Below are positions 1-57,797 of a stretch of DNA of 57,797 nucleotides, in pieces. The stretch is from a virus (Duplodnaviria > Caudoviricetes), in IMG/VR virus record IMGVR_UViG_3300046163_000011, positions 1-57,797 of that record; one strand, given 5' to 3'. Position numbers and translations under genes: made by a program. The notes under the pieces are model-generated. The model was not told where the DNA came from. It did not search any database and worked only from the letters and a program-made list of their open reading frames with translations. The stretch's first letter is position 1. The number at the start of each line of letters is the position of its first letter.

Positions 1-2
1 CA

Positions 3-233
3 CGAAAGCAGACAGACGATGACCGTCTCAGAATGTTTGTGGTGGAGCAGTTAAAGAATGAGGCCATGTCAGCACAGTCTGATGGGGCAAGGGTGCAAGC
101 CCTCACTGCACTGGGCAGAACGTGTGGGGCATTCGAGGATAAGCAGGTTATTGAGGATAATCGGGACACTCGCCAAGCCTCAGAGGTCAGGGCAGAGTTA
201 GAACGCAGACTGGCGGCAATGATGGGCGGCTGA
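3..233 (+). CDS. Terminase small subunit, C-terminal part (5' truncated by window)
   Basis: Frame is open to the window edge. The C-terminal ARVQALTALGRTCGAFEDK resembles the TerS 'ALELLGK..GMF.DK' motif. Lies upstream of TerL. Confidence 0.6.
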   Translation, partial: RKQTDDDRLRMFVVEQLKNEAMSAQSDGARVQALTALGRTCGAFEDKQVIEDNRDTRQASEVRAELERRLAAMMGG

Positions 234-587
234 TCGTCACATGGCTAAAAACTGTCATAACAGTGGCTTATGGGGCGCGGCTAACGTGATACACGAGGGG
301 GAGACACCCCACCCACCCCCGACCCCCCTATATGCATGACCCACATACACACGCTGACTACATGATGTTCCACTCAACCGAATATCCCCCAGAAATCTTT
401 TCAGGCCCATGCACTGATAAAAACTGCCGTAGAAGCTCGTCAGAGGACTTTTGCATCAAATGTGTGATGACACTACCTGAAGTGGAGGAATGGCCCTCAC
501 TGACGCCTGAAGAGGCAGGAATGCTATCTTTAATAGTGTTTGATCGGAAAGTAGCGCTTTGGGAGCTATGGGAAGTGCTAAGTAGCC

Positions 588-776
588 CTACACAGCACTA
601 GCATTTAGTGGTTTGCAGATATAGTCAACTGTTTGCCAGTTCCCGTCTTGAGGTATGTTTTGATACTGCACTAGCATGTTAACGCATTCTTTCTCGGTAT
701 CGAACCACTGCACATCTTGTGTGCGGCATTCTCCGTTCATGCATACAGTCAGTAATATATGCCAAATAATTTTCAT
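588..776 (-). CDS. Small Cys-containing protein with hydrophobic N-terminus (start MKIIWHILL)
   Basis: Part of ORF 588..839; shares a Cys pattern with 28499..28702 and 29195..29401. Confidence 0.5.
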   Translation of the reverse strand: MKIIWHILLTVCMNGECRTQDVQWFDTEKECVNMLVQYQNIPQDGNWQTVDYICKPLNASAV

Positions 777-815
777 AGCCCCCCCCCATAGTGATTTTCT
801 GCTGTAGGGCGAATA

Positions 816-832
816 TTGTATCATACTACAAA
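816..832. promoter_or_regulatory. Palindrome TTGTA-N6-TACAA
   Basis: TTGTA TCATAC TACAAA; one of 11 perfect copies in the window. Confidence 0.7.
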
Positions 833-882
833 TCTTCAAAGAATAGAGGCTAGGAATCCTACCCCCATAGGAATATTTCCCT

Positions 883-928
883 ACTAGTTCTTCTAACTAG
901 TTATATATATATATACTACTATACTAGT
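883..928. repeat. AT-rich element with three ACTAGT palindromes (inverted homologue of 50100-50145)
   Basis: ACTAGT at 883, 896 and 923 flanking a (TA)n core. Confidence 0.75.
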
Positions 929-1048
929 TAGAGAGGCATTGATGCTATACACTAGCCCTGAGCCATTAGTCTCCCGATGGCTCCGAGAGGGGTTGAGCGA
1001 TTTCTCCACGCTCCCCCTTTCGTCATCTTTTTGGGGACAGGAGAAAAA

Positions 1049-1288
1049 ATGTCAAACAACATAATACAGTTCCCCGGCAAGGAGAAGCTGAACGATCTGG
1101 ACTTAGAGCCTAATGATATGCTAGAAGCAATCATGGAGGAAGTGGAGATGACCGAAGCTATGGTTATTGGCTGGACTAAAGATGGAAATCTTTTTCTTGG
1201 CACCTCTCATGGTAAGGCACCGGATATGTTGTTCTTGATGGAGCTTGCCAAGACTGTTCTGATTGACAGATGCATAAGCGATGATTGA
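1049..1288 (+). CDS. Hypothetical protein (start MSNNIIQFPG)
   Basis: GGAGA SD before ATG 1049; stop overlaps the TerL start. Confidence 0.7.
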   Translation: MSNNIIQFPGKEKLNDLDLEPNDMLEAIMEEVEMTEAMVIGWTKDGNLFLGTSHGKAPDMLFLMELAKTVLIDRCISDD

Positions 1289-2799
1289 TGTCAGCAATTG
1301 ATTCTGTAAAATCCAAGATATCTAAACTGCCACCGAAGCAACAAGAAGAGCTTTTAGCACTTTTTGCGGAGCTTGAAGAAGCGGAGAACGTAGAGAACTC
1401 CAGAATAGACTTTTTAACATTCGTAAGAAAAATGTGGCCTGCCTTTATACCGGGAGACACCACTCAATAATGGCTGACGCATTTGAGCGTGTGGCAAAGG
1501 GCGAACTAAAGCGTCTGATCATTAACATGCCACCTAGACATACAAAGTCTGAGTTTGCATCATATCTATTCCAGCTTGGTTTTTGGGCAAAATCCGGAAA
1601 AGAAAATAATCCAGACGGCACACACTGCTGAACTGGCAGTCGGGTTTGGTCGTAAGGTGCGTAACCTCATCGATCAGGAAGACTTCCAAAAAGTGTTTCC
1701 GGGCATAAACCTATCTTCCGACTCTAAAGCGGCTGGTAGATGGAACACAAACAAAAGAGGTGATTACTTTGCTATTGGTGTGGGCGGTGCCGTTACTGGT
1801 AAAGGTGCTGATGTACTCATTATTGACGATCCCCATTCGGAACAAGAGGCGGCATTGGGGGCTTACTCCCCAGAAGTCTACGACAAAGTATACGAATGGT
1901 ACACATCTGGGCCGCGACAGAGACTCCAGCCGGGCGGAGCCATAATAATTGTGATGACTCGCTGGAGTGTCAGAGACTTGACGGGCCAGATAGTCAAATC
2001 ATCCACCCAAAGAGAGGGCGTAGATGAGTGGGAAGTTATAGAACTACCAGCAATTATGCCGTCTGGGGATCCTTTGTGGCCCCAATTCTGGCCCTTAGAG
2101 CAGTTGGAGTCACTAAAAGCCGAACTTCCCATATCAAAATGGTCTGCTCAGTACCAACAAGACCCAACTTCAGAGGAAGGTGCGCTAATTAAGCGCGAAT
2201 GGTGGAAAGAATGGGAGAATAGTAGCCCGCCAGCCTGCGAAGCCATCATTCAAAGTTGGGATACGGCGTTTTTGAAGACGCAAAGAGCAGATTATAGCGC
2301 TTGCACCACTTGGGGAATCTTCAATTACCCAAATGAAACTGGCGAAACAGTGCCTAATCTGATACTCTTGGATGCATACAAGGAAAAATTGGAGTTTCCA
2401 GAGCTAAAAAGGGCCGCATACGAAAAATATTGGGAATTTGAGCCAGATCAGATGATTGTTGAAGCGAAAGCCGCTGGTTCCCCCTTGATTTTCGAGCTTA
2501 GGGCTATGGGAATACCCGTAACAGAGTTTACGCCGTCTAGGGGACAGGACAAAATTGCCAGAGTTAACGCAGTCACAGACTTATTCGCATCTGGGGTCGT
2601 TTGGTGTCCACCAACCAGATGGGCTGAGGAAGTTGTTGAAGAGTGCGCGGCATTTCCCGCTGGAGAAAATGACGATCTCGTTGACTCTACAACACAAGCA
2701 CTACTCCGCTTTCGACAAGGGGGGTGGATACGAAGTGCGATGGACGACTGGGATGATGAACCACAACTCTACAGAAGAGCAAAAGCAGAATACTACTAG
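1288..2799 (+). CDS. terL: Terminase large subunit (apparent frameshifts near 1453, 1571 and 1590)
   Basis: Walker A-like INMPPRHTKS, Walker B LIIDDP, VMTRW, and nuclease motifs SWDTA and DDLVDS. Restoring three single bases in homopolymers joins ORFs 1285/1434/1555 into ...FIPGRHH...SYLFPAWFLGKNPEKK. Confidence 0.92.
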
Positions 2800-2940
2800 C
2801 GTGGTAGTTAGGTATGTTATTCACTCTGAAGTAGAGCATTACAAGCAGATGGGGTGGAAGCTGGGAAATGATCTCAGCCACTGCCATCATGGGCAATATG
2901 CTGTTATCATGCAAAAGGGCAACTTTTAAGGTATTTTATT

Positions 2941-5385
2941 ATGGCTGTAGAAAAACAAATTGAACCGTCTCCGCTAGAGGCTGATGATGACGTAGGCCAA
3001 GTTCAGGTCGAAATAGTTAACCCAGATGCCGTTTCTATTCAGGATGAAGAAGGTGGCATGATCATCGACTTTACTGGTGATATCGTAGAAGATATCGTGG
3101 GGCCAGCGCATGATGATAATCTAGCAGAGTACATCGAAGAAGACGAATTGATGTCTATGGCCTCGGAGATTATCCACGATTTTAATACAGACCGTAACTC
3201 AAGATCTGACTGGGCTAGCGCCTATGTCAAAGGACTTGATCTTATGGGAATGAAAATAGAAGAAAGAACACAACCTTGGCAGGGTGCCGCAGGCGTGTTC
3301 CATCCAGTTATGACTGAGGCTGTTGTAAGATTCCAAGCACAAGCAATGGGGGAGTTGTTTCCTGCGTCTGGGCCTGTCAGGACTAAGGTTCTTGGGGAGA
3401 AGAAGAAAGAGAAGATTGATCAGGCAAAACGCATAGAAGATGAAATGAATTATCTTCTAACGGAAGAGATGACTGAGTACAGAGATGAAACGGAGTCTAT
3501 GCTGTTCCGTCTTCCTCTTGCCGGATCTTCTTTCAAAAAAGTTTATTATGACCCGCTTCTAGAGCGCCCAGTTTCCATGTTCGTTCCTGCTGAAGATTTT
3601 GTAGTATCCTACGGATGTTCAGATCTGGCTACATCACCCCGTTACACTCACGTTATGAAAAGAACAGCCAATGAAGTTGCGGAACTTCAGGTAAATGGTT
3701 TTTACCGTGACGTTGATCTTCCCGCACCCGAACCAGATTATTCTGATATTCAAGAAAAGTATGATGAGATTGAAGGCGAAACAACCACACTAGAGGACGA
3801 TGATCGCCACACCATTCTTGAAGTTCATATTGATATTGATCTTCCAGAGCCGTTTGAAGATAGTGACGGGCTTGCTAGGCCACACATTATTTCAATAGAT
3901 AAGTCATCCTCTACAATTTTATCAATTAGGAGAAATTGGTATGAGGACGATATTAAGAAGCGTAAAAGACTCCACTTTGTTCACTACCGCTACTTACCGG
4001 GACTTGGGTTCTATGGAACGGGTCTTATTCATCTTATTGGTGGTCTTGCTAAAAGTGCCACAAGTATTCTTCGTCAACTTATTGATGCGGGTACGCTCTC
4101 TAATCTCCCCGCTGGTCTTAAAGCTCGCGGATTGCGTATTAAAGGGGACGATTCGCCTCTCATGCCGGGCGAGTTCCGTGATGTGGACGTACCGGGGGGT
4201 GCAATTAGGGATTCGATTGCATTCCTTCCTTACAAGGAGCCATCATCAGTATTATATCAATTGCTCGGAAACATTGTGGAAGAGGGGCGAAGGATTGGCT
4301 CCGTTGCTGATGTGCAAGTTGGAAACCTCAACCCGCAAGCTCCAGTCGGAACTACGCTCGCGTTGATGGAACGTAGCATGAAGGTTATGTCTGGTGTTCA
4401 GGCAAGGCTTCACGCTTCTTTGAAAAACGAACTTCGCTTATTATCAAAGGTTATAAAAGATAATATGTCTGAAGATTATCTTTATGACATGGATAGCGAG
4501 TTTAACCGTCAGGAAGATTTTGACGACAGAATTGATGTTATTCCTGTGTCAGATCCAAACGCGGCGACAATGGCTCAAAGAGTTGTTCAGTATCAAGCCG
4601 CAATGCAATTAGCACAACAGGCACCACAGCTTTACGATATGGGAAAAATACATCGTCAGATGCTAGAGGTTCTTGGAATCAAAGATGCTGATGAGATTAT
4701 TAAGTTGCCTGAAGATATAGCGCCGAAAGATCCTGTATCAGAAAATATGGCTATTCTAAAACAAGAGCCAGTAAAGGCCTTCAAGTATCAGGATCACGAA
4801 GCGCATATAGCTGTGCATATGTCAGCAATGCAAGATCCAAAGCTACAAGAGATTGTCGGTCAGTCACCTTTCGCGTCAGTTATTCAGAACGCTATGTCGG
4901 CTCACATTACTGAGCATATTGCATTCCAGTACCGCCGTGAAATTGAGAAACAACTTGGTGTAGAGTTGCCTGATGAAGATCAGCCAATCCCAGAAGATGT
5001 AGAAGAACAAATCTCTAAGATGTCAAAAGACGCCGCAGAGAAGTTGCTTGGCAAGAATCAAGCAGAGCAACAACAGCAACAGGCTCAACAACAACAACAA
5101 GATCCTGTGGTTCAGATGCAACAGCGTGAACTGGCTATAAAAGAACAGGAGCTTCAGCATAAGATTGCTATGGATATGGCAAGGCTGGATCAGCAAGAGG
5201 TTAAAGATGCCGCGAACATGGCTCTACAGAAAACCCGTCTTGAGTCAGAAGAAAAGCGTGAAGGCGCTAGACTTGGGTTGAAAGCGGCAACTGAGCTTGA
5301 TAAAGAAGAGCGTAAGGATAAAAGAGAAGGGGCCAAAATTGGTCTTGATATAGCACGGGAGATGACTGTAAATGAGGATGAGTGA
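2941..5385 (+). CDS. Portal protein
   Basis: 814 aa directly after TerL. P22-like portal features (FKKVYYD, GFYGTGLIHL) and a Gln-rich coiled-coil C-terminus. Confidence 0.85.
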   Translation: MAVEKQIEPSPLEADDDVGQVQVEIVNPDAVSIQDEEGGMIIDFTGDIVEDIVGPAHDDNLAEYIEEDELMSMASEIIHDFNTDRNSRSDWASAYVKGLDLMGMKIEERTQPWQGAAGVFHPVMTEAVVRFQAQAMGELFPASGPVRTKVLGEKKKEKIDQAKRIEDEMNYLLTEEMTEYRDETESMLFRLPLAGSSFKKVYYDPLLERPVSMFVPAEDFVVSYGCSDLATSPRYTHVMKRTANEVAELQVNGFYRDVDLPAPEPDYSDIQEKYDEIEGETTTLEDDDRHTILEVHIDIDLPEPFEDSDGLARPHIISIDKSSSTILSIRRNWYEDDIKKRKRLHFVHYRYLPGLGFYGTGLIHLIGGLAKSATSILRQLIDAGTLSNLPAGLKARGLRIKGDDSPLMPGEFRDVDVPGGAIRDSIAFLPYKEPSSVLYQLLGNIVEEGRRIGSVADVQVGNLNPQAPVGTTLALMERSMKVMSGVQARLHASLKNELRLLSKVIKDNMSEDYLYDMDSEFNRQEDFDDRIDVIPVSDPNAATMAQRVVQYQAAMQLAQQAPQLYDMGKIHRQMLEVLGIKDADEIIKLPEDIAPKDPVSENMAILKQEPVKAFKYQDHEAHIAVHMSAMQDPKLQEIVGQSPFASVIQNAMSAHITEHIAFQYRREIEKQLGVELPDEDQPIPEDVEEQISKMSKDAAEKLLGKNQAEQQQQQAQQQQQDPVVQMQQRELAIKEQELQHKIAMDMARLDQQEVKDAANMALQKTRLESEEKREGARLGLKAATELDKEERKDKREGAKIGLDIAREMTVNEDE

Positions 5386-5569
5386 ACAATCCATGTTTAA
5401 ACCCTTTAAGGATAAAATAAGGGGTTACATGAATGATATAGCCGATCACATGGCTGGCGGAGGATGCGCTGATCATGAAGAATACATTAGATTAGTCGGT
5501 AAGGTTGAGGCTCTAGCGTTGCTAGAAAGAGACTTAATTGACTACGAAGAGCGATTTATACAGGAGTAG
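5378..5569 (+). CDS. Small hypothetical protein of the head module
   Basis: Coupled to the portal stop; helical, about 63 aa. Confidence 0.6.
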   Translation: MSEQSMFKPFKDKIRGYMNDIADHMAGGGCADHEEYIRLVGKVEALALLERDLIDYEERFIQE

Positions 5570-5675
5570 GGCTTCCGAACTCTATTTTCTTAGTGTATCT
5601 TATCGTAAGTGGAGAACAACTGGGACAAGCCCAGCAAGGTACTGTGAGCCTTATATCACTGCAAAAGGAACAGAA

Positions 5676-6044
5676 ATGTATTCTGCAAAAAAGGAAGTCG
5701 ATCAACAGGTCGCAACTAAAATACCAGAACCTACTGGTTACAAGCTCTTGATTAAACCACTTGATGTAAAAGAAAAGACTGATGGCGGCATCTATATGCC
5801 AGACGCTCTAAAGAGCGCAGAGCAAACAGCTTCCGTTATTGGCTTTGTCGTTAAAGCAGGCCCAGATGCTTATGGAGACTCTGATAAGTTTCCTTCAGGG
5901 GCTTACTGCAAAGAAGGCGATTTTGTAATCTTTCGATCTTATTCGGGAACCCGATTTAAGGTGGAGAAGCAGGAATTTCGTCTGATTAACGATGACACTG
6001 TTGAAGCAGTTGTCGAAGATCCTAGGGGGTATGCAAGAGCATGA
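5676..6044 (+). CDS. groES: GroES/Cpn10-like co-chaperonin
   Basis: PTGYKLLIKP..EKTDGGIYMP..GFVVKAGP..KEGDFVIF..YSGT..FRLINDDTVEAVV matches the Cpn10 pattern. True start ATG 5676 follows AAGGA. Confidence 0.88.
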   Translation: MYSAKKEVDQQVATKIPEPTGYKLLIKPLDVKEKTDGGIYMPDALKSAEQTASVIGFVVKAGPDAYGDSDKFPSGAYCKEGDFVIFRSYSGTRFKVEKQEFRLINDDTVEAVVEDPRGYARA

Positions 6045-6970
6045 ATAACCAAGCGCTAAAAGAAGAAGTTGAATTAGAAGAAACTTCTGAACTTGAAATA
6101 GATATTATTGAGGACGTTCCTGAGCAGGAAAAGCCTCGCAGACCTGAAGGCACAGAGCCTCAAATTCCTGACGATGATGAAGTCGCTAACTATAGTGAAG
6201 GTGTGCAAAAGCGCATTAAACAGTTGCGGTTTGAGTATCATGAGGAAGAAAGGCGCAAAAAAGAAGCTGTTCGTCTACAAGACGAGGCAGTGAATTACGC
6301 CAAGACCCTTCAGGAAGAAAATGAAAAGCTACGCAAAACCCTTGAAGAGGGTGAGGGTATGCTGGTTAATCAAGCCAAAACTCGCGTTGAAGCTCAGATG
6401 GAGCAGGCGAAGCGAGACTATAAAGAGGCTTATGAGACTGGTGATCCTGACGCGATCATAGCGGCTCAAGAAAAGCTAACCAACCTTAATCTGGAGAAGA
6501 ACAAGGTTGAAAGCTATAAAGTTCCAAAGCGCCAAGCTCCGGAAAAAGCTCCTGTCATGGAGACAAAAGCAGAAGAAGCGCCTCAAGTAAGGGAGCCTGA
6601 TGCAAAAACAAAAGCATGGGCTGATGAGAACCCTTGGTTCGGTGATGATTCTGAAATGACAGGATACGCATTTGGCGTACATGAAAAATTAGTCAAGCAA
6701 GGACTGAACCCTCAGACCCAATCTGACGATTATTATAAGGCGATTGACGAGTCTATGCGTCAGCGCTTTCCAGACAAGTTTGATGTGCAAGAAGTTGAGG
6801 AAGCACCTGTACGTCAAACTGGTTCCGTGGTTGCCCCCGCTACTAGGAGTGCAAAAAAACCACGCAAGGTGCAACTGACCTCAACGGCTGTCGCTCTCGC
6901 CAAGCGATTGGGCCTAACCCCAGAGCAATATGCGGCGCAACTTATGAAGGAGCAATCCAATGCCAGATAG
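6041..6970 (+). CDS. Putative capsid scaffolding protein
   Basis: Acidic coiled-coil between portal and capsid genes; WADENPWF motif and basic C-terminal helix. Confidence 0.65.
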   Translation: MNNQALKEEVELEETSELEIDIIEDVPEQEKPRRPEGTEPQIPDDDEVANYSEGVQKRIKQLRFEYHEEERRKKEAVRLQDEAVNYAKTLQEENEKLRKTLEEGEGMLVNQAKTRVEAQMEQAKRDYKEAYETGDPDAIIAAQEKLTNLNLEKNKVESYKVPKRQAPEKAPVMETKAEEAPQVREPDAKTKAWADENPWFGDDSEMTGYAFGVHEKLVKQGLNPQTQSDDYYKAIDESMRQRFPDKFDVQEVEEAPVRQTGSVVAPATRSAKKPRKVQLTSTAVALAKRLGLTPEQYAAQLMKEQSNAR

Positions 6971-7403
6971 ATCAAACCGTCAGTCTAAAACCCGTGAAAC
7001 CACGGAGCGCAAAAAAACTTGGACTCGGCAGTCTATGTTGCCCACACCCGATCCTAAAGATGGTACTGAGTACCGCTGGATCCGCACATCAACCCTTGGT
7101 AATGCAGACAATACGAATGTATCTTCCAAGTTTCGTGAGGGCTGGACACCTGTTAAGTCAGAGGATCATCCTGAATTAAAAGTTATGTCAGACATTGACT
7201 CTCGTTTTGAGGGGAATGTTGAGGTTGGGGGTTTGCTACTTTGCGAAAACTCAACCGAATACGTTGAGTCACGGCGCGAAGCGCACGATGGCATGAACGC
7301 AAATCAAATGGATTCTGTAGATAACAACTATCTACGTCAATCGGATCCTCGTATGCCGCTTCTAAATCCAGAACGGTCTACAAAAACTTCGTTTGGTAAG
7401 TGA
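6960..7403 (+). CDS. Head-module hypothetical protein
   Basis: 147 aa in the head operon (YRWIR..GWTPV motif); SD AAGGAG. Confidence 0.65.
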   Translation: MPDRSNRQSKTRETTERKKTWTRQSMLPTPDPKDGTEYRWIRTSTLGNADNTNVSSKFREGWTPVKSEDHPELKVMSDIDSRFEGNVEVGGLLLCENSTEYVESRREAHDGMNANQMDSVDNNYLRQSDPRMPLLNPERSTKTSFGK

Positions 7404-7459
7404 TCTCTTTTAGGGGCGCTTACTGTAATTTAATGGCTTAGAATTGAAGGAGAGATGAT

Positions 7460-8056
7460 ATGTCTTCAGTAGCCGCTCCCTTTGGTCTGCGCCCGATTGG
7501 TCGCCACGACACTGGTTCTTTGGAAGTATTCCGCCAGTTTCCTATCGCATCAGGTTATGCAACTAATATCGCAATGGGCGATATTGTGCAACTTGTTGAC
7601 GGTGGCACGGCAACAACAATCGAAAAGCAGTCCGCAGTAGGAACTTCAGCAATAGACCTAGTAGGTGTGTTTATTGGCTGTAAGTTTACAGACCCTAATA
7701 CAAAGCAAATGACTTTTTCTCAGCTTTGGCCCGCATCAACTGTTGCGTCTGACGCAATGGCATATGTGGTAGATGACCCGAATGTTCTGTTTGAAATTCA
7801 AGCAGACGGTGCGCCTACAAACGTAGGTGACATTTACGGCAAAAACTGCACTCTTATCCAGACAGCCCCTAACACTGATCTAAAAATCAGTCGTGTGGCA
7901 TTGGACATTTCTGAACTTGCTACAACCGCTACAGATCCAATCAAAGTGATTGATTACAAAGGTGGCGATCAAGGTGACGAAAAAGGTTCCGGTTTCCCGA
8001 TTCTGGTTTGTAAGTTCAACTACCACCAGCTGACAACAGCGGCTGGCGCGGCATAA
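7460..8056 (+). CDS. Putative capsid decoration/minor capsid protein
   Basis: 198 aa, beta-rich, directly upstream of the major capsid gene; strong SD. Confidence 0.55.
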   Translation: MSSVAAPFGLRPIGRHDTGSLEVFRQFPIASGYATNIAMGDIVQLVDGGTATTIEKQSAVGTSAIDLVGVFIGCKFTDPNTKQMTFSQLWPASTVASDAMAYVVDDPNVLFEIQADGAPTNVGDIYGKNCTLIQTAPNTDLKISRVALDISELATTATDPIKVIDYKGGDQGDEKGSGFPILVCKFNYHQLTTAAGAA

Positions 8057-8068
8057 GGAGTGTAAACA

Positions 8069-8974
8069 ATGGCTATTTCTCGCGCACAACTCCTGAAGGA
8101 ACTTTTGCCCGGTCTAAACGCACTGTTTGGTTTGGAGTACGACAAGTACGAAAACGAACATGCAGAAATCTATGAAACTGAGACATCAGAGCGTAGCTTC
8201 GAGGAAGAAGTTAAGCTGTCAGGTTTCGGTGCCGCTCCGGTAAAGCCGGAAGGTTCAGCGATTTCCTATGACAATGCACAGGAATCCTTCACTGCTCGTT
8301 ACAACCATGAAACGGTTGCAATGGGTTTCTCTGTAACTGAAGAAGCAATGGAAGATAACCTATATGACGCGCTTTCAGCACGTTATACTAAGGCTCTTGC
8401 TCGCGCTATGGCTTACACAAAGCAAGTCAAAGCCGCTTCTCTATTAAACAACGGCTTCACCACTTTCCAGTCTGGCGATGGTGTAACCCTGTTTAATGCT
8501 AATCACCCAACTGTACAAGGCGGCAACAATGCAAACCGTCCAGCAGTTGCGGCTGATTTGAACGAAACATCTCTAGAAGATGCAGTTATCAACATTGCGG
8601 CTTATGTCGATGAGCGTGGTCTTTTGATCGCGGCTCGCCCACAGAAGCTAATTGTTCCGCCTGCACTGATGTTTGTTGCAACTCGTTTGCTTCAGACTGA
8701 TGGTCGTGTCGGTACTGCTGATAACGACATCAACGCTCTTCGTTCAAACGGTTCGATCCCAGAAGGCTTCTCAGTCAACCACTACCTGACTGACACAGAC
8801 GCCTTCTTCTTGACAACTGACGTTCCAAACGGCATGAAGCACTTTGTCCGTACAGCAATGGCAACATCTATGGATGGTGACTTTGACACAGGCAATGTTC
8901 GCTACAAGGCCCGTGAGCGTTACAGCTTTGGCGTTTCAGATCCACTAGGCATTTACGGCTCACCGGGCGCGTAA
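8069..8974 (+). CDS. Major capsid protein
   Basis: 301 aa with Mu gpT-like capsid motifs (GFSVTEEAMEDNLY, LIVPPAL, RERYSFG); strong SD AAGGAG; followed by a terminator. Confidence 0.88.
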   Translation: MAISRAQLLKELLPGLNALFGLEYDKYENEHAEIYETETSERSFEEEVKLSGFGAAPVKPEGSAISYDNAQESFTARYNHETVAMGFSVTEEAMEDNLYDALSARYTKALARAMAYTKQVKAASLLNNGFTTFQSGDGVTLFNANHPTVQGGNNANRPAVAADLNETSLEDAVINIAAYVDERGLLIAARPQKLIVPPALMFVATRLLQTDGRVGTADNDINALRSNGSIPEGFSVNHYLTDTDAFFLTTDVPNGMKHFVRTAMATSMDGDFDTGNVRYKARERYSFGVSDPLGIYGSPGA

Positions 8975-8975
8975 A

Positions 8976-8992
8976 TTGTACTATGGTACAAA
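8976..8992. promoter_or_regulatory. Palindrome TTGTA-N6-TACAA
   Basis: TTGTA CTATGG TACAAA immediately after the capsid stop codon. Confidence 0.7.
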
Positions 8993-9001
8993 CTTTTGCG
9001 A

Positions 9002-9029
9002 GGGCGGCTTTCGGGTCGCCCTTTCTTTT
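9002..9029 (+). terminator. Intrinsic terminator after the major capsid gene
   Basis: GGGCGGC-tttcgg-GTCGCCC hairpin followed by TTTCTTTT. Confidence 0.8.
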
Positions 9030-9037
9030 GTTATAAT
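9029..9037 (+). promoter_or_regulatory. Extended -10 promoter (TGnTATAAT)
   Basis: TGTTATAAT just after the terminator, upstream of gene 9098. Confidence 0.5.
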
Positions 9038-9097
9038 GATTTAGAACCTTGACAGTCACATGGTGTGGCTGACATTTGCCAAGACAAGGAGTTCCTC

Positions 9098-9325
9098 ATG
9101 GCTAACACTACCTTTTCGGGGCCGATTATTTCTACTAACGGCTTCCAATCTACTGGCATAGCATTTGCCGATCTTCCCGCCGCATCAACCACAACAGGTC
9201 GTATCATCTTCTGCTCTGACGCTCGCAAAGCGGCTGAGGGCGCTGGCAATGGTACTGGAAATCTTGTGTTTTCTGATGGCACCAACTACATCCGCGTAGA
9301 CACAGGCGCAACAGCAACCGCTTAA
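9098..9325 (+). CDS. Small virion-associated protein (start MANTTFSGP)
   Basis: SD AAGGAG before ATG 9098; Ala/Gly/Thr-rich. Confidence 0.65.
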   Translation: MANTTFSGPIISTNGFQSTGIAFADLPAASTTTGRIIFCSDARKAAEGAGNGTGNLVFSDGTNYIRVDTGATATA

Positions 9326-9337
9326 TGGGAGGCTGTT

Positions 9338-9616
9338 ATGGCTGATGTAAAAGCATATAATCACGCACAAGGCGCGGCGGCGGCTCTAGTGGGGCCGTCC
9401 AGATCTAGGATCAAAGGCATTCTTGTTTACGCTACTGCGGTGACAGCCTTTACTCTCAAAGACGGTAGCGCAACTGGCGAAACTCTTCTTGATATCACTA
9501 TTGCGGCTGGCTGGAATGATGTTTTTCTTCCAGATGACGGTATTTTGGCTAGCAATGGTGTTTATGTTCATGCCTTAACTGGCTCTGGAAGCAAATTAAC
9601 TTTATTGTTGGGTTAA
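9338..9616 (+). CDS. Small putative structural protein
   Basis: 92 aa, beta-rich; SD GGAGG. Confidence 0.65.
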   Translation: MADVKAYNHAQGAAAALVGPSRSRIKGILVYATAVTAFTLKDGSATGETLLDITIAAGWNDVFLPDDGILASNGVYVHALTGSGSKLTLLLG

Positions 9617-9617
9617 T

Positions 9618-9909
9618 ATGCCTAGGAAAAAAGAAACGCCAATAAAGACCTCTGTGAAGTCTGGGAACTTCCGCGCTACAAAAAAGGGCGCGGGAATGAC
9701 CAAAAAGGGTGTTGCCGCTTATCGTAAAGCAAACCCCGGTAGCAAGCTAAAGACAGCAGTTACAGGAACCGTAAAAAAAGGGTAGCAAAGCGGCAAAGCG
9801 CCGTAAGTCCTTTTGTGCGCGTTCTGCTGGTCAAATGAAAAAGTTTCCTAAAGCGGCTAAAGATCCAAATAGTCGTTTAAGGCAGGCTAGAAAAAGATGG
9901 AAGTGCTGA
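9618..9909 (+). CDS. Basic protein, DUF6321-like (apparent extra base near the A-run at about 9773-9783); absent from the ORF track
   Basis: MPRKKETPIK...GMTKKGVAAYRKANPGSKLKTAVTG continues in the next frame as SKAAKRRKSFCARSAGQM...DPNSRLRQARKRWKC*. Confidence 0.7.
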
Positions 9910-10109
9910 TGGCTGAAAAAGTAGAAATTACTGTTGCCAGAATCGAAGAGCGATTAACACAGCTTCAAGATGAAGTTCGGCACGTTCATAAAGAGGTTTC
10001 TGATCTGAAGGCGCAAGCTAACAGATGGAAGGGAGCTTTCTGGGTTATGCTTGCTGTTGGCGGAATAGTTGGAAGTATAGCTCATTTATTTATTGGATGG
10101 GTAAGATGA
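9909..10109 (+). CDS. Small coiled-coil plus C-terminal TM protein
   Basis: ATG overlaps the previous TGA; hydrophobic C-terminus. Confidence 0.6.
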   Translation: MAEKVEITVARIEERLTQLQDEVRHVHKEVSDLKAQANRWKGAFWVMLAVGGIVGSIAHLFIGWVR

Positions 10110-10474
10110 CCATTAACAGAACCAGCATAGGTTCTCAGTTGAAAGGCAATAAGATGAAAAAGAAGCCAGTCAAAAAGGCAAGCATGGGGAAGTTTTTAGA
10201 AACATTCTCTCCAGCTTATAGCATCATGAAGGGCAAAGGCCCTATCTCGGAGGGCATGAGCAAATTAGGTGGCGCAGGCCTTGGCGGTATAGCAGGAGCA
10301 TTGGCAAGCTCTCAAAGAAACAAGAGAGCCGCACCTAATCCTATGGCGGCTACACCAGCCGCGCCTATGGCCTCTAACGCCGCCACGCCAATGACGCCCA
10401 TGAAGGCTGGCGGAAAATTAGGCCGTGGCGATGGTTGCGCTGTTAAAGGCAAAACAAAAGGAACAATTAGATAA
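10106..10474 (+). CDS. Basic low-complexity protein (start MTINRTSIG)
   Basis: ATGA coupling; ends MKAGGKLGRGDGCAVKGKTKG. Confidence 0.6.
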   Translation: MTINRTSIGSQLKGNKMKKKPVKKASMGKFLETFSPAYSIMKGKGPISEGMSKLGGAGLGGIAGALASSQRNKRAAPNPMAATPAAPMASNAATPMTPMKAGGKLGRGDGCAVKGKTKGTIR

Positions 10475-10626
10475 TGGACAAGAAGTCTGTAACTGCTCCA
10501 AAGGGGTTTCATTGGATGAAGTCAAAGTCAGGCTTCAAGTTAATGAAGAATCCTTCTGGTGGCTTTAAGCCACATAAAGGAGCGAGTTTAAAGGCGACCT
10601 TTCCAATTCAAAAGGTTCACAAATGA
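10474..10626 (+). CDS. 50-aa basic protein (MDKKSVTAPKGFHWMK...); absent from the ORF track
   Basis: Exactly fills the gap, with overlapping start/stop codons on both sides. Confidence 0.6.
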   Translation: MDKKSVTAPKGFHWMKSKSGFKLMKNPSGGFKPHKGASLKATFPIQKVHK

Positions 10627-10877
10627 GAAACTATAGACGCGAATATCAGACCTATCAGGGGTCTGCCGCGCAGAAAAAACGCAGAGCCAGTCGTAATGCC
10701 GCAAGAGCAAAGATGATTAAGCTAGGCAAGGTTAAGAAGGGCGATGGCAAAGATGTCGCTCATAAGAACGGTAATCCTAGGGACAACAGAGCTAAGAACC
10801 TAAAGGTAAGCTCGACAAAAAGTAACAGGTCATTTCCTAGAACTAGGACTGCTGGTAAGCGTAACAAGAGAGATTAA
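10623..10877 (+). CDS. Small basic HNH-like protein
   Basis: DGKDVAHKNGNPRDN...NL...SNRS resembles a minimal HNH motif. Confidence 0.55.
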   Translation: MRNYRREYQTYQGSAAQKKRRASRNAARAKMIKLGKVKKGDGKDVAHKNGNPRDNRAKNLKVSSTKSNRSFPRTRTAGKRNKRD

Positions 10878-10889
10878 TGAAGGTTACAA

Positions 10890-11108
10890 ATGTATGTATC
10901 AAGCGGAAACGGATTCGCCGTCCCGGTAAGCACAAGAAAAATACTAACAAGCGAAACAAACCAAAAGACTTCTTCGGTTAGAGTTCATTGTAGACGGTGC
11001 AATCGGTGTGGTGAGGAGTTAAAGACAGTGTTTGTGCATGGTCATGAGCAGTGTTTAGCTTGTAATTCTGTGGTTCAAGATTGTTGTCAAGGAGATATCT
11101 GTGCGTAG
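10890..11108 (+). CDS. Small Cys-rich (zinc-finger-like) protein
   Basis: CNRC...HGHEQCLAC...CCQG. Confidence 0.5.
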   Translation: MYVSSGNGFAVPVSTRKILTSETNQKTSSVRVHCRRCNRCGEELKTVFVHGHEQCLACNSVVQDCCQGDICA

Positions 11109-11592
11109 ATATAGATCTGGTGGGAATACTGGTTACAAGACTTCTGATGAAGTTCTTGGCGCAGGAAAGTCTGTAAGGGCATCTGGTCAGTCAGTTAGGG
11201 GTAATACAATCCCTACTGGTACAGGCGCTAAAGCGCAGATGGCGAAACAAAAGAAGATTGTAGCGGCACAGTCCAAAAAGGGTGCCAATATAAAAATGGC
11301 TAAGTTTCCTAGAGCAACATCAGAAAAAAGCCCGGATCAGAAGCAAATGGATATGGCTATGAGGGCCATGAAGCTCGGAAGAAGCAAGCCAGTGTCAACT
11401 GCAAAGAGCGGAGGTAAAACGAAGTCTAGTGTCAATAAGTCAGGCAATTATACTAAGCCGTCTCTTAGAAAGCGGATCTTTAACAGAATCAAGGCGGGCG
11501 GCAAGGGCGGGAACCCCGGTCAATGGAGCGCAAGAAAAGCGCAAATGCTGGCGAAGGCTTATAAGAAAGCTGGCGGCGGTTACAAGAATTAA
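11101..11592 (+). CDS. Basic protein with DUF5872-like N-half motif
   Basis: NYTKPSLRKRIF..IKAGGKGGNPGQWSARKAQMLAKAYKKAGGGY. Confidence 0.6.
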   Translation: MRRYRSGGNTGYKTSDEVLGAGKSVRASGQSVRGNTIPTGTGAKAQMAKQKKIVAAQSKKGANIKMAKFPRATSEKSPDQKQMDMAMRAMKLGRSKPVSTAKSGGKTKSSVNKSGNYTKPSLRKRIFNRIKAGGKGGNPGQWSARKAQMLAKAYKKAGGGYKN

Positions 11593-11627
11593 ATTTATCT
11601 TTCGGGAGAGGAAAGTGATGAACAAGA

Positions 11628-12077
11628 ATGGATCCATTATCAGCTTTAGCCGTTGCTCAGACTGCGTATGCGGCTATTCGCAAGGGATTCCAAGTAGGTA
11701 AAGAAGTAGAGTCCATGTCAGCGGATCTAGGACGCTGGATGGGAGCTATTAACACGGTTAAGAACAGCCACGAAAAGGCAAAGAAAAGAAAATTTGGGAG
11801 CATTGAAGAGGAAGCTCTTGAAACATTCGCCGCCAAGAAAAAAGCAGAGGCGATGGAACACGAATTAAGAACATTTGTTAACATGCATTATGGCCCCTCT
11901 TCGTGGCAACAAGTTATAAAAGTTCAGGCTGATCTTAGAAAGCAAAGAATGGCTGAGGCGGCTAGAATAAGACAACAAAGGGAAGAGATAGCTGTCTGGA
12001 TTGTGGTTATCTTGGGGATAGCAGTTCTAAGTGTTATAGTAATATTTGTATTATGGAAACTTATCAATGGCTCTTAA
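11628..12077 (+). CDS. Coiled-coil protein with C-terminal TM helix
   Basis: MDPLSALA start; hydrophobic C-terminal segment. Confidence 0.65.
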   Translation: MDPLSALAVAQTAYAAIRKGFQVGKEVESMSADLGRWMGAINTVKNSHEKAKKRKFGSIEEEALETFAAKKKAEAMEHELRTFVNMHYGPSSWQQVIKVQADLRKQRMAEAARIRQQREEIAVWIVVILGIAVLSVIVIFVLWKLINGS

Positions 12078-12327
12078 AAAACCACAAAGAAGTTTAAAGG
12101 CTTGGGGCAAGCAAAAGTGGAGGACTAAAAGTGGTAAAAACTCCACCCAAGGATCAAAAGCAACCGGAGAACGTTATCTTCCGGCATCAGCTATTAAAGC
12201 CCTCTCGGCTAAGGAATACGCGGCCACCACCCGTGCTAAAAGAAAAGCAACTAAGGCTGGTAAGCAAGTCTCCAAACAGCCTAAAAAGATACGAGCTAAA
12301 GTGAAGCCGCATAGGAAGGTCAAGTAA
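12067..12327 (+). CDS. Basic protein with DUF5872-like C-half motif
   Basis: QRSLKAWGKQKWRTKSGK...TGERYLPASAIKALS. Confidence 0.6.
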   Translation: MALKKPQRSLKAWGKQKWRTKSGKNSTQGSKATGERYLPASAIKALSAKEYAATTRAKRKATKAGKQVSKQPKKIRAKVKPHRKVK

Positions 12328-13004
12328 TGGCTGTAGTAACACCAGACTTACCAGAAATTTTTGAAGAAGCGTTTGAACGTGCAGGGCTTCAAATGACAAC
12401 TGGCTACGACCTAAAGACAGCTAGGCGTAGCCTTAACTTATTGACATTGGAGTGGCAAAATCGTGGGCTTAATCTCTGGACTATTGACGATGGTACGATA
12501 TCCCTTACAGCAGGCACAGCAACTTATTCCATGCCTGCTGACACTATCGACCTCATTGAACATCAAATTAGAACGGGTACAGGTACAAATCAGGTGGATA
12601 CAAATGTGGAGCGCATTAGCGTTTCAACGTATGCAAAACAATCTGTCAAGAATACTGAGGGAAGACCTACCCAGATTTACATTGATCGCCAAGCAACGTC
12701 TGTCAGCTTTACTTTATGGCCTGTACCAGACTCTGGCACATACACTCTCTCGTATCATAGACTTCGTGGCATCTCTGGCATCTCGTCTGGTATAGGTTCT
12801 GTAGCAGATGTGCCGCCAAGGTTTGTTCCTTGCTTGGTATCAGGTTTGGCTTACTACATTGCGATGAAGAAGCCTGAAGTGGCGGCGCGTGTGACACCGC
12901 TTAAACAAGAGTATGAGTTCCAGTTCGAGCTTGCCGCTGGAGAGGATACAGACTCATCATCAATGAAGTTCGTGCCATACGACACGTTTTATCTAGGAGG
13001 TTAA
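12327..13004 (+). CDS. Putative head-tail adaptor
   Basis: 225 aa after the head genes; helical N- and C-termini around a beta core. Confidence 0.55.
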   Translation: MAVVTPDLPEIFEEAFERAGLQMTTGYDLKTARRSLNLLTLEWQNRGLNLWTIDDGTISLTAGTATYSMPADTIDLIEHQIRTGTGTNQVDTNVERISVSTYAKQSVKNTEGRPTQIYIDRQATSVSFTLWPVPDSGTYTLSYHRLRGISGISSGIGSVADVPPRFVPCLVSGLAYYIAMKKPEVAARVTPLKQEYEFQFELAAGEDTDSSSMKFVPYDTFYLGG

Positions 13005-13005
13005 C

Positions 13006-13617
13006 ATGAAAAAGAAATCTATGGGTTATAAAGATGGCGGGAAAATTCCCACACCTAAGCCAAGACCAACTAAGCGTCAAAGAGCCAAGAGCAAAAGAAC
13101 AAGCACCCTTACTGGGCAAATAGATGAGATAATGAACCCCGGCGGTCGTGACTCAAGAGCAAACAAGAATAATCCTAGAAATGTTCCTGCTCTTAGTGAG
13201 GTGCTTCAGGGAACATATAGACATGCAAAAGAAAAGGTGAAGGATATGGCGTCTCCGATGAAGTCTGGTGGGAAGATGAAAAAGAAAGTTACGGGATACG
13301 ACAAAGGCGGCGCTGTTACAAGAGAGCAGAAGCTCGCGGCTTTGCGTAAAATTATGTCGTCAAAAGGCGGCTCAAGTTCCAGCGCCAAAAGTATGGAAAA
13401 GATGCTAAAGGATATTGGTTTTCCTATGAGCAAGAAGTCTGGTGGGTCGATGAAGCCTGTGCCAGCAGGGAAAAAAGGATTGGCTAAACTTCCCAAGCCA
13501 GTTCGCAATAAAATGGGCTACGCCAAGAAGGGTGGGCCAGTAAAAGCGGCAAAGAGTGGCGGATCATGTCGTGGTGGCGGTGCCGCTACGCGGGGCAAGG
13601 GTTATAGCAAGGCGTAA
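13006..13617 (+). CDS. Highly basic protein with repeated x-GG motifs
   Basis: SD GGAGG; YKDGG, MKSGG, YDKGG, KKSGG, AKKGG, AKSGG. Confidence 0.7.
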   Translation: MKKKSMGYKDGGKIPTPKPRPTKRQRAKSKRTSTLTGQIDEIMNPGGRDSRANKNNPRNVPALSEVLQGTYRHAKEKVKDMASPMKSGGKMKKKVTGYDKGGAVTREQKLAALRKIMSSKGGSSSSAKSMEKMLKDIGFPMSKKSGGSMKPVPAGKKGLAKLPKPVRNKMGYAKKGGPVKAAKSGGSCRGGGAATRGKGYSKA

Positions 13618-13620
13618 TAG

Positions 13621-14439
13621 ATGTCGTATGCGAAGGGTAAAAGAGCATTCGGTTTTTGCGACAGGACTGGCGGCAGATACAAGCTGACAGACCTAGTTGA
13701 TGAATACCAGAATGGAATCAAGACTGGCCTGAAGGTTGGAAGGGATGTGGTTGATCAAGACCATCCTCAAAACTTTCTGGGCCGCTTGCGTATAAATGAC
13801 CCTCAAGCATTGTTAAACCCTCGTCCTGAGAGAAAAATAGAGTCTGTAACTGTTAAATTGCCAGCTTTTGACTCTGCTACTTTGAAGACCGTTCCAGTTC
13901 CTTTTCTAAGAGCAAAGGCTGGTGAGCTAAAAACAACAGGAACAACAATTCCTACCAATGTAAGGGTTATTCTTACAGGGGTTGCTGGTCAAGGCAGAGT
14001 TGGCACAATTCCATTTCCTCAAAATATTATAGTTCCGCTTACTGGGGTTTCTGCTCAAGGAGCAGTCACAGTTCCGATTGCTTCTGTTTCAGGAGGTTTA
14101 GCGGCGACTTATACCATTACTGTTGCTAATCCCGGAAGCGGTAACAAGTATTACCAAAGCGGCACACTGCCGGGAGCTTCTGGCGTAAACGTAAATGAAG
14201 GCTCTACATATCGTTACGATCAATCAGACGCCAGTAATTCAGGCCACCCTCTTCGCTTTTCAACCACGCCCGATGGCACTCATGGCGGCGGATCGCAATA
14301 CACTACGGGGGTGACAACAGTAGGCACACCGGGAACGTCTGGGGCTTATACTCAGATCACGGTGGCGGTAGGCGCACCAACACTGTATACTTACTGCACA
14401 GTTCATAGCGGTATGGGTTACAAGGTGAACACACTTTAG
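13621..14439 (+). CDS. Virion protein with C-terminal cupredoxin-like domain
   Basis: N-terminal CDRTG..DHPQ..NPRP module; C-terminal SGHPL...YTYCTVHSGMG. Confidence 0.6.
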   Translation: MSYAKGKRAFGFCDRTGGRYKLTDLVDEYQNGIKTGLKVGRDVVDQDHPQNFLGRLRINDPQALLNPRPERKIESVTVKLPAFDSATLKTVPVPFLRAKAGELKTTGTTIPTNVRVILTGVAGQGRVGTIPFPQNIIVPLTGVSAQGAVTVPIASVSGGLAATYTITVANPGSGNKYYQSGTLPGASGVNVNEGSTYRYDQSDASNSGHPLRFSTTPDGTHGGGSQYTTGVTTVGTPGTSGAYTQITVAVGAPTLYTYCTVHSGMGYKVNTL

Positions 14440-14448
14440 GAGTAAGAA

Positions 14449-14868
14449 ATGGCAATTACCACAACTATGTGTACAAGTTTCAAGCAAGAGATTCTTGAAG
14501 CTGAACACGATTTTACAACAGATACATTTAAGATGGCTCTGTATGCCGATACCGCTACACTTGGCTCGGCAACAACAGCGTATTCTACAAGCGATGAAGT
14601 CTCTGGCACTGCTTACACTGCCGGAGGGGCAACGTTAACAACAGTAGCGCCAACCACCAGCAATGGCGTTGCATTTGTTGATTTTAACGATGTAACCTTC
14701 TCAAACTCTACTATTACAGCAAGAGGCGCTTTAATTTATAACAGCAGTAAATCAAACAAGGCTGTTGCGTGTTATGACTTCGGGGCCAACCAAAGCTCTA
14801 GCAATTCAACATTTACAGTAGAGTTTCCAACAGCGGCATCCGGCACAGCTATCGTAAGGATTGAGTAA
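14449..14868 (+). CDS. Putative tail/neck structural protein
   Basis: 139 aa, Thr/Ala-rich; SD AGGAG. Confidence 0.6.
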   Translation: MAITTTMCTSFKQEILEAEHDFTTDTFKMALYADTATLGSATTAYSTSDEVSGTAYTAGGATLTTVAPTTSNGVAFVDFNDVTFSNSTITARGALIYNSSKSNKAVACYDFGANQSSSNSTFTVEFPTAASGTAIVRIE

Positions 14869-15545
14869 TGTCTTTTACATTCGGAGAGCTAAAACAGGCC
14901 ATACAAGACTTTACAGAGAATGACGAGACAGGATTCGTAACGAATCTGCCTGTGTTTATTCGCTCTGCCGAAGATCGTATTCTTGTCAATGTTGACTTAG
15001 AGAACTTTCGTAAAAACGCTACATCGACACTAACTAGCGGAAATGAGTATCTATCCACTCCAAGTGATTTCTTGGCTCCTTTTTCTTTGTTCGTGACAAC
15101 CTCTGGCAGTGAAGGCTACCTGTTGGAGAAAGATGTTAATTTTATTAGAGAAGCCTACCCCGCCCAATCAACTCAGGCAAGACCGGAGTATTATGGTTTC
15201 TTTGATGCGACTGCCACAGTAGGCGCTGGTAATGTCCAAGCTAACTTTATTCTTGGGCCTACACCAAATCAAAATTACACAGTTGAGCTTCACTATTACT
15301 ACAGGCCAGCAAGTCTGACAGCTGGAGCGAACAACGAATATACATGGCTAAGTAGCAATGCTCCTAACGCCCTTCTGTATGGCTCTTTGATAGAGGCGTA
15401 CATCTACATGAAGGGTGAACAAGATGTTATTTCTATGTATGAAGGGCGCTTCCAAGAGGCAATCTCAAGACTGAAAGATCTCGCAGAAGCAAGAGAAAAC
15501 AATGACGCATACAGGCAAGGCCTGCCCACTAGTCCACGCACATAA
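14868..15545 (+). CDS. Putative adaptor/tail tubular protein
   Basis: 225 aa; TWLS.NAPNALLYGSL motif typical of podoviral adaptor-like proteins. Confidence 0.55.
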   Translation: MSFTFGELKQAIQDFTENDETGFVTNLPVFIRSAEDRILVNVDLENFRKNATSTLTSGNEYLSTPSDFLAPFSLFVTTSGSEGYLLEKDVNFIREAYPAQSTQARPEYYGFFDATATVGAGNVQANFILGPTPNQNYTVELHYYYRPASLTAGANNEYTWLSSNAPNALLYGSLIEAYIYMKGEQDVISMYEGRFQEAISRLKDLAEARENNDAYRQGLPTSPRT

Positions 15546-15555
15546 GGAGTGAATA

Positions 15556-16605
15556 ATGGCTACAACGAATGCGGCAACCTCGTATCTGGAAAGAAGGATT
15601 CTTGACTATTTGTTCAAGAATGACTCTCTTTCCTTTGCCACGCCGGGCAATAGTATATACGTTGGTTTGGCTACCGCAGTACCGAATGCTGAAAACGGCA
15701 ACATAACAGAAGTTAATATTGTAACTGAAGATGCTGATTATGTTAGACAGCAAGTTACTGCCGCAAACTGGAAACAGTCTGTGACTACAGCGGCGGTGGC
15801 TATTGGTGCCTCTGATACATCAATAATCTTAGCTGATGCGGAAGCATTTCCAACATCAGGTACGGTTGTTGTGAATCAAGAGGTCATTACCTACACTGGT
15901 AAAGATGGAACGGCTAAGGCTGATGCTAATGGCGCTGTATCTTCATCTACATCTTTAGCTGTAGATGGAAACTCAGGAACTATAACAGTAGGTATGGTTG
16001 TCACAGGAACAGGAATATCTGGCACTGTTCGTGTTGCCACAGTTACAAGTCAAAACGCTTTGGTTCTTAGTTCAGCAATTACAATTTCTGACAACACCGC
16101 TTTGACCTTTACAGGGACAAGCATTTTGACAGGCTGTACTCGCGGCGCATCCTCAACCACCGCCGCCGCTCATTCTGTTGGTGACAATGTAATATCTGAT
16201 GCTCAGAGAGTTATTAACGATAACAACATTGAGTTTCCTCCATCAAGTGGCGTTGCCAACTACACAGTTACTCACGCCTTTGTTGCTGACAAAGACTTTG
16301 CTTCGGCGGATGTTAACGGCCCGGTGTCCGGATCAGCAAACGTTGCTCTTGACGGGAACGTAGGAACAATAGCTGTTGGGGATGTAGTAACAGGTGCTGG
16401 TATTACTGGTCATGTAACAGTTAATACAGTTACATCTCAGAATGCTATTGTGTTAAGTTCATCAGTTACATTGGCAGACAACGTAAAACTAAAGTTTGAT
16501 GGTTCTAATATGTTGTTTGTCGGACAGCTAGACGCTTCTAAGTTAATTGCTTCCGGTGATATCTTCCGTATCAATGCAAGTAACCTTAGCATCGAGTTGA
16601 AGTAA
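15556..16605 (+). CDS. Tail/fibre-associated protein with two internal ~64-aa repeats
   Basis: ADxNG..S...DGN.GTI.VG.VVTG.GI repeats at about 15919-16110 and 16306-16497. Confidence 0.6.
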   Translation: MATTNAATSYLERRILDYLFKNDSLSFATPGNSIYVGLATAVPNAENGNITEVNIVTEDADYVRQQVTAANWKQSVTTAAVAIGASDTSIILADAEAFPTSGTVVVNQEVITYTGKDGTAKADANGAVSSSTSLAVDGNSGTITVGMVVTGTGISGTVRVATVTSQNALVLSSAITISDNTALTFTGTSILTGCTRGASSTTAAAHSVGDNVISDAQRVINDNNIEFPPSSGVANYTVTHAFVADKDFASADVNGPVSGSANVALDGNVGTIAVGDVVTGAGITGHVTVNTVTSQNAIVLSSSVTLADNVKLKFDGSNMLFVGQLDASKLIASGDIFRINASNLSIELK

Positions 16606-16624
16606 AAAGGTACTATACTACAAA

Positions 16625-17212
16625 ATGGCGCTAACGATCAAAGACCGTGTAAAAGAAACTACAGCAACCACAGGAACTGGCACATATACTCTTGCTGGTG
16701 CTGTGGGTAGTTTTGATAGCTTTGCTGAAATAGGTGATGGAAACACCACTTATTATGCTTGCTCAGATGGTACGGCCTTTGAGGTTGGTATTGGCACATA
16801 TACCTTGTCTGGAACAACACTGGCTAGGACTACAATCTTAGAAAGCAGTAGCACAAAGATTACAGCAGACGTTAACGGCGCTGTGAGCGCCTCTACAGCC
16901 GTTACAGTGGATAACGTGCAAGGAGGTACTCTAACAGTGGGACAGCGCGTCAGAGGCTCTGGAATCTCCGGCGTTGTGACTATTGCTACAGTTAACAGCC
17001 AGACAAGTATTGTGTTGAGTACAGCGGTTACGATGTCTGACAACACCGCTCTTACGATTGGTGATGAGAAAATAAACTGGACATCAGGAACCCGTACAAT
17101 ATTTTGCACCATGCCTTCAGAGAAAATGATTTTTAATGATGCTTCTGACGTTCCGGTAAATTTAACTGAGCAAGATCCAAACGCATTGGCGTTTGCAATT
17201 GCATTGGGGTAA
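16625..17212 (+). CDS. Tail fibre-associated protein (third copy of the repeat; C-terminal AFAIALG)
   Basis: DRVKETT..TGTG N-terminus; repeat at about 16864-17058. Confidence 0.6.
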   Translation: MALTIKDRVKETTATTGTGTYTLAGAVGSFDSFAEIGDGNTTYYACSDGTAFEVGIGTYTLSGTTLARTTILESSSTKITADVNGAVSASTAVTVDNVQGGTLTVGQRVRGSGISGVVTIATVNSQTSIVLSTAVTMSDNTALTIGDEKINWTSGTRTIFCTMPSEKMIFNDASDVPVNLTEQDPNALAFAIALG

Positions 17213-17215
17213 GAA

Positions 17216-17545
17216 ATGGCAAACTCGTTTAAGACATTTACAGATACGGGAGTGGGAACGAGTAATGCTGATGTGTATACTTGCCCCGCCTCAACAGAGA
17301 CAACTATCATTGGCCTCAACGTAGCCAACATACTTGCTGTTTCAGTTACCGTTTCTGTTCAATTGATTAATAGTGACGGTGACGATGTCCACATTGTAAA
17401 AGATGCAATTGTGCCTGTTGGATCGTCACTGGTGGCTGTTGGCGGCGATCAGAAGATTGTGATGAACGCCTCAGATATTCTTCGTGTAACTGCAAGTCAA
17501 GCATCTGCCGCTGACGTTACTGTGTCTGTACTGGAGATTACATAA
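17216..17545 (+). CDS. Small beta-sandwich fibre partner protein
   Basis: 109 aa; similar in pattern to 19102..19464. Confidence 0.55.
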   Translation: MANSFKTFTDTGVGTSNADVYTCPASTETTIIGLNVANILAVSVTVSVQLINSDGDDVHIVKDAIVPVGSSLVAVGGDQKIVMNASDILRVTASQASAADVTVSVLEIT

Positions 17546-18762
17546 TGGCTTTAAGTGTTATTGGCAGAAATCAAATAGCACTAAACGTTAACTCGTTAGA
17601 GTGGCAGTCTTTAAAAAGCGCATCTTTTACCGCTTCTGCGGGAGAGGCGTATCCCATTGACACTACATCAGGGGCTGTAACGGTAACGCTTCCTGCGTCA
17701 CCTTCGGAAGGTCATACTGTTCAAGTTCTTGATGTTGCGGCTACTGCCGATACTAATTTTATTACCCTCGCCAGAAACGGGAATAATATTAATGGATCTG
17801 CTAGTAACTATGCGCTTGGAAAAGAGCGCGGTGTTGTGAGTGTTGTTTATTCAGGATCATCGCAGGGATGGTTTGTTTCATCAACAGCAGGGACAGGCTC
17901 TACTTCTATAGGAAAAATTCTTGCAGTTGACGCATTAATTATAGCTGGTGGCGGTTCTGGTGCGTCTGGCTTTGGTAATGGTAACGGATCTGGTGGCGGC
18001 GGCGCAGGGGGTCTTCTTTACGTTGCTTCAAAGCAAGTTATTGAAGGTTACAGCTATACAGTAACTGTTGGTGCTGGCGGCGCACAACAAACAGCGAACA
18101 GAGGAAACAACGGCGGCGGTCAAGTTGGTAATGATGGCAATAATTCTGTTTTTGACGGAAGCACCGCAATAGGCGGCGGTGGTGGTGGCTCCCCAAGCAC
18201 AGGCGGTCACACGGGCCGAGATGGTGGCTCTGGCGGCGGCGGCGGCTCTGGTAACGGAGCGGCTGGCGGGTCAGGGACAAGCGGTCAAGGAAACAACGGC
18301 GGCGCGGCCTCTACTGGCAGTATTTATCGCGGCGGTGGCGGAGGTGGTGCTGGTGCAGTTGGTACTGCGGGTTCGTCAACTCCAAACGGTGGTGCTGGCC
18401 TCAATACATACTCTGCCTTTACTACAGCAACATCAACAGGCTCAGGTGGATATTACGCTGGCGGTGGTGGCGGTGGTGACTACACAGGTAACAACACATC
18501 TGGCTCTGGTGGCGCTGGTGGTGGCGGGTCAGGTGCCGGAGGAACAAATAGTGGTGGTGCCGCAACAGCAAACACAGGCGGCGGCGGCGGCGGGGGAGGA
18601 TCTCCTGTCACAGGAAACACTGGTGGATCTGGCGGCGCTGGAGGTAGCGGCATAGTAATTATTAGATACTTAGGAAGCCAAACCGCTTCAGGCGGCACGG
18701 TAGTTGAGTCTGGCGGTTACGCTTACCACACATTCTTATCTTCAGGGACTTATATAGCATAA
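17545..18762 (+). CDS. Glycine-rich tail fibre protein
   Basis: Long GGGG/GGAG tracts, LIIAGGG...GSGIVIIRY; N-terminal DTTSGAVTVTLP module. Confidence 0.7.
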   Translation: MALSVIGRNQIALNVNSLEWQSLKSASFTASAGEAYPIDTTSGAVTVTLPASPSEGHTVQVLDVAATADTNFITLARNGNNINGSASNYALGKERGVVSVVYSGSSQGWFVSSTAGTGSTSIGKILAVDALIIAGGGSGASGFGNGNGSGGGGAGGLLYVASKQVIEGYSYTVTVGAGGAQQTANRGNNGGGQVGNDGNNSVFDGSTAIGGGGGGSPSTGGHTGRDGGSGGGGGSGNGAAGGSGTSGQGNNGGAASTGSIYRGGGGGGAGAVGTAGSSTPNGGAGLNTYSAFTTATSTGSGGYYAGGGGGGDYTGNNTSGSGGAGGGGSGAGGTNSGGAATANTGGGGGGGGSPVTGNTGGSGGAGGSGIVIIRYLGSQTASGGTVVESGGYAYHTFLSSGTYIA

Positions 18763-19100
18763 TGGCATATGTAGGACAAAAACCAGCGACCACGCTCACA
18801 ATGCCCACCAGCCAGTATTTTAGTGGCAATGGGTCTGCGACTGCGTTTACGCTAAACAAGGGCGTGACTGTAAGCGAAGAGCTAGAGGTATTTGTTGATA
18901 ATGTTCAGCAGGAGCCGGGTTCTGGCAAGTCGTATACTGCGACAGGCACAACCCTAACATTTGATGCCGCGCCCTCATCAGGAACTAACAACGTGTATGT
19001 TGTCTACAGGGGTTTGTCTCAGTTTAACGCACGAATGGAAGATAACACTAAAGCAACACCCGGAAAGGCCATAGCTCTAGCAATGGTATTTGGAGGATAA
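18762..19100 (+). CDS. Tail fibre module (C-terminal AIALAMVFGG)
   Basis: Shares the GNGSATAFTL..NVxQEPGS..TLTF domain with 20514..21242. Confidence 0.6.
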   Translation: MAYVGQKPATTLTMPTSQYFSGNGSATAFTLNKGVTVSEELEVFVDNVQQEPGSGKSYTATGTTLTFDAAPSSGTNNVYVVYRGLSQFNARMEDNTKATPGKAIALAMVFGG

Positions 19101-19101
19101 T

Positions 19102-19464
19102 ATGGCGGCACCAAACATAGTAAATGTAGCAACAATCACTGCAAAAACAGTAGGCGCGGCTTTGACCACAACGCTAACTACCGACATCCTTGCTAATGCG
19201 GCATCGTCTGGGAAGGTGTTTAAGATCAACACAATTCTTGTGTCAAATGTTGATGGCACTAATAGCGCAGATGTAACTGTTGATTACTACAACGGTTCTA
19301 CTGGCTTTAAGATTGCAAACACCATTGCTGTTCCAGCAGATACCATGCTCGTTTTGACGGATAAAAGCACCTCAATTTATCTTGAAGAAGGGACAAAAAT
19401 TAGAGGAGGCGCATCTGCGGCTAGCGATCTTGAGATTCTTATTAGCTATGAGGAGATTAGCTAA
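19102..19464 (+). CDS. Small beta-sandwich fibre partner protein (start MAAPNIV)
   Basis: SD GGAGG; ends ISYEEIS like 17216 (VSVLEIT). Confidence 0.55.
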   Translation: MAAPNIVNVATITAKTVGAALTTTLTTDILANAASSGKVFKINTILVSNVDGTNSADVTVDYYNGSTGFKIANTIAVPADTMLVLTDKSTSIYLEEGTKIRGGASAASDLEILISYEEIS

Positions 19465-19937
19465 TGCCTCGTTTAGTTAGCGGTGCAACTGCTTGTTCAG
19501 GATTATCTAAAGTTACACCGTCTTGTCAGGCGCGAGGAAGGGCTTCGTCCACATCTTTAACAGCGGCGGCATCTGAATTTGATTATTTTACTGGCTGGAC
19601 TACAACAGACTTTAATCACGGCGCTCTTCTTAATTCTGGAGGTTATTGTGAAATTCCAAGTGGGTTCGGTGGCAAATATTTTATGACCTTTCAAACCAAC
19701 AGCACCACCACCACCAACTACAACACTGCTTGGATTTATCATTACGATGGAAGCACCTATACGCAAATTCAAAGAGATTATGCCTATAACGATTATTCCA
19801 ATTACACAGTAGGTGGCCCGTACATTTTTCATTTTGATGCGGGGGATCGATTATATTTTGGCTTTGATGATCGGTATGGGATTCCATCAGGATCAGACCA
19901 TTATAGCCGCATGAGTATGCGCTTTCTTGAGAATTAA
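19464..19937 (+). CDS. Putative receptor-binding tip domain (C1q/TNF-like)
   Basis: Aromatic-rich; G.Y..P..G.Y and F.AGD.L pattern. Confidence 0.45.
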   Translation: MPRLVSGATACSGLSKVTPSCQARGRASSTSLTAAASEFDYFTGWTTTDFNHGALLNSGGYCEIPSGFGGKYFMTFQTNSTTTTNYNTAWIYHYDGSTYTQIQRDYAYNDYSNYTVGGPYIFHFDAGDRLYFGFDDRYGIPSGSDHYSRMSMRFLEN

Positions 19938-19946
19938 GGAAATAAG

Positions 19947-20501
19947 ATGCCTATAAGTCAAATAGTAGCAAGCAGTATAGCCTCTGGAGCTATTCCTGAC
20001 AGCACCGCTAGCGGAACAGTGGTTCCTTGGGGCGGCACCTCTGCGCCTACGGGCTGGCTAGATTGTGACGGATCTGCTGTTTCTCGTTCTACATACGCTG
20101 ATTTATTTACTGCTATTGGGACTACCTATGGTGTAGGAGACGGATCCAGCACGTTTAATATCCCTGATATTCGTGGAAGAACTGTTTGTGGTAAAGACAA
20201 CATGGGAGGCACAGCCGCTAACAGGCTAACATCAGGAGTTACTGTTGATGGTGCAACATTAGGAGCTAATGGCGGGTCAGAGACACACACACTTTCTGTA
20301 TCCGAAATGCCTGCTCATGGACACAACATAAGAGGTGGTAGCGGAAGCATCCCTGATTGGTTTGGGGGGTCAGGCGCGGCTTACGGCATGTTGCAATCAG
20401 GCGGTAGTTCGTATGGGAATTACATACAAAATCAAGGTGGCGGCGCGGCACACGACAATGTACAGCCAAGTATTATCTTAAACTATATTATTAAAACGTA
20501 G
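19947..20501 (+). CDS. Tail collar domain protein
   Basis: PTGWLDCDGSAVSRSTYADLFTAIGTTYGVGDGSSTFNIPDIRGR...HTLSVSEMPAHGH...NYIIK. Confidence 0.85.
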   Translation: MPISQIVASSIASGAIPDSTASGTVVPWGGTSAPTGWLDCDGSAVSRSTYADLFTAIGTTYGVGDGSSTFNIPDIRGRTVCGKDNMGGTAANRLTSGVTVDGATLGANGGSETHTLSVSEMPAHGHNIRGGSGSIPDWFGGSGAAYGMLQSGGSSYGNYIQNQGGGAAHDNVQPSIILNYIIKT

Positions 20502-20513
20502 GCATAAAATATA

Positions 20514-21242
20514 ATGGCATATATAGGCATTGACCCAAATATAGGTGACATTACCTTCCAGAACTTTACAGGCAATGGAAGCGCCACAGCCTTTACACTA
20601 GCGCAGTCTGTTGTGAGCGGTGAAGCTCTTATCGTGACTATTGGTAACGTAGTGCAAGAGCCGGGTTCATCTGCCGCGTATACAGCCCACGGCAATACCC
20701 TGACATTCTCTGCCGCGCCAGCTAACGGGGATGTAATTACCGTGCGCTTCTTTGGTCGCGCCGTTGATCAGCCAACCAGCTATGCGATGGGTTTGTTTAA
20801 GTACACTGCCACGGCTAGTCAAACTGCGTTTACAGGGGCAGATGCTAACGGTGCGGTACTAGCCTTCTCTGGTAACGATGTGGATGTATATTTAAACGGT
20901 GTACACCTCGACAGCACTGATTTTACCCCCAGTAACGGAAATACCATTACACTGGCATCTGCGGCGGCACTCAATGACGAGCTTGTTATCCGCGCCTATC
21001 GTGCGTTTACAGTTACTGATACAGTGAGTAAGGCTTCTGGAGGTACATTTGCGGGGGAGATAACCGCTCCGTCATTTCAGACCACTAATAGCACGGTTGA
21101 TACAGCGGCGTTCCGCACGAATGATCAGACTGTAAACCAGAACACTACCATTGGCTCAACCAAGAATGCCTTGGCAATTGGGCCGTTAACTATTGATACA
21201 TCAACTACTATTACGGTTGATGGCAACTTAACAATACTGTGA
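20514..21242 (+). CDS. Tail fibre module
   Basis: Two DVYLNG-type beta repeats; C-terminal GPLTI...VDGNLTIL. Confidence 0.6.
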   Translation: MAYIGIDPNIGDITFQNFTGNGSATAFTLAQSVVSGEALIVTIGNVVQEPGSSAAYTAHGNTLTFSAAPANGDVITVRFFGRAVDQPTSYAMGLFKYTATASQTAFTGADANGAVLAFSGNDVDVYLNGVHLDSTDFTPSNGNTITLASAAALNDELVIRAYRAFTVTDTVSKASGGTFAGEITAPSFQTTNSTVDTAAFRTNDQTVNQNTTIGSTKNALAIGPLTIDTSTTITVDGNLTIL

Positions 21243-21249
21243 GGCACAG

Positions 21250-21771
21250 ATGGCTTCGATACTAAATGTAGACCAAGTAAAAAACGCAAATGGCACAACT
21301 TCGCCGCCTGTAAGCATTCCGGGTCATATTATTCAGATGCAGTCAAGTGTAAGCACGGCGGCTTCAAGTATTTCGTCACAAACTTACGCTGATATTCCTT
21401 CAATGACTGCAACAATCACACCGACATCTACAAGTAGTAAAATACTAATCCAAGTTAGCTTTGGTTTATTATGCTCCAATAGTACAGGAACTGGTTGTAT
21501 GATGAAACTTCTTAGAGGTAGCACAGAGATTGGACAAGGTGTTGGTGCAGATACACATAATGTGTTTATGCAAAACTATGATGGTGCAAACAGTGTATTC
21601 CACCAAGCTAGTCATATGTTTGTAGATAGCCCAAGCTCAACCAGCGCAATCACTTATAAAATGCAGTGGGCATTAACTGGGAGTGGTGAAACTTGGTACA
21701 TGAACAGGCGAGGCTCAGATAACTATGCCAGAACTTCATCAACATTCTTGCTTACAGAAATAGCGGGATAG
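21250..21771 (+). CDS. Tail fibre tip module
   Basis: PGHIIQ..ITPTSTSSKILI..DSPSSTSAITYK; paralogous to 21780 and 23247. Confidence 0.6.
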   Translation: MASILNVDQVKNANGTTSPPVSIPGHIIQMQSSVSTAASSISSQTYADIPSMTATITPTSTSSKILIQVSFGLLCSNSTGTGCMMKLLRGSTEIGQGVGADTHNVFMQNYDGANSVFHQASHMFVDSPSSTSAITYKMQWALTGSGETWYMNRRGSDNYARTSSTFLLTEIAG

Positions 21772-21779
21772 AGGTTGAG

Positions 21780-22286
21780 ATGAGTACATTATTTGTAGAT
21801 ACAATAAATGAGAAGACCACAAACAACGGAGTGTATATTCCGGGTCATGTCTTGCAGGTAAAAGAAACAAAATCAACCGCCAGAACTACCACAAGCTCAA
21901 CAAGCTATGTTGATTTTCTTACGGTATCAATTACACCCTCATCTACTAGCAGTAAAATATTAATAGATGCTCGTTTGTATGTTGGAACGAATTGGTGGAA
22001 CAACCGTTCAAAATTTGCTATTGCAAGAGATTCTACAATAATAACAGGAAACAGTGGTAATCTTTGGCCGTGGCAATATGGAGCAGATAGTAGTAATTCA
22101 CTTTATGAGTTTATGTTGAACACTGTTATTCTTTTAGATAGCCCCGCAACAACAAGCGCAATAACATACAAAGCTCAGTTAGCGAATCAAAATAGCGGAA
22201 CTACTCTTGCCATGAATGGTAATTACCAAACTTCAGGTACTAGTTATGGGCAAAGCACTATTATTGTGATGGAGATTGGCGGATGA
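21780..22286 (+). CDS. Tail fibre tip module
   Basis: PGHVLQ..ITPSSTSSKILI..DSPATTSAITYK. Confidence 0.6.
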   Translation: MSTLFVDTINEKTTNNGVYIPGHVLQVKETKSTARTTTSSTSYVDFLTVSITPSSTSSKILIDARLYVGTNWWNNRSKFAIARDSTIITGNSGNLWPWQYGADSSNSLYEFMLNTVILLDSPATTSAITYKAQLANQNSGTTLAMNGNYQTSGTSYGQSTIIVMEIGG

Positions 22287-22846
22287 CCAGCATATTAAAA
22301 GTCTCCCAGATTCAAGACCCGACAAACTCGAACACCGCGCTGTCGATTGACAGCAGTGGTAATGTTACTTCCGGTCAAAAACTATTGTATGGCTCTAACC
22401 AGCCTATGTTTTCTGTTAGAGGTCAAAACGGAAACGCGGCTATTTCTGGGCTTTCTTTAAGTAATATTTCTGATGAAGGCAACACAACATACATTAATAG
22501 CTTTAGCCAGATAGATGTTAATAGAGGAAGCCTATACAGTAACGGAAGATTAGTTGCGCCTGTTAATGGAATATATGAAATCTCTGCTCGGAGTGGGCAT
22601 GGCAGTGGCTCAACTAATTATCGTGCTTTAGTTGTTATTAAGCTAGATTCTAATGGGACTACTGGTGAAGAAATTTATAGGGTTTGGACATCTAATGATT
22701 ATGCCTATTATACATTGTCCTATTCTGGGTTTTTAGAATTAACTGCTGGCGAACAAGTAGCGGTAGGTTGGAATAGTGTTTATATGCCGCATACCACCAG
22801 TGACCATGAAGGCGCAACTGTGTTTTCAGCAAAATTAATAGGTTAA
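22283..22846 (+). CDS. Tail fibre tip module (C1q-like)
   Basis: MTSILKV N-terminus; APVNGIYEI..LELTAGEQV..FSAKLIG. Confidence 0.55.
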   Translation: MTSILKVSQIQDPTNSNTALSIDSSGNVTSGQKLLYGSNQPMFSVRGQNGNAAISGLSLSNISDEGNTTYINSFSQIDVNRGSLYSNGRLVAPVNGIYEISARSGHGSGSTNYRALVVIKLDSNGTTGEEIYRVWTSNDYAYYTLSYSGFLELTAGEQVAVGWNSVYMPHTTSDHEGATVFSAKLIG

Positions 22847-22850
22847 AAAC

Positions 22851-23243
22851 ATGGCATCAGTATCAGAAGCAATCAAAGAATTAAATCCAGACATTCAGTG
22901 GGTTCTACGCGGAGAGCCAACCGATGCTTATGAGTTCAACACTATGTTCTCTGTGATTATGGGCGAAGATGACAGCGGCACAGCTATCGAGTCTTATGAA
23001 GATGACGACTGGCAGGGCATTACATGGAATGCAATTGAAAAAAAGTTATCCGAGCTTAACCTAGAAGAGCCTTTAAAACTACTTCGTGAAGAGCGTAATA
23101 GACGTATCGCTGAAACAGATTGGTGGGCATCATCTGATCTTACCATGTCTTCGGATCGCGCATCTTATCGTCAGGCACTGCGTGACATCACCGACACCTA
23201 TCAATCGCTAGACACTGTTGTTTGGCCTGTGAAGCCGGAGTAA
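22851..23243 (+). CDS. Tail fibre assembly chaperone-like protein
   Basis: LREERNRRIAETDWW..YRQALRDIT..WPVKP. Confidence 0.7.
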   Translation: MASVSEAIKELNPDIQWVLRGEPTDAYEFNTMFSVIMGEDDSGTAIESYEDDDWQGITWNAIEKKLSELNLEEPLKLLREERNRRIAETDWWASSDLTMSSDRASYRQALRDITDTYQSLDTVVWPVKPE

Positions 23244-23246
23244 GGT

Positions 23247-23753
23247 ATGAGTAACGCCCGTAATCTTTCTAATCTGTTAGGGACAAGCGCTACCGTTCCG
23301 TCTGGTAATTTGCCTTCTGGTTCTGTTATTCAAGTTGCAACAGACACAAGTGGATCAAACACTGCTATTACAGGAAACACTTATACCGCCTCTTCTGTAT
23401 CAATTACTTTTACGCCAAAGAAATCAAACAGTACAATATTATTGATCTGGTCTGGTAATGTTTCGCAACAAACGAGTGGAGCAAACGGTTATGGTTTAGC
23501 TTTTTTTGAAGGAAATACACAGCTTAATACTCAACCGATGGATGGCTCAGGCCCTTTTACTGAATACAAAGATGAAACTCGTATTTTCTCCTATATAACA
23601 ATGAGCCATTCGATAAGTGCTAGTAGTACGTCAGCTAGAACATATACAATTAGAGGCCGAAAATATAATAGTTCTGTTTCAGATTTAAATATTGGCGTTG
23701 GAAGTGCAGTAGTCGGCACACAATCATTTACTGTTATGGAAATTTCAGGATAA
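23247..23753 (+). CDS. Tail fibre tip module
   Basis: PSGSVIQV..ITFTPKKSNSTILL..VMEISG. Confidence 0.6.
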   Translation: MSNARNLSNLLGTSATVPSGNLPSGSVIQVATDTSGSNTAITGNTYTASSVSITFTPKKSNSTILLIWSGNVSQQTSGANGYGLAFFEGNTQLNTQPMDGSGPFTEYKDETRIFSYITMSHSISASSTSARTYTIRGRKYNSSVSDLNIGVGSAVVGTQSFTVMEISG

Positions 23754-24472
23754 TGTTTGGTGAGTTTTGTATAACAGAAAGAGCTATAGCAAGTCATGGT
23801 ATTTTGACCTTTGGCTCTGGATCTGTTGATGCAAACTTTACCTCATCTCAAATTAGCTCTCCTGTATTCTCAGGCGTGTCTAGCATGGATGCTATATCCA
23901 GTATAAGCCGTGTTGGCTCTGGAGTCCTTACTGGTATCTCAGAATCATCTTTTGATTTTACACAAGAGTCAGCACCAACTAGATTTGCTACTGCTATATC
24001 TGGTCAAGTTATAAGTTTTGATCAGGCTTCTAAAGCGATAAAAACCGCTGTGGCTCAGTCTGAACAGTCTGCAAACTTTACACAAAAATCAGATGCCTTA
24101 AAAATAACCAGCGGAACTTCAGATCAGTCTGCTAACTTTACTCAGTCGGCGGCGGCTAATTTTACTGCTTCAGGTTTATCTGAGCAATCCTCTGAATTTG
24201 AAAGCTCGACTGCTGGAGGTATAGTAACCAGCGCCTCATCTGAAAATAGCTTTACATTCGACCTTATAGAAACTGCTGGCATTTTAATTTACAGAAACGA
24301 CTTCAATGTAGATTTTTCTTTCACTCAAGAAGCAGATGGGGATTTGTTGTGGGCGAAGATAAACGCGGGTACTCCAGCCGAAACATGGGTACAGATAAGT
24401 ATTTCTGGCGGTGCGTGGACACCTATAAACGCGAGTGGTACAATAGAAACATGGACTGAAAAGGTGGTTTAA
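23753..24472 (+). CDS. Ser-rich tail protein with xSANFTQ repeats
   Basis: Repeated (Q/D)SANFTQ and SFDFTQ units. Confidence 0.55.
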   Translation: MFGEFCITERAIASHGILTFGSGSVDANFTSSQISSPVFSGVSSMDAISSISRVGSGVLTGISESSFDFTQESAPTRFATAISGQVISFDQASKAIKTAVAQSEQSANFTQKSDALKITSGTSDQSANFTQSAAANFTASGLSEQSSEFESSTAGGIVTSASSENSFTFDLIETAGILIYRNDFNVDFSFTQEADGDLLWAKINAGTPAETWVQISISGGAWTPINASGTIETWTEKVV

Positions 24473-25403
24473 ATGCCAAGTACATATACACAAAATACGG
24501 GGATAGAAAAGCCGGGTACTGGGGATCAGTCAGGTACATGGGGCATAACTACCAACACTAACTTTGACATTATTGACGAAGCTCTTCATGGGCAGGCTCA
24601 GATTTCTATAGTTGGTAGCCAAGATCTGACAACAAATGACGGGTCTGTTTCTGACGGCATCAAGACTGTTATTGTTTTAACAGGATCTCCGGGGGCGACA
24701 TTTGAGCTTAGGGTAACACCTACAGATCAAGAAAAGCATTACAGCATCAAAAACGAAACAGACTCCGCTTGTAGGGTAATATATAAGGGCGTTACTTACT
24801 CTACATCAAATGGTGTAGAAATTGCTTCTGGTGCCACTCAAGCGGTTACTGGTGATGGTGGCGGATCATCTGGCGTTTTCAAGTCCTTGACGCCCAACAC
24901 TGATCTTGTGAACGATTTGACTCCTCAGCTTGGGGGAGATTTAGATGTTAATGGGCAGTCTATTGTCTCTGTTTCAAATGGGAATATAGGACATAGTTCC
25001 ACATGGAACAGGGGCCGTTAATGTAACTGGTACAACAAATATTGTTGGCGACCTAGATGTAGACAACGTAAACATTAACGGAAACGCCATAAGTGTTACA
25101 AATACAAATGCCAACTTGTCTTTAGACGGCAACGGAACTGGTAAGGTTCTTATAAGTAATCTTTCTTACCCAGCTACAGATGGCACAGCAAGTCAAGTTT
25201 TGACCACAAACGGGTCTGGTACGCTTTCTTTCGCCAGTGCCTCATCTAGTTTAGGATCTAGCCTTACATTAGGCAACTGGACTATAGAAGTTGATGGCAG
25301 TAACAATCTTCTATTTAAGTACAATGGTGATACAAAGGCACAAATGACTGCCGCTGGTACGCTCAATGTCGAAGACGACATAGTAGCATATAGTGGTGTT
25401 TAA
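24473..25403 (+). CDS. Tail protein (apparent extra G near 24990 splits it into ORFs 24473 and 25116)
   Basis: Removing one G gives NGNIDIVPHGTGAVNV...NLSLDGNGTGKV; contains TPQLGGDLDVNG. Confidence 0.65.
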
Positions 25404-25405
25404 TC

Positions 25406-26146
25406 ATGCCAGCTTTACCCTCATCAGGGTCACTTTCCCTTTCTCAGGTGCAGGCCTCGTTTGGTGGATCAAGCCCAATTGGTATGTCAGAATATTATAG
25501 AGGCGGATCTTATGTTGCTAACAACGCAATAAACTCAAGCGTTCCAGCAAGCGGCGCTATAAGTATGTCTAATTTTTATGGCGGCTCTGGCACAACCACT
25601 AGAAGCCTGCAAGTTAATATGGACTACGGTTACGGAAACTCAGCCGTTGGCCTTACGTCAAGTTATTTCGGCAATGGCAATGCGGCGTCGGCTCCTTTTG
25701 GTTTTAGCGTTGGCACTAATACCCTTTGTTACCAGCCTGTTTTCCACGCGGGAACAGGATTTATTACTAGCGCTTCAATTACAGTTCAGCAAAACGAAGA
25801 TGTAAACCCTAACACGGGACACGTTATCCTTTATGGAGGCACAAGTCTCTCTACTGTAACTAATATAGTTGGTCAATGGAACGCGGGATCAAGCGGAAGT
25901 CAAGGCGGCAGTAGAAGTTACAGCATTACTTGGGACAGTGCTGGCCTTATAAGCGCTATAACGTATACAGGTGGTTATTACAATACTGGGATTATTTCAT
26001 TTGCAACCAACAATGTTTCAAGCGCGAGATCAAATGGTTACAAATGGTATGGATTTCGGTTAAAGAATCCATCTGGCTGGTCAAAAGGCTCAGATATCAT
26101 GCTGGGGACATTTTATAACTCTAACAGCTACACTCAACCTTCGTAG
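25406..26146 (+). CDS. Tail fibre/adhesin-like protein
   Basis: LPSSGSLSLSQVQASFGG..MSEYYRG..SGAISMSNFYG resembles gp38-like adhesin N-termini. Confidence 0.5.
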   Translation: MPALPSSGSLSLSQVQASFGGSSPIGMSEYYRGGSYVANNAINSSVPASGAISMSNFYGGSGTTTRSLQVNMDYGYGNSAVGLTSSYFGNGNAASAPFGFSVGTNTLCYQPVFHAGTGFITSASITVQQNEDVNPNTGHVILYGGTSLSTVTNIVGQWNAGSSGSQGGSRSYSITWDSAGLISAITYTGGYYNTGIISFATNNVSSARSNGYKWYGFRLKNPSGWSKGSDIMLGTFYNSNSYTQPS

Positions 26147-26154
26147 GTAAAAAT

Positions 26155-28044
26155 ATGCCTTTACAAAAATTACAATTTAGACCGGGCATAAACAAAGACA
26201 TTACATCCTATTCAAATGAAGGCGGATGGGTAGATGGCGATAAGGTGCGCTTTCGTCTTGGGTATCCTGAGAAGATTGGTGGGTGGCTAAAGTATTCTGC
26301 AAATCAGTTTCAAGGCGTTTGCCGCGCTCTGCACAACTGGATAACATTAGACGGATCAAACTTCTTAGGCCTTGGTACTCATTTAAAGTATTATATTGAG
26401 GAAGGCGGGGCCTTCAACGATATTACCCCACTAAGAAACACAACCGCCGCTGGAGATGTTACCTTCTCTGCCACTAATGGATCGTCAACAATAACGGTAA
26501 CGGACGCCAATCACGGCGCTATCCAAAATGACTTTGTGACATTTAGCGGCTCTGCCTCTCTTGGTGGCAATGTTACTGCGGCTATTCTAAACGCAGAGCA
26601 TCAAGTTACTAATGTTACTAGCTCAAGCCAATATGAAATAGTTGTTTCTGTAACTGCCAATGCATCTGATACTGCTAATGGCGGCTCCTCTGTTGTGGGA
26701 GCTTATCAAATTAACGTTGGTCTAAACTCTCAGGTTGGTGGAACTGGCTGGGGAGCGGGTACATGGGGGCGAGGCACATGGGGTTCAAGCTCTTCTTTGA
26801 CCACTACAACAAACATACGAATCTGGTCACACGACAACTTTGGCGAAGATCTTATTATTAATCCAAGAGACTCTAATGTTTATTACTGGGACAAGGGTAC
26901 TGGCCTTTCTTCTAGGGCAGTAGAGATTTCTACTTTAAGTGGGGCCAAGTCTGCGCCACAAGTTGCTAAACAAGTTCTAGTGTCTGATCAGGACAGGCAC
27001 GTTATTGCGTTTGGGTGTGACGCCATAGGAGCCAGCGCATCTGCCGCCCAAGGCAACGGTGTGCAAGATCCATTGCTTATTAGGTTTTCCTCTCAGGAAA
27101 ATGCCGTTGATTGGTTTCCTACAGACGCAAATACTGCTGGAGATTTGATTCTTGGATCAGGATCTCAGTTTGTTCAGGCAGTAGAAACAAAGCGTGAGAT
27201 TCTTGTGTGGACAGATACATCTCTTCACTCAATGAGGTTTATCGGCCCGCCATTTACATTTGGTCTACAGCAACTGGCATCAAACATCACTATTATGGGG
27301 CCAAACTCTGCCGTAGCAACAGAGGACGTTGTTTACTGGATGGGCATAGATAACTTCTACACTTATTCAGGTCAAACAACACAGCTAGAATGCACCGTTA
27401 AAAATCATGTGTTCAACGATTTTAACTTAGCTCAGACTGACAAGGTTTACGGCGGCATTAACTCTGAGTTTTCTGAGGTTATATGGCTTTATCCGTCTGA
27501 CTCAAACTCCCTTTCTAACGGCGGAACAGGGGAAATAGATAAATACGTTATATACAATTACAAAGACAAGACTTGGTACTATGGCACAATTGATCGTTCA
27601 GCTTGGATTGACAGAGGAACTAGGACATATCCTATAGCCGCAGAAAGCGGGTACTTGTATAACCATGAGTTTGAGTATGACGATGATGGCTCTGCAATGA
27701 ACTCGTTTATAGAATCCGCACCTATGGATATTGGTGACGGTGACAGGTTCAGCCTAGCCACAACTGTAATACCAGATTTAACATTCTCAGGATCAACACA
27801 ACTTGCAAGCCCGCAGGCAACGTTTACATTGAAGGCAAGAACAGAGCCGGGCGCGGCTTACAACAGTACATCATCAGGCAACACCATAAGAACAGCCTCC
27901 TCTCCAGTAGAAACATTTACTGAACTTTTAAATCTTAGGGTTAGAGGCCGATCTTTTGCTGTAAGAATTGACTCATCAGCCCTAGGAACAAAATGGAAAC
28001 TAGGATCTCCTAGAGTTGAAGTAAGGCCTGACGGTAGACGATAA
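26155..28044 (+). CDS. Tail nozzle/stabilisation protein (P22 gp10 / T7 gp12-like role)
   Basis: 629 aa with beta-propeller-like composition, placed before lysis and ejection genes. Confidence 0.6.
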   Translation: MPLQKLQFRPGINKDITSYSNEGGWVDGDKVRFRLGYPEKIGGWLKYSANQFQGVCRALHNWITLDGSNFLGLGTHLKYYIEEGGAFNDITPLRNTTAAGDVTFSATNGSSTITVTDANHGAIQNDFVTFSGSASLGGNVTAAILNAEHQVTNVTSSSQYEIVVSVTANASDTANGGSSVVGAYQINVGLNSQVGGTGWGAGTWGRGTWGSSSSLTTTTNIRIWSHDNFGEDLIINPRDSNVYYWDKGTGLSSRAVEISTLSGAKSAPQVAKQVLVSDQDRHVIAFGCDAIGASASAAQGNGVQDPLLIRFSSQENAVDWFPTDANTAGDLILGSGSQFVQAVETKREILVWTDTSLHSMRFIGPPFTFGLQQLASNITIMGPNSAVATEDVVYWMGIDNFYTYSGQTTQLECTVKNHVFNDFNLAQTDKVYGGINSEFSEVIWLYPSDSNSLSNGGTGEIDKYVIYNYKDKTWYYGTIDRSAWIDRGTRTYPIAAESGYLYNHEFEYDDDGSAMNSFIESAPMDIGDGDRFSLATTVIPDLTFSGSTQLASPQATFTLKARTEPGAAYNSTSSGNTIRTASSPVETFTELLNLRVRGRSFAVRIDSSALGTKWKLGSPRVEVRPDGRR

Positions 28045-28274
28045 TGGCATTAAAAAACGTACCACCGCCCAGACTTCCAGAGCCTACATCAGAGTATTCT
28101 GTGTCTTATATGCAGGACTTATTGAGGGCGCTTGAAATATTTATTGAGCAAGAAAGAACTCCGGGAGAGTTACGGGGAACAAAAATCACGTTAACTGATC
28201 TGCCGATATCATCGACAGGTCTTGAGTCGGGAGCATTATTTAACGATTCAGGGACGGTGAAAATTGTACCGTAG
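28044..28274 (+). CDS. Small tail-associated hypothetical protein
   Basis: Coupled to the upstream stop. Confidence 0.55.
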   Translation: MALKNVPPPRLPEPTSEYSVSYMQDLLRALEIFIEQERTPGELRGTKITLTDLPISSTGLESGALFNDSGTVKIVP

Positions 28275-28280
28275 TACAAA
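28264..28280. promoter_or_regulatory. Palindrome TTGTA-N6-TACAA
   Basis: TTGTA CCGTAG TACAAA spanning the stop at 28274 and the start at 28280. Confidence 0.65.
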
Positions 28281-28498
28281 TGGATTATTTAAAGAGATTA
28301 ATCGAATATAACGTTATAGCTCGTCTGACAATGATTTGCAGTATAGCCATGTCTTGGCGATGTGCAGAGTGGTTTATGAGCCTCCCTCCAGAAGCTCAAA
28401 CAACAGGGGCTACTACATTTGTGTCTGTTATAATGGGTGTTATGACAGGCATATTTGGCATATGGATGGGGCAAGAATCTAGGGGAAGAAGTAAGTAA
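28280..28498 (+). CDS. Small 2-TM membrane protein
   Basis: Two hydrophobic segments. Confidence 0.6.
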   Translation: MDYLKRLIEYNVIARLTMICSIAMSWRCAEWFMSLPPEAQTTGATTFVSVIMGVMTGIFGIWMGQESRGRSK

Positions 28499-28702
28499 AT
28501 GTTTAAGGTGGTGGTATTAGCTTGCTCTATCATGTCTCCAGATAAGTGTTGGGAGTATCATGACATGACAGGGCCACACGAAACATACGAGAAATGTTCG
28601 GCTAGAGCTTACGAAATGGGCAATGATATAGGAATGATTAACAGAGGCAATATAATGCCAAAAAGTTTTAAGTGTGTGCCGTTAAAGGGAACTAGTTTAT
28701 GA
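28499..28702 (+). CDS. Small Cys-containing protein with hydrophobic N-terminus
   Basis: MFKVVVLAC..C..HETYEKC..FKCVPL. Confidence 0.55.
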   Translation: MFKVVVLACSIMSPDKCWEYHDMTGPHETYEKCSARAYEMGNDIGMINRGNIMPKSFKCVPLKGTSL

Positions 28703-28794
28703 TTGAATGGATAAAAAAGATATTTTCACATAGTTTTGGTGATGTGTCAGAACACAGAAAGCACACAACTAAGTACGAAGATCTATGTATGTAG
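28699..28794 (+). CDS. 31-aa peptide MIEWIKKIFSHSFGDVSEHRKHTTKYEDLCM; absent from the ORF track
   Basis: ATGA-coupled to the upstream gene and fills the intergenic gap. Confidence 0.4.
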   Translation: MIEWIKKIFSHSFGDVSEHRKHTTKYEDLCM

Positions 28795-28803
28795 GGCGTA
28801 GAA

Positions 28804-29202
28804 ATGCCAAAGCTAAGTGAAAACACCGAGGTATCTCTACCTCTCAGAAACATTCTTAGTATGGTCGCGGCGGCTAGTCTGGCAACGTGGGCTTACTTTG
28901 GCTTGATTGAGAGGCTGAACACGCTAGAAACAAATCAGACTATGATGAAGTCTGACTTGGAGCAAAACACAGAGTTTCGCATTAAGTGGCCTAGAGGTGA
29001 GATGGGTAGCTTACCAGCCGACAGTGAACAGTTTATGTTGATAGAGCATTTAGCGACTGAGCTAGAAAAGTTACAAAACGAGATAGAAGGCGGCAAAGCA
29101 CCTTACGATCAGCAACAGAAACTAACTTTAGAGTTTTACGAAAAGCGTATAACGAACTTAGAAGAAAACTTAGAGAAGATTAGAAACGGCAATCATGATT
29201 GA
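28804..29202 (+). CDS. TM plus coiled-coil protein
   Basis: N-terminal TM helix followed by a coiled coil. Confidence 0.6.
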   Translation: MPKLSENTEVSLPLRNILSMVAAASLATWAYFGLIERLNTLETNQTMMKSDLEQNTEFRIKWPRGEMGSLPADSEQFMLIEHLATELEKLQNEIEGGKAPYDQQQKLTLEFYEKRITNLEENLEKIRNGNHD

Positions 29203-29401
29203 GCTTACGTTTGTGTTATTATTGGTAGTGGGTGGCGAGAGGATAGAGTACACGCCTTATTCTTCTTTGTCTGAGTGCTTGTCTGTACGCAGAAAAATTA
29301 AACGTAACATAGGCCATACTAATAACTTTGATCAGAAGTGGTCATGTAAGGAGTTAACGGTGAAAATAGATAACGGTAATATTTTGGAGATTGTAAAATG
29401 A
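29195..29401 (+). CDS. Small Cys-containing protein with hydrophobic N-terminus
   Basis: YSSLSECL...WSCKEL. Confidence 0.55.
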   Translation: MIELTFVLLLVVGGERIEYTPYSSLSECLSVRRKIKRNIGHTNNFDQKWSCKELTVKIDNGNILEIVK

Positions 29402-29794
29402 TACAAGCGCTTATAGGCCCGGTTACCGGGTTACTGGACAAGTTTATTGAAGACAAAGACCAGAAAAACAAGTTGGCTCATGAAATAGCTACTATGGCAG
29501 AACGCCAGATGCATGAAGCTAATATGGGTCAAATTGAAATTAATAAAGCAGAAGGCCCAGCACAGAAGCATATTTGTGGCGGGCTGGAGGCCCTTTTTGG
29601 GGTGGGGTCTGGCCTTCGCCATGATATGGCATTTTGTTTTAGCGCCAGTCACTATGTTTGTTTGTTCTTATGCTGGTGTAGAGATACCAGAACTGCCAAC
29701 ATTTGATATGGATTCATTATTAACTGTGTTGATGGGTATGCTTGGCTTGGGTTCCCTTAGAACTTTTGAGAAGGTCAAAAAGGTAACTAAATAA
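29398..29794 (+). CDS. Holin, 3TM GTA-holin-like (apparent extra G near 29554)
   Basis: Joining ORFs 29398 and 29513 gives QIEINKAEAQHRSIFVAGWRPFLGW...GMLGLGSLRTFEK. Confidence 0.75.
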
Positions 29795-29800
29795 CCAAAA

Positions 29801-29818
29801 TTTGTATGATGCTACAAA
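29801..29818. promoter_or_regulatory. Palindrome TTTGTA-N6-TACAAA next to a TATAAT -10 box
   Basis: TTTGTA TGATGC TACAAA; TATAAT at 29828-29833. Confidence 0.7.
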
Positions 29819-29863
29819 TAATGTTATTATAATAGCAGTTTAAATGGCAAAACGGGGGGCGAT

Positions 29864-30901
29864 ATGCCTAGGCCAAAAACTGCTGATGATGTGCTTCGTC
29901 AAACAGCTGAATTATATTTAAGCAACAACCGATCTTTAAAAAAAGCCGCCGCTCAATCTGGTGTAGGATATCAGACATTTGTATCAAGAATCAGGGTTTG
30001 CAAAGAAAGAGGCATATTAGACGACACCCCATCCTCTACTAACGCCGAAAATGTGCCTGCAAAAGAAGTCAAAACAATTGTTATCGAAAACAAGGTAAGA
30101 ATACAGCCAAGAAAAACCAATCCTCTTGAAACAAAAAGAGTTCTTGCTATCGGTGATTGTCATGACGGGCCTGCAATACCTGATAAGAGTAGATTCTACG
30201 CTATGGGTGCATATGCTAGGATCAATAAAGTGGATCAGATTATACAAATTGGCGATATAGCCACTTGTGACTCACTTAACAGATTTGATCGTAACGAAAC
30301 TTTAAAAGGCAGAAATAAGCCAGCATTTAAAGACGATATGTACAGCCTTCAACAGGCTATAAGAGCGTTTGATCAGGGCTTGAAAAAGTACGATGTGCCA
30401 AAACACATTACATTAGGAAACCATGAAGACAGGATATGGTCGTTCACAAATAGAAACCCAGAGACTGTCGAACTGCTTGATCAACTGCTATACTCTACTA
30501 TAGAGGATCATGGATGGACGTATTCACCTTATGGCGAAATGTATTTTATTGGGGATGTTGGTTTTACGCACACTCCCATGAATGGCATGGGCAAGCCTTA
30601 TGGTGGTATGTACTGCGAGAATCAAATATCAAGAGACAGTTTGCACGATGTAGTGTTTGGGCATACGCACAAGAGGTTAGACAAAACATTTCCAAAGATT
30701 GGCGCACAGTTCTTAAACATAATCAATTTAGGATGTAGTCTACCGGAAGGGCATATAGAAGAGTATGCTAGACATAGTGTAACTGGTTGGAGTTATGGGG
30801 TCTACGATTTAAACATTGTAGATGGTAAAATAGAAGATAGGACATGGGTTCCTATGAAAAAACTGATGAGGGAATATGCAGATGGCTACAAGGGAGATTA
30901 A
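29864..30901 (+). CDS. Calcineurin-like metallophosphoesterase with N-terminal HTH-like segment
   Basis: GDCHD, IGDIA, GNHE, FTH and FGHTH motifs; SLKKAAAQSGVGYQTF is HTH-like. Confidence 0.8.
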   Translation: MPRPKTADDVLRQTAELYLSNNRSLKKAAAQSGVGYQTFVSRIRVCKERGILDDTPSSTNAENVPAKEVKTIVIENKVRIQPRKTNPLETKRVLAIGDCHDGPAIPDKSRFYAMGAYARINKVDQIIQIGDIATCDSLNRFDRNETLKGRNKPAFKDDMYSLQQAIRAFDQGLKKYDVPKHITLGNHEDRIWSFTNRNPETVELLDQLLYSTIEDHGWTYSPYGEMYFIGDVGFTHTPMNGMGKPYGGMYCENQISRDSLHDVVFGHTHKRLDKTFPKIGAQFLNIINLGCSLPEGHIEEYARHSVTGWSYGVYDLNIVDGKIEDRTWVPMKKLMREYADGYKGD

Positions 30902-31298
30902 AAAGGTAATCGTTCATTGTGCCGACACCCCAGAGGGTCGTGAGGTTTCAACGAGCGAAATTCGCCGTTGGCACACTGAAGAGCGAGGCTGGAGTGATAT
31001 CGGTTATCATTGGGTTGTTGAACTTGATGGTTCTGTGCATGAGGGTCGCCCTGAAAGTATCTCTGGCGCTCACTGTAGGGGCCATAACAAAGACAGCATT
31101 GGCGTCTGCTACGTTGGTGGGTCTGACGCTAATGGAGATCCTAAAGACACACGAACAGAGGGGCAGAAAAGTGCGCTTGCGTCCCTCCTCTCTGAAATAC
31201 TTGATAGACACCCAGAAGCTACGATCTATGGGCATAGAGACTTCTCAGAGAAAGCCTGTCCTTCATTCGATGCCAAAACAGAATACGCAGATTTCTAA
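30882..31298 (+). CDS. Endolysin, N-acetylmuramoyl-L-alanine amidase (T7 lysozyme-like)
   Basis: IVHCADT, IRRWH..RGWSDIGYH, GAHC, SIGVCYVGG, GHRD, KACPSF. Confidence 0.92.
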   Translation: MATREIKKVIVHCADTPEGREVSTSEIRRWHTEERGWSDIGYHWVVELDGSVHEGRPESISGAHCRGHNKDSIGVCYVGGSDANGDPKDTRTEGQKSALASLLSEILDRHPEATIYGHRDFSEKACPSFDAKTEYADF

Positions 31299-31308
31299 GG
31301 AGTAAATT

Positions 31309-32529
31309 ATGCTACCACTATTACTAGGACTTGGGGGATCTGCACTAGCTGGTACTGGTGCGCTTACGGCTTTAGGGGCGTTTGGAACTCCTCTCGCGGC
31401 TGGCGCTATTGGCTCTGGTCTTGGTTCATTCTTAGAAACAGGTGATTTAGGTCAGGGCATTCAAACTGGCCTGTTGTCATTTTTAGGTGGTAAGGCTCTT
31501 GGTTCTGCATTTGGTGGAGGTGCTGGTGCTGGTGCTTCAACTATGTCTGGCGCGGCTCCAGTGGGCGGTGCGGCTAGTGTCGCCAACCCCGTAACAATAG
31601 GCGGCAACACAGTAAACGCCCTACAAAGCGTACCAGTGAACACGGCAAACCTTGGTCAGTCATTCGCAAATCTGCCAGCATCTACAGCTTCAGTCGGTAA
31701 CATGGGAGCAAATGTAGGATTAAAAGATGGTCTTACTGGTGGATTGACAGGTGGCGCTGGGTCATCAACTGGCAGTACATTCGGTAACTTTATGAAGTCT
31801 GATGCTATATCAAAAGGTATAATGGATCCGTACGCTCTGGGAGCTATAGGAACGACAGGGCTTGCCAGTTTGATGGGTGGCCCTCAAGGTGATTTTGCAA
31901 AGACAGAGGAGAAGTACATTCCAGAGGCAAAAGCTCAAGACAGAAAGCTGGCTTCAATACCAGCGGGGTATCGTCCGGGGATTGATCCAGAACTTAATTA
32001 TTTTCAGCCCTACAGCCTAAGCGCTAAGGGTCTAAAAGAGGGTGGCCTAACAGAGTTAGCCGATAACCCTATGGATGTCATGGCTGGTGCTGAACCAGAA
32101 ATGATGCAACCTAATGACAAAGAGATCATTAATGATGCTGTTGACGCCATTAAAGGCGAAGATCCACAGCCAGAGGTGGCTCTAGGAATGTTCCTGTCCC
32201 GCTACGGTGAAGAGGCACTACAAGACCTCGTTCAGCGTGTTCAAAGCGGGGAGTTTGACCAAAACGCCAATGTGGAAGAAGGCTTGGTCAACGGCGCTGG
32301 AGACGGTATGGATGACCTGATACCAGCGAAGTTAGAGGGAGAAGATGATGTTGTGCTGTCCAATGATGAGTTTATTGTGCCAGCAGACGTTGTGAGCGGT
32401 CTTGGTAATGGCTCGTCAGATGCCGGATCCAAGGCTTTATACGATATGATGGATCGTGTTCGGGAGATGCGTACTGGCAAGAAAGAGCAACCTAAACAGG
32501 TTCCACAGGGAGATATGTTGCCAGCATGA
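31309..32529 (+). CDS. Internal virion/ejection protein
   Basis: Gly/Ala-rich hydrophobic N-terminus; C-terminal GAGDGMDDLIPA..LSNDEFIVPADVV motif. Confidence 0.6.
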   Translation: MLPLLLGLGGSALAGTGALTALGAFGTPLAAGAIGSGLGSFLETGDLGQGIQTGLLSFLGGKALGSAFGGGAGAGASTMSGAAPVGGAASVANPVTIGGNTVNALQSVPVNTANLGQSFANLPASTASVGNMGANVGLKDGLTGGLTGGAGSSTGSTFGNFMKSDAISKGIMDPYALGAIGTTGLASLMGGPQGDFAKTEEKYIPEAKAQDRKLASIPAGYRPGIDPELNYFQPYSLSAKGLKEGGLTELADNPMDVMAGAEPEMMQPNDKEIINDAVDAIKGEDPQPEVALGMFLSRYGEEALQDLVQRVQSGEFDQNANVEEGLVNGAGDGMDDLIPAKLEGEDDVVLSNDEFIVPADVVSGLGNGSSDAGSKALYDMMDRVREMRTGKKEQPKQVPQGDMLPA

Positions 32530-32945
32530 TAATGACAGCAGTTCCAACCGAAGGGTTGGATGTGGTTTGGAAAGACGCCGCTAAGGCCTTGGGAAAGTCT
32601 ATTCAAACCATGAAAGGTAAGTTTACGCTTGGCTCTTTGTACGAAGCGTTGAAAAAAGAAGAGCTTTTGTTGTGGATTATTGTTGATGATGGGAAAGTCA
32701 TAGCGGCGATAACAACAAAGGTTCTTGAGTATCCTAGCTGTAAAGCTATGGCAATGGATTGGATAGGTGGCGAAAGAATGGGTGAGTGGCTAGAAATGGC
32801 TCACGAAAAACTTATTCAACACTCAATAGAAAATGGGTGCAGTCACTTGGAAGGTTATGGACGTAAAGGATGGGGCAGATGGCTACAAAAATATGGTTGG
32901 AAGCCAGAGTACATAGCCTATCGAATGGAGCTATATAATGGGTAA
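32526..32945 (+). CDS. GNAT-fold-like protein of the ejection module
   Basis: IGGERM.EW...GCSHLEGYGRKGW pattern; position among the internal virion genes. Confidence 0.5.
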   Translation: MIMTAVPTEGLDVVWKDAAKALGKSIQTMKGKFTLGSLYEALKKEELLLWIIVDDGKVIAAITTKVLEYPSCKAMAMDWIGGERMGEWLEMAHEKLIQHSIENGCSHLEGYGRKGWGRWLQKYGWKPEYIAYRMELYNG

Positions 32946-33864
32946 GTCAAAACCATCAACACCTTCTTCTCAGACGGTCAATCAGACCAATCTTCCGGCC
33001 TACGCAAAGCCGTACTTTGAAAGACTTCTGAAAAGAACTGAAAGCGAATCGCAACAGCCCTACAATCAATTTCAGGGCCAAAGACTTTCTAATGTGTCAG
33101 CCGATACAACTGCCGCACAAAACATGGTGCGATCTATGCAGTCAGGCATACAGGGCTTGCCACAAGCTCAGACAGGCACACAAGGCGCTTTAGCAAGAGC
33201 GCAACAGGGCCAAAACTATCAATCTCAAGATTTTGATAGCGCCGCCGCCCAACAGTATATGTCTCCATATATGCAGAATGTGGTAAATGTTCAAAAACAG
33301 CAAGCGATCCAAGATTTTCAAAGGCAAAATGCAGGACGGGCGGCGCAGGCGATCAACGCAGGAGCGTTTGGTGGGTCGCGCTCGGCGGTTCAACAAGCGT
33401 TGGCGGGGCAGGAACTCACCCGCCAGCTATCAGATATACAGGCTACGGGGCAACAGCAGGCATACGAATCGGCACAAGGCCAGTTCGGAGCAGACAGAGC
33501 CGCAAGAATGGACGCAGAAAAGCTAGGTCTTGGTGCGGCGGAAATGGCTGGCGCTCAAAGCGCTCAATTAGCAAAGCTAGGCCAAATGGCAAGAGATGGG
33601 GATGTTCAGGCGTCTCAAATGCTTGAGTCTATTGGTAAGGCTCAGGAAGCTCGTCAACAAGCTGGTCTGGATATTGCTTATGAGGATTTTGTACGTCAGC
33701 GGGATTACCCCCGCGAACAATTACAGTTCTATTCATCCATACTTAGAGGTGTCCCTGTTCAGCCGTCAACAGAATCTACCAAGTTCCAGTCATACAACCC
33801 CGTTCAACAACTACTTGGTACAGGCATTTCTGCTCTTGGGCTGTATAAAGGACTTATGAGCTAA
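32938..33864 (+). CDS. DNA transfer/ejection protein
   Basis: Gln/Ala-rich helical; YMSPY..V, GAFGGSR, C-terminal LGTGISALG. Confidence 0.65.
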   Translation: MGKSKPSTPSSQTVNQTNLPAYAKPYFERLLKRTESESQQPYNQFQGQRLSNVSADTTAAQNMVRSMQSGIQGLPQAQTGTQGALARAQQGQNYQSQDFDSAAAQQYMSPYMQNVVNVQKQQAIQDFQRQNAGRAAQAINAGAFGGSRSAVQQALAGQELTRQLSDIQATGQQQAYESAQGQFGADRAARMDAEKLGLGAAEMAGAQSAQLAKLGQMARDGDVQASQMLESIGKAQEARQQAGLDIAYEDFVRQRDYPREQLQFYSSILRGVPVQPSTESTKFQSYNPVQQLLGTGISALGLYKGLMS

Positions 33865-36266
33865 TGAATATCATCGACATCCAAGACAGTCTTAAAGATT
33901 TATCTGAGTCACAGCTTATAAAAGAAATGCAGATGCCTACTGGTAATGCTCCTCAGTTCCTTGTTCTGGGTGAGATACAGCGCCGTAAGCGTATGCGTGA
34001 TGACTTCGCCGCTCAACAGGCTAGTCAGCAAGGCACTGTTGCTCAGGAAGCAGTGGCGGCTATGGGTATTCCGCAAGCGGCTGGCATGGACATGAGACAG
34101 TCGATGAATCCAAAAAGTAGTATGGTACAAAACGCACCATCAGGCGGCATTGCCGATATCGCACAAGAACAGCCAATGAAGATGAATGAAGGCGGTCTTG
34201 TAAGTGGATTGTTTGCAAACACTGATCGCGGCAGAAATACATCAGACAAAGGCTACGAAATCCGCACAAACAAAGACGGAGAAAAAGTAGTATATAAAGC
34301 TGGAACCAATATATATCTTGGTAAAGCGGATAAACTTTTTGGCGACTCTCAAAGCTACATGGAGGGAGGAGTCTTAAAGTTTGATAAAGGCGGCGACACA
34401 CTAGGTATTCGTAACATGAATCCGGGAAACATTCGCCCCGGCGCTAAGTTCTTTGGTGAGTCTGGCTCAAAAAGTGGTTATGCCACGTTCAAAACCCCAG
34501 CACACGGCTTGAGAGCTTTGGCCCGTCTGTTCCAGACATATAAGGACGAGCATGACATAGACACTATTGATGAGTTTGTTGACCGCTACGCGCCAGCAGA
34601 TGACAACGATGAGAAGTCACGCCAGAATTACAAACAGTTCTTAGCTGACGCCTTGAACGTGGGTGTAAACGATGAGGTTGATTTGGTCGCCAGATCAGAA
34701 GACCTTATCCCTGCGGTTACTAAGTTTGAGAACGCTGGCAATATGCCATACTCAGATGACATGGTATCTGCGGCTATCAAGAGTTCATCTTTAGAAGATG
34801 AAGCGGAAGTTGACTCTATGTTAGCTGGCTTCGGGGCATCTAGCACCGCAGACTTTTCTACATCGCAAGCCGCTGAGACAGAACCTAGCTTGTTAAATAA
34901 ACTTGGGTTAGTTAGCCAAGCGTCTGCTTCCTCTACTCTAAATAACGCACCTCAAGTCACAGATGAAGACCAGATGAAGATAGATATGATCGAAACATAT
35001 CGAACATCTGACGATCCAGAAGGTATGGATGCAGAGAACACACTGAAAGAAATTATCAGAGACACAGATAACAACAGCAGTGCCGTTAGGGTAGCGGCAC
35101 AAAAGGCGTTGAACGAGATTGTGTCTCCTAAAACAGAAGAGTCTGGCTTCTTTGATTTCCTAAAAGGTACGGGCGGCAGTGCTGACCCTCTCAATCTCGC
35201 TGGCAAAGGCGGGAGAGGGGCTGGCATGGAAAACTCAAACAACCCCCTTGCTAGTATATTTGGGGCTGGGGGAAGCCCAACGACACCAGTAGGGGCAAGC
35301 ACAACAACACAAGGCAATGTTGGTGGGTTTCAAAGTGAAACAGAAGAGCCAAATATGCTTGATGGCGCTTTAGACTTTTTATTCCCTAACAGGGGTAATG
35401 TTGTTAGCGGTGGCGCTGATCCTTTGAACTTAGCTGGAAAAGGTGGCAGAGGAACTGGTATAGAAAACCCCAACAATCCTCTCGCCAGTATTTTTGGATC
35501 ATCAAGACCAACGGATATGTTACCAACAACGCCAGAAGATGCATATGATATCGGAAAATTTGGTGAGATGGGGCCACCTCCAGAAGACGATGAGTTTGGG
35601 AACATTGCTCCTGATGGTTCTATGCCTGCGACTGCGTTGCCTGCGACTACATTGCCAGCTGGTGTTTCAACAACCACGCAAGGCAACACTGTGGGTATGC
35701 CCGGAACAACCCCTATGCCTGACACTCAGGGTCAAGGTGATGACAAACAAGATCTTCCATTTGGAGATCCTTACGGTAACAACAGCAACGCAACAACATC
35801 TAGCGACTTGATGGCTGAGATTGATGAAATGAGAGCGAAGCTGGACAAGGACAGAGACAGCGACAAATGGCTTGCTTTGGCACAGGCTGGAATGGCTCTT
35901 ATGTCATCAACAAACCCAACTCTTATGGGTGCGCTTGGTGAGGCTGGTATGTCTGGCCTTACAGCATTGCGCGGCTCTGAGGGGGCTTACGACAAAGGCG
36001 TTGCATCATTGCTATCAGCCAAGTCAAAGCTGATCCCTAAAGCCACAAATACTACTCTAACACAATCTCAGGCAATGACTCAGATCAACCAAATTACAGA
36101 GCTTCTTAACAAAACTGTAGAAGTACCAGATCCGACAGATCCAACAGGAATGGGCAAGAAGCGTCAGTATGTAGTTATTGATCCAGTAGAAAGGCAAAGA
36201 CTTACCAATCTATTAACCAGCTTGTATGGTAAGACTGATATTGCAGATCTGAACTTAGCTTCTTAG
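33864..36266 (+). CDS. Ejection protein with lysozyme-like domain
   Basis: GIRNMNPGNIR..YATF.TP.HGLRAL..TI..RYAP (about 34404-34780) matches the RNNNPGNIR virion muramidase-like family. Confidence 0.65.
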   Translation: MNIIDIQDSLKDLSESQLIKEMQMPTGNAPQFLVLGEIQRRKRMRDDFAAQQASQQGTVAQEAVAAMGIPQAAGMDMRQSMNPKSSMVQNAPSGGIADIAQEQPMKMNEGGLVSGLFANTDRGRNTSDKGYEIRTNKDGEKVVYKAGTNIYLGKADKLFGDSQSYMEGGVLKFDKGGDTLGIRNMNPGNIRPGAKFFGESGSKSGYATFKTPAHGLRALARLFQTYKDEHDIDTIDEFVDRYAPADDNDEKSRQNYKQFLADALNVGVNDEVDLVARSEDLIPAVTKFENAGNMPYSDDMVSAAIKSSSLEDEAEVDSMLAGFGASSTADFSTSQAAETEPSLLNKLGLVSQASASSTLNNAPQVTDEDQMKIDMIETYRTSDDPEGMDAENTLKEIIRDTDNNSSAVRVAAQKALNEIVSPKTEESGFFDFLKGTGGSADPLNLAGKGGRGAGMENSNNPLASIFGAGGSPTTPVGASTTTQGNVGGFQSETEEPNMLDGALDFLFPNRGNVVSGGADPLNLAGKGGRGTGIENPNNPLASIFGSSRPTDMLPTTPEDAYDIGKFGEMGPPPEDDEFGNIAPDGSMPATALPATTLPAGVSTTTQGNTVGMPGTTPMPDTQGQGDDKQDLPFGDPYGNNSNATTSSDLMAEIDEMRAKLDKDRDSDKWLALAQAGMALMSSTNPTLMGALGEAGMSGLTALRGSEGAYDKGVASLLSAKSKLIPKATNTTLTQSQAMTQINQITELLNKTVEVPDPTDPTGMGKKRQYVVIDPVERQRLTNLLTSLYGKTDIADLNLAS
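35181..35498 (+). repeat. Two 84-bp in-frame direct repeats (35181-35264, 35415-35498)
   Basis: Both encode ADPLNLAGKGGRG(A/T)G(M/I)EN(S/P)NNPLASIFG. Confidence 0.85.
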
Positions 36267-36275
36267 GATTGATAC

Positions 36276-39200
36276 ATGGCACTTATCCCAGTTCAGGATC
36301 CTCAGACAGGCAAACTGTATAACGTACAAATTGCAGGAGACACTCCAACTCAGCAAGAAATTACTGAGATTAAGGAGTGGCTTGCGTCACAGAGCCAACC
36401 TGTTGAAACCACAACTCCAATAGCAGAAACAACACCAGCAGAAGAGCCGGGCTTTCTTGAAAGCACCGCTGGCGCTGGCATTGACCAGATACAAGCACTG
36501 TTTGGCTCTGCCGCAGAGGGTGTTGGTAACGTCACAGGTTTTGATGGCCTGAGAGATTGGGGTCGTGAGGTCAACGAGGCTAACGAAGCTGAGTACGCAG
36601 AGAAGACTCAAAACAGACAACAGCTAGAAGATGTAGGTGGCGTTGGAGACTTTGCTAAATTCGCTGGGGAAAGCGTTGTAGAGCAGTTGCCACAACTCGG
36701 TATGTCATTAGCCGCTGGTTATGCTGGCGGCAAGGCTGGCGCTTTTACTGGTGGTGCAATAGGTTCTTTTGCTGGGCCTGCTGGTATAGCCATTGGCGCT
36801 GGTATAGGAGCTACGGTTGGTGGCGTTGGCGGTATGGTTGCCGCAAACTTGCCATTTATATATGGTTCTCACCGCGAAGCCCAAAAAGATCAAATAGAAG
36901 CTGGAGTACAGACAGAGGTAGATGAGGGAGTGGCGTTTCTTACCGCTATACCAGCTACTGCACTAGAGACAATAGCTGAAAAAGTTATGGTTGGTAAGTT
37001 CCTTACCCCTAAGCTCATTAACAGCGGCGGTATCTTTACTAGGGTAACTAAGAATGCCGCCACTGGTGCGCTTGTAGAAGCCCCAACAGAACTAGGTCAA
37101 CAGGTCATTGAAAGAGCGCAAGCTGGCAAAGACCTACTATCAGATGATGCTTTCAAAGAATACGGACACGCCGCACTTGTTGGCGGTCTTGTGGGTTCTA
37201 GCGTTAAGGGTACTGGTGGTGCATTCACTAAAGATCAGCGCAAAGTTGACTTAGAAGAAGAGGCGCTCAAGCGTTCTCAACTAGAACAAGATGAAAAGGT
37301 GGAGGACGCACAGCTTGTGGGTGGTTTTGCCGCCGCACAAAAAGAAGCAGATGCCAGAACAGAAGATGAGGTTGTAAAGGCTCAAGTCATTCAACAGGGA
37401 AGAAGTGTTGCTGATGACGAGAGAGCTAGGGAAAAAGCCGAAGCTCAAATCAACTCGGAGAACAAGCCCGTTAACTTTGCTGATCTTGACCCAGAAGTAG
37501 TTAAGACAATAAACATACAGAGGCAACGCGCACAAGCGGCTGGTATGCCTGTTGGCACTCCAAGGCGGACAACCATCGAAGAGATGCGGGCGCTTGGACT
37601 GGATGAAGCCGCTGACGTAGAGCTAAAGAAACAAAAGGACACCTTTGTAGACAAGCATGACCGCAACACTACAGAGCGCAAGTTCAGCCAAGAGCAATAC
37701 GACAAAGCTAAAGCCAAGATCCTTGAGTCTGGCAAAGCTGACGATAAGACGATCATTGAAAGCATCAGGGAAACGCTTCCAGAAGGTCAGGATAAAGTTC
37801 CTGTCACTCTTATTGAAGAGATACGTCAAGAGCTTGCTTTAAATCGTGTAATCGAAACCAATAACGGTAAAGACTATAACGTTGCTCCAGAAGGCATTCG
37901 TGATGAAGATGCCGCAGAGCCTTTGCGTCAACGAGTGTCTAGATCTCGCGCAAGACTTGATGCCATTCAAGCCAAAGTAAAAGAGCTTGAGACACTATAT
38001 GATCAACAAGCAACAATTAACCAAACCCCAGATCAAAAGTCTGCGGCTAGAGCAGAGCTTTCAACACAGCTACAAGGACTAAACGTAGAGGCCAAGCGTG
38101 AAGAAGCTGACATAAGAAACACACAGCGTCAGATCGATACTATAGACGCACAGACTGGCGCTAATGAGCAGATAGGCAATATTAGACACGATCAGGCGCA
38201 AGCGCGGCTAGCTTTTAGCGCCGCAAAGGAAGCCGCCAAAGCCCCTAAAAAAGCAGACTACGAAACAAGAATGCAAAAACTTGTTACTGGTCTGCAATCA
38301 TACCTTAAAGGTATTGGCCTAGGTGATGTGAACCTTACAGTTCAGTCATTGCTTGAGCCAGACAAGATTGCTGGTGGTCAGCTAGTCGAGGGTTATTACG
38401 AAAGCTCTAACAAGCTAATCGCCCTAGCCACAGATTTGTATGATCCTACACTTTCTGATGCAGAGTATGAAGCTAGGCTCCGGGCTGTATTGAACCATGA
38501 GATTATTCACGCAATGCGTGACGTTGGCGTGTTTACAGATGCTGAATGGAACACTCTTACCAATGCCGCCGCAAAGCGTAAGTACAATGTAATTATAAAT
38601 GGTAAGCCTCTTGAGCGTCTTTATACGTTCATGGAACGAGAGACTCGCAGACAACAGTTTACTCCTCCAGAAAGAATGGATGGAGAGACTCAAGAAGACT
38701 ACGACATCCGCAGTGAAGCCGCCGCCGCCAGACATCAGGATCTGGTAGAAGAAGAAGCTGTAGCAGAAATGTTCCGTGCGTGGACAGACGGCAGGCTGAA
38801 GCTAGGCGGTAAGCCGCAGAGCCTGTTCAAGCGCATGATCTCATTCTTGAGTGGCGTTGGTAAGGCTCATTACGATGAGGACATCACAGCATCAGATCAG
38901 ATCTTTGAGGGCATTGTCCGTGGTGACATGGCGTCTAGAGAGTTTAAGGTTGAGCCAAAATCAGTTCCAGAGACTGCGCCGGAAGAAGCAAAGATGTATT
39001 CTTACGGTCGCGTATTCCCTGACAACTTGTCTACATTTGAAGACGAGATCATCACTATTGATCAGGCACTGGATACGCACAACTTTCCACAGAATGTCCA
39101 AGACAAGCTACTGGGCTACACAAAAACAGAAGATGATGCTGACATACGGGAGGGTACAGTTGTAACTGTTCGCCTGAACTTAAACGGCAGAACATTCTTG

Positions 39201-42200
39201 GGGCCAGATGCCGAAGCGTACAAGAACGAGTACAACTCTCAGGTCGCTCAAATCAATCGTAGTGACGCACCTGCTTGGAAGAAAGACGGCATGAAAAGCG
39301 GCCTTCCTTTTGGCCTTAACAAGAAATACGAAGGCACTACATCAACAGCAATACAGACAGCGCACCAAGGCAGAAATCCAAAAGGCAAAGCTCTTGCGTA
39401 TGCCCCAGCAGTAACTGTGCGTGATGTGACATTCTTGGTTGATCAGGGTGCAAGAGCCTCTATCTCCACTGGACTTGCTAACAAGTTCCCAATGGCTGGT
39501 GTTGCTGGAAACATAGCCCACGGCGTTAACTCTACTCGTGGCGTAGAGGTAAAGTTTAATCCGTTTAAGCACCATGTATTCGTGGCTTCATTCCCACAGG
39601 CAGACGGCACTCGCGTAGAAGTGCCAATCAAGTCAGCAGAAGAAGCTACTGTATATGGAAACACTGTCTATGTTCGAGGCAAGCTAGAGTTCTATGAGGA
39701 TGGCGAGTTACCTGTAGCCAAGACATCAGCTACTGGCACTCTTACAAGAGCGCTAGAAGGTGACGACCCTGCCAATGTTGGCAATAAAGTTACAAAGCAG
39801 ACAAATGTACCATCCTACAATTTTGATCTGCCAGAGAACGCTCAGGGGGTTGAAGTAATATCAGACTTCCTAAATCAGGAAGAGATTGGACGTAAGTATT
39901 CTATCCGTCAGCTTACGCCGGAACTTGCCAAGCTAAGTATTCTGCATCGCCTTGATGAGGACGGTAACTTCAAGACTACATATAATATGCGTCAGAAGGC
40001 AGATGGCACTTACGGTATTGACTACATATCAAAGGGTGAGGCGCTACATCTTTTGCAATCAGAAAGAGGCAACGCAAAGTTTGAGTATGTCCCTAGAAAG
40101 GGGTTCAGCAAAGAGGCAGAGGAAGAAATAGCCATTGTCATGGCGGCGGAAGCCGAAGCCGCTTTGAACAGAGATGGCAATGCTATTGGGTGGTACGACA
40201 GAACACTGAAGCTGGCTAAGAAGATGCTTACGCCAGTGTTCCCAGAGATTGCCACAGACCCAGCCGCAGAAGCTGTGTTTGATTTTGCTCTTGCTGTCAC
40301 ATCAAACGGCATCGCTGTAGTGCAGAACTTTAAGTATGCCGCAGAACAGTATAGGGCTTTCAAAGAAACAGGGCGCTTCCCAGTTGTAGGTTATGGCGAC
40401 AGAGAAAAGGCCATGAAGAAGGCGTTTCTTTTCTACAACGCTATGTTGGAAAGTGGCAAAACTGAAGCTCAAATAGCAGAGTTCCTTGATCAAGACACAA
40501 CTCCCAAGTTGATGGATCAGAACAGCGTCTTGCAAGATCTTGGAATAACTGCGCCAGCAGGGGAAGGCAAAAACTCTCCAGTTAAAATGTCTTTTGTGAT
40601 TGGGCCGAAGATTGGTCAAGGCTTCTACCAGAACCTTAGAGGCAACTATGATGTGCTGACTATGGATATCTGGTGGATGCGTATGTATAACCGCATCACT
40701 GGCAATCCATTCAAGGACATCACTAACGCCACCCTAGATAAGGGCAGAAACGATGTCGTAAAGCTAACTAAGGCGGCTTTGAAAAGAAGCACAGATCCTA
40801 GCGAAGTGCAGTCCACTGAGGATTATACGTCAGAAGATCTGGCCTATGAAGCGCAACTGGTTCAGGATACCCTGAAAGCAGAAGATATAGACATTATCAA
40901 CAAGGATAATGTTGATCAGGCGACTCTAATAATTGAAAGTGCTTTTCAAAAAGCATTTAGAGATGCGCCTACAGATGCCAGACCAACAAAAACAGACCTA
41001 TTCAAAAGAACTGGCACACACGCAGAAAACCTTGGTGGTGATGTAGAGCAAGCGGCTCCTAGAGGTTCAACTGATCGCACACAACAACGCCGCATCGCCA
41101 AGAGAGCCTTGGACATTCTTGAGGAGAACACAGGCACACGCATTAGCATGGCTGATTTTCAAGCCCTAATGTGGTATCCTGAGAAGCTCTTATTTAGAAG
41201 TGTAGGTGTTCGCCCCGGTCAAGGTAGCGACAGTGATTACGTTGACGGTGTTATTGAGCTATTAAGAGCGGAAGGAATTACAGATGGTCAGATCGAAGAA
41301 GCACTCCCCACAACAGACAGACACAGAGTCAATCCTGATGTCGATCCCAGACGACAGGATGGAGGAGTTCGTGAGGGAGTTGCAGATGACCGCTCCACCT
41401 CAGATTCCAAAAAGTACAGCGGCAGAATCCTTGCCCGAAACCTCAGAGACTTCATAAAGCAAAATCCAGATGGATACACTATAACCACTGGGGGCGGCTT
41501 TGCTGACATTGACGGAAAGTATGCTGTTGCTCCCCTGAAGTCTGCTGAGATAATCAGTGGTAACACACTACCCACATCTGTTTTGCTTGAGTACATTGAG
41601 CAGACAAGGCAGATATCAGAGATATATGGAACAGAGCTATATCTCGGTGGTTGGTTAAACAGCGAAAATAGTAAATTCTATCTCGACAGCACAATGCTGG
41701 TTGATGAGCTAGACACTGCCCTCTACATTGCTGATGCTGGTCAGCAAGAGGGGATATTTGACTTTAACACGTTTGAGGAAGTGAGAACCCAAAATGGCAT
41801 CAACCAACTCAGAGAAAGTGGAACTTATCGGAGTGAACTCGCGGAGCGATACCTCAGAGATACTGAAGAAGCTGACAAACAATTTACGAGCGCAAGGGCT
41901 GAACGTGGTGGACGATTTATCACCGCAGAGCAAGTTGCCGCAGAAAGACGCGAAGAACTCCTAACAATCAGTTCTGTTGCTGATGAGGACTATGCATTCA
42001 CAGAGTTTATCTCTCCAGAGATGGAGCAGATGGTTCGTCAAATTGATAATGTAATATCAGCACAAGGCTCAGAACAGCCATCTCGTCTGTACGCTCGCCG
42101 TCCAGTACGTCAGTTTGCTCCAGTGGCTAACGCTGTAGCTCAACGGCGCATGGACAACGGTGAAGATGTAAACATGAAGTTTCCGAATGTCCACGGGTAC

Positions 42201-45200
42201 ATGGTGGACAACTTCCAAACTGGCGAGCAAATACCTGTTTATCTGTTTGCTGGTGACGATGTAAGCCCAGATGACGATGGGGTATCTGGTGATAAAAACC
42301 ACGGCCTGTTTCACATCATACAACGCAACCACGACAAAGAGCTTGTCGAGCAGTCAAAGTACCCAAGTGTACAACAGGCTATATATGACCTGTTAAAGAA
42401 ATGGGAATCACAGGGTTATAGAGACGGATCTGCTGTTGTCGCAATGCCAACAGGCAACTTTGAGTTAGCACTTGAATGGAATAATGACATTCCTCGCAAG
42501 TCAGGCCCGCTAAAGCTGGTGCTTACAAAAGCTAGAGACAAGTCTGGCAAGCCTTTTTATTACATCAAGACATTCTATCCATTTGGTGCGGAGAAGAAGA
42601 AAAGTGTGCGGTCATTCAACCCACAGCTTCTCAACACCACTGCGTATACTCCGACTGTGCAGAACATGATTGGTCAGGCAGAAAACAACATCACTTATAC
42701 TGCCTCCTTAAATTATCTGTCTAAGTTTCTTTACATTCCTGCTGGCCTGAACATGGACAGGGCAAAGGATTGGTCAGAGCGTCTCATTACGCAATTCCAA
42801 GACCGATTTGTGCATATTGGGAAAATCGTAGATGAGATGAAGGCTAATGGTGTGACCGTCACAGACATGATGGACACATACCTGCAAGAGAGCAATGCCC
42901 AAGGTATAATAGGAGATAAGCTAAGAGAGAGAGAAAACCTACACTATAATAAACTTGGCAAACAAATATCAGAGCTTGAGGTGACTGATGCTGAGTTCAA
43001 TGATTTAAAAGGCGCATCTAATAGAAATCGCAACCCACAAGGCGGCAGTCCGTTTGGCTTTGTAGAGACTGACTATACATACAACAAAAGCAAGGCTATG
43101 ACATTAGCAGAAGCGTATCTGTATGCCTTACACGCAAAAGAAAGAAATCTTCGCATACAAAAACATATTGATCCTACCAGTGAATCTGGTTCAGGTATGA
43201 GTGATGCAGAAGCAGACGCGATCCTAAATCAAATATCTCAGATGTCTCCGGAGACACAGCAGAAGCTAAGTGAAATTCGTAGTAGCCTACAAAATCTTAT
43301 ACAAGACACAAGAAATGTTCGCGCTGAATCTGGTCTAACAACATCTGACATGACAACTCAGATAATAAATGATCCAAACGATCCTGATGTTACGATAGAA
43401 GTGGAAGAGTTTGTAGATTACATACCTCTACGAGGAAAGTTTGATGTTCTTGGTGAGGCCAGCGAAGAGGGAAACTTTGGCGCTACAAGAAGCCCACTTT
43501 ATGGAGCTAGAGGCCGCGAAGATAAACAGATGCTTGGTCGTGAGTATAGCGGTTATGCTACAACAATTATTGTTGGAGCTATGCAACAGAACCAGAACTC
43601 GGTTATTCGTGGTGAGCGTAATAAGGTTGGTCAGAGCTTTTACAGATTGTTGCTCGGTCAACAAGACGCTGACGGAAATCCATTGCCAGATGACCAAAAA
43701 GCAGAAGTGCAGAGAATTATGTCTCAGTACGCCTACATAATGGACAAAGTACCAATGCGGCGTATCTTGGACAAGAATGGCAGGGTTTCAATTATTCCTG
43801 ATCCAAGAGGAAAAGAAGGAAAGCTATCTGTAAAGATTGATGGTGAAGAAGTCCTTATAGATTTTTACGACCCAAGAATCGGTCAAGCAATGATCGGAAT
43901 GAGCGGATCTCCAGAGAAATCTAATGGATTTATGAGAGCGGCATTCAAGTTCAATAGATATCTGTCCACAATTAACACCACATACAACCCATCATTCTTC
44001 TTTACCAATATCTTCCGTGATATCCAAACTGCTGGTGTGAACATCAATCAGTTTGAACGTGAAGGTCTTACTAGAGAAATGATGAGCAACGTAAAACAGT
44101 CTTGGAAAGCTGTTCGCGCTGGAGTTCGCCTTGAAGAAGAAAGCTCGATAACAAGAGAAGACGCATTGCAACCGGGGTTTGACATTAACTCTGTTTCTGA
44201 CGTTGACCTATTTAGACTGTTCCAAATTTTTGGTGGTCAAAATGCTCTGAACCAGACCAGTAGTTTGCAAGACCAAATTGAAAATATCGACAGTATTCTT
44301 GGAGATATACCGCGTGAAGGATTTAAGGCTGAAGTAAAAGACTTTGCTGGAAAGTATGCGGCTCCAGTAAAGAGACTTGGTAAATTCTTAGAAGACTACA
44401 ACACAGTCGCTGAAAATATGATGCGTGTAGCCGCATTCAAAGCACTCGCTCCAAGGGTTGGTATGGAGAAGGCCGCTTTTGCCGCCAGAAACCTTACAGT
44501 TGATTTTGCAAAAGGTGGTGAGAACAAAACACTTCTGAACTCCCTATACCTTTTCTACAACGCATCTATGCAGGGTTCATTCGCAATTCTCAATGCTCTT
44601 GCCCGTTCAAGAAAAGTGCAGAAGATTTGGGCTGGTATAGTTGTGGCTGGTATGGTGCAAGATCAGTTGAACGCCATGCTGTCAGAAGAAGATGAAGATG
44701 GCGATTTGGTGTATGACAATCTTAAGCAATGGAGACTTGAAAATAACATCATGTTACCACTTGGGAACAAGAAATACTTACAGATACCCCTGCCATATGG
44801 TCTGAACGCCGCATTTAATATGGGCAGATCACTTAGCAGATTCTCAAGAGGCCAATACTCTATAGGACAAGCTGGGTCAACAATCTTTGGAACTGCCACA
44901 GATGTGTTTAACCCATTCGGCGGCAACCTTGGTGCTGTTATAACAGGAGAAGATGGCGCAAGCATAGGCAACGTAATTGCTCCTACAATAGCAGATCCTT
45001 TTATTGACGTTATGTTTGATAATACAGATTTCAAGAACAGTCAGATTGCAAAGAAGCCAAACGCATTTGACCCAACACCTACACCTAACTCACATCTGTA
45101 CTGGTCAACAACAGACCCTAATTTTGTGAAAGTAGCACAAGCCATTAACTCACTTACTTTTGGTAGCAGTGTAGAAAAAGGCTTCATAGATCCATCACCT

Positions 45201-45692
45201 GATGTTCTTGAGCATATATATCAGTTTATGACTGGCGGCGCTGGGTCATTCGCCGCAAGGGTTGGCAACTTCGGCATAAATGTAGCCCCTGCCGCACTAC
45301 AGGGTGACTTTGAAGAAGATATGATACAAGCCACACCAATAGCCAGACGCTTCGTTGGCTATGTAGGAGAGCGTGGTGACACAGAAGAGTTCTTCAACGG
45401 AAGAGATAAAGTTTTGCTTGCTGGTGAGGTTCTGAAGAACGCATACGCAGTAGGAAACATGGAAGAAGTTGAGAGCGTGAAGAAGAGGTTTACAAAAGAG
45501 TTGCGTATCTACGGAGCGATTAAGAATGTAAACAACGCTCGTAACCGCATCCTACGCAAGATGGCAAAGATCAAAGACAACCCAAGGATACCTAAAGCCA
45601 CTAAGGATGCCGCTATCAAAAAGTTGAGCGAACAGGTAAACGCGATAGTGATGCGTGGTAATCAATACCTCAACCAATACGACATACAGTGA
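36276..45692 (+). CDS. Giant polyvalent internal virion protein (zincin peptidase, HhH-glycosylase-like, BECR-nuclease-like, LPD38-like C-terminus)
   Basis: HEIIH at 38496 plus EEEAVAE; GWYD/LAVTS/GPKIG/TMDIW/FQALMW; HGLFHIIQRNH; YLQIPLPYG..PFIDVMFDNTDF. Confidence 0.75.
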   Translation: MALIPVQDPQTGKLYNVQIAGDTPTQQEITEIKEWLASQSQPVETTTPIAETTPAEEPGFLESTAGAGIDQIQALFGSAAEGVGNVTGFDGLRDWGREVNEANEAEYAEKTQNRQQLEDVGGVGDFAKFAGESVVEQLPQLGMSLAAGYAGGKAGAFTGGAIGSFAGPAGIAIGAGIGATVGGVGGMVAANLPFIYGSHREAQKDQIEAGVQTEVDEGVAFLTAIPATALETIAEKVMVGKFLTPKLINSGGIFTRVTKNAATGALVEAPTELGQQVIERAQAGKDLLSDDAFKEYGHAALVGGLVGSSVKGTGGAFTKDQRKVDLEEEALKRSQLEQDEKVEDAQLVGGFAAAQKEADARTEDEVVKAQVIQQGRSVADDERAREKAEAQINSENKPVNFADLDPEVVKTINIQRQRAQAAGMPVGTPRRTTIEEMRALGLDEAADVELKKQKDTFVDKHDRNTTERKFSQEQYDKAKAKILESGKADDKTIIESIRETLPEGQDKVPVTLIEEIRQELALNRVIETNNGKDYNVAPEGIRDEDAAEPLRQRVSRSRARLDAIQAKVKELETLYDQQATINQTPDQKSAARAELSTQLQGLNVEAKREEADIRNTQRQIDTIDAQTGANEQIGNIRHDQAQARLAFSAAKEAAKAPKKADYETRMQKLVTGLQSYLKGIGLGDVNLTVQSLLEPDKIAGGQLVEGYYESSNKLIALATDLYDPTLSDAEYEARLRAVLNHEIIHAMRDVGVFTDAEWNTLTNAAAKRKYNVIINGKPLERLYTFMERETRRQQFTPPERMDGETQEDYDIRSEAAAARHQDLVEEEAVAEMFRAWTDGRLKLGGKPQSLFKRMISFLSGVGKAHYDEDITASDQIFEGIVRGDMASREFKVEPKSVPETAPEEAKMYSYGRVFPDNLSTFEDEIITIDQALDTHNFPQNVQDKLLGYTKTEDDADIREGTVVTVRLNLNGRTFLGPDAEAYKNEYNSQVAQINRSDAPAWKKDGMKSGLPFGLNKKYEGTTSTAIQTAHQGRNPKGKALAYAPAVTVRDVTFLVDQGARASISTGLANKFPMAGVAGNIAHGVNSTRGVEVKFNPFKHHVFVASFPQADGTRVEVPIKSAEEATVYGNTVYVRGKLEFYEDGELPVAKTSATGTLTRALEGDDPANVGNKVTKQTNVPSYNFDLPENAQGVEVISDFLNQEEIGRKYSIRQLTPELAKLSILHRLDEDGNFKTTYNMRQKADGTYGIDYISKGEALHLLQSERGNAKFEYVPRKGFSKEAEEEIAIVMAAEAEAALNRDGNAIGWYDRTLKLAKKMLTPVFPEIATDPAAEAVFDFALAVTSNGIAVVQNFKYAAEQYRAFKETGRFPVVGYGDREKAMKKAFLFYNAMLESGKTEAQIAEFLDQDTTPKLMDQNSVLQDLGITAPAGEGKNSPVKMSFVIGPKIGQGFYQNLRGNYDVLTMDIWWMRMYNRITGNPFKDITNATLDKGRNDVVKLTKAALKRSTDPSEVQSTEDYTSEDLAYEAQLVQDTLKAEDIDIINKDNVDQATLIIESAFQKAFRDAPTDARPTKTDLFKRTGTHAENLGGDVEQAAPRGSTDRTQQRRIAKRALDILEENTGTRISMADFQALMWYPEKLLFRSVGVRPGQGSDSDYVDGVIELLRAEGITDGQIEEALPTTDRHRVNPDVDPRRQDGGVREGVADDRSTSDSKKYSGRILARNLRDFIKQNPDGYTITTGGGFADIDGKYAVAPLKSAEIISGNTLPTSVLLEYIEQTRQISEIYGTELYLGGWLNSENSKFYLDSTMLVDELDTALYIADAGQQEGIFDFNTFEEVRTQNGINQLRESGTYRSELAERYLRDTEEADKQFTSARAERGGRFITAEQVAAERREELLTISSVADEDYAFTEFISPEMEQMVRQIDNVISAQGSEQPSRLYARRPVRQFAPVANAVAQRRMDNGEDVNMKFPNVHGYMVDNFQTGEQIPVYLFAGDDVSPDDDGVSGDKNHGLFHIIQRNHDKELVEQSKYPSVQQAIYDLLKKWESQGYRDGSAVVAMPTGNFELALEWNNDIPRKSGPLKLVLTKARDKSGKPFYYIKTFYPFGAEKKKSVRSFNPQLLNTTAYTPTVQNMIGQAENNITYTASLNYLSKFLYIPAGLNMDRAKDWSERLITQFQDRFVHIGKIVDEMKANGVTVTDMMDTYLQESNAQGIIGDKLRERENLHYNKLGKQISELEVTDAEFNDLKGASNRNRNPQGGSPFGFVETDYTYNKSKAMTLAEAYLYALHAKERNLRIQKHIDPTSESGSGMSDAEADAILNQISQMSPETQQKLSEIRSSLQNLIQDTRNVRAESGLTTSDMTTQIINDPNDPDVTIEVEEFVDYIPLRGKFDVLGEASEEGNFGATRSPLYGARGREDKQMLGREYSGYATTIIVGAMQQNQNSVIRGERNKVGQSFYRLLLGQQDADGNPLPDDQKAEVQRIMSQYAYIMDKVPMRRILDKNGRVSIIPDPRGKEGKLSVKIDGEEVLIDFYDPRIGQAMIGMSGSPEKSNGFMRAAFKFNRYLSTINTTYNPSFFFTNIFRDIQTAGVNINQFEREGLTREMMSNVKQSWKAVRAGVRLEEESSITREDALQPGFDINSVSDVDLFRLFQIFGGQNALNQTSSLQDQIENIDSILGDIPREGFKAEVKDFAGKYAAPVKRLGKFLEDYNTVAENMMRVAAFKALAPRVGMEKAAFAARNLTVDFAKGGENKTLLNSLYLFYNASMQGSFAILNALARSRKVQKIWAGIVVAGMVQDQLNAMLSEEDEDGDLVYDNLKQWRLENNIMLPLGNKKYLQIPLPYGLNAAFNMGRSLSRFSRGQYSIGQAGSTIFGTATDVFNPFGGNLGAVITGEDGASIGNVIAPTIADPFIDVMFDNTDFKNSQIAKKPNAFDPTPTPNSHLYWSTTDPNFVKVAQAINSLTFGSSVEKGFIDPSPDVLEHIYQFMTGGAGSFAARVGNFGINVAPAALQGDFEEDMIQATPIARRFVGYVGERGDTEEFFNGRDKVLLAGEVLKNAYAVGNMEEVESVKKRFTKELRIYGAIKNVNNARNRILRKMAKIKDNPRIPKATKDAAIKKLSEQVNAIVMRGNQYLNQYDIQ

Positions 45693-45865
45693 TGAAGAAG
45701 AGAAACCCTATCGCCAAGTTAATACGAGATCCGAGATTTAACAGTAGATCTGTTAAGTCGAAGAAGGTGTACACTAGGAAGGGTAGGCAAAAAGAATTTG
45801 TAGCAGGGTACAAAAAGGGGCTAGGTCAATATGATCCAGCCCCTTTTTATTTAGCCACTATTTAG
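45692..45865 (+). CDS. ArfA-like small basic protein (57 aa); absent from the ORF track
   Basis: MKKRNPIAKLIRDPRFNSRSVKSKKVYTRKGRQK...; TGATG-coupled to the giant gene. Confidence 0.65.
   Translation: MKKRNPIAKLIRDPRFNSRSVKSKKVYTRKGRQKEFVAGYKKGLGQYDPAPFYLATI
45797..45814. promoter_or_regulatory. Palindrome TTTGTA-N6-TACAAA
   Basis: TTTGTA GCAGGG TACAAA just before the terminator. Confidence 0.7.
45812..45852. terminator. Bidirectional intrinsic terminator at the convergence of the late and recombination operons
   Basis: AAAAA-GGGGCTaGGTCA-ata-TGATCcAGCCCC-TTTTTATTT. Confidence 0.8.
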
Positions 45866-46262
45866 GCTCTCTACCAGCCCAATACTTAGGAGTGTTGAGT
45901 ATCTTATTTCTATACTCTTCATCATTACTCAAGCGATACTGTTCTGTATCCCAGTGCCTGTTGATGTTACAATTCCAGAAGTAATACCAACCATGATGCT
46001 TGCCATATTTTGTCACTTCAATAGCAGGGCTGTACAAGATTGTTACCTTTCTTTCCTTGTCTGAAAGATCACCAAGTTCTTTTCTGTGATAATAATGCAT
46101 CTCCCCGTATCCTAACTCTCTGAGTGTTATGGCTTCAAATAGCTTATCGTTCACTATCTTCTCGCCATCCTCTGTGAACCAATGTTTAGGTTTTGCTCCG
46201 TACACGACTGTCTCCTGTGAACTATTGTGAAGTTTCTTGTGTTTGATTGTGCTTATCTTCAA
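45858..46262 (-). CDS. Hypothetical protein
   Basis: 134-aa ORF overlapping the AlpA-like gene. Confidence 0.55.
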   Translation of the reverse strand: MKISTIKHKKLHNSSQETVVYGAKPKHWFTEDGEKIVNDKLFEAITLRELGYGEMHYYHRKELGDLSDKERKVTILYSPAIEVTKYGKHHGWYYFWNCNINRHWDTEQYRLSNDEEYRNKILNTPKYWAGREPK

Positions 46263-46422
46263 TCCATTTCACAATTACTTCACGCTTCCATCGCCTAATT
46301 CTTGGCGATAATACGATTGGTGGTGGAAAACTCTCATCTGTGTTGATGATGTGGTACACAGACTTTGGCCTAATGGATAGCATTTCCGCTATCTCTTTAT
46401 GGTCAACTAGGTTGGTGGTCAT
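46222..46422 (-). CDS. AlpA/excisionase-like HTH protein
   Basis: KEIAEMLSI..SVYHII..FPPPIVLSPRIRRW. Confidence 0.8.
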   Translation of the reverse strand: MTTNLVDHKEIAEMLSIRPKSVYHIINTDESFPPPIVLSPRIRRWKREVIVKWIEDKHNQTQETSQ

Positions 46423-46874
46423 TCTTGATACCCCTTTTTATTTCTTGTGAACTTTTCAACCAAAGTCTTGAACTGTTCACGGGCTTTTGAATTGTTCCTG
46501 AGTTCCCCTCTGCTTTCTATGCCAAGATATGCCCTTAGACCGTCAGCAACCACTGCCTCACAGTCTGTGGGATCATAGTCATGTATAAAACCACATATCT
46601 TCATGAACTCTGCAAACTCAGGATTTCGACATAGCAGACCAGCTTGAGATATCATCTTGTTAATCTCTCTGTTCTGATCTGGTATTTGTGGGGTATCGTC
46701 ATCACCCAACTTAACCATAGCCACCATATAACGAGAGCCTACCCAATCTGTGTGTAGGCTTGGTGGGCATTCATTGGGATGCAGTGCAAGCCTTAATATT
46801 ATTCCATCCTTGCCCTGAGACATTGACGTTTTAACCGCCTCAAAGTTAACGGCGGCATCTCTTACATCAGCCAT
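46419..46874 (-). CDS. Hypothetical protein
   Basis: 151 aa; AGLLC..F and LGIESRGEL motifs. Confidence 0.65.
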   Translation of the reverse strand: MADVRDAAVNFEAVKTSMSQGKDGIILRLALHPNECPPSLHTDWVGSRYMVAMVKLGDDDTPQIPDQNREINKMISQAGLLCRNPEFAEFMKICGFIHDYDPTDCEAVVADGLRAYLGIESRGELRNNSKAREQFKTLVEKFTRNKKGYQE

Positions 46875-47118
46875 CGTACTTACCCTTCTTTAAATGTCCA
46901 TTTGCATTAACATTCAGTTTTATTTCAACCAACTGATCACGCGCCCTTTTTTGCACATTACCTTGAAAGTTCCCGCGCTTTTGGTTTGAGTAGCTTCTGT
47001 CTTGCCTAGTGCCGACAACAGAAAGACCGTAATTTTTAAAGTTAACAACCCTGTCGTGCATCATTTTTATATGAGCCGCAAATTCCTCAGTTGTCATATC
47101 AGCCGCGCTCTTGTCCAT
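46867..47118 (-). CDS. Hypothetical protein
   Basis: Coupled ORF with SD GGAGA. Confidence 0.55.
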   Translation of the reverse strand: MDKSAADMTTEEFAAHIKMMHDRVVNFKNYGLSVVGTRQDRSYSNQKRGNFQGNVQKRARDQLVEIKLNVNANGHLKKGKYDG

Positions 47119-47359
47119 TTCCGTCTCCTTTCGCCAGCTTTATTCTGCCAAGAGCCACATCAACCATAGCGCACCACATATCTAGCCTGTTGTGATGAGT
47201 TGGAAGTTCAGCTACCACTTCTAGCATTTCATCTGTAGGTTGCCTCATGGCAATGATTGCCTGTTCAGCCAAGTGGTCATAAAGAATTGGTGTGCCATTA
47301 GACATCAAGCCTTCATGAGCCTTCATAATAGCGAATGCTACTTTATCAACTTGCTCCAT
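47099..47359 (-). CDS. Hypothetical protein (start MEQVDK)
   Basis: AIIAMRQPTDEM...WCAMVD pattern; SD GGAGA. Confidence 0.55.
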   Translation of the reverse strand: MEQVDKVAFAIMKAHEGLMSNGTPILYDHLAEQAIIAMRQPTDEMLEVVAELPTHHNRLDMWCAMVDVALGRIKLAKGDGNGQERG

Positions 47360-47633
47360 TAAATTTCTCCCAATTAACACGCGCCCAAGAAATAGGGTCA
47401 ACGCCTTGCAAATCCCACCACGTTCTTTCGTCACCAAACAAATGCAACTTCATGTGGCAAGGGTGGCACAGAGGAACACACCAGTTGTCTCCCACCTTCA
47501 TTCCCATAGCATTAGGCTCTGCGAACATGATGTGGTGAGCCTCTGCGCCATACCCACAGACCAGACACGGAGATCCGCGCAAGGTCTGCAAGTATTTCTT
47601 AGACCTGATCCGCTTAGAACGGAACGCTGTCAT
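47346..47633 (-). CDS. DUF968-like HNH/zinc-finger protein
   Basis: PCLVCG..AHH..GMKVGDNWCVPLCHPCH..LH. Confidence 0.75.
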   Translation of the reverse strand: MTAFRSKRIRSKKYLQTLRGSPCLVCGYGAEAHHIMFAEPNAMGMKVGDNWCVPLCHPCHMKLHLFGDERTWWDLQGVDPISWARVNWEKFNGAS

Positions 47634-47910
47634 CTAGCTTTCCAGCAGACTGATCAGAAGAACCATCACTGTTTGGATTTTCTTCAAACTTATTTCCAAG
47701 CAACGACAGAAATACTGCGCCAGTCTTCTGGCTCATTTTTTTCCACCCGATAAGAGACAGAACAGGCTTCTCAACACCCCTCTCCATCTGGGCAACAAGG
47801 TCTTGCAAGACCTCATCAGAAAGTTCTAACTTGCCTGTGTAGTCAGGTGATTTGTCAGAACGCTTACGATTGTTGGTGAATAAAACACCTGATGGTGGAT
47901 ACTGGCTCAT
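47614..47910 (-). CDS. SSB-like protein (DUF736-like)
   Basis: LF.N..K..DKSPDYTG..GWKK..FLSL; acidic tail DDSVPF. Confidence 0.6.
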   Translation of the reverse strand: MSQYPPSGVLFTNNRKRSDKSPDYTGKLELSDEVLQDLVAQMERGVEKPVLSLIGWKKMSQKTGAVFLSLLGNKFEENPNSDGSSDQSAGKLDDSVPF

Positions 47911-48557
47911 GCCGCTTTTCCTTCTAAAGTTTCTTTGTGAGCGATGAAGTCTTTGAACACATCATCGTATAGGGCTTTGTCTTTTGTCTCCAAAAGATCG
48001 ATGGCCTTCTTGTTCTTTGCCCAAAACCCCCTTAATTCAGTTATGTCATTACACTCCGGTATGAAAGTCTTAAACACTTCCCCGACAAGGCTGTAGTCCT
48101 CAACGGTTTTTTTCTCACCGTTTTTGTTCTCAAGCTGTATCGTTTCTGGCTGTGGCTCAACACCCTCTGGCAAGTCTTCGCCAGCGTATATATAATGACC
48201 CAATCCGTGCATAGCACAGCACTTAGCCAAGCACCTCTGAATAGCAGTGTTAACGCTAAACGAGTCTGGATGCTTCATGGCTTTGTTTTTGAAATCCAGA
48301 ACAGGCAGTAACTCTGTCTGCTCATCGTCACCAATTTTTACAGTGACAGACACAAAAGCAAATCCTTGATCGTCCTTCATGTATGGATAAGTTCCATTTG
48401 TAGTATTGTACAAATGTTTTTGAAAGACCGCATTTGGGTAATGCTTCTTCACAATCCCCCAAGCCCATGCCCATGACAGGTACGTTAAGTTCCCCTTCTT
48501 CTCGGTGTGTTCAGACACATCGATACCAGAAAGCGTTTCCCATATTGTTTCGCTCAT
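47907..48557 (-). CDS. Sak3/DUF1071-like single-strand annealing protein
   Basis: EKKGNLTYLSWAWAW..LPVLD..N.AIQRCLAKCCAMHGLGHYIYAGEDLP. Confidence 0.85.
   Translation of the reverse strand: MSETIWETLSGIDVSEHTEKKGNLTYLSWAWAWGIVKKHYPNAVFQKHLYNTTNGTYPYMKDDQGFAFVSVTVKIGDDEQTELLPVLDFKNKAMKHPDSFSVNTAIQRCLAKCCAMHGLGHYIYAGEDLPEGVEPQPETIQLENKNGEKKTVEDYSLVGEVFKTFIPECNDITELRGFWAKNKKAIDLLETKDKALYDDVFKDFIAHKETLEGKAA
48397..48414. promoter_or_regulatory. Palindrome TTTGTA-N6-TACAAA inside a CDS
   Basis: TTTGTA GTATTG TACAAA. Confidence 0.5.
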
Positions 48558-49438
48558 TCACTAATCTCCTTTTTATACTGAGAGCAAAATTCAGCAACTC
48601 CACAATAGTTGCCCTTACATCGCACCAGTTCCCCAGCGCGGTGTTCTATTTCGACAGGAACAGATTGCCCTGCCGCAAAAGCGTCTGCGTCTGGTTCGTT
48701 CTCAAACACGCGCATCGCTCTTTTTAAACCCTTCTTTTTAACTGCCCAACTATCATCTCTTTTCCATTGATCACTGGGATAACATTTCACAAACTTATCT
48801 TCCAAGTCTTCCTCAAGGTCATACCGAAGTTCTGCCTGTTGATGAGCCTCTACCCTATGCTTTGCGTACTCAATTCTACGCTGATCAGACCATAGTGGTA
48901 TCTCTACCATAGCTACTGGCGCTTGAGGATAATTTGATTTGTATTGAGCATCTCGCCTGTTCCAATCCCTGAGAATTGCACAGATGGTTAACTTGGATAC
49001 TTTAAGACCTTTTGCCCTCTGGACGAGAAGAGCATACATATTCAGTTGCCGCTCCCACTCAACCTTGCCATGAATTACAGACCAAACGCTGGTCACTTTG
49101 TAATCGGTTATCTCAACAGAAGAGCCTTGTATCTTTTGGTGGTCTATCGCGCCAGATAAAGTCCACCCATCAATATCCACGAACAGACGTTCCTCTAAAA
49201 GAACGTCCTTCTCTTTTGAACTTTCTAGAATGTGATGAACTGCGGTTCCAAACAAAGGCCAAACCATATCGGTTACATCTGCTTGCCGATCAGAAGCGTA
49301 GTGCTTACGCATCTGATTTACCCTCGGACTGTCTATAAGTGTCGTAACGCTTATGTCAGCTTTGCCTTTACTATATTTATCGTTTCTGGCAAAGTCTAAA
49401 AAAGGTTGCGGTAGTCCGAATTTGTTGGTTATGTCCAT
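48554..49438 (-). CDS. PD-(D/E)XK (Cas4/RecB-like) exonuclease
   Basis: GTAVH..LE, LSGAID..ITDYKVT, QLNMY; C-terminal Cys cluster. Confidence 0.8.
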   Translation of the reverse strand: MDITNKFGLPQPFLDFARNDKYSKGKADISVTTLIDSPRVNQMRKHYASDRQADVTDMVWPLFGTAVHHILESSKEKDVLLEERLFVDIDGWTLSGAIDHQKIQGSSVEITDYKVTSVWSVIHGKVEWERQLNMYALLVQRAKGLKVSKLTICAILRDWNRRDAQYKSNYPQAPVAMVEIPLWSDQRRIEYAKHRVEAHQQAELRYDLEEDLEDKFVKCYPSDQWKRDDSWAVKKKGLKRAMRVFENEPDADAFAAGQSVPVEIEHRAGELVRCKGNYCGVAEFCSQYKKEISE

Positions 49439-49508
49439 AAGTTGTCTCCTTCCTCTAGGGTTATCTCATAGAGGCAAATAGATGTCAATAAGAAAATAAG
49501 GCACTTAA

Positions 49509-49907
49509 ATGTCTATAAAAACACATGAGTTTATTGTTTTTGGAGAGCCAGCTTCAAAGGCCAACAGTAGAAAAATTGTTTTGATACGAGGCAGACCAGC
49601 GTCTATAAAATCTGACAAGGCAAGAAAGTATGCAAAGTATTTTTTAGAGCAAGTACAGCCGATAGAAGAAATGTTCACAGGAGATGTTTGTGTTGAGATG
49701 GCAATTTTTTATGCCTCAAGAAGACCAGACCTTGATGAAAGTCTCATTTTGGATTTGATGCAGGGGGTTATTTACGCCAATGATCGACAGGTTAAACGGA
49801 AAAATATATATTGGGGGCTTGATAGAGAAAACCCAAGAACACTTATCAGAGTGTTATCTTTGGAGAGCAGTGATATCCCAAGCAGTCTCAGACGCATATC
49901 TGGATGA
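49509..49907 (+). CDS. RusA-like Holliday junction resolvase
   Basis: GEPASKAN..RRPDLD..ILDLMQG..YANDRQV..NPR. Confidence 0.75.
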   Translation: MSIKTHEFIVFGEPASKANSRKIVLIRGRPASIKSDKARKYAKYFLEQVQPIEEMFTGDVCVEMAIFYASRRPDLDESLILDLMQGVIYANDRQVKRKNIYWGLDRENPRTLIRVLSLESSDIPSSLRRISG

Positions 49908-50091
49908 CTATAGGCACAAACAGTCAGTAGCCGAGTGGATAGACACAGAAGACTTTGAAACTGTATGTGACTTTGCTGGTGTTGCCACACCACAAATGAG
50001 AGATAATATTCGTACCATACTACAATCAAAGCCAGCTATTGCCCGATACAAAGGCAGAAAGCTAAAAGATTTAATCGACAAAAAACACTGA
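49780..50091 (+). CDS. Hypothetical protein (start uncertain)
   Basis: LWRAVISQAVSDA..W..DFETVCDFAG pattern common in phages. Confidence 0.55.
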   Translation: MIDRLNGKIYIGGLIEKTQEHLSECYLWRAVISQAVSDAYLDDYRHKQSVAEWIDTEDFETVCDFAGVATPQMRDNIRTILQSKPAIARYKGRKLKDLIDKKH

Positions 50092-50145
50092 CTAGTAATA
50101 CTAGTTATAATATATATAAATATATAACTAGTTATAAGAACTAGT
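50091..50145. repeat. AT-rich element with four ACTAGT palindromes; candidate replication origin
   Basis: ACTAGT at 50091, 50100, 50127 and 50140 around an A/T-only core, upstream of the primase-helicase. Confidence 0.7.
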
Positions 50146-50180
50146 TGGCGGCACTTTTCCACATCATCCAAAAAACCTGA

Positions 50181-50209
50181 TTGACAGGCTCTCCTGCTGA
50201 TAATATGTT
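50181..50209 (+). promoter_or_regulatory. Sigma70-type promoter for the primase-helicase
   Basis: TTGACA-17 bp-TATGTT; SD GGAGA at 50221. Confidence 0.6.
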
Positions 50210-50232
50210 AGTGGTGTCGTGGAGAAATTATT

Positions 50233-52005
50233 ATGCAAGAAAACACTGTTATCCGTGGGGCGGCAGTCCGTCTAGGTTCTGGGCAACACAAAATTGTCTG
50301 CCCTTTCTGTTCAAGTCAGCGGAAAAAAGCTAATCAAAATCAGAGAACATTATCCCTCAAGATAGATGGCAGTGATATTCTGTATAACTGTTGGCACTGT
50401 GACGAGAACGGCATTGTTCCGTTTGAAGAAAAACAGATACCAATCAAGAGGGGAATTACTAAGATGGCTTTAGCTGTAAAGCATGACTATTCAGAATTAT
50501 CACAGAACACTATCGACTGGCTCAAGAAGCGCAGTATATCAGAAGACACAGCCAAGGACGCTGGCATTCAAACAAAGCGTCACTTCATAAACAGTTTGCA
50601 AAAAGAAGTTGAGTGTGTGGTGTTCCCATACACCAACAAAGGAAAGACCTACGCGGCAAAGATCCGTGCGTTAGAAGACAAGGGGTTTTCTTGTAACGGC
50701 GCACCAGCCAACTTCTTTAACTATGACAACATTGATCCGACAGATGATATATTTATTGTCGAGGGGGAAATGGATGCTCTTTCATTTATTGAGGCTGGAT
50801 TTGATAACGTGGTAAGCGTCCCAAATGGTGCAGTGATGAAGGTTGTTGATGGTAAGATTGACCCACAAGAGGATAACAAATTTAGATTTTTGTGGGATGC
50901 CAAGGACAAATTAGAACAAGCCCCTAAAGTAATACTCGCCACCGACAACGATGAAGCTGGCAAGGCTATGGGCGAGGAGATTGCCAGACGTATTGGCAAA
51001 GATAAATGCTGGGTTGTTGAGTTCCCAGATGGTGTAAAAGATGCCAACGAACTTCTGGTAAAGAAGGGGCGTAATGCGTTTGAAAAAATCATTGCGGGAT
51101 GTTCGCCCTATCCTGTGTCTGGTCTGTATGAGCCTGACCATTTCTTTGACAAGCTGGACACGTTATACGAAAAGGGTATGGGCAGGGGAGCATCCACTGG
51201 GTACAGCAACCTAGACGAGTTCTATTCGATTGTTGAAGGTCAGCTTACTGTGGTGACAGGCCACCCATCGTCAGGAAAGTCTGAGTTTGTTGACCAGCTA
51301 ATGGTAAATCTAGCTGAGGAAAGAGGGTGGAAGTTTGCCGTTTGCTCATTTGAGAATGACCCACCACTGCACATAGCCAAGCTAATATCTAAACGAATGC
51401 GTAAGCCGTTTTTTGCGGGACACACGCCCAGAGTTACGTCAGAAGAATTAGAAGAGGGAAAAAAGTTTGTCAAAAATCATTTCTCATTTCTGTATCAAAA
51501 CGATGGGGCAATGGCTACTGTGGATGGGATTATTGAACGCCTAAAGATTGCTGTTATGCGTCAGGGCGTAAGGGGTGCTGTTATAGACCCATACAATTAC
51601 ATTCAACAGGATAAGGGTGATCAGAGCGAGACAGGTTGGATATCCGATATGCTGACAAAGTTACGGGTGTTTGCAATGAGTCATGATTTGCACCTTTGGT
51701 TTGTTGCTCATCCGACTAAGATGTTGCGAGGCGTTGACGGTAAGATACCGCCGCCGAAGGGTTATGATATCTCTGGATCTGCCGCATGGTTTGCCAAAGC
51801 TGACATAGGTATAAGTGTGCATAGACCAGACCCAGTTGCCTCTGCAATGTCTGAGGTTCACGTTTGGAAGTGTAGGTTTAATTGGGTTGGTAAGCAGGGC
51901 GTTGCTGAATTGTATTTCGACCCACTGTCTATGACCTACTCAATAAACAACAGTAAAGATAATTTCCCAGCAAAGCCTATGGCGCTCAGTGAGGTTCCGT
52001 TTTGA
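50233..52005 (+). CDS. Primase-helicase (T7 gp4/Twinkle-like)
   Basis: Zn finger CPFC..CWHC; TOPRIM EGEMD and DND; helicase GHPSSGKS, VIDP, VAHP, DISGS. Confidence 0.92.
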   Translation: MQENTVIRGAAVRLGSGQHKIVCPFCSSQRKKANQNQRTLSLKIDGSDILYNCWHCDENGIVPFEEKQIPIKRGITKMALAVKHDYSELSQNTIDWLKKRSISEDTAKDAGIQTKRHFINSLQKEVECVVFPYTNKGKTYAAKIRALEDKGFSCNGAPANFFNYDNIDPTDDIFIVEGEMDALSFIEAGFDNVVSVPNGAVMKVVDGKIDPQEDNKFRFLWDAKDKLEQAPKVILATDNDEAGKAMGEEIARRIGKDKCWVVEFPDGVKDANELLVKKGRNAFEKIIAGCSPYPVSGLYEPDHFFDKLDTLYEKGMGRGASTGYSNLDEFYSIVEGQLTVVTGHPSSGKSEFVDQLMVNLAEERGWKFAVCSFENDPPLHIAKLISKRMRKPFFAGHTPRVTSEELEEGKKFVKNHFSFLYQNDGAMATVDGIIERLKIAVMRQGVRGAVIDPYNYIQQDKGDQSETGWISDMLTKLRVFAMSHDLHLWFVAHPTKMLRGVDGKIPPPKGYDISGSAAWFAKADIGISVHRPDPVASAMSEVHVWKCRFNWVGKQGVAELYFDPLSMTYSINNSKDNFPAKPMALSEVPF

Positions 52006-52304
52006 TGAGTGGTGGTTCTGATACCCGAAGGGGTGTAATGATGCTCAGTGAGGCTCAGAGCGCGATTAATGATAGGGGTGAGAACTATGGAACGCCCTTG
52101 GATAACTTTACGCGCATAGCTAAACTTTGGTCTGTTGTTTTGGGCGTAGAAGTACAGCCGCATGAGGTGGGGTTGTGTATGGATTTGGTAAAGACAGCAC
52201 GTTTGATTGAAACGCCTGACCACTACGATAGCTGGGTGGATAAAGCTGGCTATGCGGCGGCAACAATAGAATGTTTTGAAAAGGGCAACACAACGCTTGA
52301 TTAA
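52002..52304 (+). CDS. DUF6378-like protein
   Basis: DRGENYG.P.DNF.RIA.LWS..KTAR..DSWVDKAGYAA. Confidence 0.75.
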   Translation: MMSGGSDTRRGVMMLSEAQSAINDRGENYGTPLDNFTRIAKLWSVVLGVEVQPHEVGLCMDLVKTARLIETPDHYDSWVDKAGYAAATIECFEKGNTTLD

Positions 52305-52305
52305 A

Positions 52306-52323
52306 TTTGTAGTATGATATAAA
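52306..52323. promoter_or_regulatory. Palindrome variant (1 mismatch)
   Basis: TTTGTA GTATGA TATAAA right after the stop codon. Confidence 0.55.
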
Positions 52324-52361
52324 TATAAGGGGAACAGGAAAGTTGTTCCCTTCCACGACAA

Positions 52362-52389
52362 AGGGGCTGGCGTAAAAACCAGCCCCTTA
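52362..52389. terminator. Hairpin/terminator between convergent operons
   Basis: AAGGGGCTGG-cgtaaaaa-CCAGCCCCTT. Confidence 0.65.
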
Positions 52390-52484
52390 TTCTATGGGTG
52401 GTTGATGCGGTCAGGGAGGAAAACCCACTGCCACCGCACCAACCTTGAGGCTTACCCATTAAGCCCTCACACTCTGGCAGTGGA

Positions 52485-52688
52485 TTATCTGGTTGTGTTC
52501 CAGTGCATAGCGCATACCCGACCATTCGGTTCAAGGTCTGCGAAGTCACCATTTTCTGAGTTCGATAGCGTGTATTTTTCGCTATACTTGTCATAAACCA
52601 TTGTGGTGACATGAAGGGGAACAAGGCCCACCTTTTGGCACTCAAATATGTAAGACTCTTTTGCCTTATCGAAGGTTAACTCGCCCAT
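52485..52688 (-). CDS. Hypothetical protein (start MGELTFDK)
   Basis: SD GGGAG upstream. Confidence 0.5.
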   Translation of the reverse strand: MGELTFDKAKESYIFECQKVGLVPLHVTTMVYDKYSEKYTLSNSENGDFADLEPNGRVCAMHWNTTR

Positions 52689-52866
52689 GTTTACGCTCCC
52701 TTCTTGTAAGTTTAACAGCGCCAACAAACAAAACAAATGTTCCTGAGTACATAATTATCACACCTGTTATAAGATTGTTGTGCGGGTTCTCTAACCACCC
52801 AATACCAGCCATCATCATTAGAAGGCCAAGAATAAATACAAACCCCCAAAAAACTTTATCTCTCAT
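52666..52866 (-). CDS. Small 2-TM membrane protein (start MRDKVFWG)
   Basis: Two hydrophobic segments. Confidence 0.55.
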   Translation of the reverse strand: MRDKVFWGFVFILGLLMMMAGIGWLENPHNNLITGVIIMYSGTFVLFVGAVKLTRRERKHGRVNLR

Positions 52867-53122
52867 CGTACATTCTCCCTGTGAGCATATCAATATGATA
52901 TGTAAACTCATCATAAGTAAGCCAGTGATAAGGCGTGTGGTCAAGGTGAAATGAAGGTGTGGTCATGCCCTTGTGTGTTATGGGGCTGTCGTTAACGTCC
53001 ACATCTTCAACCTTATAAACATAATGCCAAGCCTTGCGGATCCCCTCATCGTCCTCATCGATCTCTGGCATATAACGATAGCCGTTGTATCGATAGGATG
53101 GTGCGTTATGCCAACTAATCAT
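52856..53122 (-). CDS. Hypothetical protein
   Basis: 88-aa coupled ORF. Confidence 0.55.
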   Translation of the reverse strand: MISWHNAPSYRYNGYRYMPEIDEDDEGIRKAWHYVYKVEDVDVNDSPITHKGMTTPSFHLDHTPYHWLTYDEFTYHIDMLTGRMYDER

Positions 53123-53310
53123 CAGTGCATCTCCCTTTGTTTGTGTAGCTTTGCAATCATCTTTAGCTTTTTGCCAGCCGATACTGCATGGGTGACAGAC
53201 TTATCTGCCACCTTATCTTCATGCATCTTTTGATTGTAGAAAGAATTAAGGGCAAGCAACAAGGCGTTTACCTCTTTAGAAGTAAACGAGATTTGTGTTT
53301 TCTTCTGCAT
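53122..53310 (-). CDS. Hypothetical protein (start MQKKTQ)
   Basis: Coupled ORF. Confidence 0.45.
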   Translation of the reverse strand: MQKKTQISFTSKEVNALLLALNSFYNQKMHEDKVADKSVTHAVSAGKKLKMIAKLHKQREMH

Positions 53311-53473
53311 CGTCAACAGCCTCTTCCAAAGTTTTTTGAGCATTCAGGGTTTCAATTAACTTTTCCCTGTTGTCATAATCATATGGCTGGGTAAGCTGTT
53401 CAACTAAATTGTCGAGTGCTACACCAACCGCGCAAGCCTCACCCTTAGTGAGAGTTAGTTTTACTAGTGACAT
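53276..53473 (-). CDS. Hypothetical protein
   Basis: 65 aa; SD GGAGA. Confidence 0.5.
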   Translation of the reverse strand: MSLVKLTLTKGEACAVGVALDNLVEQLTQPYDYDNREKLIETLNAQKTLEEAVDDAEENTNLVYF

Positions 53474-53565
53474 CGCGTTTCATCTCCTTCCATACATCCA
53501 TTACAAAACAACACCAGCCGACCATGCCGACTGATGAACCAATAATTAAAACAATCCAAACTAAA

Positions 53566-53781
53566 TCATTCATCATCTTCCCCTTCTATTTCATATTCTA
53601 ACCAGCCATTAGAAGCGTCAACTCCCAACAAAAACATTTCTTTATCTGCTTCTGTATTGAAAGCGTATGTTTCAGACTTATCTCTATCTGTACCCCATAT
53701 AATGGTAACAGCGTGATTTGCATTGTCGATATCCTCTTGGACTTGACCGATGCAATTAACCAGTGGTTTTTGTACTACCAT
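53566..53781 (-). CDS. Hypothetical protein
   Basis: 71 aa; SD AAGGAG; start codon inside a palindrome. Confidence 0.55.
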   Translation of the reverse strand: MVVQKPLVNCIGQVQEDIDNANHAVTIIWGTDRDKSETYAFNTEADKEMFLLGVDASNGWLEYEIEGEDDE

Positions 53782-53786
53782 ACAAA
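53769..53786. promoter_or_regulatory. Palindrome TTTGTA-N6-TACAAA overlapping a start codon
   Basis: TTTGTA CTACCA TACAAA. Confidence 0.7.
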
Positions 53787-53873
53787 TTTCTCCTTTTGTA
53801 ATCCTCGCCAGCGTCTATGCCAGCATCTACAACTATCATGAAAAGAAGGGCGGCAACTGCCGCCCCTCTGTAA

Positions 53874-54131
53874 TCACGTTTCATTCTTTATAATTCGTCT
53901 AATTTTGAAGCGATAATGCAAAACTTTTTTGCCCCACCAAACCCTATTGTATCGTCCGCTGGAAAACCCATATATATTGAATGCATCGGGACGGTTAAAT
54001 GTTTTCCATCTAAGGATGTAAAAACAGAAAATTACCCAATCACCTTCATTTACTTCATCCCAAGGACGAGGCCAATCAGATGGGGTGTTTAGTTTGGGTT
54101 TCTTGAATTTGTTGCCATTTTTATTTTTCAT
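53874..54131 (-). CDS. Hypothetical protein
   Basis: 85 aa; SD GAGGAG. Confidence 0.5.
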   Translation of the reverse strand: MKNKNGNKFKKPKLNTPSDWPRPWDEVNEGDWVIFCFYILRWKTFNRPDAFNIYGFSSGRYNRVWWGKKVLHYRFKIRRIIKNET

Positions 54132-54155
54132 GATTTTCTCCTCATCATCATTATA

Positions 54156-54932
54156 TTAGGTGTTGAACATCTTGGTCATATTACGAACCGCACGTTGACG
54201 TAACAGCTTGTAGGCCTTGGTCACGGTGTCGCTGTATGAGTGTGGGATAGCGTCCTTGCCATCAGCGGTTGCGACTGCTGGGTTGTGTTGTGACGTATCG
54301 CCGTATGTGCATAGGTAGCCTATCTCTGACGTACCCAGTCCATTCTTGAATGCTACAGCAGTCACCCTGTAGACGGTCATCCCTTCCTCTTGACAATATT
54401 TTACGTCAATAGGCTTTGCGGATAGAACAAACCTCTTGCCCTTGGATGAATTGATAATGGCAAGGCCACGCTGAAACACTGCACGATACCAAGAAATGCT
54501 GACTATTATATCAGTTGATTTGTTCCAACTGCTTTTGGGGTTGTTCTGTTCTGTGCCTACTTCTTTAGAAGAAGTGGCAATGTGAACATCAGTATTTGAG
54601 CGAGGGAAAAACTCCCCAAGTGTACTTCTTGCTTGGTCTTTTGTTAAGACCTTGTGCTTGCCCATAGGGTTGTAAGTTTCACGCAATGAACGGCTGTTCC
54701 TGTATGAACTTATCGCGCCCATGAGGTCATCTACATAATCATAAAACGCACCATACACCTTAAAGCCTTGAGATGTTTCTGTATCGAAATAATCTTTCAG
54801 TCCATCTAAGTTATGGCGGCTGGCTATCCTGATATCCTTAGCCATTTTATGAGGAACGCCCCAAGCATCGCAGGTATCAAGCATCTGCTTTTTTGCCAGT
54901 TCCATCATTTTGTAATTTTTTACTGCGTCCAT
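54156..54932 (-). CDS. Hypothetical protein
   Basis: 258 aa; SD GGGAG. Confidence 0.65.
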   Translation of the reverse strand: MDAVKNYKMMELAKKQMLDTCDAWGVPHKMAKDIRIASRHNLDGLKDYFDTETSQGFKVYGAFYDYVDDLMGAISSYRNSRSLRETYNPMGKHKVLTKDQARSTLGEFFPRSNTDVHIATSSKEVGTEQNNPKSSWNKSTDIIVSISWYRAVFQRGLAIINSSKGKRFVLSAKPIDVKYCQEEGMTVYRVTAVAFKNGLGTSEIGYLCTYGDTSQHNPAVATADGKDAIPHSYSDTVTKAYKLLRQRAVRNMTKMFNT

Positions 54933-54946
54933 TTTATTACTCCCAA

Positions 54947-54964
54947 TTTGTAGTGTGATACAAA
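54947..54964. promoter_or_regulatory. Palindrome TTTGTA-N6-TACAAA
   Basis: TTTGTA GTGTGA TACAAA next to the SD of gene 54932. Confidence 0.75.
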
Positions 54965-54978
54965 ATTAGAAAGCCGCA

Positions 54979-56118
54979 CTAGGCGGCTTCCTCTATTACT
55001 GCGATATCCCCGAAGGGCGGTGTCTTAGCGAAGCGGCTATCAGGTGCAGTAGATAGCCATAGCACTGGGTAGTCAGGCACCGTGTCTGGGTAATCCCAAA
55101 TGCCCATATCAGATACGACAAACATCTTGTCGCATCCTATTTGGTTGTCTCTGACATAGCGGAACAAAGGCTCTACATTAGTACCGCCCCTGTCATCACA
55201 GTCTAGCTGGGGCATTGTCTCACCCTTGGCTAGTGTAGTGTGACGAGTGCAACCGCCTGACCATGTTATGATGGTGACACTCTCAGGCTGGTAGTCCTCA
55301 ATAGCCTGATTGATAACGCCTAGTGCCATCTCCAATTCCTGACCAGACATAGAGCCTGATGTATCAGGTGCAATCACCCAGTCACCAACGCCTAGCTTTT
55401 TGACAGATGGATACCAGATGCGCTGTTGCGTCCAATACTTTTTCTGAGGGCGTGAGAAGGTGTAATCATCTGGCTGATCACCGCCAGCGAACCGCCGCAC
55501 AACGTCACCCCAATCGACAGTGACGCGCCGCATCTTGGCAATAATCTCCTCAATAGCGGCTGGCAGTTTGCCAACAGATTTTGCCGCATTCGCCGCCATC
55601 ATGGCACGTTGCTTGATGCTTGCCTGTTCCTGCTTGACCTGACCTTGTGATAGGTCAGAGCCGTCAGCGTTCTTTTGCTGTTTGACCTCACCCCAGCCGC
55701 CGCCCTCGCCGCCTTCTGGTGGTTGCGGTGGTAACAGGTCGTAAATCTTTTCTGCGGTCATCCCAGTATATTGTGGGTCAATCAAACCACCTTGCGGCAG
55801 TACCATGCCGCTATCGGTCAGCCAGCCGTTGATTGCATAATCGCAAGCAATGTTCCACTGCTCATGGTCACGTTTGCCCATGCGGATATGATGCCCCATA
55901 AATATGTGAGCAATCTCATGAGCGACAACACCCATGATTTCCTCGACAGTGTGAGCATCAACAAAGGCAGATGAATAGCCAATGTCCTTGCCATCAGTGT
56001 ACATTGTGTCGTGGTCATCATCCTGTTTCATACCGCAAGACATAGCCATAGACCCGAAGAAGGGATGCTGTAACATCAGCTTTGTGCGGCAGATAGCGAT
56101 TTTTTTCTGTGCGTCCAT
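54979..56118 (-). CDS. Metallopeptidase-vWA protein (DUF2201-like); start MDAQKK
   Basis: HEIAH (HExxH), WNIACDYAIN, MIDAS DTSGS, GGT, SD. Confidence 0.85.
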   Translation of the reverse strand: MDAQKKIAICRTKLMLQHPFFGSMAMSCGMKQDDDHDTMYTDGKDIGYSSAFVDAHTVEEIMGVVAHEIAHIFMGHHIRMGKRDHEQWNIACDYAINGWLTDSGMVLPQGGLIDPQYTGMTAEKIYDLLPPQPPEGGEGGGWGEVKQQKNADGSDLSQGQVKQEQASIKQRAMMAANAAKSVGKLPAAIEEIIAKMRRVTVDWGDVVRRFAGGDQPDDYTFSRPQKKYWTQQRIWYPSVKKLGVGDWVIAPDTSGSMSGQELEMALGVINQAIEDYQPESVTIITWSGGCTRHTTLAKGETMPQLDCDDRGGTNVEPLFRYVRDNQIGCDKMFVVSDMGIWDYPDTVPDYPVLWLSTAPDSRFAKTPPFGDIAVIEEAA

Positions 56119-56133
56119 TGTGTAACTCCCAAA

Positions 56134-56151
56134 TTTGTAGGGGGGTACAAA
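56134..56151. promoter_or_regulatory. Palindrome TTTGTA-N6-TACAAA
   Basis: TTTGTA GGGGGG TACAAA next to the SD of gene 56118. Confidence 0.7.
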
Positions 56152-56168
56152 ATGCACCCCCCAGATTG

Positions 56169-57197
56169 TTAGCGTTTCGGCATCAACTCGCGGCAGTTGT
56201 CCAACATAAACTGGCGAAACTTTGCATTAGTCACCAGCTTATTGTCGCGTGTGAATGCGTCCTTGATTGTGAATACCGCGAACTCCTGATGTGGTAATCG
56301 TGCAAGGTAAGCCATGCAAGGCTCAACATTGGATGGGTTGATGCGGTCAGCGATAGCCGCGCAGACTGCATACAGGACAGACGGCTCGTCAGGGATAGGC
56401 GCACCCGATGGGTTGCCGATGATTTCCTTGTCGATGTCGGGGCAAGTGTCGAACACTTTTTTGTAGCCGTAATATTCGGCGGCGTTGCCCTCACCAACCT
56501 GACCAGCGACAGCTTCCATCTCAACGACTGTATCCAGACCCCACTTGCAGATTTCATCAACCTTGAACCATGAGCGCGGCGAACCAAACGCCATAGCGTC
56601 CTTGTCGAACTGGTTGAATAACTCAGGGCGGAAACGTGCCAAGCCCTTGAGGACTGGGCTGATGCCCTTCTTGTTTGCGTGAGCCACAAATTCGTCTAGG
56701 TCAAAATCGACATTTACAAATGTCAGGCGGTCACGCAGATGCGAAGGTATCTGGTTAGTGCCTGCCCTGTCTGACATACGGTTGCCAGCACATACGATAG
56801 ACCAGCCATCAGGCAGTGAATGCTCACCAATGCGGCGTTCATTAACCAACTGAGCCATGATGTTCTGGTTGGCAACAGGGGCTTGAGGCCACTCATCGAT
56901 GAAGATAACGCCCTCGCCTTGGCTAGGCATCCACTCAGGGCGAAGCCTGACCATCTGACCAGCCTGTTCGACAAGCCAGCCAGCAATCTCGCCAGCGTCA
57001 TATTGAGCCAGCGACAGGATAACAAGACCAAAGTTTTCATTGTCCTGTCTTTTGCTTTCAACAAACTGATGAACGATAGAGGTCTTGCCCTGCCCAGGGC
57101 TTGACATATAGGACAGAACGACACTTTCCAGCGCATTGCCGCTAGTTTGTGACTGATAAGAAGCCTCGATGAGGGCGAATGCTTGTGATAATTTCAT
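56169..57197 (-). CDS. MoxR-like AAA+ ATPase; start MKLSQAF
   Basis: Walker A SPGQGKT, Walker B IFIDE, AGNR, LRDR, SPRSW. Confidence 0.88.
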   Translation of the reverse strand: MKLSQAFALIEASYQSQTSGNALESVVLSYMSSPGQGKTSIVHQFVESKRQDNENFGLVILSLAQYDAGEIAGWLVEQAGQMVRLRPEWMPSQGEGVIFIDEWPQAPVANQNIMAQLVNERRIGEHSLPDGWSIVCAGNRMSDRAGTNQIPSHLRDRLTFVNVDFDLDEFVAHANKKGISPVLKGLARFRPELFNQFDKDAMAFGSPRSWFKVDEICKWGLDTVVEMEAVAGQVGEGNAAEYYGYKKVFDTCPDIDKEIIGNPSGAPIPDEPSVLYAVCAAIADRINPSNVEPCMAYLARLPHQEFAVFTIKDAFTRDNKLVTNAKFRQFMLDNCRELMPKR

Positions 57198-57202
57198 GAT
57201 AA

Positions 57203-57409
57203 CTACTCCTGATTTTGTGTGTGTTTTTTGCAGTGAAATTTGTGCGATATCTTGGCGGCATCCTCTATGCACTTTACCCAGTCTTTATCGCGTGAATGCT
57301 TGCCATGCACTCGCTTGAAACTTTCCCAAGAGAGCGGCTCCCATAAGCCAGCGACATCATCGCAATGCTCATGCCAAAGTTGCATTCTGGTAGGCTCAAC
57401 TATCATCAT
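57203..57409 (-). CDS. Hypothetical protein (start MMIVEP)
   Basis: SD GGGAG after the palindrome. Confidence 0.5.
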   Translation of the reverse strand: MMIVEPTRMQLWHEHCDDVAGLWEPLSWESFKRVHGKHSRDKDWVKCIEDAAKISHKFHCKKHTQNQE

Positions 57410-57422
57410 TTCAACTCCCAAA

Positions 57423-57440
57423 TTTGTAGTGTGATACAAA
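57423..57440. promoter_or_regulatory. Palindrome TTTGTA-N6-TACAAA
   Basis: TTTGTA GTGTGA TACAAA, identical to the 54947 copy. Confidence 0.75.
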
Positions 57441-57471
57441 ATGGGGGGCAGTGTTGCCCCCCCCTGTTTGG

Positions 57472-57797
57472 TTAGGATGCTTCAGCAAACTGCTCGACCA
57501 TCTCATTGATAGCGGCGGTTGCGTCAGCCTCAGTATCGCCAGCGGCTTGTGCGGCCTCAGATGCGGCCTTTTCCATTTCGGAACGTAACCGCAGAGCATC
57601 AGCCAGCGCACCGACTACTGGCAATTCACCGCCGACACCGACACCGAACAGGGCGTCAATATCTTCCCATTCCATGCCGCCAATCCACTTGTCACCATCG
57701 ACACGGTTGCCCTTGTCATCCTTTTTGGTGGAACGCTTGCCAGCGATTTTCTGGACAATTTTTGCCACCTCGCTGACTGCATCCTTACCATAAATTG
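57472..57797 (-). CDS. Hypothetical protein, likely 5' truncated by window
   Basis: Ala/Glu-rich C-terminus followed by the hairpin GGGGGGC..GCCCCCC. Confidence 0.5.
   Translation of the reverse strand, partial: IYGKDAVSEVAKIVQKIAGKRSTKKDDKGNRVDGDKWIGGMEWEDIDALFGVGVGGELPVVGALADALRLRSEMEKAASEAAQAAGDTEADATAAINEMVEQFAEAS

Follow-up and report, generated by a model that had tools for sequence, protein, structure and literature searches.

An ArfA-like phage gene with a terminator ahead of its stop codon at the end of a late operon

Results

Gene Layout at the End of the Late Strand

The window, by which we mean the whole 57,797-nt stretch of phage DNA analyzed here, ends its late, virion-gene strand with a very long structural gene followed directly by a small ORF (Table 1). 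The first-pass annotation had proposed a 57-codon ORF coupled to the giant gene at the end of the late operon, and both the ORF coordinates and the gene layout bear this out. The 57-residue peptide is the exact translation from the ATG at 45692 to the TAG, and the giant-gene TGA (45690–45692) and this ATG have one base in common, forming a TGATG junction. The ORF listing also offers a GTG start at 45689, giving 58 aa; as the relatives begin with MKKRNP, we favor the ATG. The small ORF is the terminal gene of the late strand and faces convergent replication and recombination genes. Read along its own strand, the convergent ORF that overlaps the end of the small one has its stop codon ahead of the common hairpin, the usual arrangement.

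The source phage is marine. A megablast search with positions 44500–46500 matched nothing among cultured phages. A BECR-type RNase domain was not detected in the giant protein by Pfam at E ≤ 0.1, nor by a PDB sequence search with the 42099–42590 part of its gene.

Table 1. Coordinates of the features at the end of the late strand
Feature	Position	Strand	Remarks
Giant virion protein gene	36276..45692	+	3138 aa; polyvalent, LPD38-containing; final large late-strand gene
ArfA-like ORF	45692..45865	+	57 codons and TAG; from translation and homology
Conserved ArfA-like core, residues 1–35	45692..45796	+	From alignment to ArfA
Copy of palindrome TTGTA-N6-TACAA	45798..45813	.	In ORF codons 36–41; also kept in L057
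Bidirectional intrinsic-terminator-like hairpin	45812..45852	.	Stem 45812–45848; A-run on 5' side, U-tract 45844–45852; upstream of ORF stop
Convergent ORF	45858..46262	-	Stop 45858–45860; 8-nt overlap with end of small ORF; no family match
TAG stop of small ORF	45863..45865	+	14 nt past 3' end of stem

Homology to ArfA

By sequence comparison, the 57-aa peptide is homologous to the bacterial ribosome-rescue factor ArfA. A phmmer search of PDB with the peptide gave five matches at E ≤ 10, every one of them ArfA, and a profile built from 39 phage family members gave six, again all ArfA (best E 8.9e-6). Pairwise BLASTP against E. coli ArfA aligned 34 positions, 15 of them identical, with one three-residue gap (E 3e-6), and hhalign of the 39 phage sequences against 15 enterobacterial ArfA sequences reached 94.7% (E 6.2e-8, 37 columns). 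The homologous stretch corresponds to ArfA residues about 12–45. The ArfA likeness put forward in the first-pass annotation is upheld by these profile comparisons; the E. coli ArfA core that it gave matches the product of arfA in E. coli K-12, and the motif that it described, N-x-I-x-x-L-x-x-DP-x-F-x-x-R-x-x-K-x-KK..Y-x-RKG without the GKG segment, is found in the alignments.

The Pfam models place the peptide less directly. It had no match at E ≤ 10 to the Pfam ArfA family (PF03889, gathering cut-off 25.5 bits), and a six-frame Pfam search of the whole record gave no ArfA match. Its best Pfam match was DUF7230 (PF23876), a family with no assigned function, at 16.9 bits (E 0.0069, residues 1–34) and below the 27-bit cut-off. 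Among the 39 relatives, 8 touch ArfA (best E 1.2e-3, all below cut-off) and 23 touch DUF7230; E. coli ArfA compared with DUF7230 gave E 0.11 only, and a literature search did not find the DUF7230 name in any paper. The phage and enterobacterial groups are bridged by three bacterial sequences that score above the Pfam ArfA cut-off, one of which combines the MKKRNPIA start of the window peptide with a GKG segment.

The NCBIfam search gave only a chance-level match to GldJ, PHROGs matched phrog_20887, for which no function is annotated, and the nearest Atlas clusters carry DUF7230 at scores <0.9, to be taken as a lead only. With tblastn, the peptide found 30 cultured-phage records, all weak (E 0.01–1) and nearly all annotated as "hypothetical protein," including Acinetobacter T4-like, Sinorhizobium, and Agrobacterium phages. 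Neither BrfA nor ArfT appeared among the Pfam, NCBIfam, and PDB results for the peptide or the PDB results for the family profile.

Residues Retained and Lost

The landmarks of ArfA are largely in place. N5, P14, F16, R19, K22, K24, and K25 of the peptide align with ArfA N14, P23, F25, R28, K31, K33, and K34, and Y27, R29, K30, and G31 with Y39, R41, K42, and G43. In work on ArfA, Pro23, Leu19/Phe25, and the basic residues 31–48 are described as functional parts, truncation at Asn47 as tolerated, and the substitution A18T as abolishing release (PMC5378476). The peptide retains P14, L10, F16, and the basic run, and its conserved core stops at the Asn47 equivalent; in the alignment, the positively charged C-terminal half up to that point, which would be the part that binds the mRNA tunnel, is made up of K22, K24, K25, R29, K30, R32, and K34, opposite ArfA 31–46. 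The N-terminal minidomain (residues 1–20) has fared differently: the peptide begins at the Lys12 equivalent and lacks E. coli ArfA residues 1–11 (the first ~9 by another count), and the Ala18 column holds K9. Of the ArfA residues facing the A site and RF2 (Pro23, Leu19, Leu24, and Phe25), three have counterparts in P14, L10, and F16, and the Leu24 column holds R15.

These losses, together with the basic channel-binding half being the best conserved portion in the family alignment, would fit an ArfA derivative that binds the ribosome without rescuing it, plugging the empty mRNA channel or A site to exclude tmRNA–SmpB or a host defense factor from stalled ribosomes, or silencing host ribosomes, with no activation of a release factor. 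We regard this as improbable: the bacterial sequences L145–L147, which pass the Pfam ArfA cut-off, share the late start and the absence of Ala18, and the phage family as a whole retains Pro14, Leu10, Phe16, and Asn5, which lie on the side of the release factor and decoding center. A complex prediction for E. coli RF2 with residues 1–40 scored 0.00, which speaks neither for nor against binding.

A Terminator Upstream of the Stop Codon

An intrinsic terminator upstream of the ORF's stop had been annotated at 45817–45843, with a U-tract to 45852; the stem found in our scan contains that hairpin, and the order of terminator and stop is confirmed. Our own scan places the stem at 45812–45848, with U residues at 45844–45848 and 45850–45852. 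The site has the top plus-strand score for terminator-like sites in the whole window (−20.9) and scores −19.3 on the minus strand, and the RNA of 45790–45870 folds at −27.3 kcal/mol (z −3.36), with 1 of 200 shuffles equally good. A simple consensus terminator scan of 44000–48000 did not include the hairpin among its three sites (2.9 expected), for which a mismatch within the stem may be the reason. The small ORF has no in-frame stop upstream of 45863. The operon's strong terminator would be expected to end the majority of transcripts near 45850–45852, short of the ORF's stop; at the level of sequence, the gene has the in-ORF hairpin by which an ArfA-type gene would yield a stop-less mRNA. The other two compact plus-strand terminators (9000–9023 and 52361–52388) come after stop codons.

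The 3' part of the ORF is built from DNA of an intergenic type. Its final 22 codons run through a palindrome and the bidirectional terminator, a module that codons 36–53 span here and that is elsewhere intergenic. The palindrome occurs 11 times genome-wide against 0.05 expected, the other copies lying between a stop and a terminator. By our own estimate, the chance of 18 stop-free codons is ~0.4, so that the open frame is not improbable alone, and a terminator serving both strands is needed anyway between convergent units.

The Phage Family and Recurrence of the Hairpin-before-Stop Order

The peptide belongs to a phage family of at least 1250 clusters (730 with E. coli ArfA as the query in the same tool), which is almost entirely unnamed and almost absent from bacterial genomes. 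Its size bears on the suggestion that there is no gene here and that the frame is open across the operon end by chance. The ORF is short, an upstream Shine–Dalgarno sequence is not evident, and the contigs of four metatranscriptome runs over 43500–47500 leave 45644–45777 uncovered, with one piece from 45898, which is not evidence of absence. Such a reading is contradicted by protein-level conservation with synonymous change over the at least 1250 clusters, by the conserved MKKRNP start, and by retention of the TGATG coupling in the closest sequence-distinct relative, L057 (the 48-aa forms P0004–P0006); we give it almost no weight.

In a census of 88 distinct family versions, counting hairpins of −12 kcal/mol or better, 26 had a hairpin before the stop and 57 had an ordinary stop and no hairpin. 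The hairpin-before-stop versions fall into five sequence-distinct groups, that of the window and four others, and the same arrangement is seen in the Pfam-passing bacterial ArfA L147 and in E. coli arfA. In group A (15 versions), the stem is invariant while the stops lie 29–209 nt beyond it, and mean identity is 90% over the 84 nt upstream of the hairpin vs. 66% over the 84 nt downstream. L057 keeps the hairpin, and its TGA stop lies in the hairpin loop, before the U-tract, so that its transcript would be an ordinary mRNA. With 57 versions having ordinary stops, nonstop expression does not hold for the family as a rule. The expectation that homologues keep the terminator ahead of the stop holds for four other subgroups and fails for L057 and for the versions lacking a hairpin.

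This mixed picture raises the question of whether an ArfA-type rescue factor is encoded here with a terminator that overlaps the gene as incidental packing, enough read-through and stop-containing transcripts being made and tmRNA-linked control being absent. The arrangement in L057, the ordinary stops of most family members, which are constitutive short forms, the regulatory DNA of the ORF tail, and the use of the hairpin by both strands all fit such packing. It is countered by the behavior of ordinary genes in the same contigs: for ORFs of at least 80 codons in these 621 kb, the terminator follows the stop in 17 cases and is read through in 1, whereas the hairpin precedes the stop in 5 of 8 ArfA-like groups (P = 0.0045, Fisher test, with few groups and with hairpin rules that differed somewhat between the two censuses). 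The recurrence in five groups and in bacterial arfA and the drift of the group A stops past an invariant hairpin also argue against it. On balance, we find incidental packing rather unlikely, though the most serious of the alternatives.

Discussion

Comparison with Known Rescue Factors

With ArfA (YhdL; PF03889), as found in E. coli, other Gammaproteobacteria, and some Betaproteobacteria, the phage gene shares the Asn, Pro, Phe, and Tyr-x-Arg-Lys-Gly landmarks and a basic tail, and the likeness goes further. Bacterial arfA is described as having a hairpin before the stop in the ORF (review PMC8012679), an arrangement present both in the E. coli arfA fold and in the phage ORF, and in both cases the gene runs at its 3' end into a convergent neighbor that it overlaps (mscL in E. 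coli). The phage-borne gene differs in scoring below the Pfam cut-off, in lacking residues 1–11, GKG, Ala18, and Leu24, in its translational coupling to the gene of a 3138-aa virion protein, and in that its hairpin is a U-tract terminator common to the opposite strand and not an RNase III site.

The only phage ArfA that we found in print is gp30 of Pelagibacter phage HTVC027P, so named and reported to be transcribed both early and late (PMC12753301). GenBank lists it as "hypothetical," and its Pfam ArfA score of 20.2 bits is below the cut-off. HTVC027P belongs to the same phage group by its large terminase (54.6% identity), and gp30 has the NPVAK..R.P.Y..Q core seen in family members such as L024 and L044. 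Unlike the window peptide, gp30 keeps a G-x-G segment and an N-terminal extension, and its gene lies beside that of the small terminase with an ordinary stop and no terminator, an arrangement that fits incidental packing. The protein encoded at the syntenic position behind the large structural gene of HTVC027P, gp86, has no likeness to ArfA.

By description, BrfA of Bacillus subtilis and ArfT of Francisella are likewise small release-factor-dependent rescue factors. A rho-independent terminator is said to precede the stop of brfA (PMC8012679), the same logic as in the phage ORF. ArfT is reported to work with RF1 or RF2 (PMC6299226), and the two are treated as separate families.

Proposed Function and Expression

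We favor, with some confidence, the reading that the small ORF encodes a rescue factor of the ArfA type that depends on a release factor and is made from a nonstop mRNA. Going by the homology, when a ribosome has stalled at the 3' end of an mRNA lacking a stop, the basic half VKSKKVYTRKGR would fill its vacant mRNA channel, and the front half NPIAKLIRDPRF, placed in the A site, would keep a class-1 release factor of the host (most likely RF2) active. This would free the nascent chain with neither a stop codon nor tmRNA tagging.

Expression appears to be built like that of arfA. Translation of the small ORF would be coupled to that of the giant late gene, and termination near 45850–45852 would give a stop-less product of about 52–53 residues, presumably tagged through tmRNA and broken down as long as trans-translation is not at its limit. 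Only under saturation of trans-translation would the product build up, a condition that is plausible late in infection. Judging from this architecture, the small gene is probably made only during overload of the host's main rescue system.

Implications

Among rescue factors, ArfA is described as the least conserved, with a range confined to Gammaproteobacteria, some Betaproteobacteria, and a few Bacillus (PMC11633108). A tentative possibility, which we hold with less confidence than the function proposed for the window's gene, is that the ArfA superfamily has a very large branch of its own in phages. Its members would take over ribosome rescue in infection without tagging, and some of them, including that of the window, would be tied, by way of a message lacking a stop, to the tmRNA capacity of the host. 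In that case, bacterial ArfA could be one offshoot of a mainly viral family. Members of this branch would free ribosomes stalled on mRNAs broken by infection or by RNA-cutting defenses.

The small ORF shows how the 3' end of a gene can be borrowed from intergenic control DNA. If the broader reading is true, part of DUF7230 and many "hypothetical" phage micro-genes would gain a name, and the existence of so large and still unnamed a phage branch, sharing the hairpin-before-stop arrangement, would make the manipulation of ribosome rescue a routine matter for viruses.

Genomic context of the small ORF

In the complete IMG/VR virus record (57,797 bases, estimated completeness 97%, G+C 43–48%), the packaging and virion genes occupy the + strand between about 1.5 and 45.7 kb. 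The last gene of this block encodes a giant virion protein with the polyvalent-protein domain LPD38, a weak Phage_L5_gp82 match and an N-terminal part (first 300 residues) matching a virion structural PHROG; an RNase domain that had been proposed for it was not seen with sequence methods. Downstream lie convergent minus-strand genes, including those for a Sak-like annealing protein and an exonuclease, and no tRNA or tmRNA genes were found in the phage genome. The large terminase places the phage closest, among cultured ones, to 023Pt_psg01, to DSL-LC04 (listed with a host in Gammaproteobacteria) and to Pelagibacter phage HTVC027P (54.6%). The ATG of the small ORF overlaps the giant gene's TGA by a single base, and its extent and translation are identical to those in the first-pass annotation. 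A 58-amino-acid form is present in the protein collection and had thus already been predicted by gene callers. None of the RNA contigs covers the small ORF, which is not evidence of absence.

Features of the small-ORF junction and of related control sites in the window
Feature	Position	Strand	Remark
Giant virion gene	36276-45692	+	3138 aa
Small ORF	45692-45865	+	TAG stop at 45863-45865
Hairpin stem	45812-45848	+	-20.9 kcal/mol; also scores on - strand (-19.3)
U-tract	45844-45852	+
Convergent ORF	45858-46262	-	stop precedes hairpin in its own direction, the ordinary order
Compact terminator	9000-9023	+	follows gene stop at 8974
Compact terminator	52361-52388	+	follows gene stop at 52304
Terminator-like site	57462-57443	-	adjoins palindrome copy 57424-57439
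Terminator-like site	53869-53844	-	about 60 nt from palindrome copy 53770-53785
TTGTA-N6-TACAA copies	816, 8976, 28264, 29391, 29802, 45798, 48398, 53770, 54948, 56135, 57424

Homology to ArfA

The small-ORF peptide is well supported as a divergent member of the ArfA superfamily by searches of PDB, pairwise and profile comparisons and bacterial intermediates. With the single peptide, all five PDB matches were ArfA chains, at weak E values of 0.7–0.9; with the family profile, six matches were found at E ≤ 10, again all ArfA (best E 8.9e-6). In BLASTP, the peptide and the arfA product of E. coli K-12 were identical at 15/34 positions, with a single gap of 3 residues (pairwise E 3e-6), and the proposed ArfA relationship was borne out when 39 phage sequences were compared, profile against profile, with 15 enterobacterial ArfA sequences (94.7% probability, E 6.2e-8). 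The Pfam ArfA model did not reach the small-ORF peptide; it touches 8 of the 39 relatives, and DUF7230 touches 23. Three of 151 genomes from the class of a Pseudomonadota MAG (G118, G051 and G144) contain short ArfA-like genes (L145, L146 and L147) that score above the Pfam ArfA cut-off and are plain intermediates between the phage family and ArfA. One of them starts MKKRNPIA, as the small ORF does, and has the G-K-G segment of ArfA; two end in ordinary stops and the third, L147, has an in-ORF terminator.

According to PMC5378476, basic residues 31–48 of ArfA fill the mRNA tunnel, truncation is tolerated at Asn47 but not after Met40, Pro23 touches the decoding centre, RF2 is bound at Trp319 by Leu19, Leu24 and Phe25, and Ala18 packs on Ile11. 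In the small ORF the basic run is retained, as are P14, L10 and F16, and conservation stops at the Asn47 equivalent. Unlike E. coli ArfA, it lacks residues 1–11, has Lys in the Ala18 column and Arg in the Leu24 column, and is without the GKG segment, as the first-pass annotation had noted. These departures are common to the Pfam-passing bacterial short forms.

Relatives were found at 56 loci in viral contigs and at 130 in metagenome contigs, of which 80 were retained. When 8000 candidates were scored with the 39-member profile, at least 1250 clusters of proteins reached E ≤ 0.001; almost all of these are unnamed, and a few have DUF7230. Among 185,579 prokaryote species, one genome each, only five family loci were found, all in MAGs or scaffolds, and the family is therefore essentially viral. 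Its conserved core is RNP-[IV]-A-K-x-L-R-x-P-x-[FY]-x-x-R-x-V-K-S-K-K-V-Y-x-R-K, followed by a stretch without conservation. One viral contig (L044) has two members, with cores at 303 and 3058, about 2.7 kb apart. At L049, L025/L096, L007, L012/L019, L010 and L031 the ArfA-like frame is contained in, or straddles, a much longer frame (460–590 codons) in another phase, and in Pelagibacter phage HTVC033P a match at 18411–18482 is covered by a CDS with the annotation carbohydrate-binding protein; such cases could reflect gene overlap or wrongly assigned starts.

A predicted terminator within the reading frame

The reading frame of the small ORF extends through a hairpin to a stop 14 nt past it. 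The hairpin proved real, the fold of 45790–45870 giving -27.3 kcal/mol (z -3.36), and with its U-tract the stem is the strongest + strand terminator-like site in a whole-window scan; an A-run on its 5' side accompanies the minus-strand score. A simple consensus terminator scan did not include the stem among its sites. At an intrinsic terminator with a U-tract, transcription is expected to end a few bases past the stem. With termination here, the transcript would break off in codon 53–54 and contain no stop.

A terminator is needed at a convergent junction regardless of the small ORF, which counts against a stop-less design. Four observations, one of them on a palindrome described below, argue that its placement is more than packing. 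The other two compact + strand terminators follow gene stops. In 26 of the 88 distinct DNA versions of family members, the core is separated from the stop by a hairpin of -12 kcal/mol or stronger (the window, groups A, C, D and E, and the irregular L010 and L029, which were left out of the count); in one the stop lies inside the hairpin, in four it comes before, and in 57 the hairpin is absent. Group A (15 versions) has one common hairpin overlapping R-K-G-R codons, its stem invariant, with mean identity of 90% over the 84 nt before it and 66% over the 84 nt after, and stops 29–209 nt downstream; groups C and D have clear U-tracts, and the six versions of group E have a hairpin without one. 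As a baseline, 35 distinct strict terminators from the same 621 kb were placed against ORFs of at least 80 codons, the stop coming first in 17 and read-through occurring in one. By group, read-through is seen in 5/8 ArfA-like groups versus 1/18 in the baseline (Fisher p 0.0045), the groups being few and the hairpin rules differing between the two censuses. An in-ORF hairpin is likewise found in E. coli arfA and in bacterial L147, and PMC8012679 describes this design for arfA and brfA. E. coli arfA (6432–6650 of locus L148) also resembles the small ORF in its convergent, overlapping layout, its 3' end overlapping that of mscL by 4 nt.

In groups A (L001–L006, L058–L071) and E (L012–L020) the hairpin is made of the conserved tail codons R-K-G-[RK]-S-x-[RK]-P-F, so that a single stretch encodes peptide and also forms RNA structure. 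At the arfA–mscL overlap, the E. coli annotation lists a small RNA derived from arfA.

The hairpin-before-stop order is seen in groups A, C, D and E, but not in the 57 versions without a hairpin or in L057, the closest sequence-distinct relative (the 48-aa forms P0004–P0006, 69–75% identical). In L057 the TGATG coupling is preserved together with palindrome and hairpin, but its TGA lies within the hairpin loop, ahead of the U-tract, which counts against the stop-less reading, as does the majority of the family, short forms with ordinary stops in mid-operon.

The remaining observation is that codons 36–41 of the small ORF coincide with a copy of the palindrome TTGTA-N6-TACAA, present 11 times in the window against 0.05 expected. 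The copies at 8976 and 45798 each precede a terminator-like hairpin and two others lie near minus-strand terminator-like sites; the palindrome is probably the binding site of a putative regulator paired with terminators. Because the same module of palindrome plus terminator is intergenic after the gene ending at 8974, the small ORF has no end of its own and runs into control DNA.

Published relatives and interpretation

HTVC027P gp30 is named ArfA and expressed early and late, according to PMC12753301. Its Pfam ArfA score is 20.2 bits, its stop is of the ordinary kind, and the small terminase gene is its neighbour. In the literature searched, which covers only a minor part of the subscription journals, no other paper deals with phage ArfA and none with DUF7230. 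We infer the ribosome-rescue function of the small ORF from homology only. Stop-less expression in the style of arfA is plausible for it, and would be recurrent in the family without being universal. On balance we favour, with some reserve, the full reading, in which the phage would make an ArfA-type rescue factor from a stop-less mRNA.
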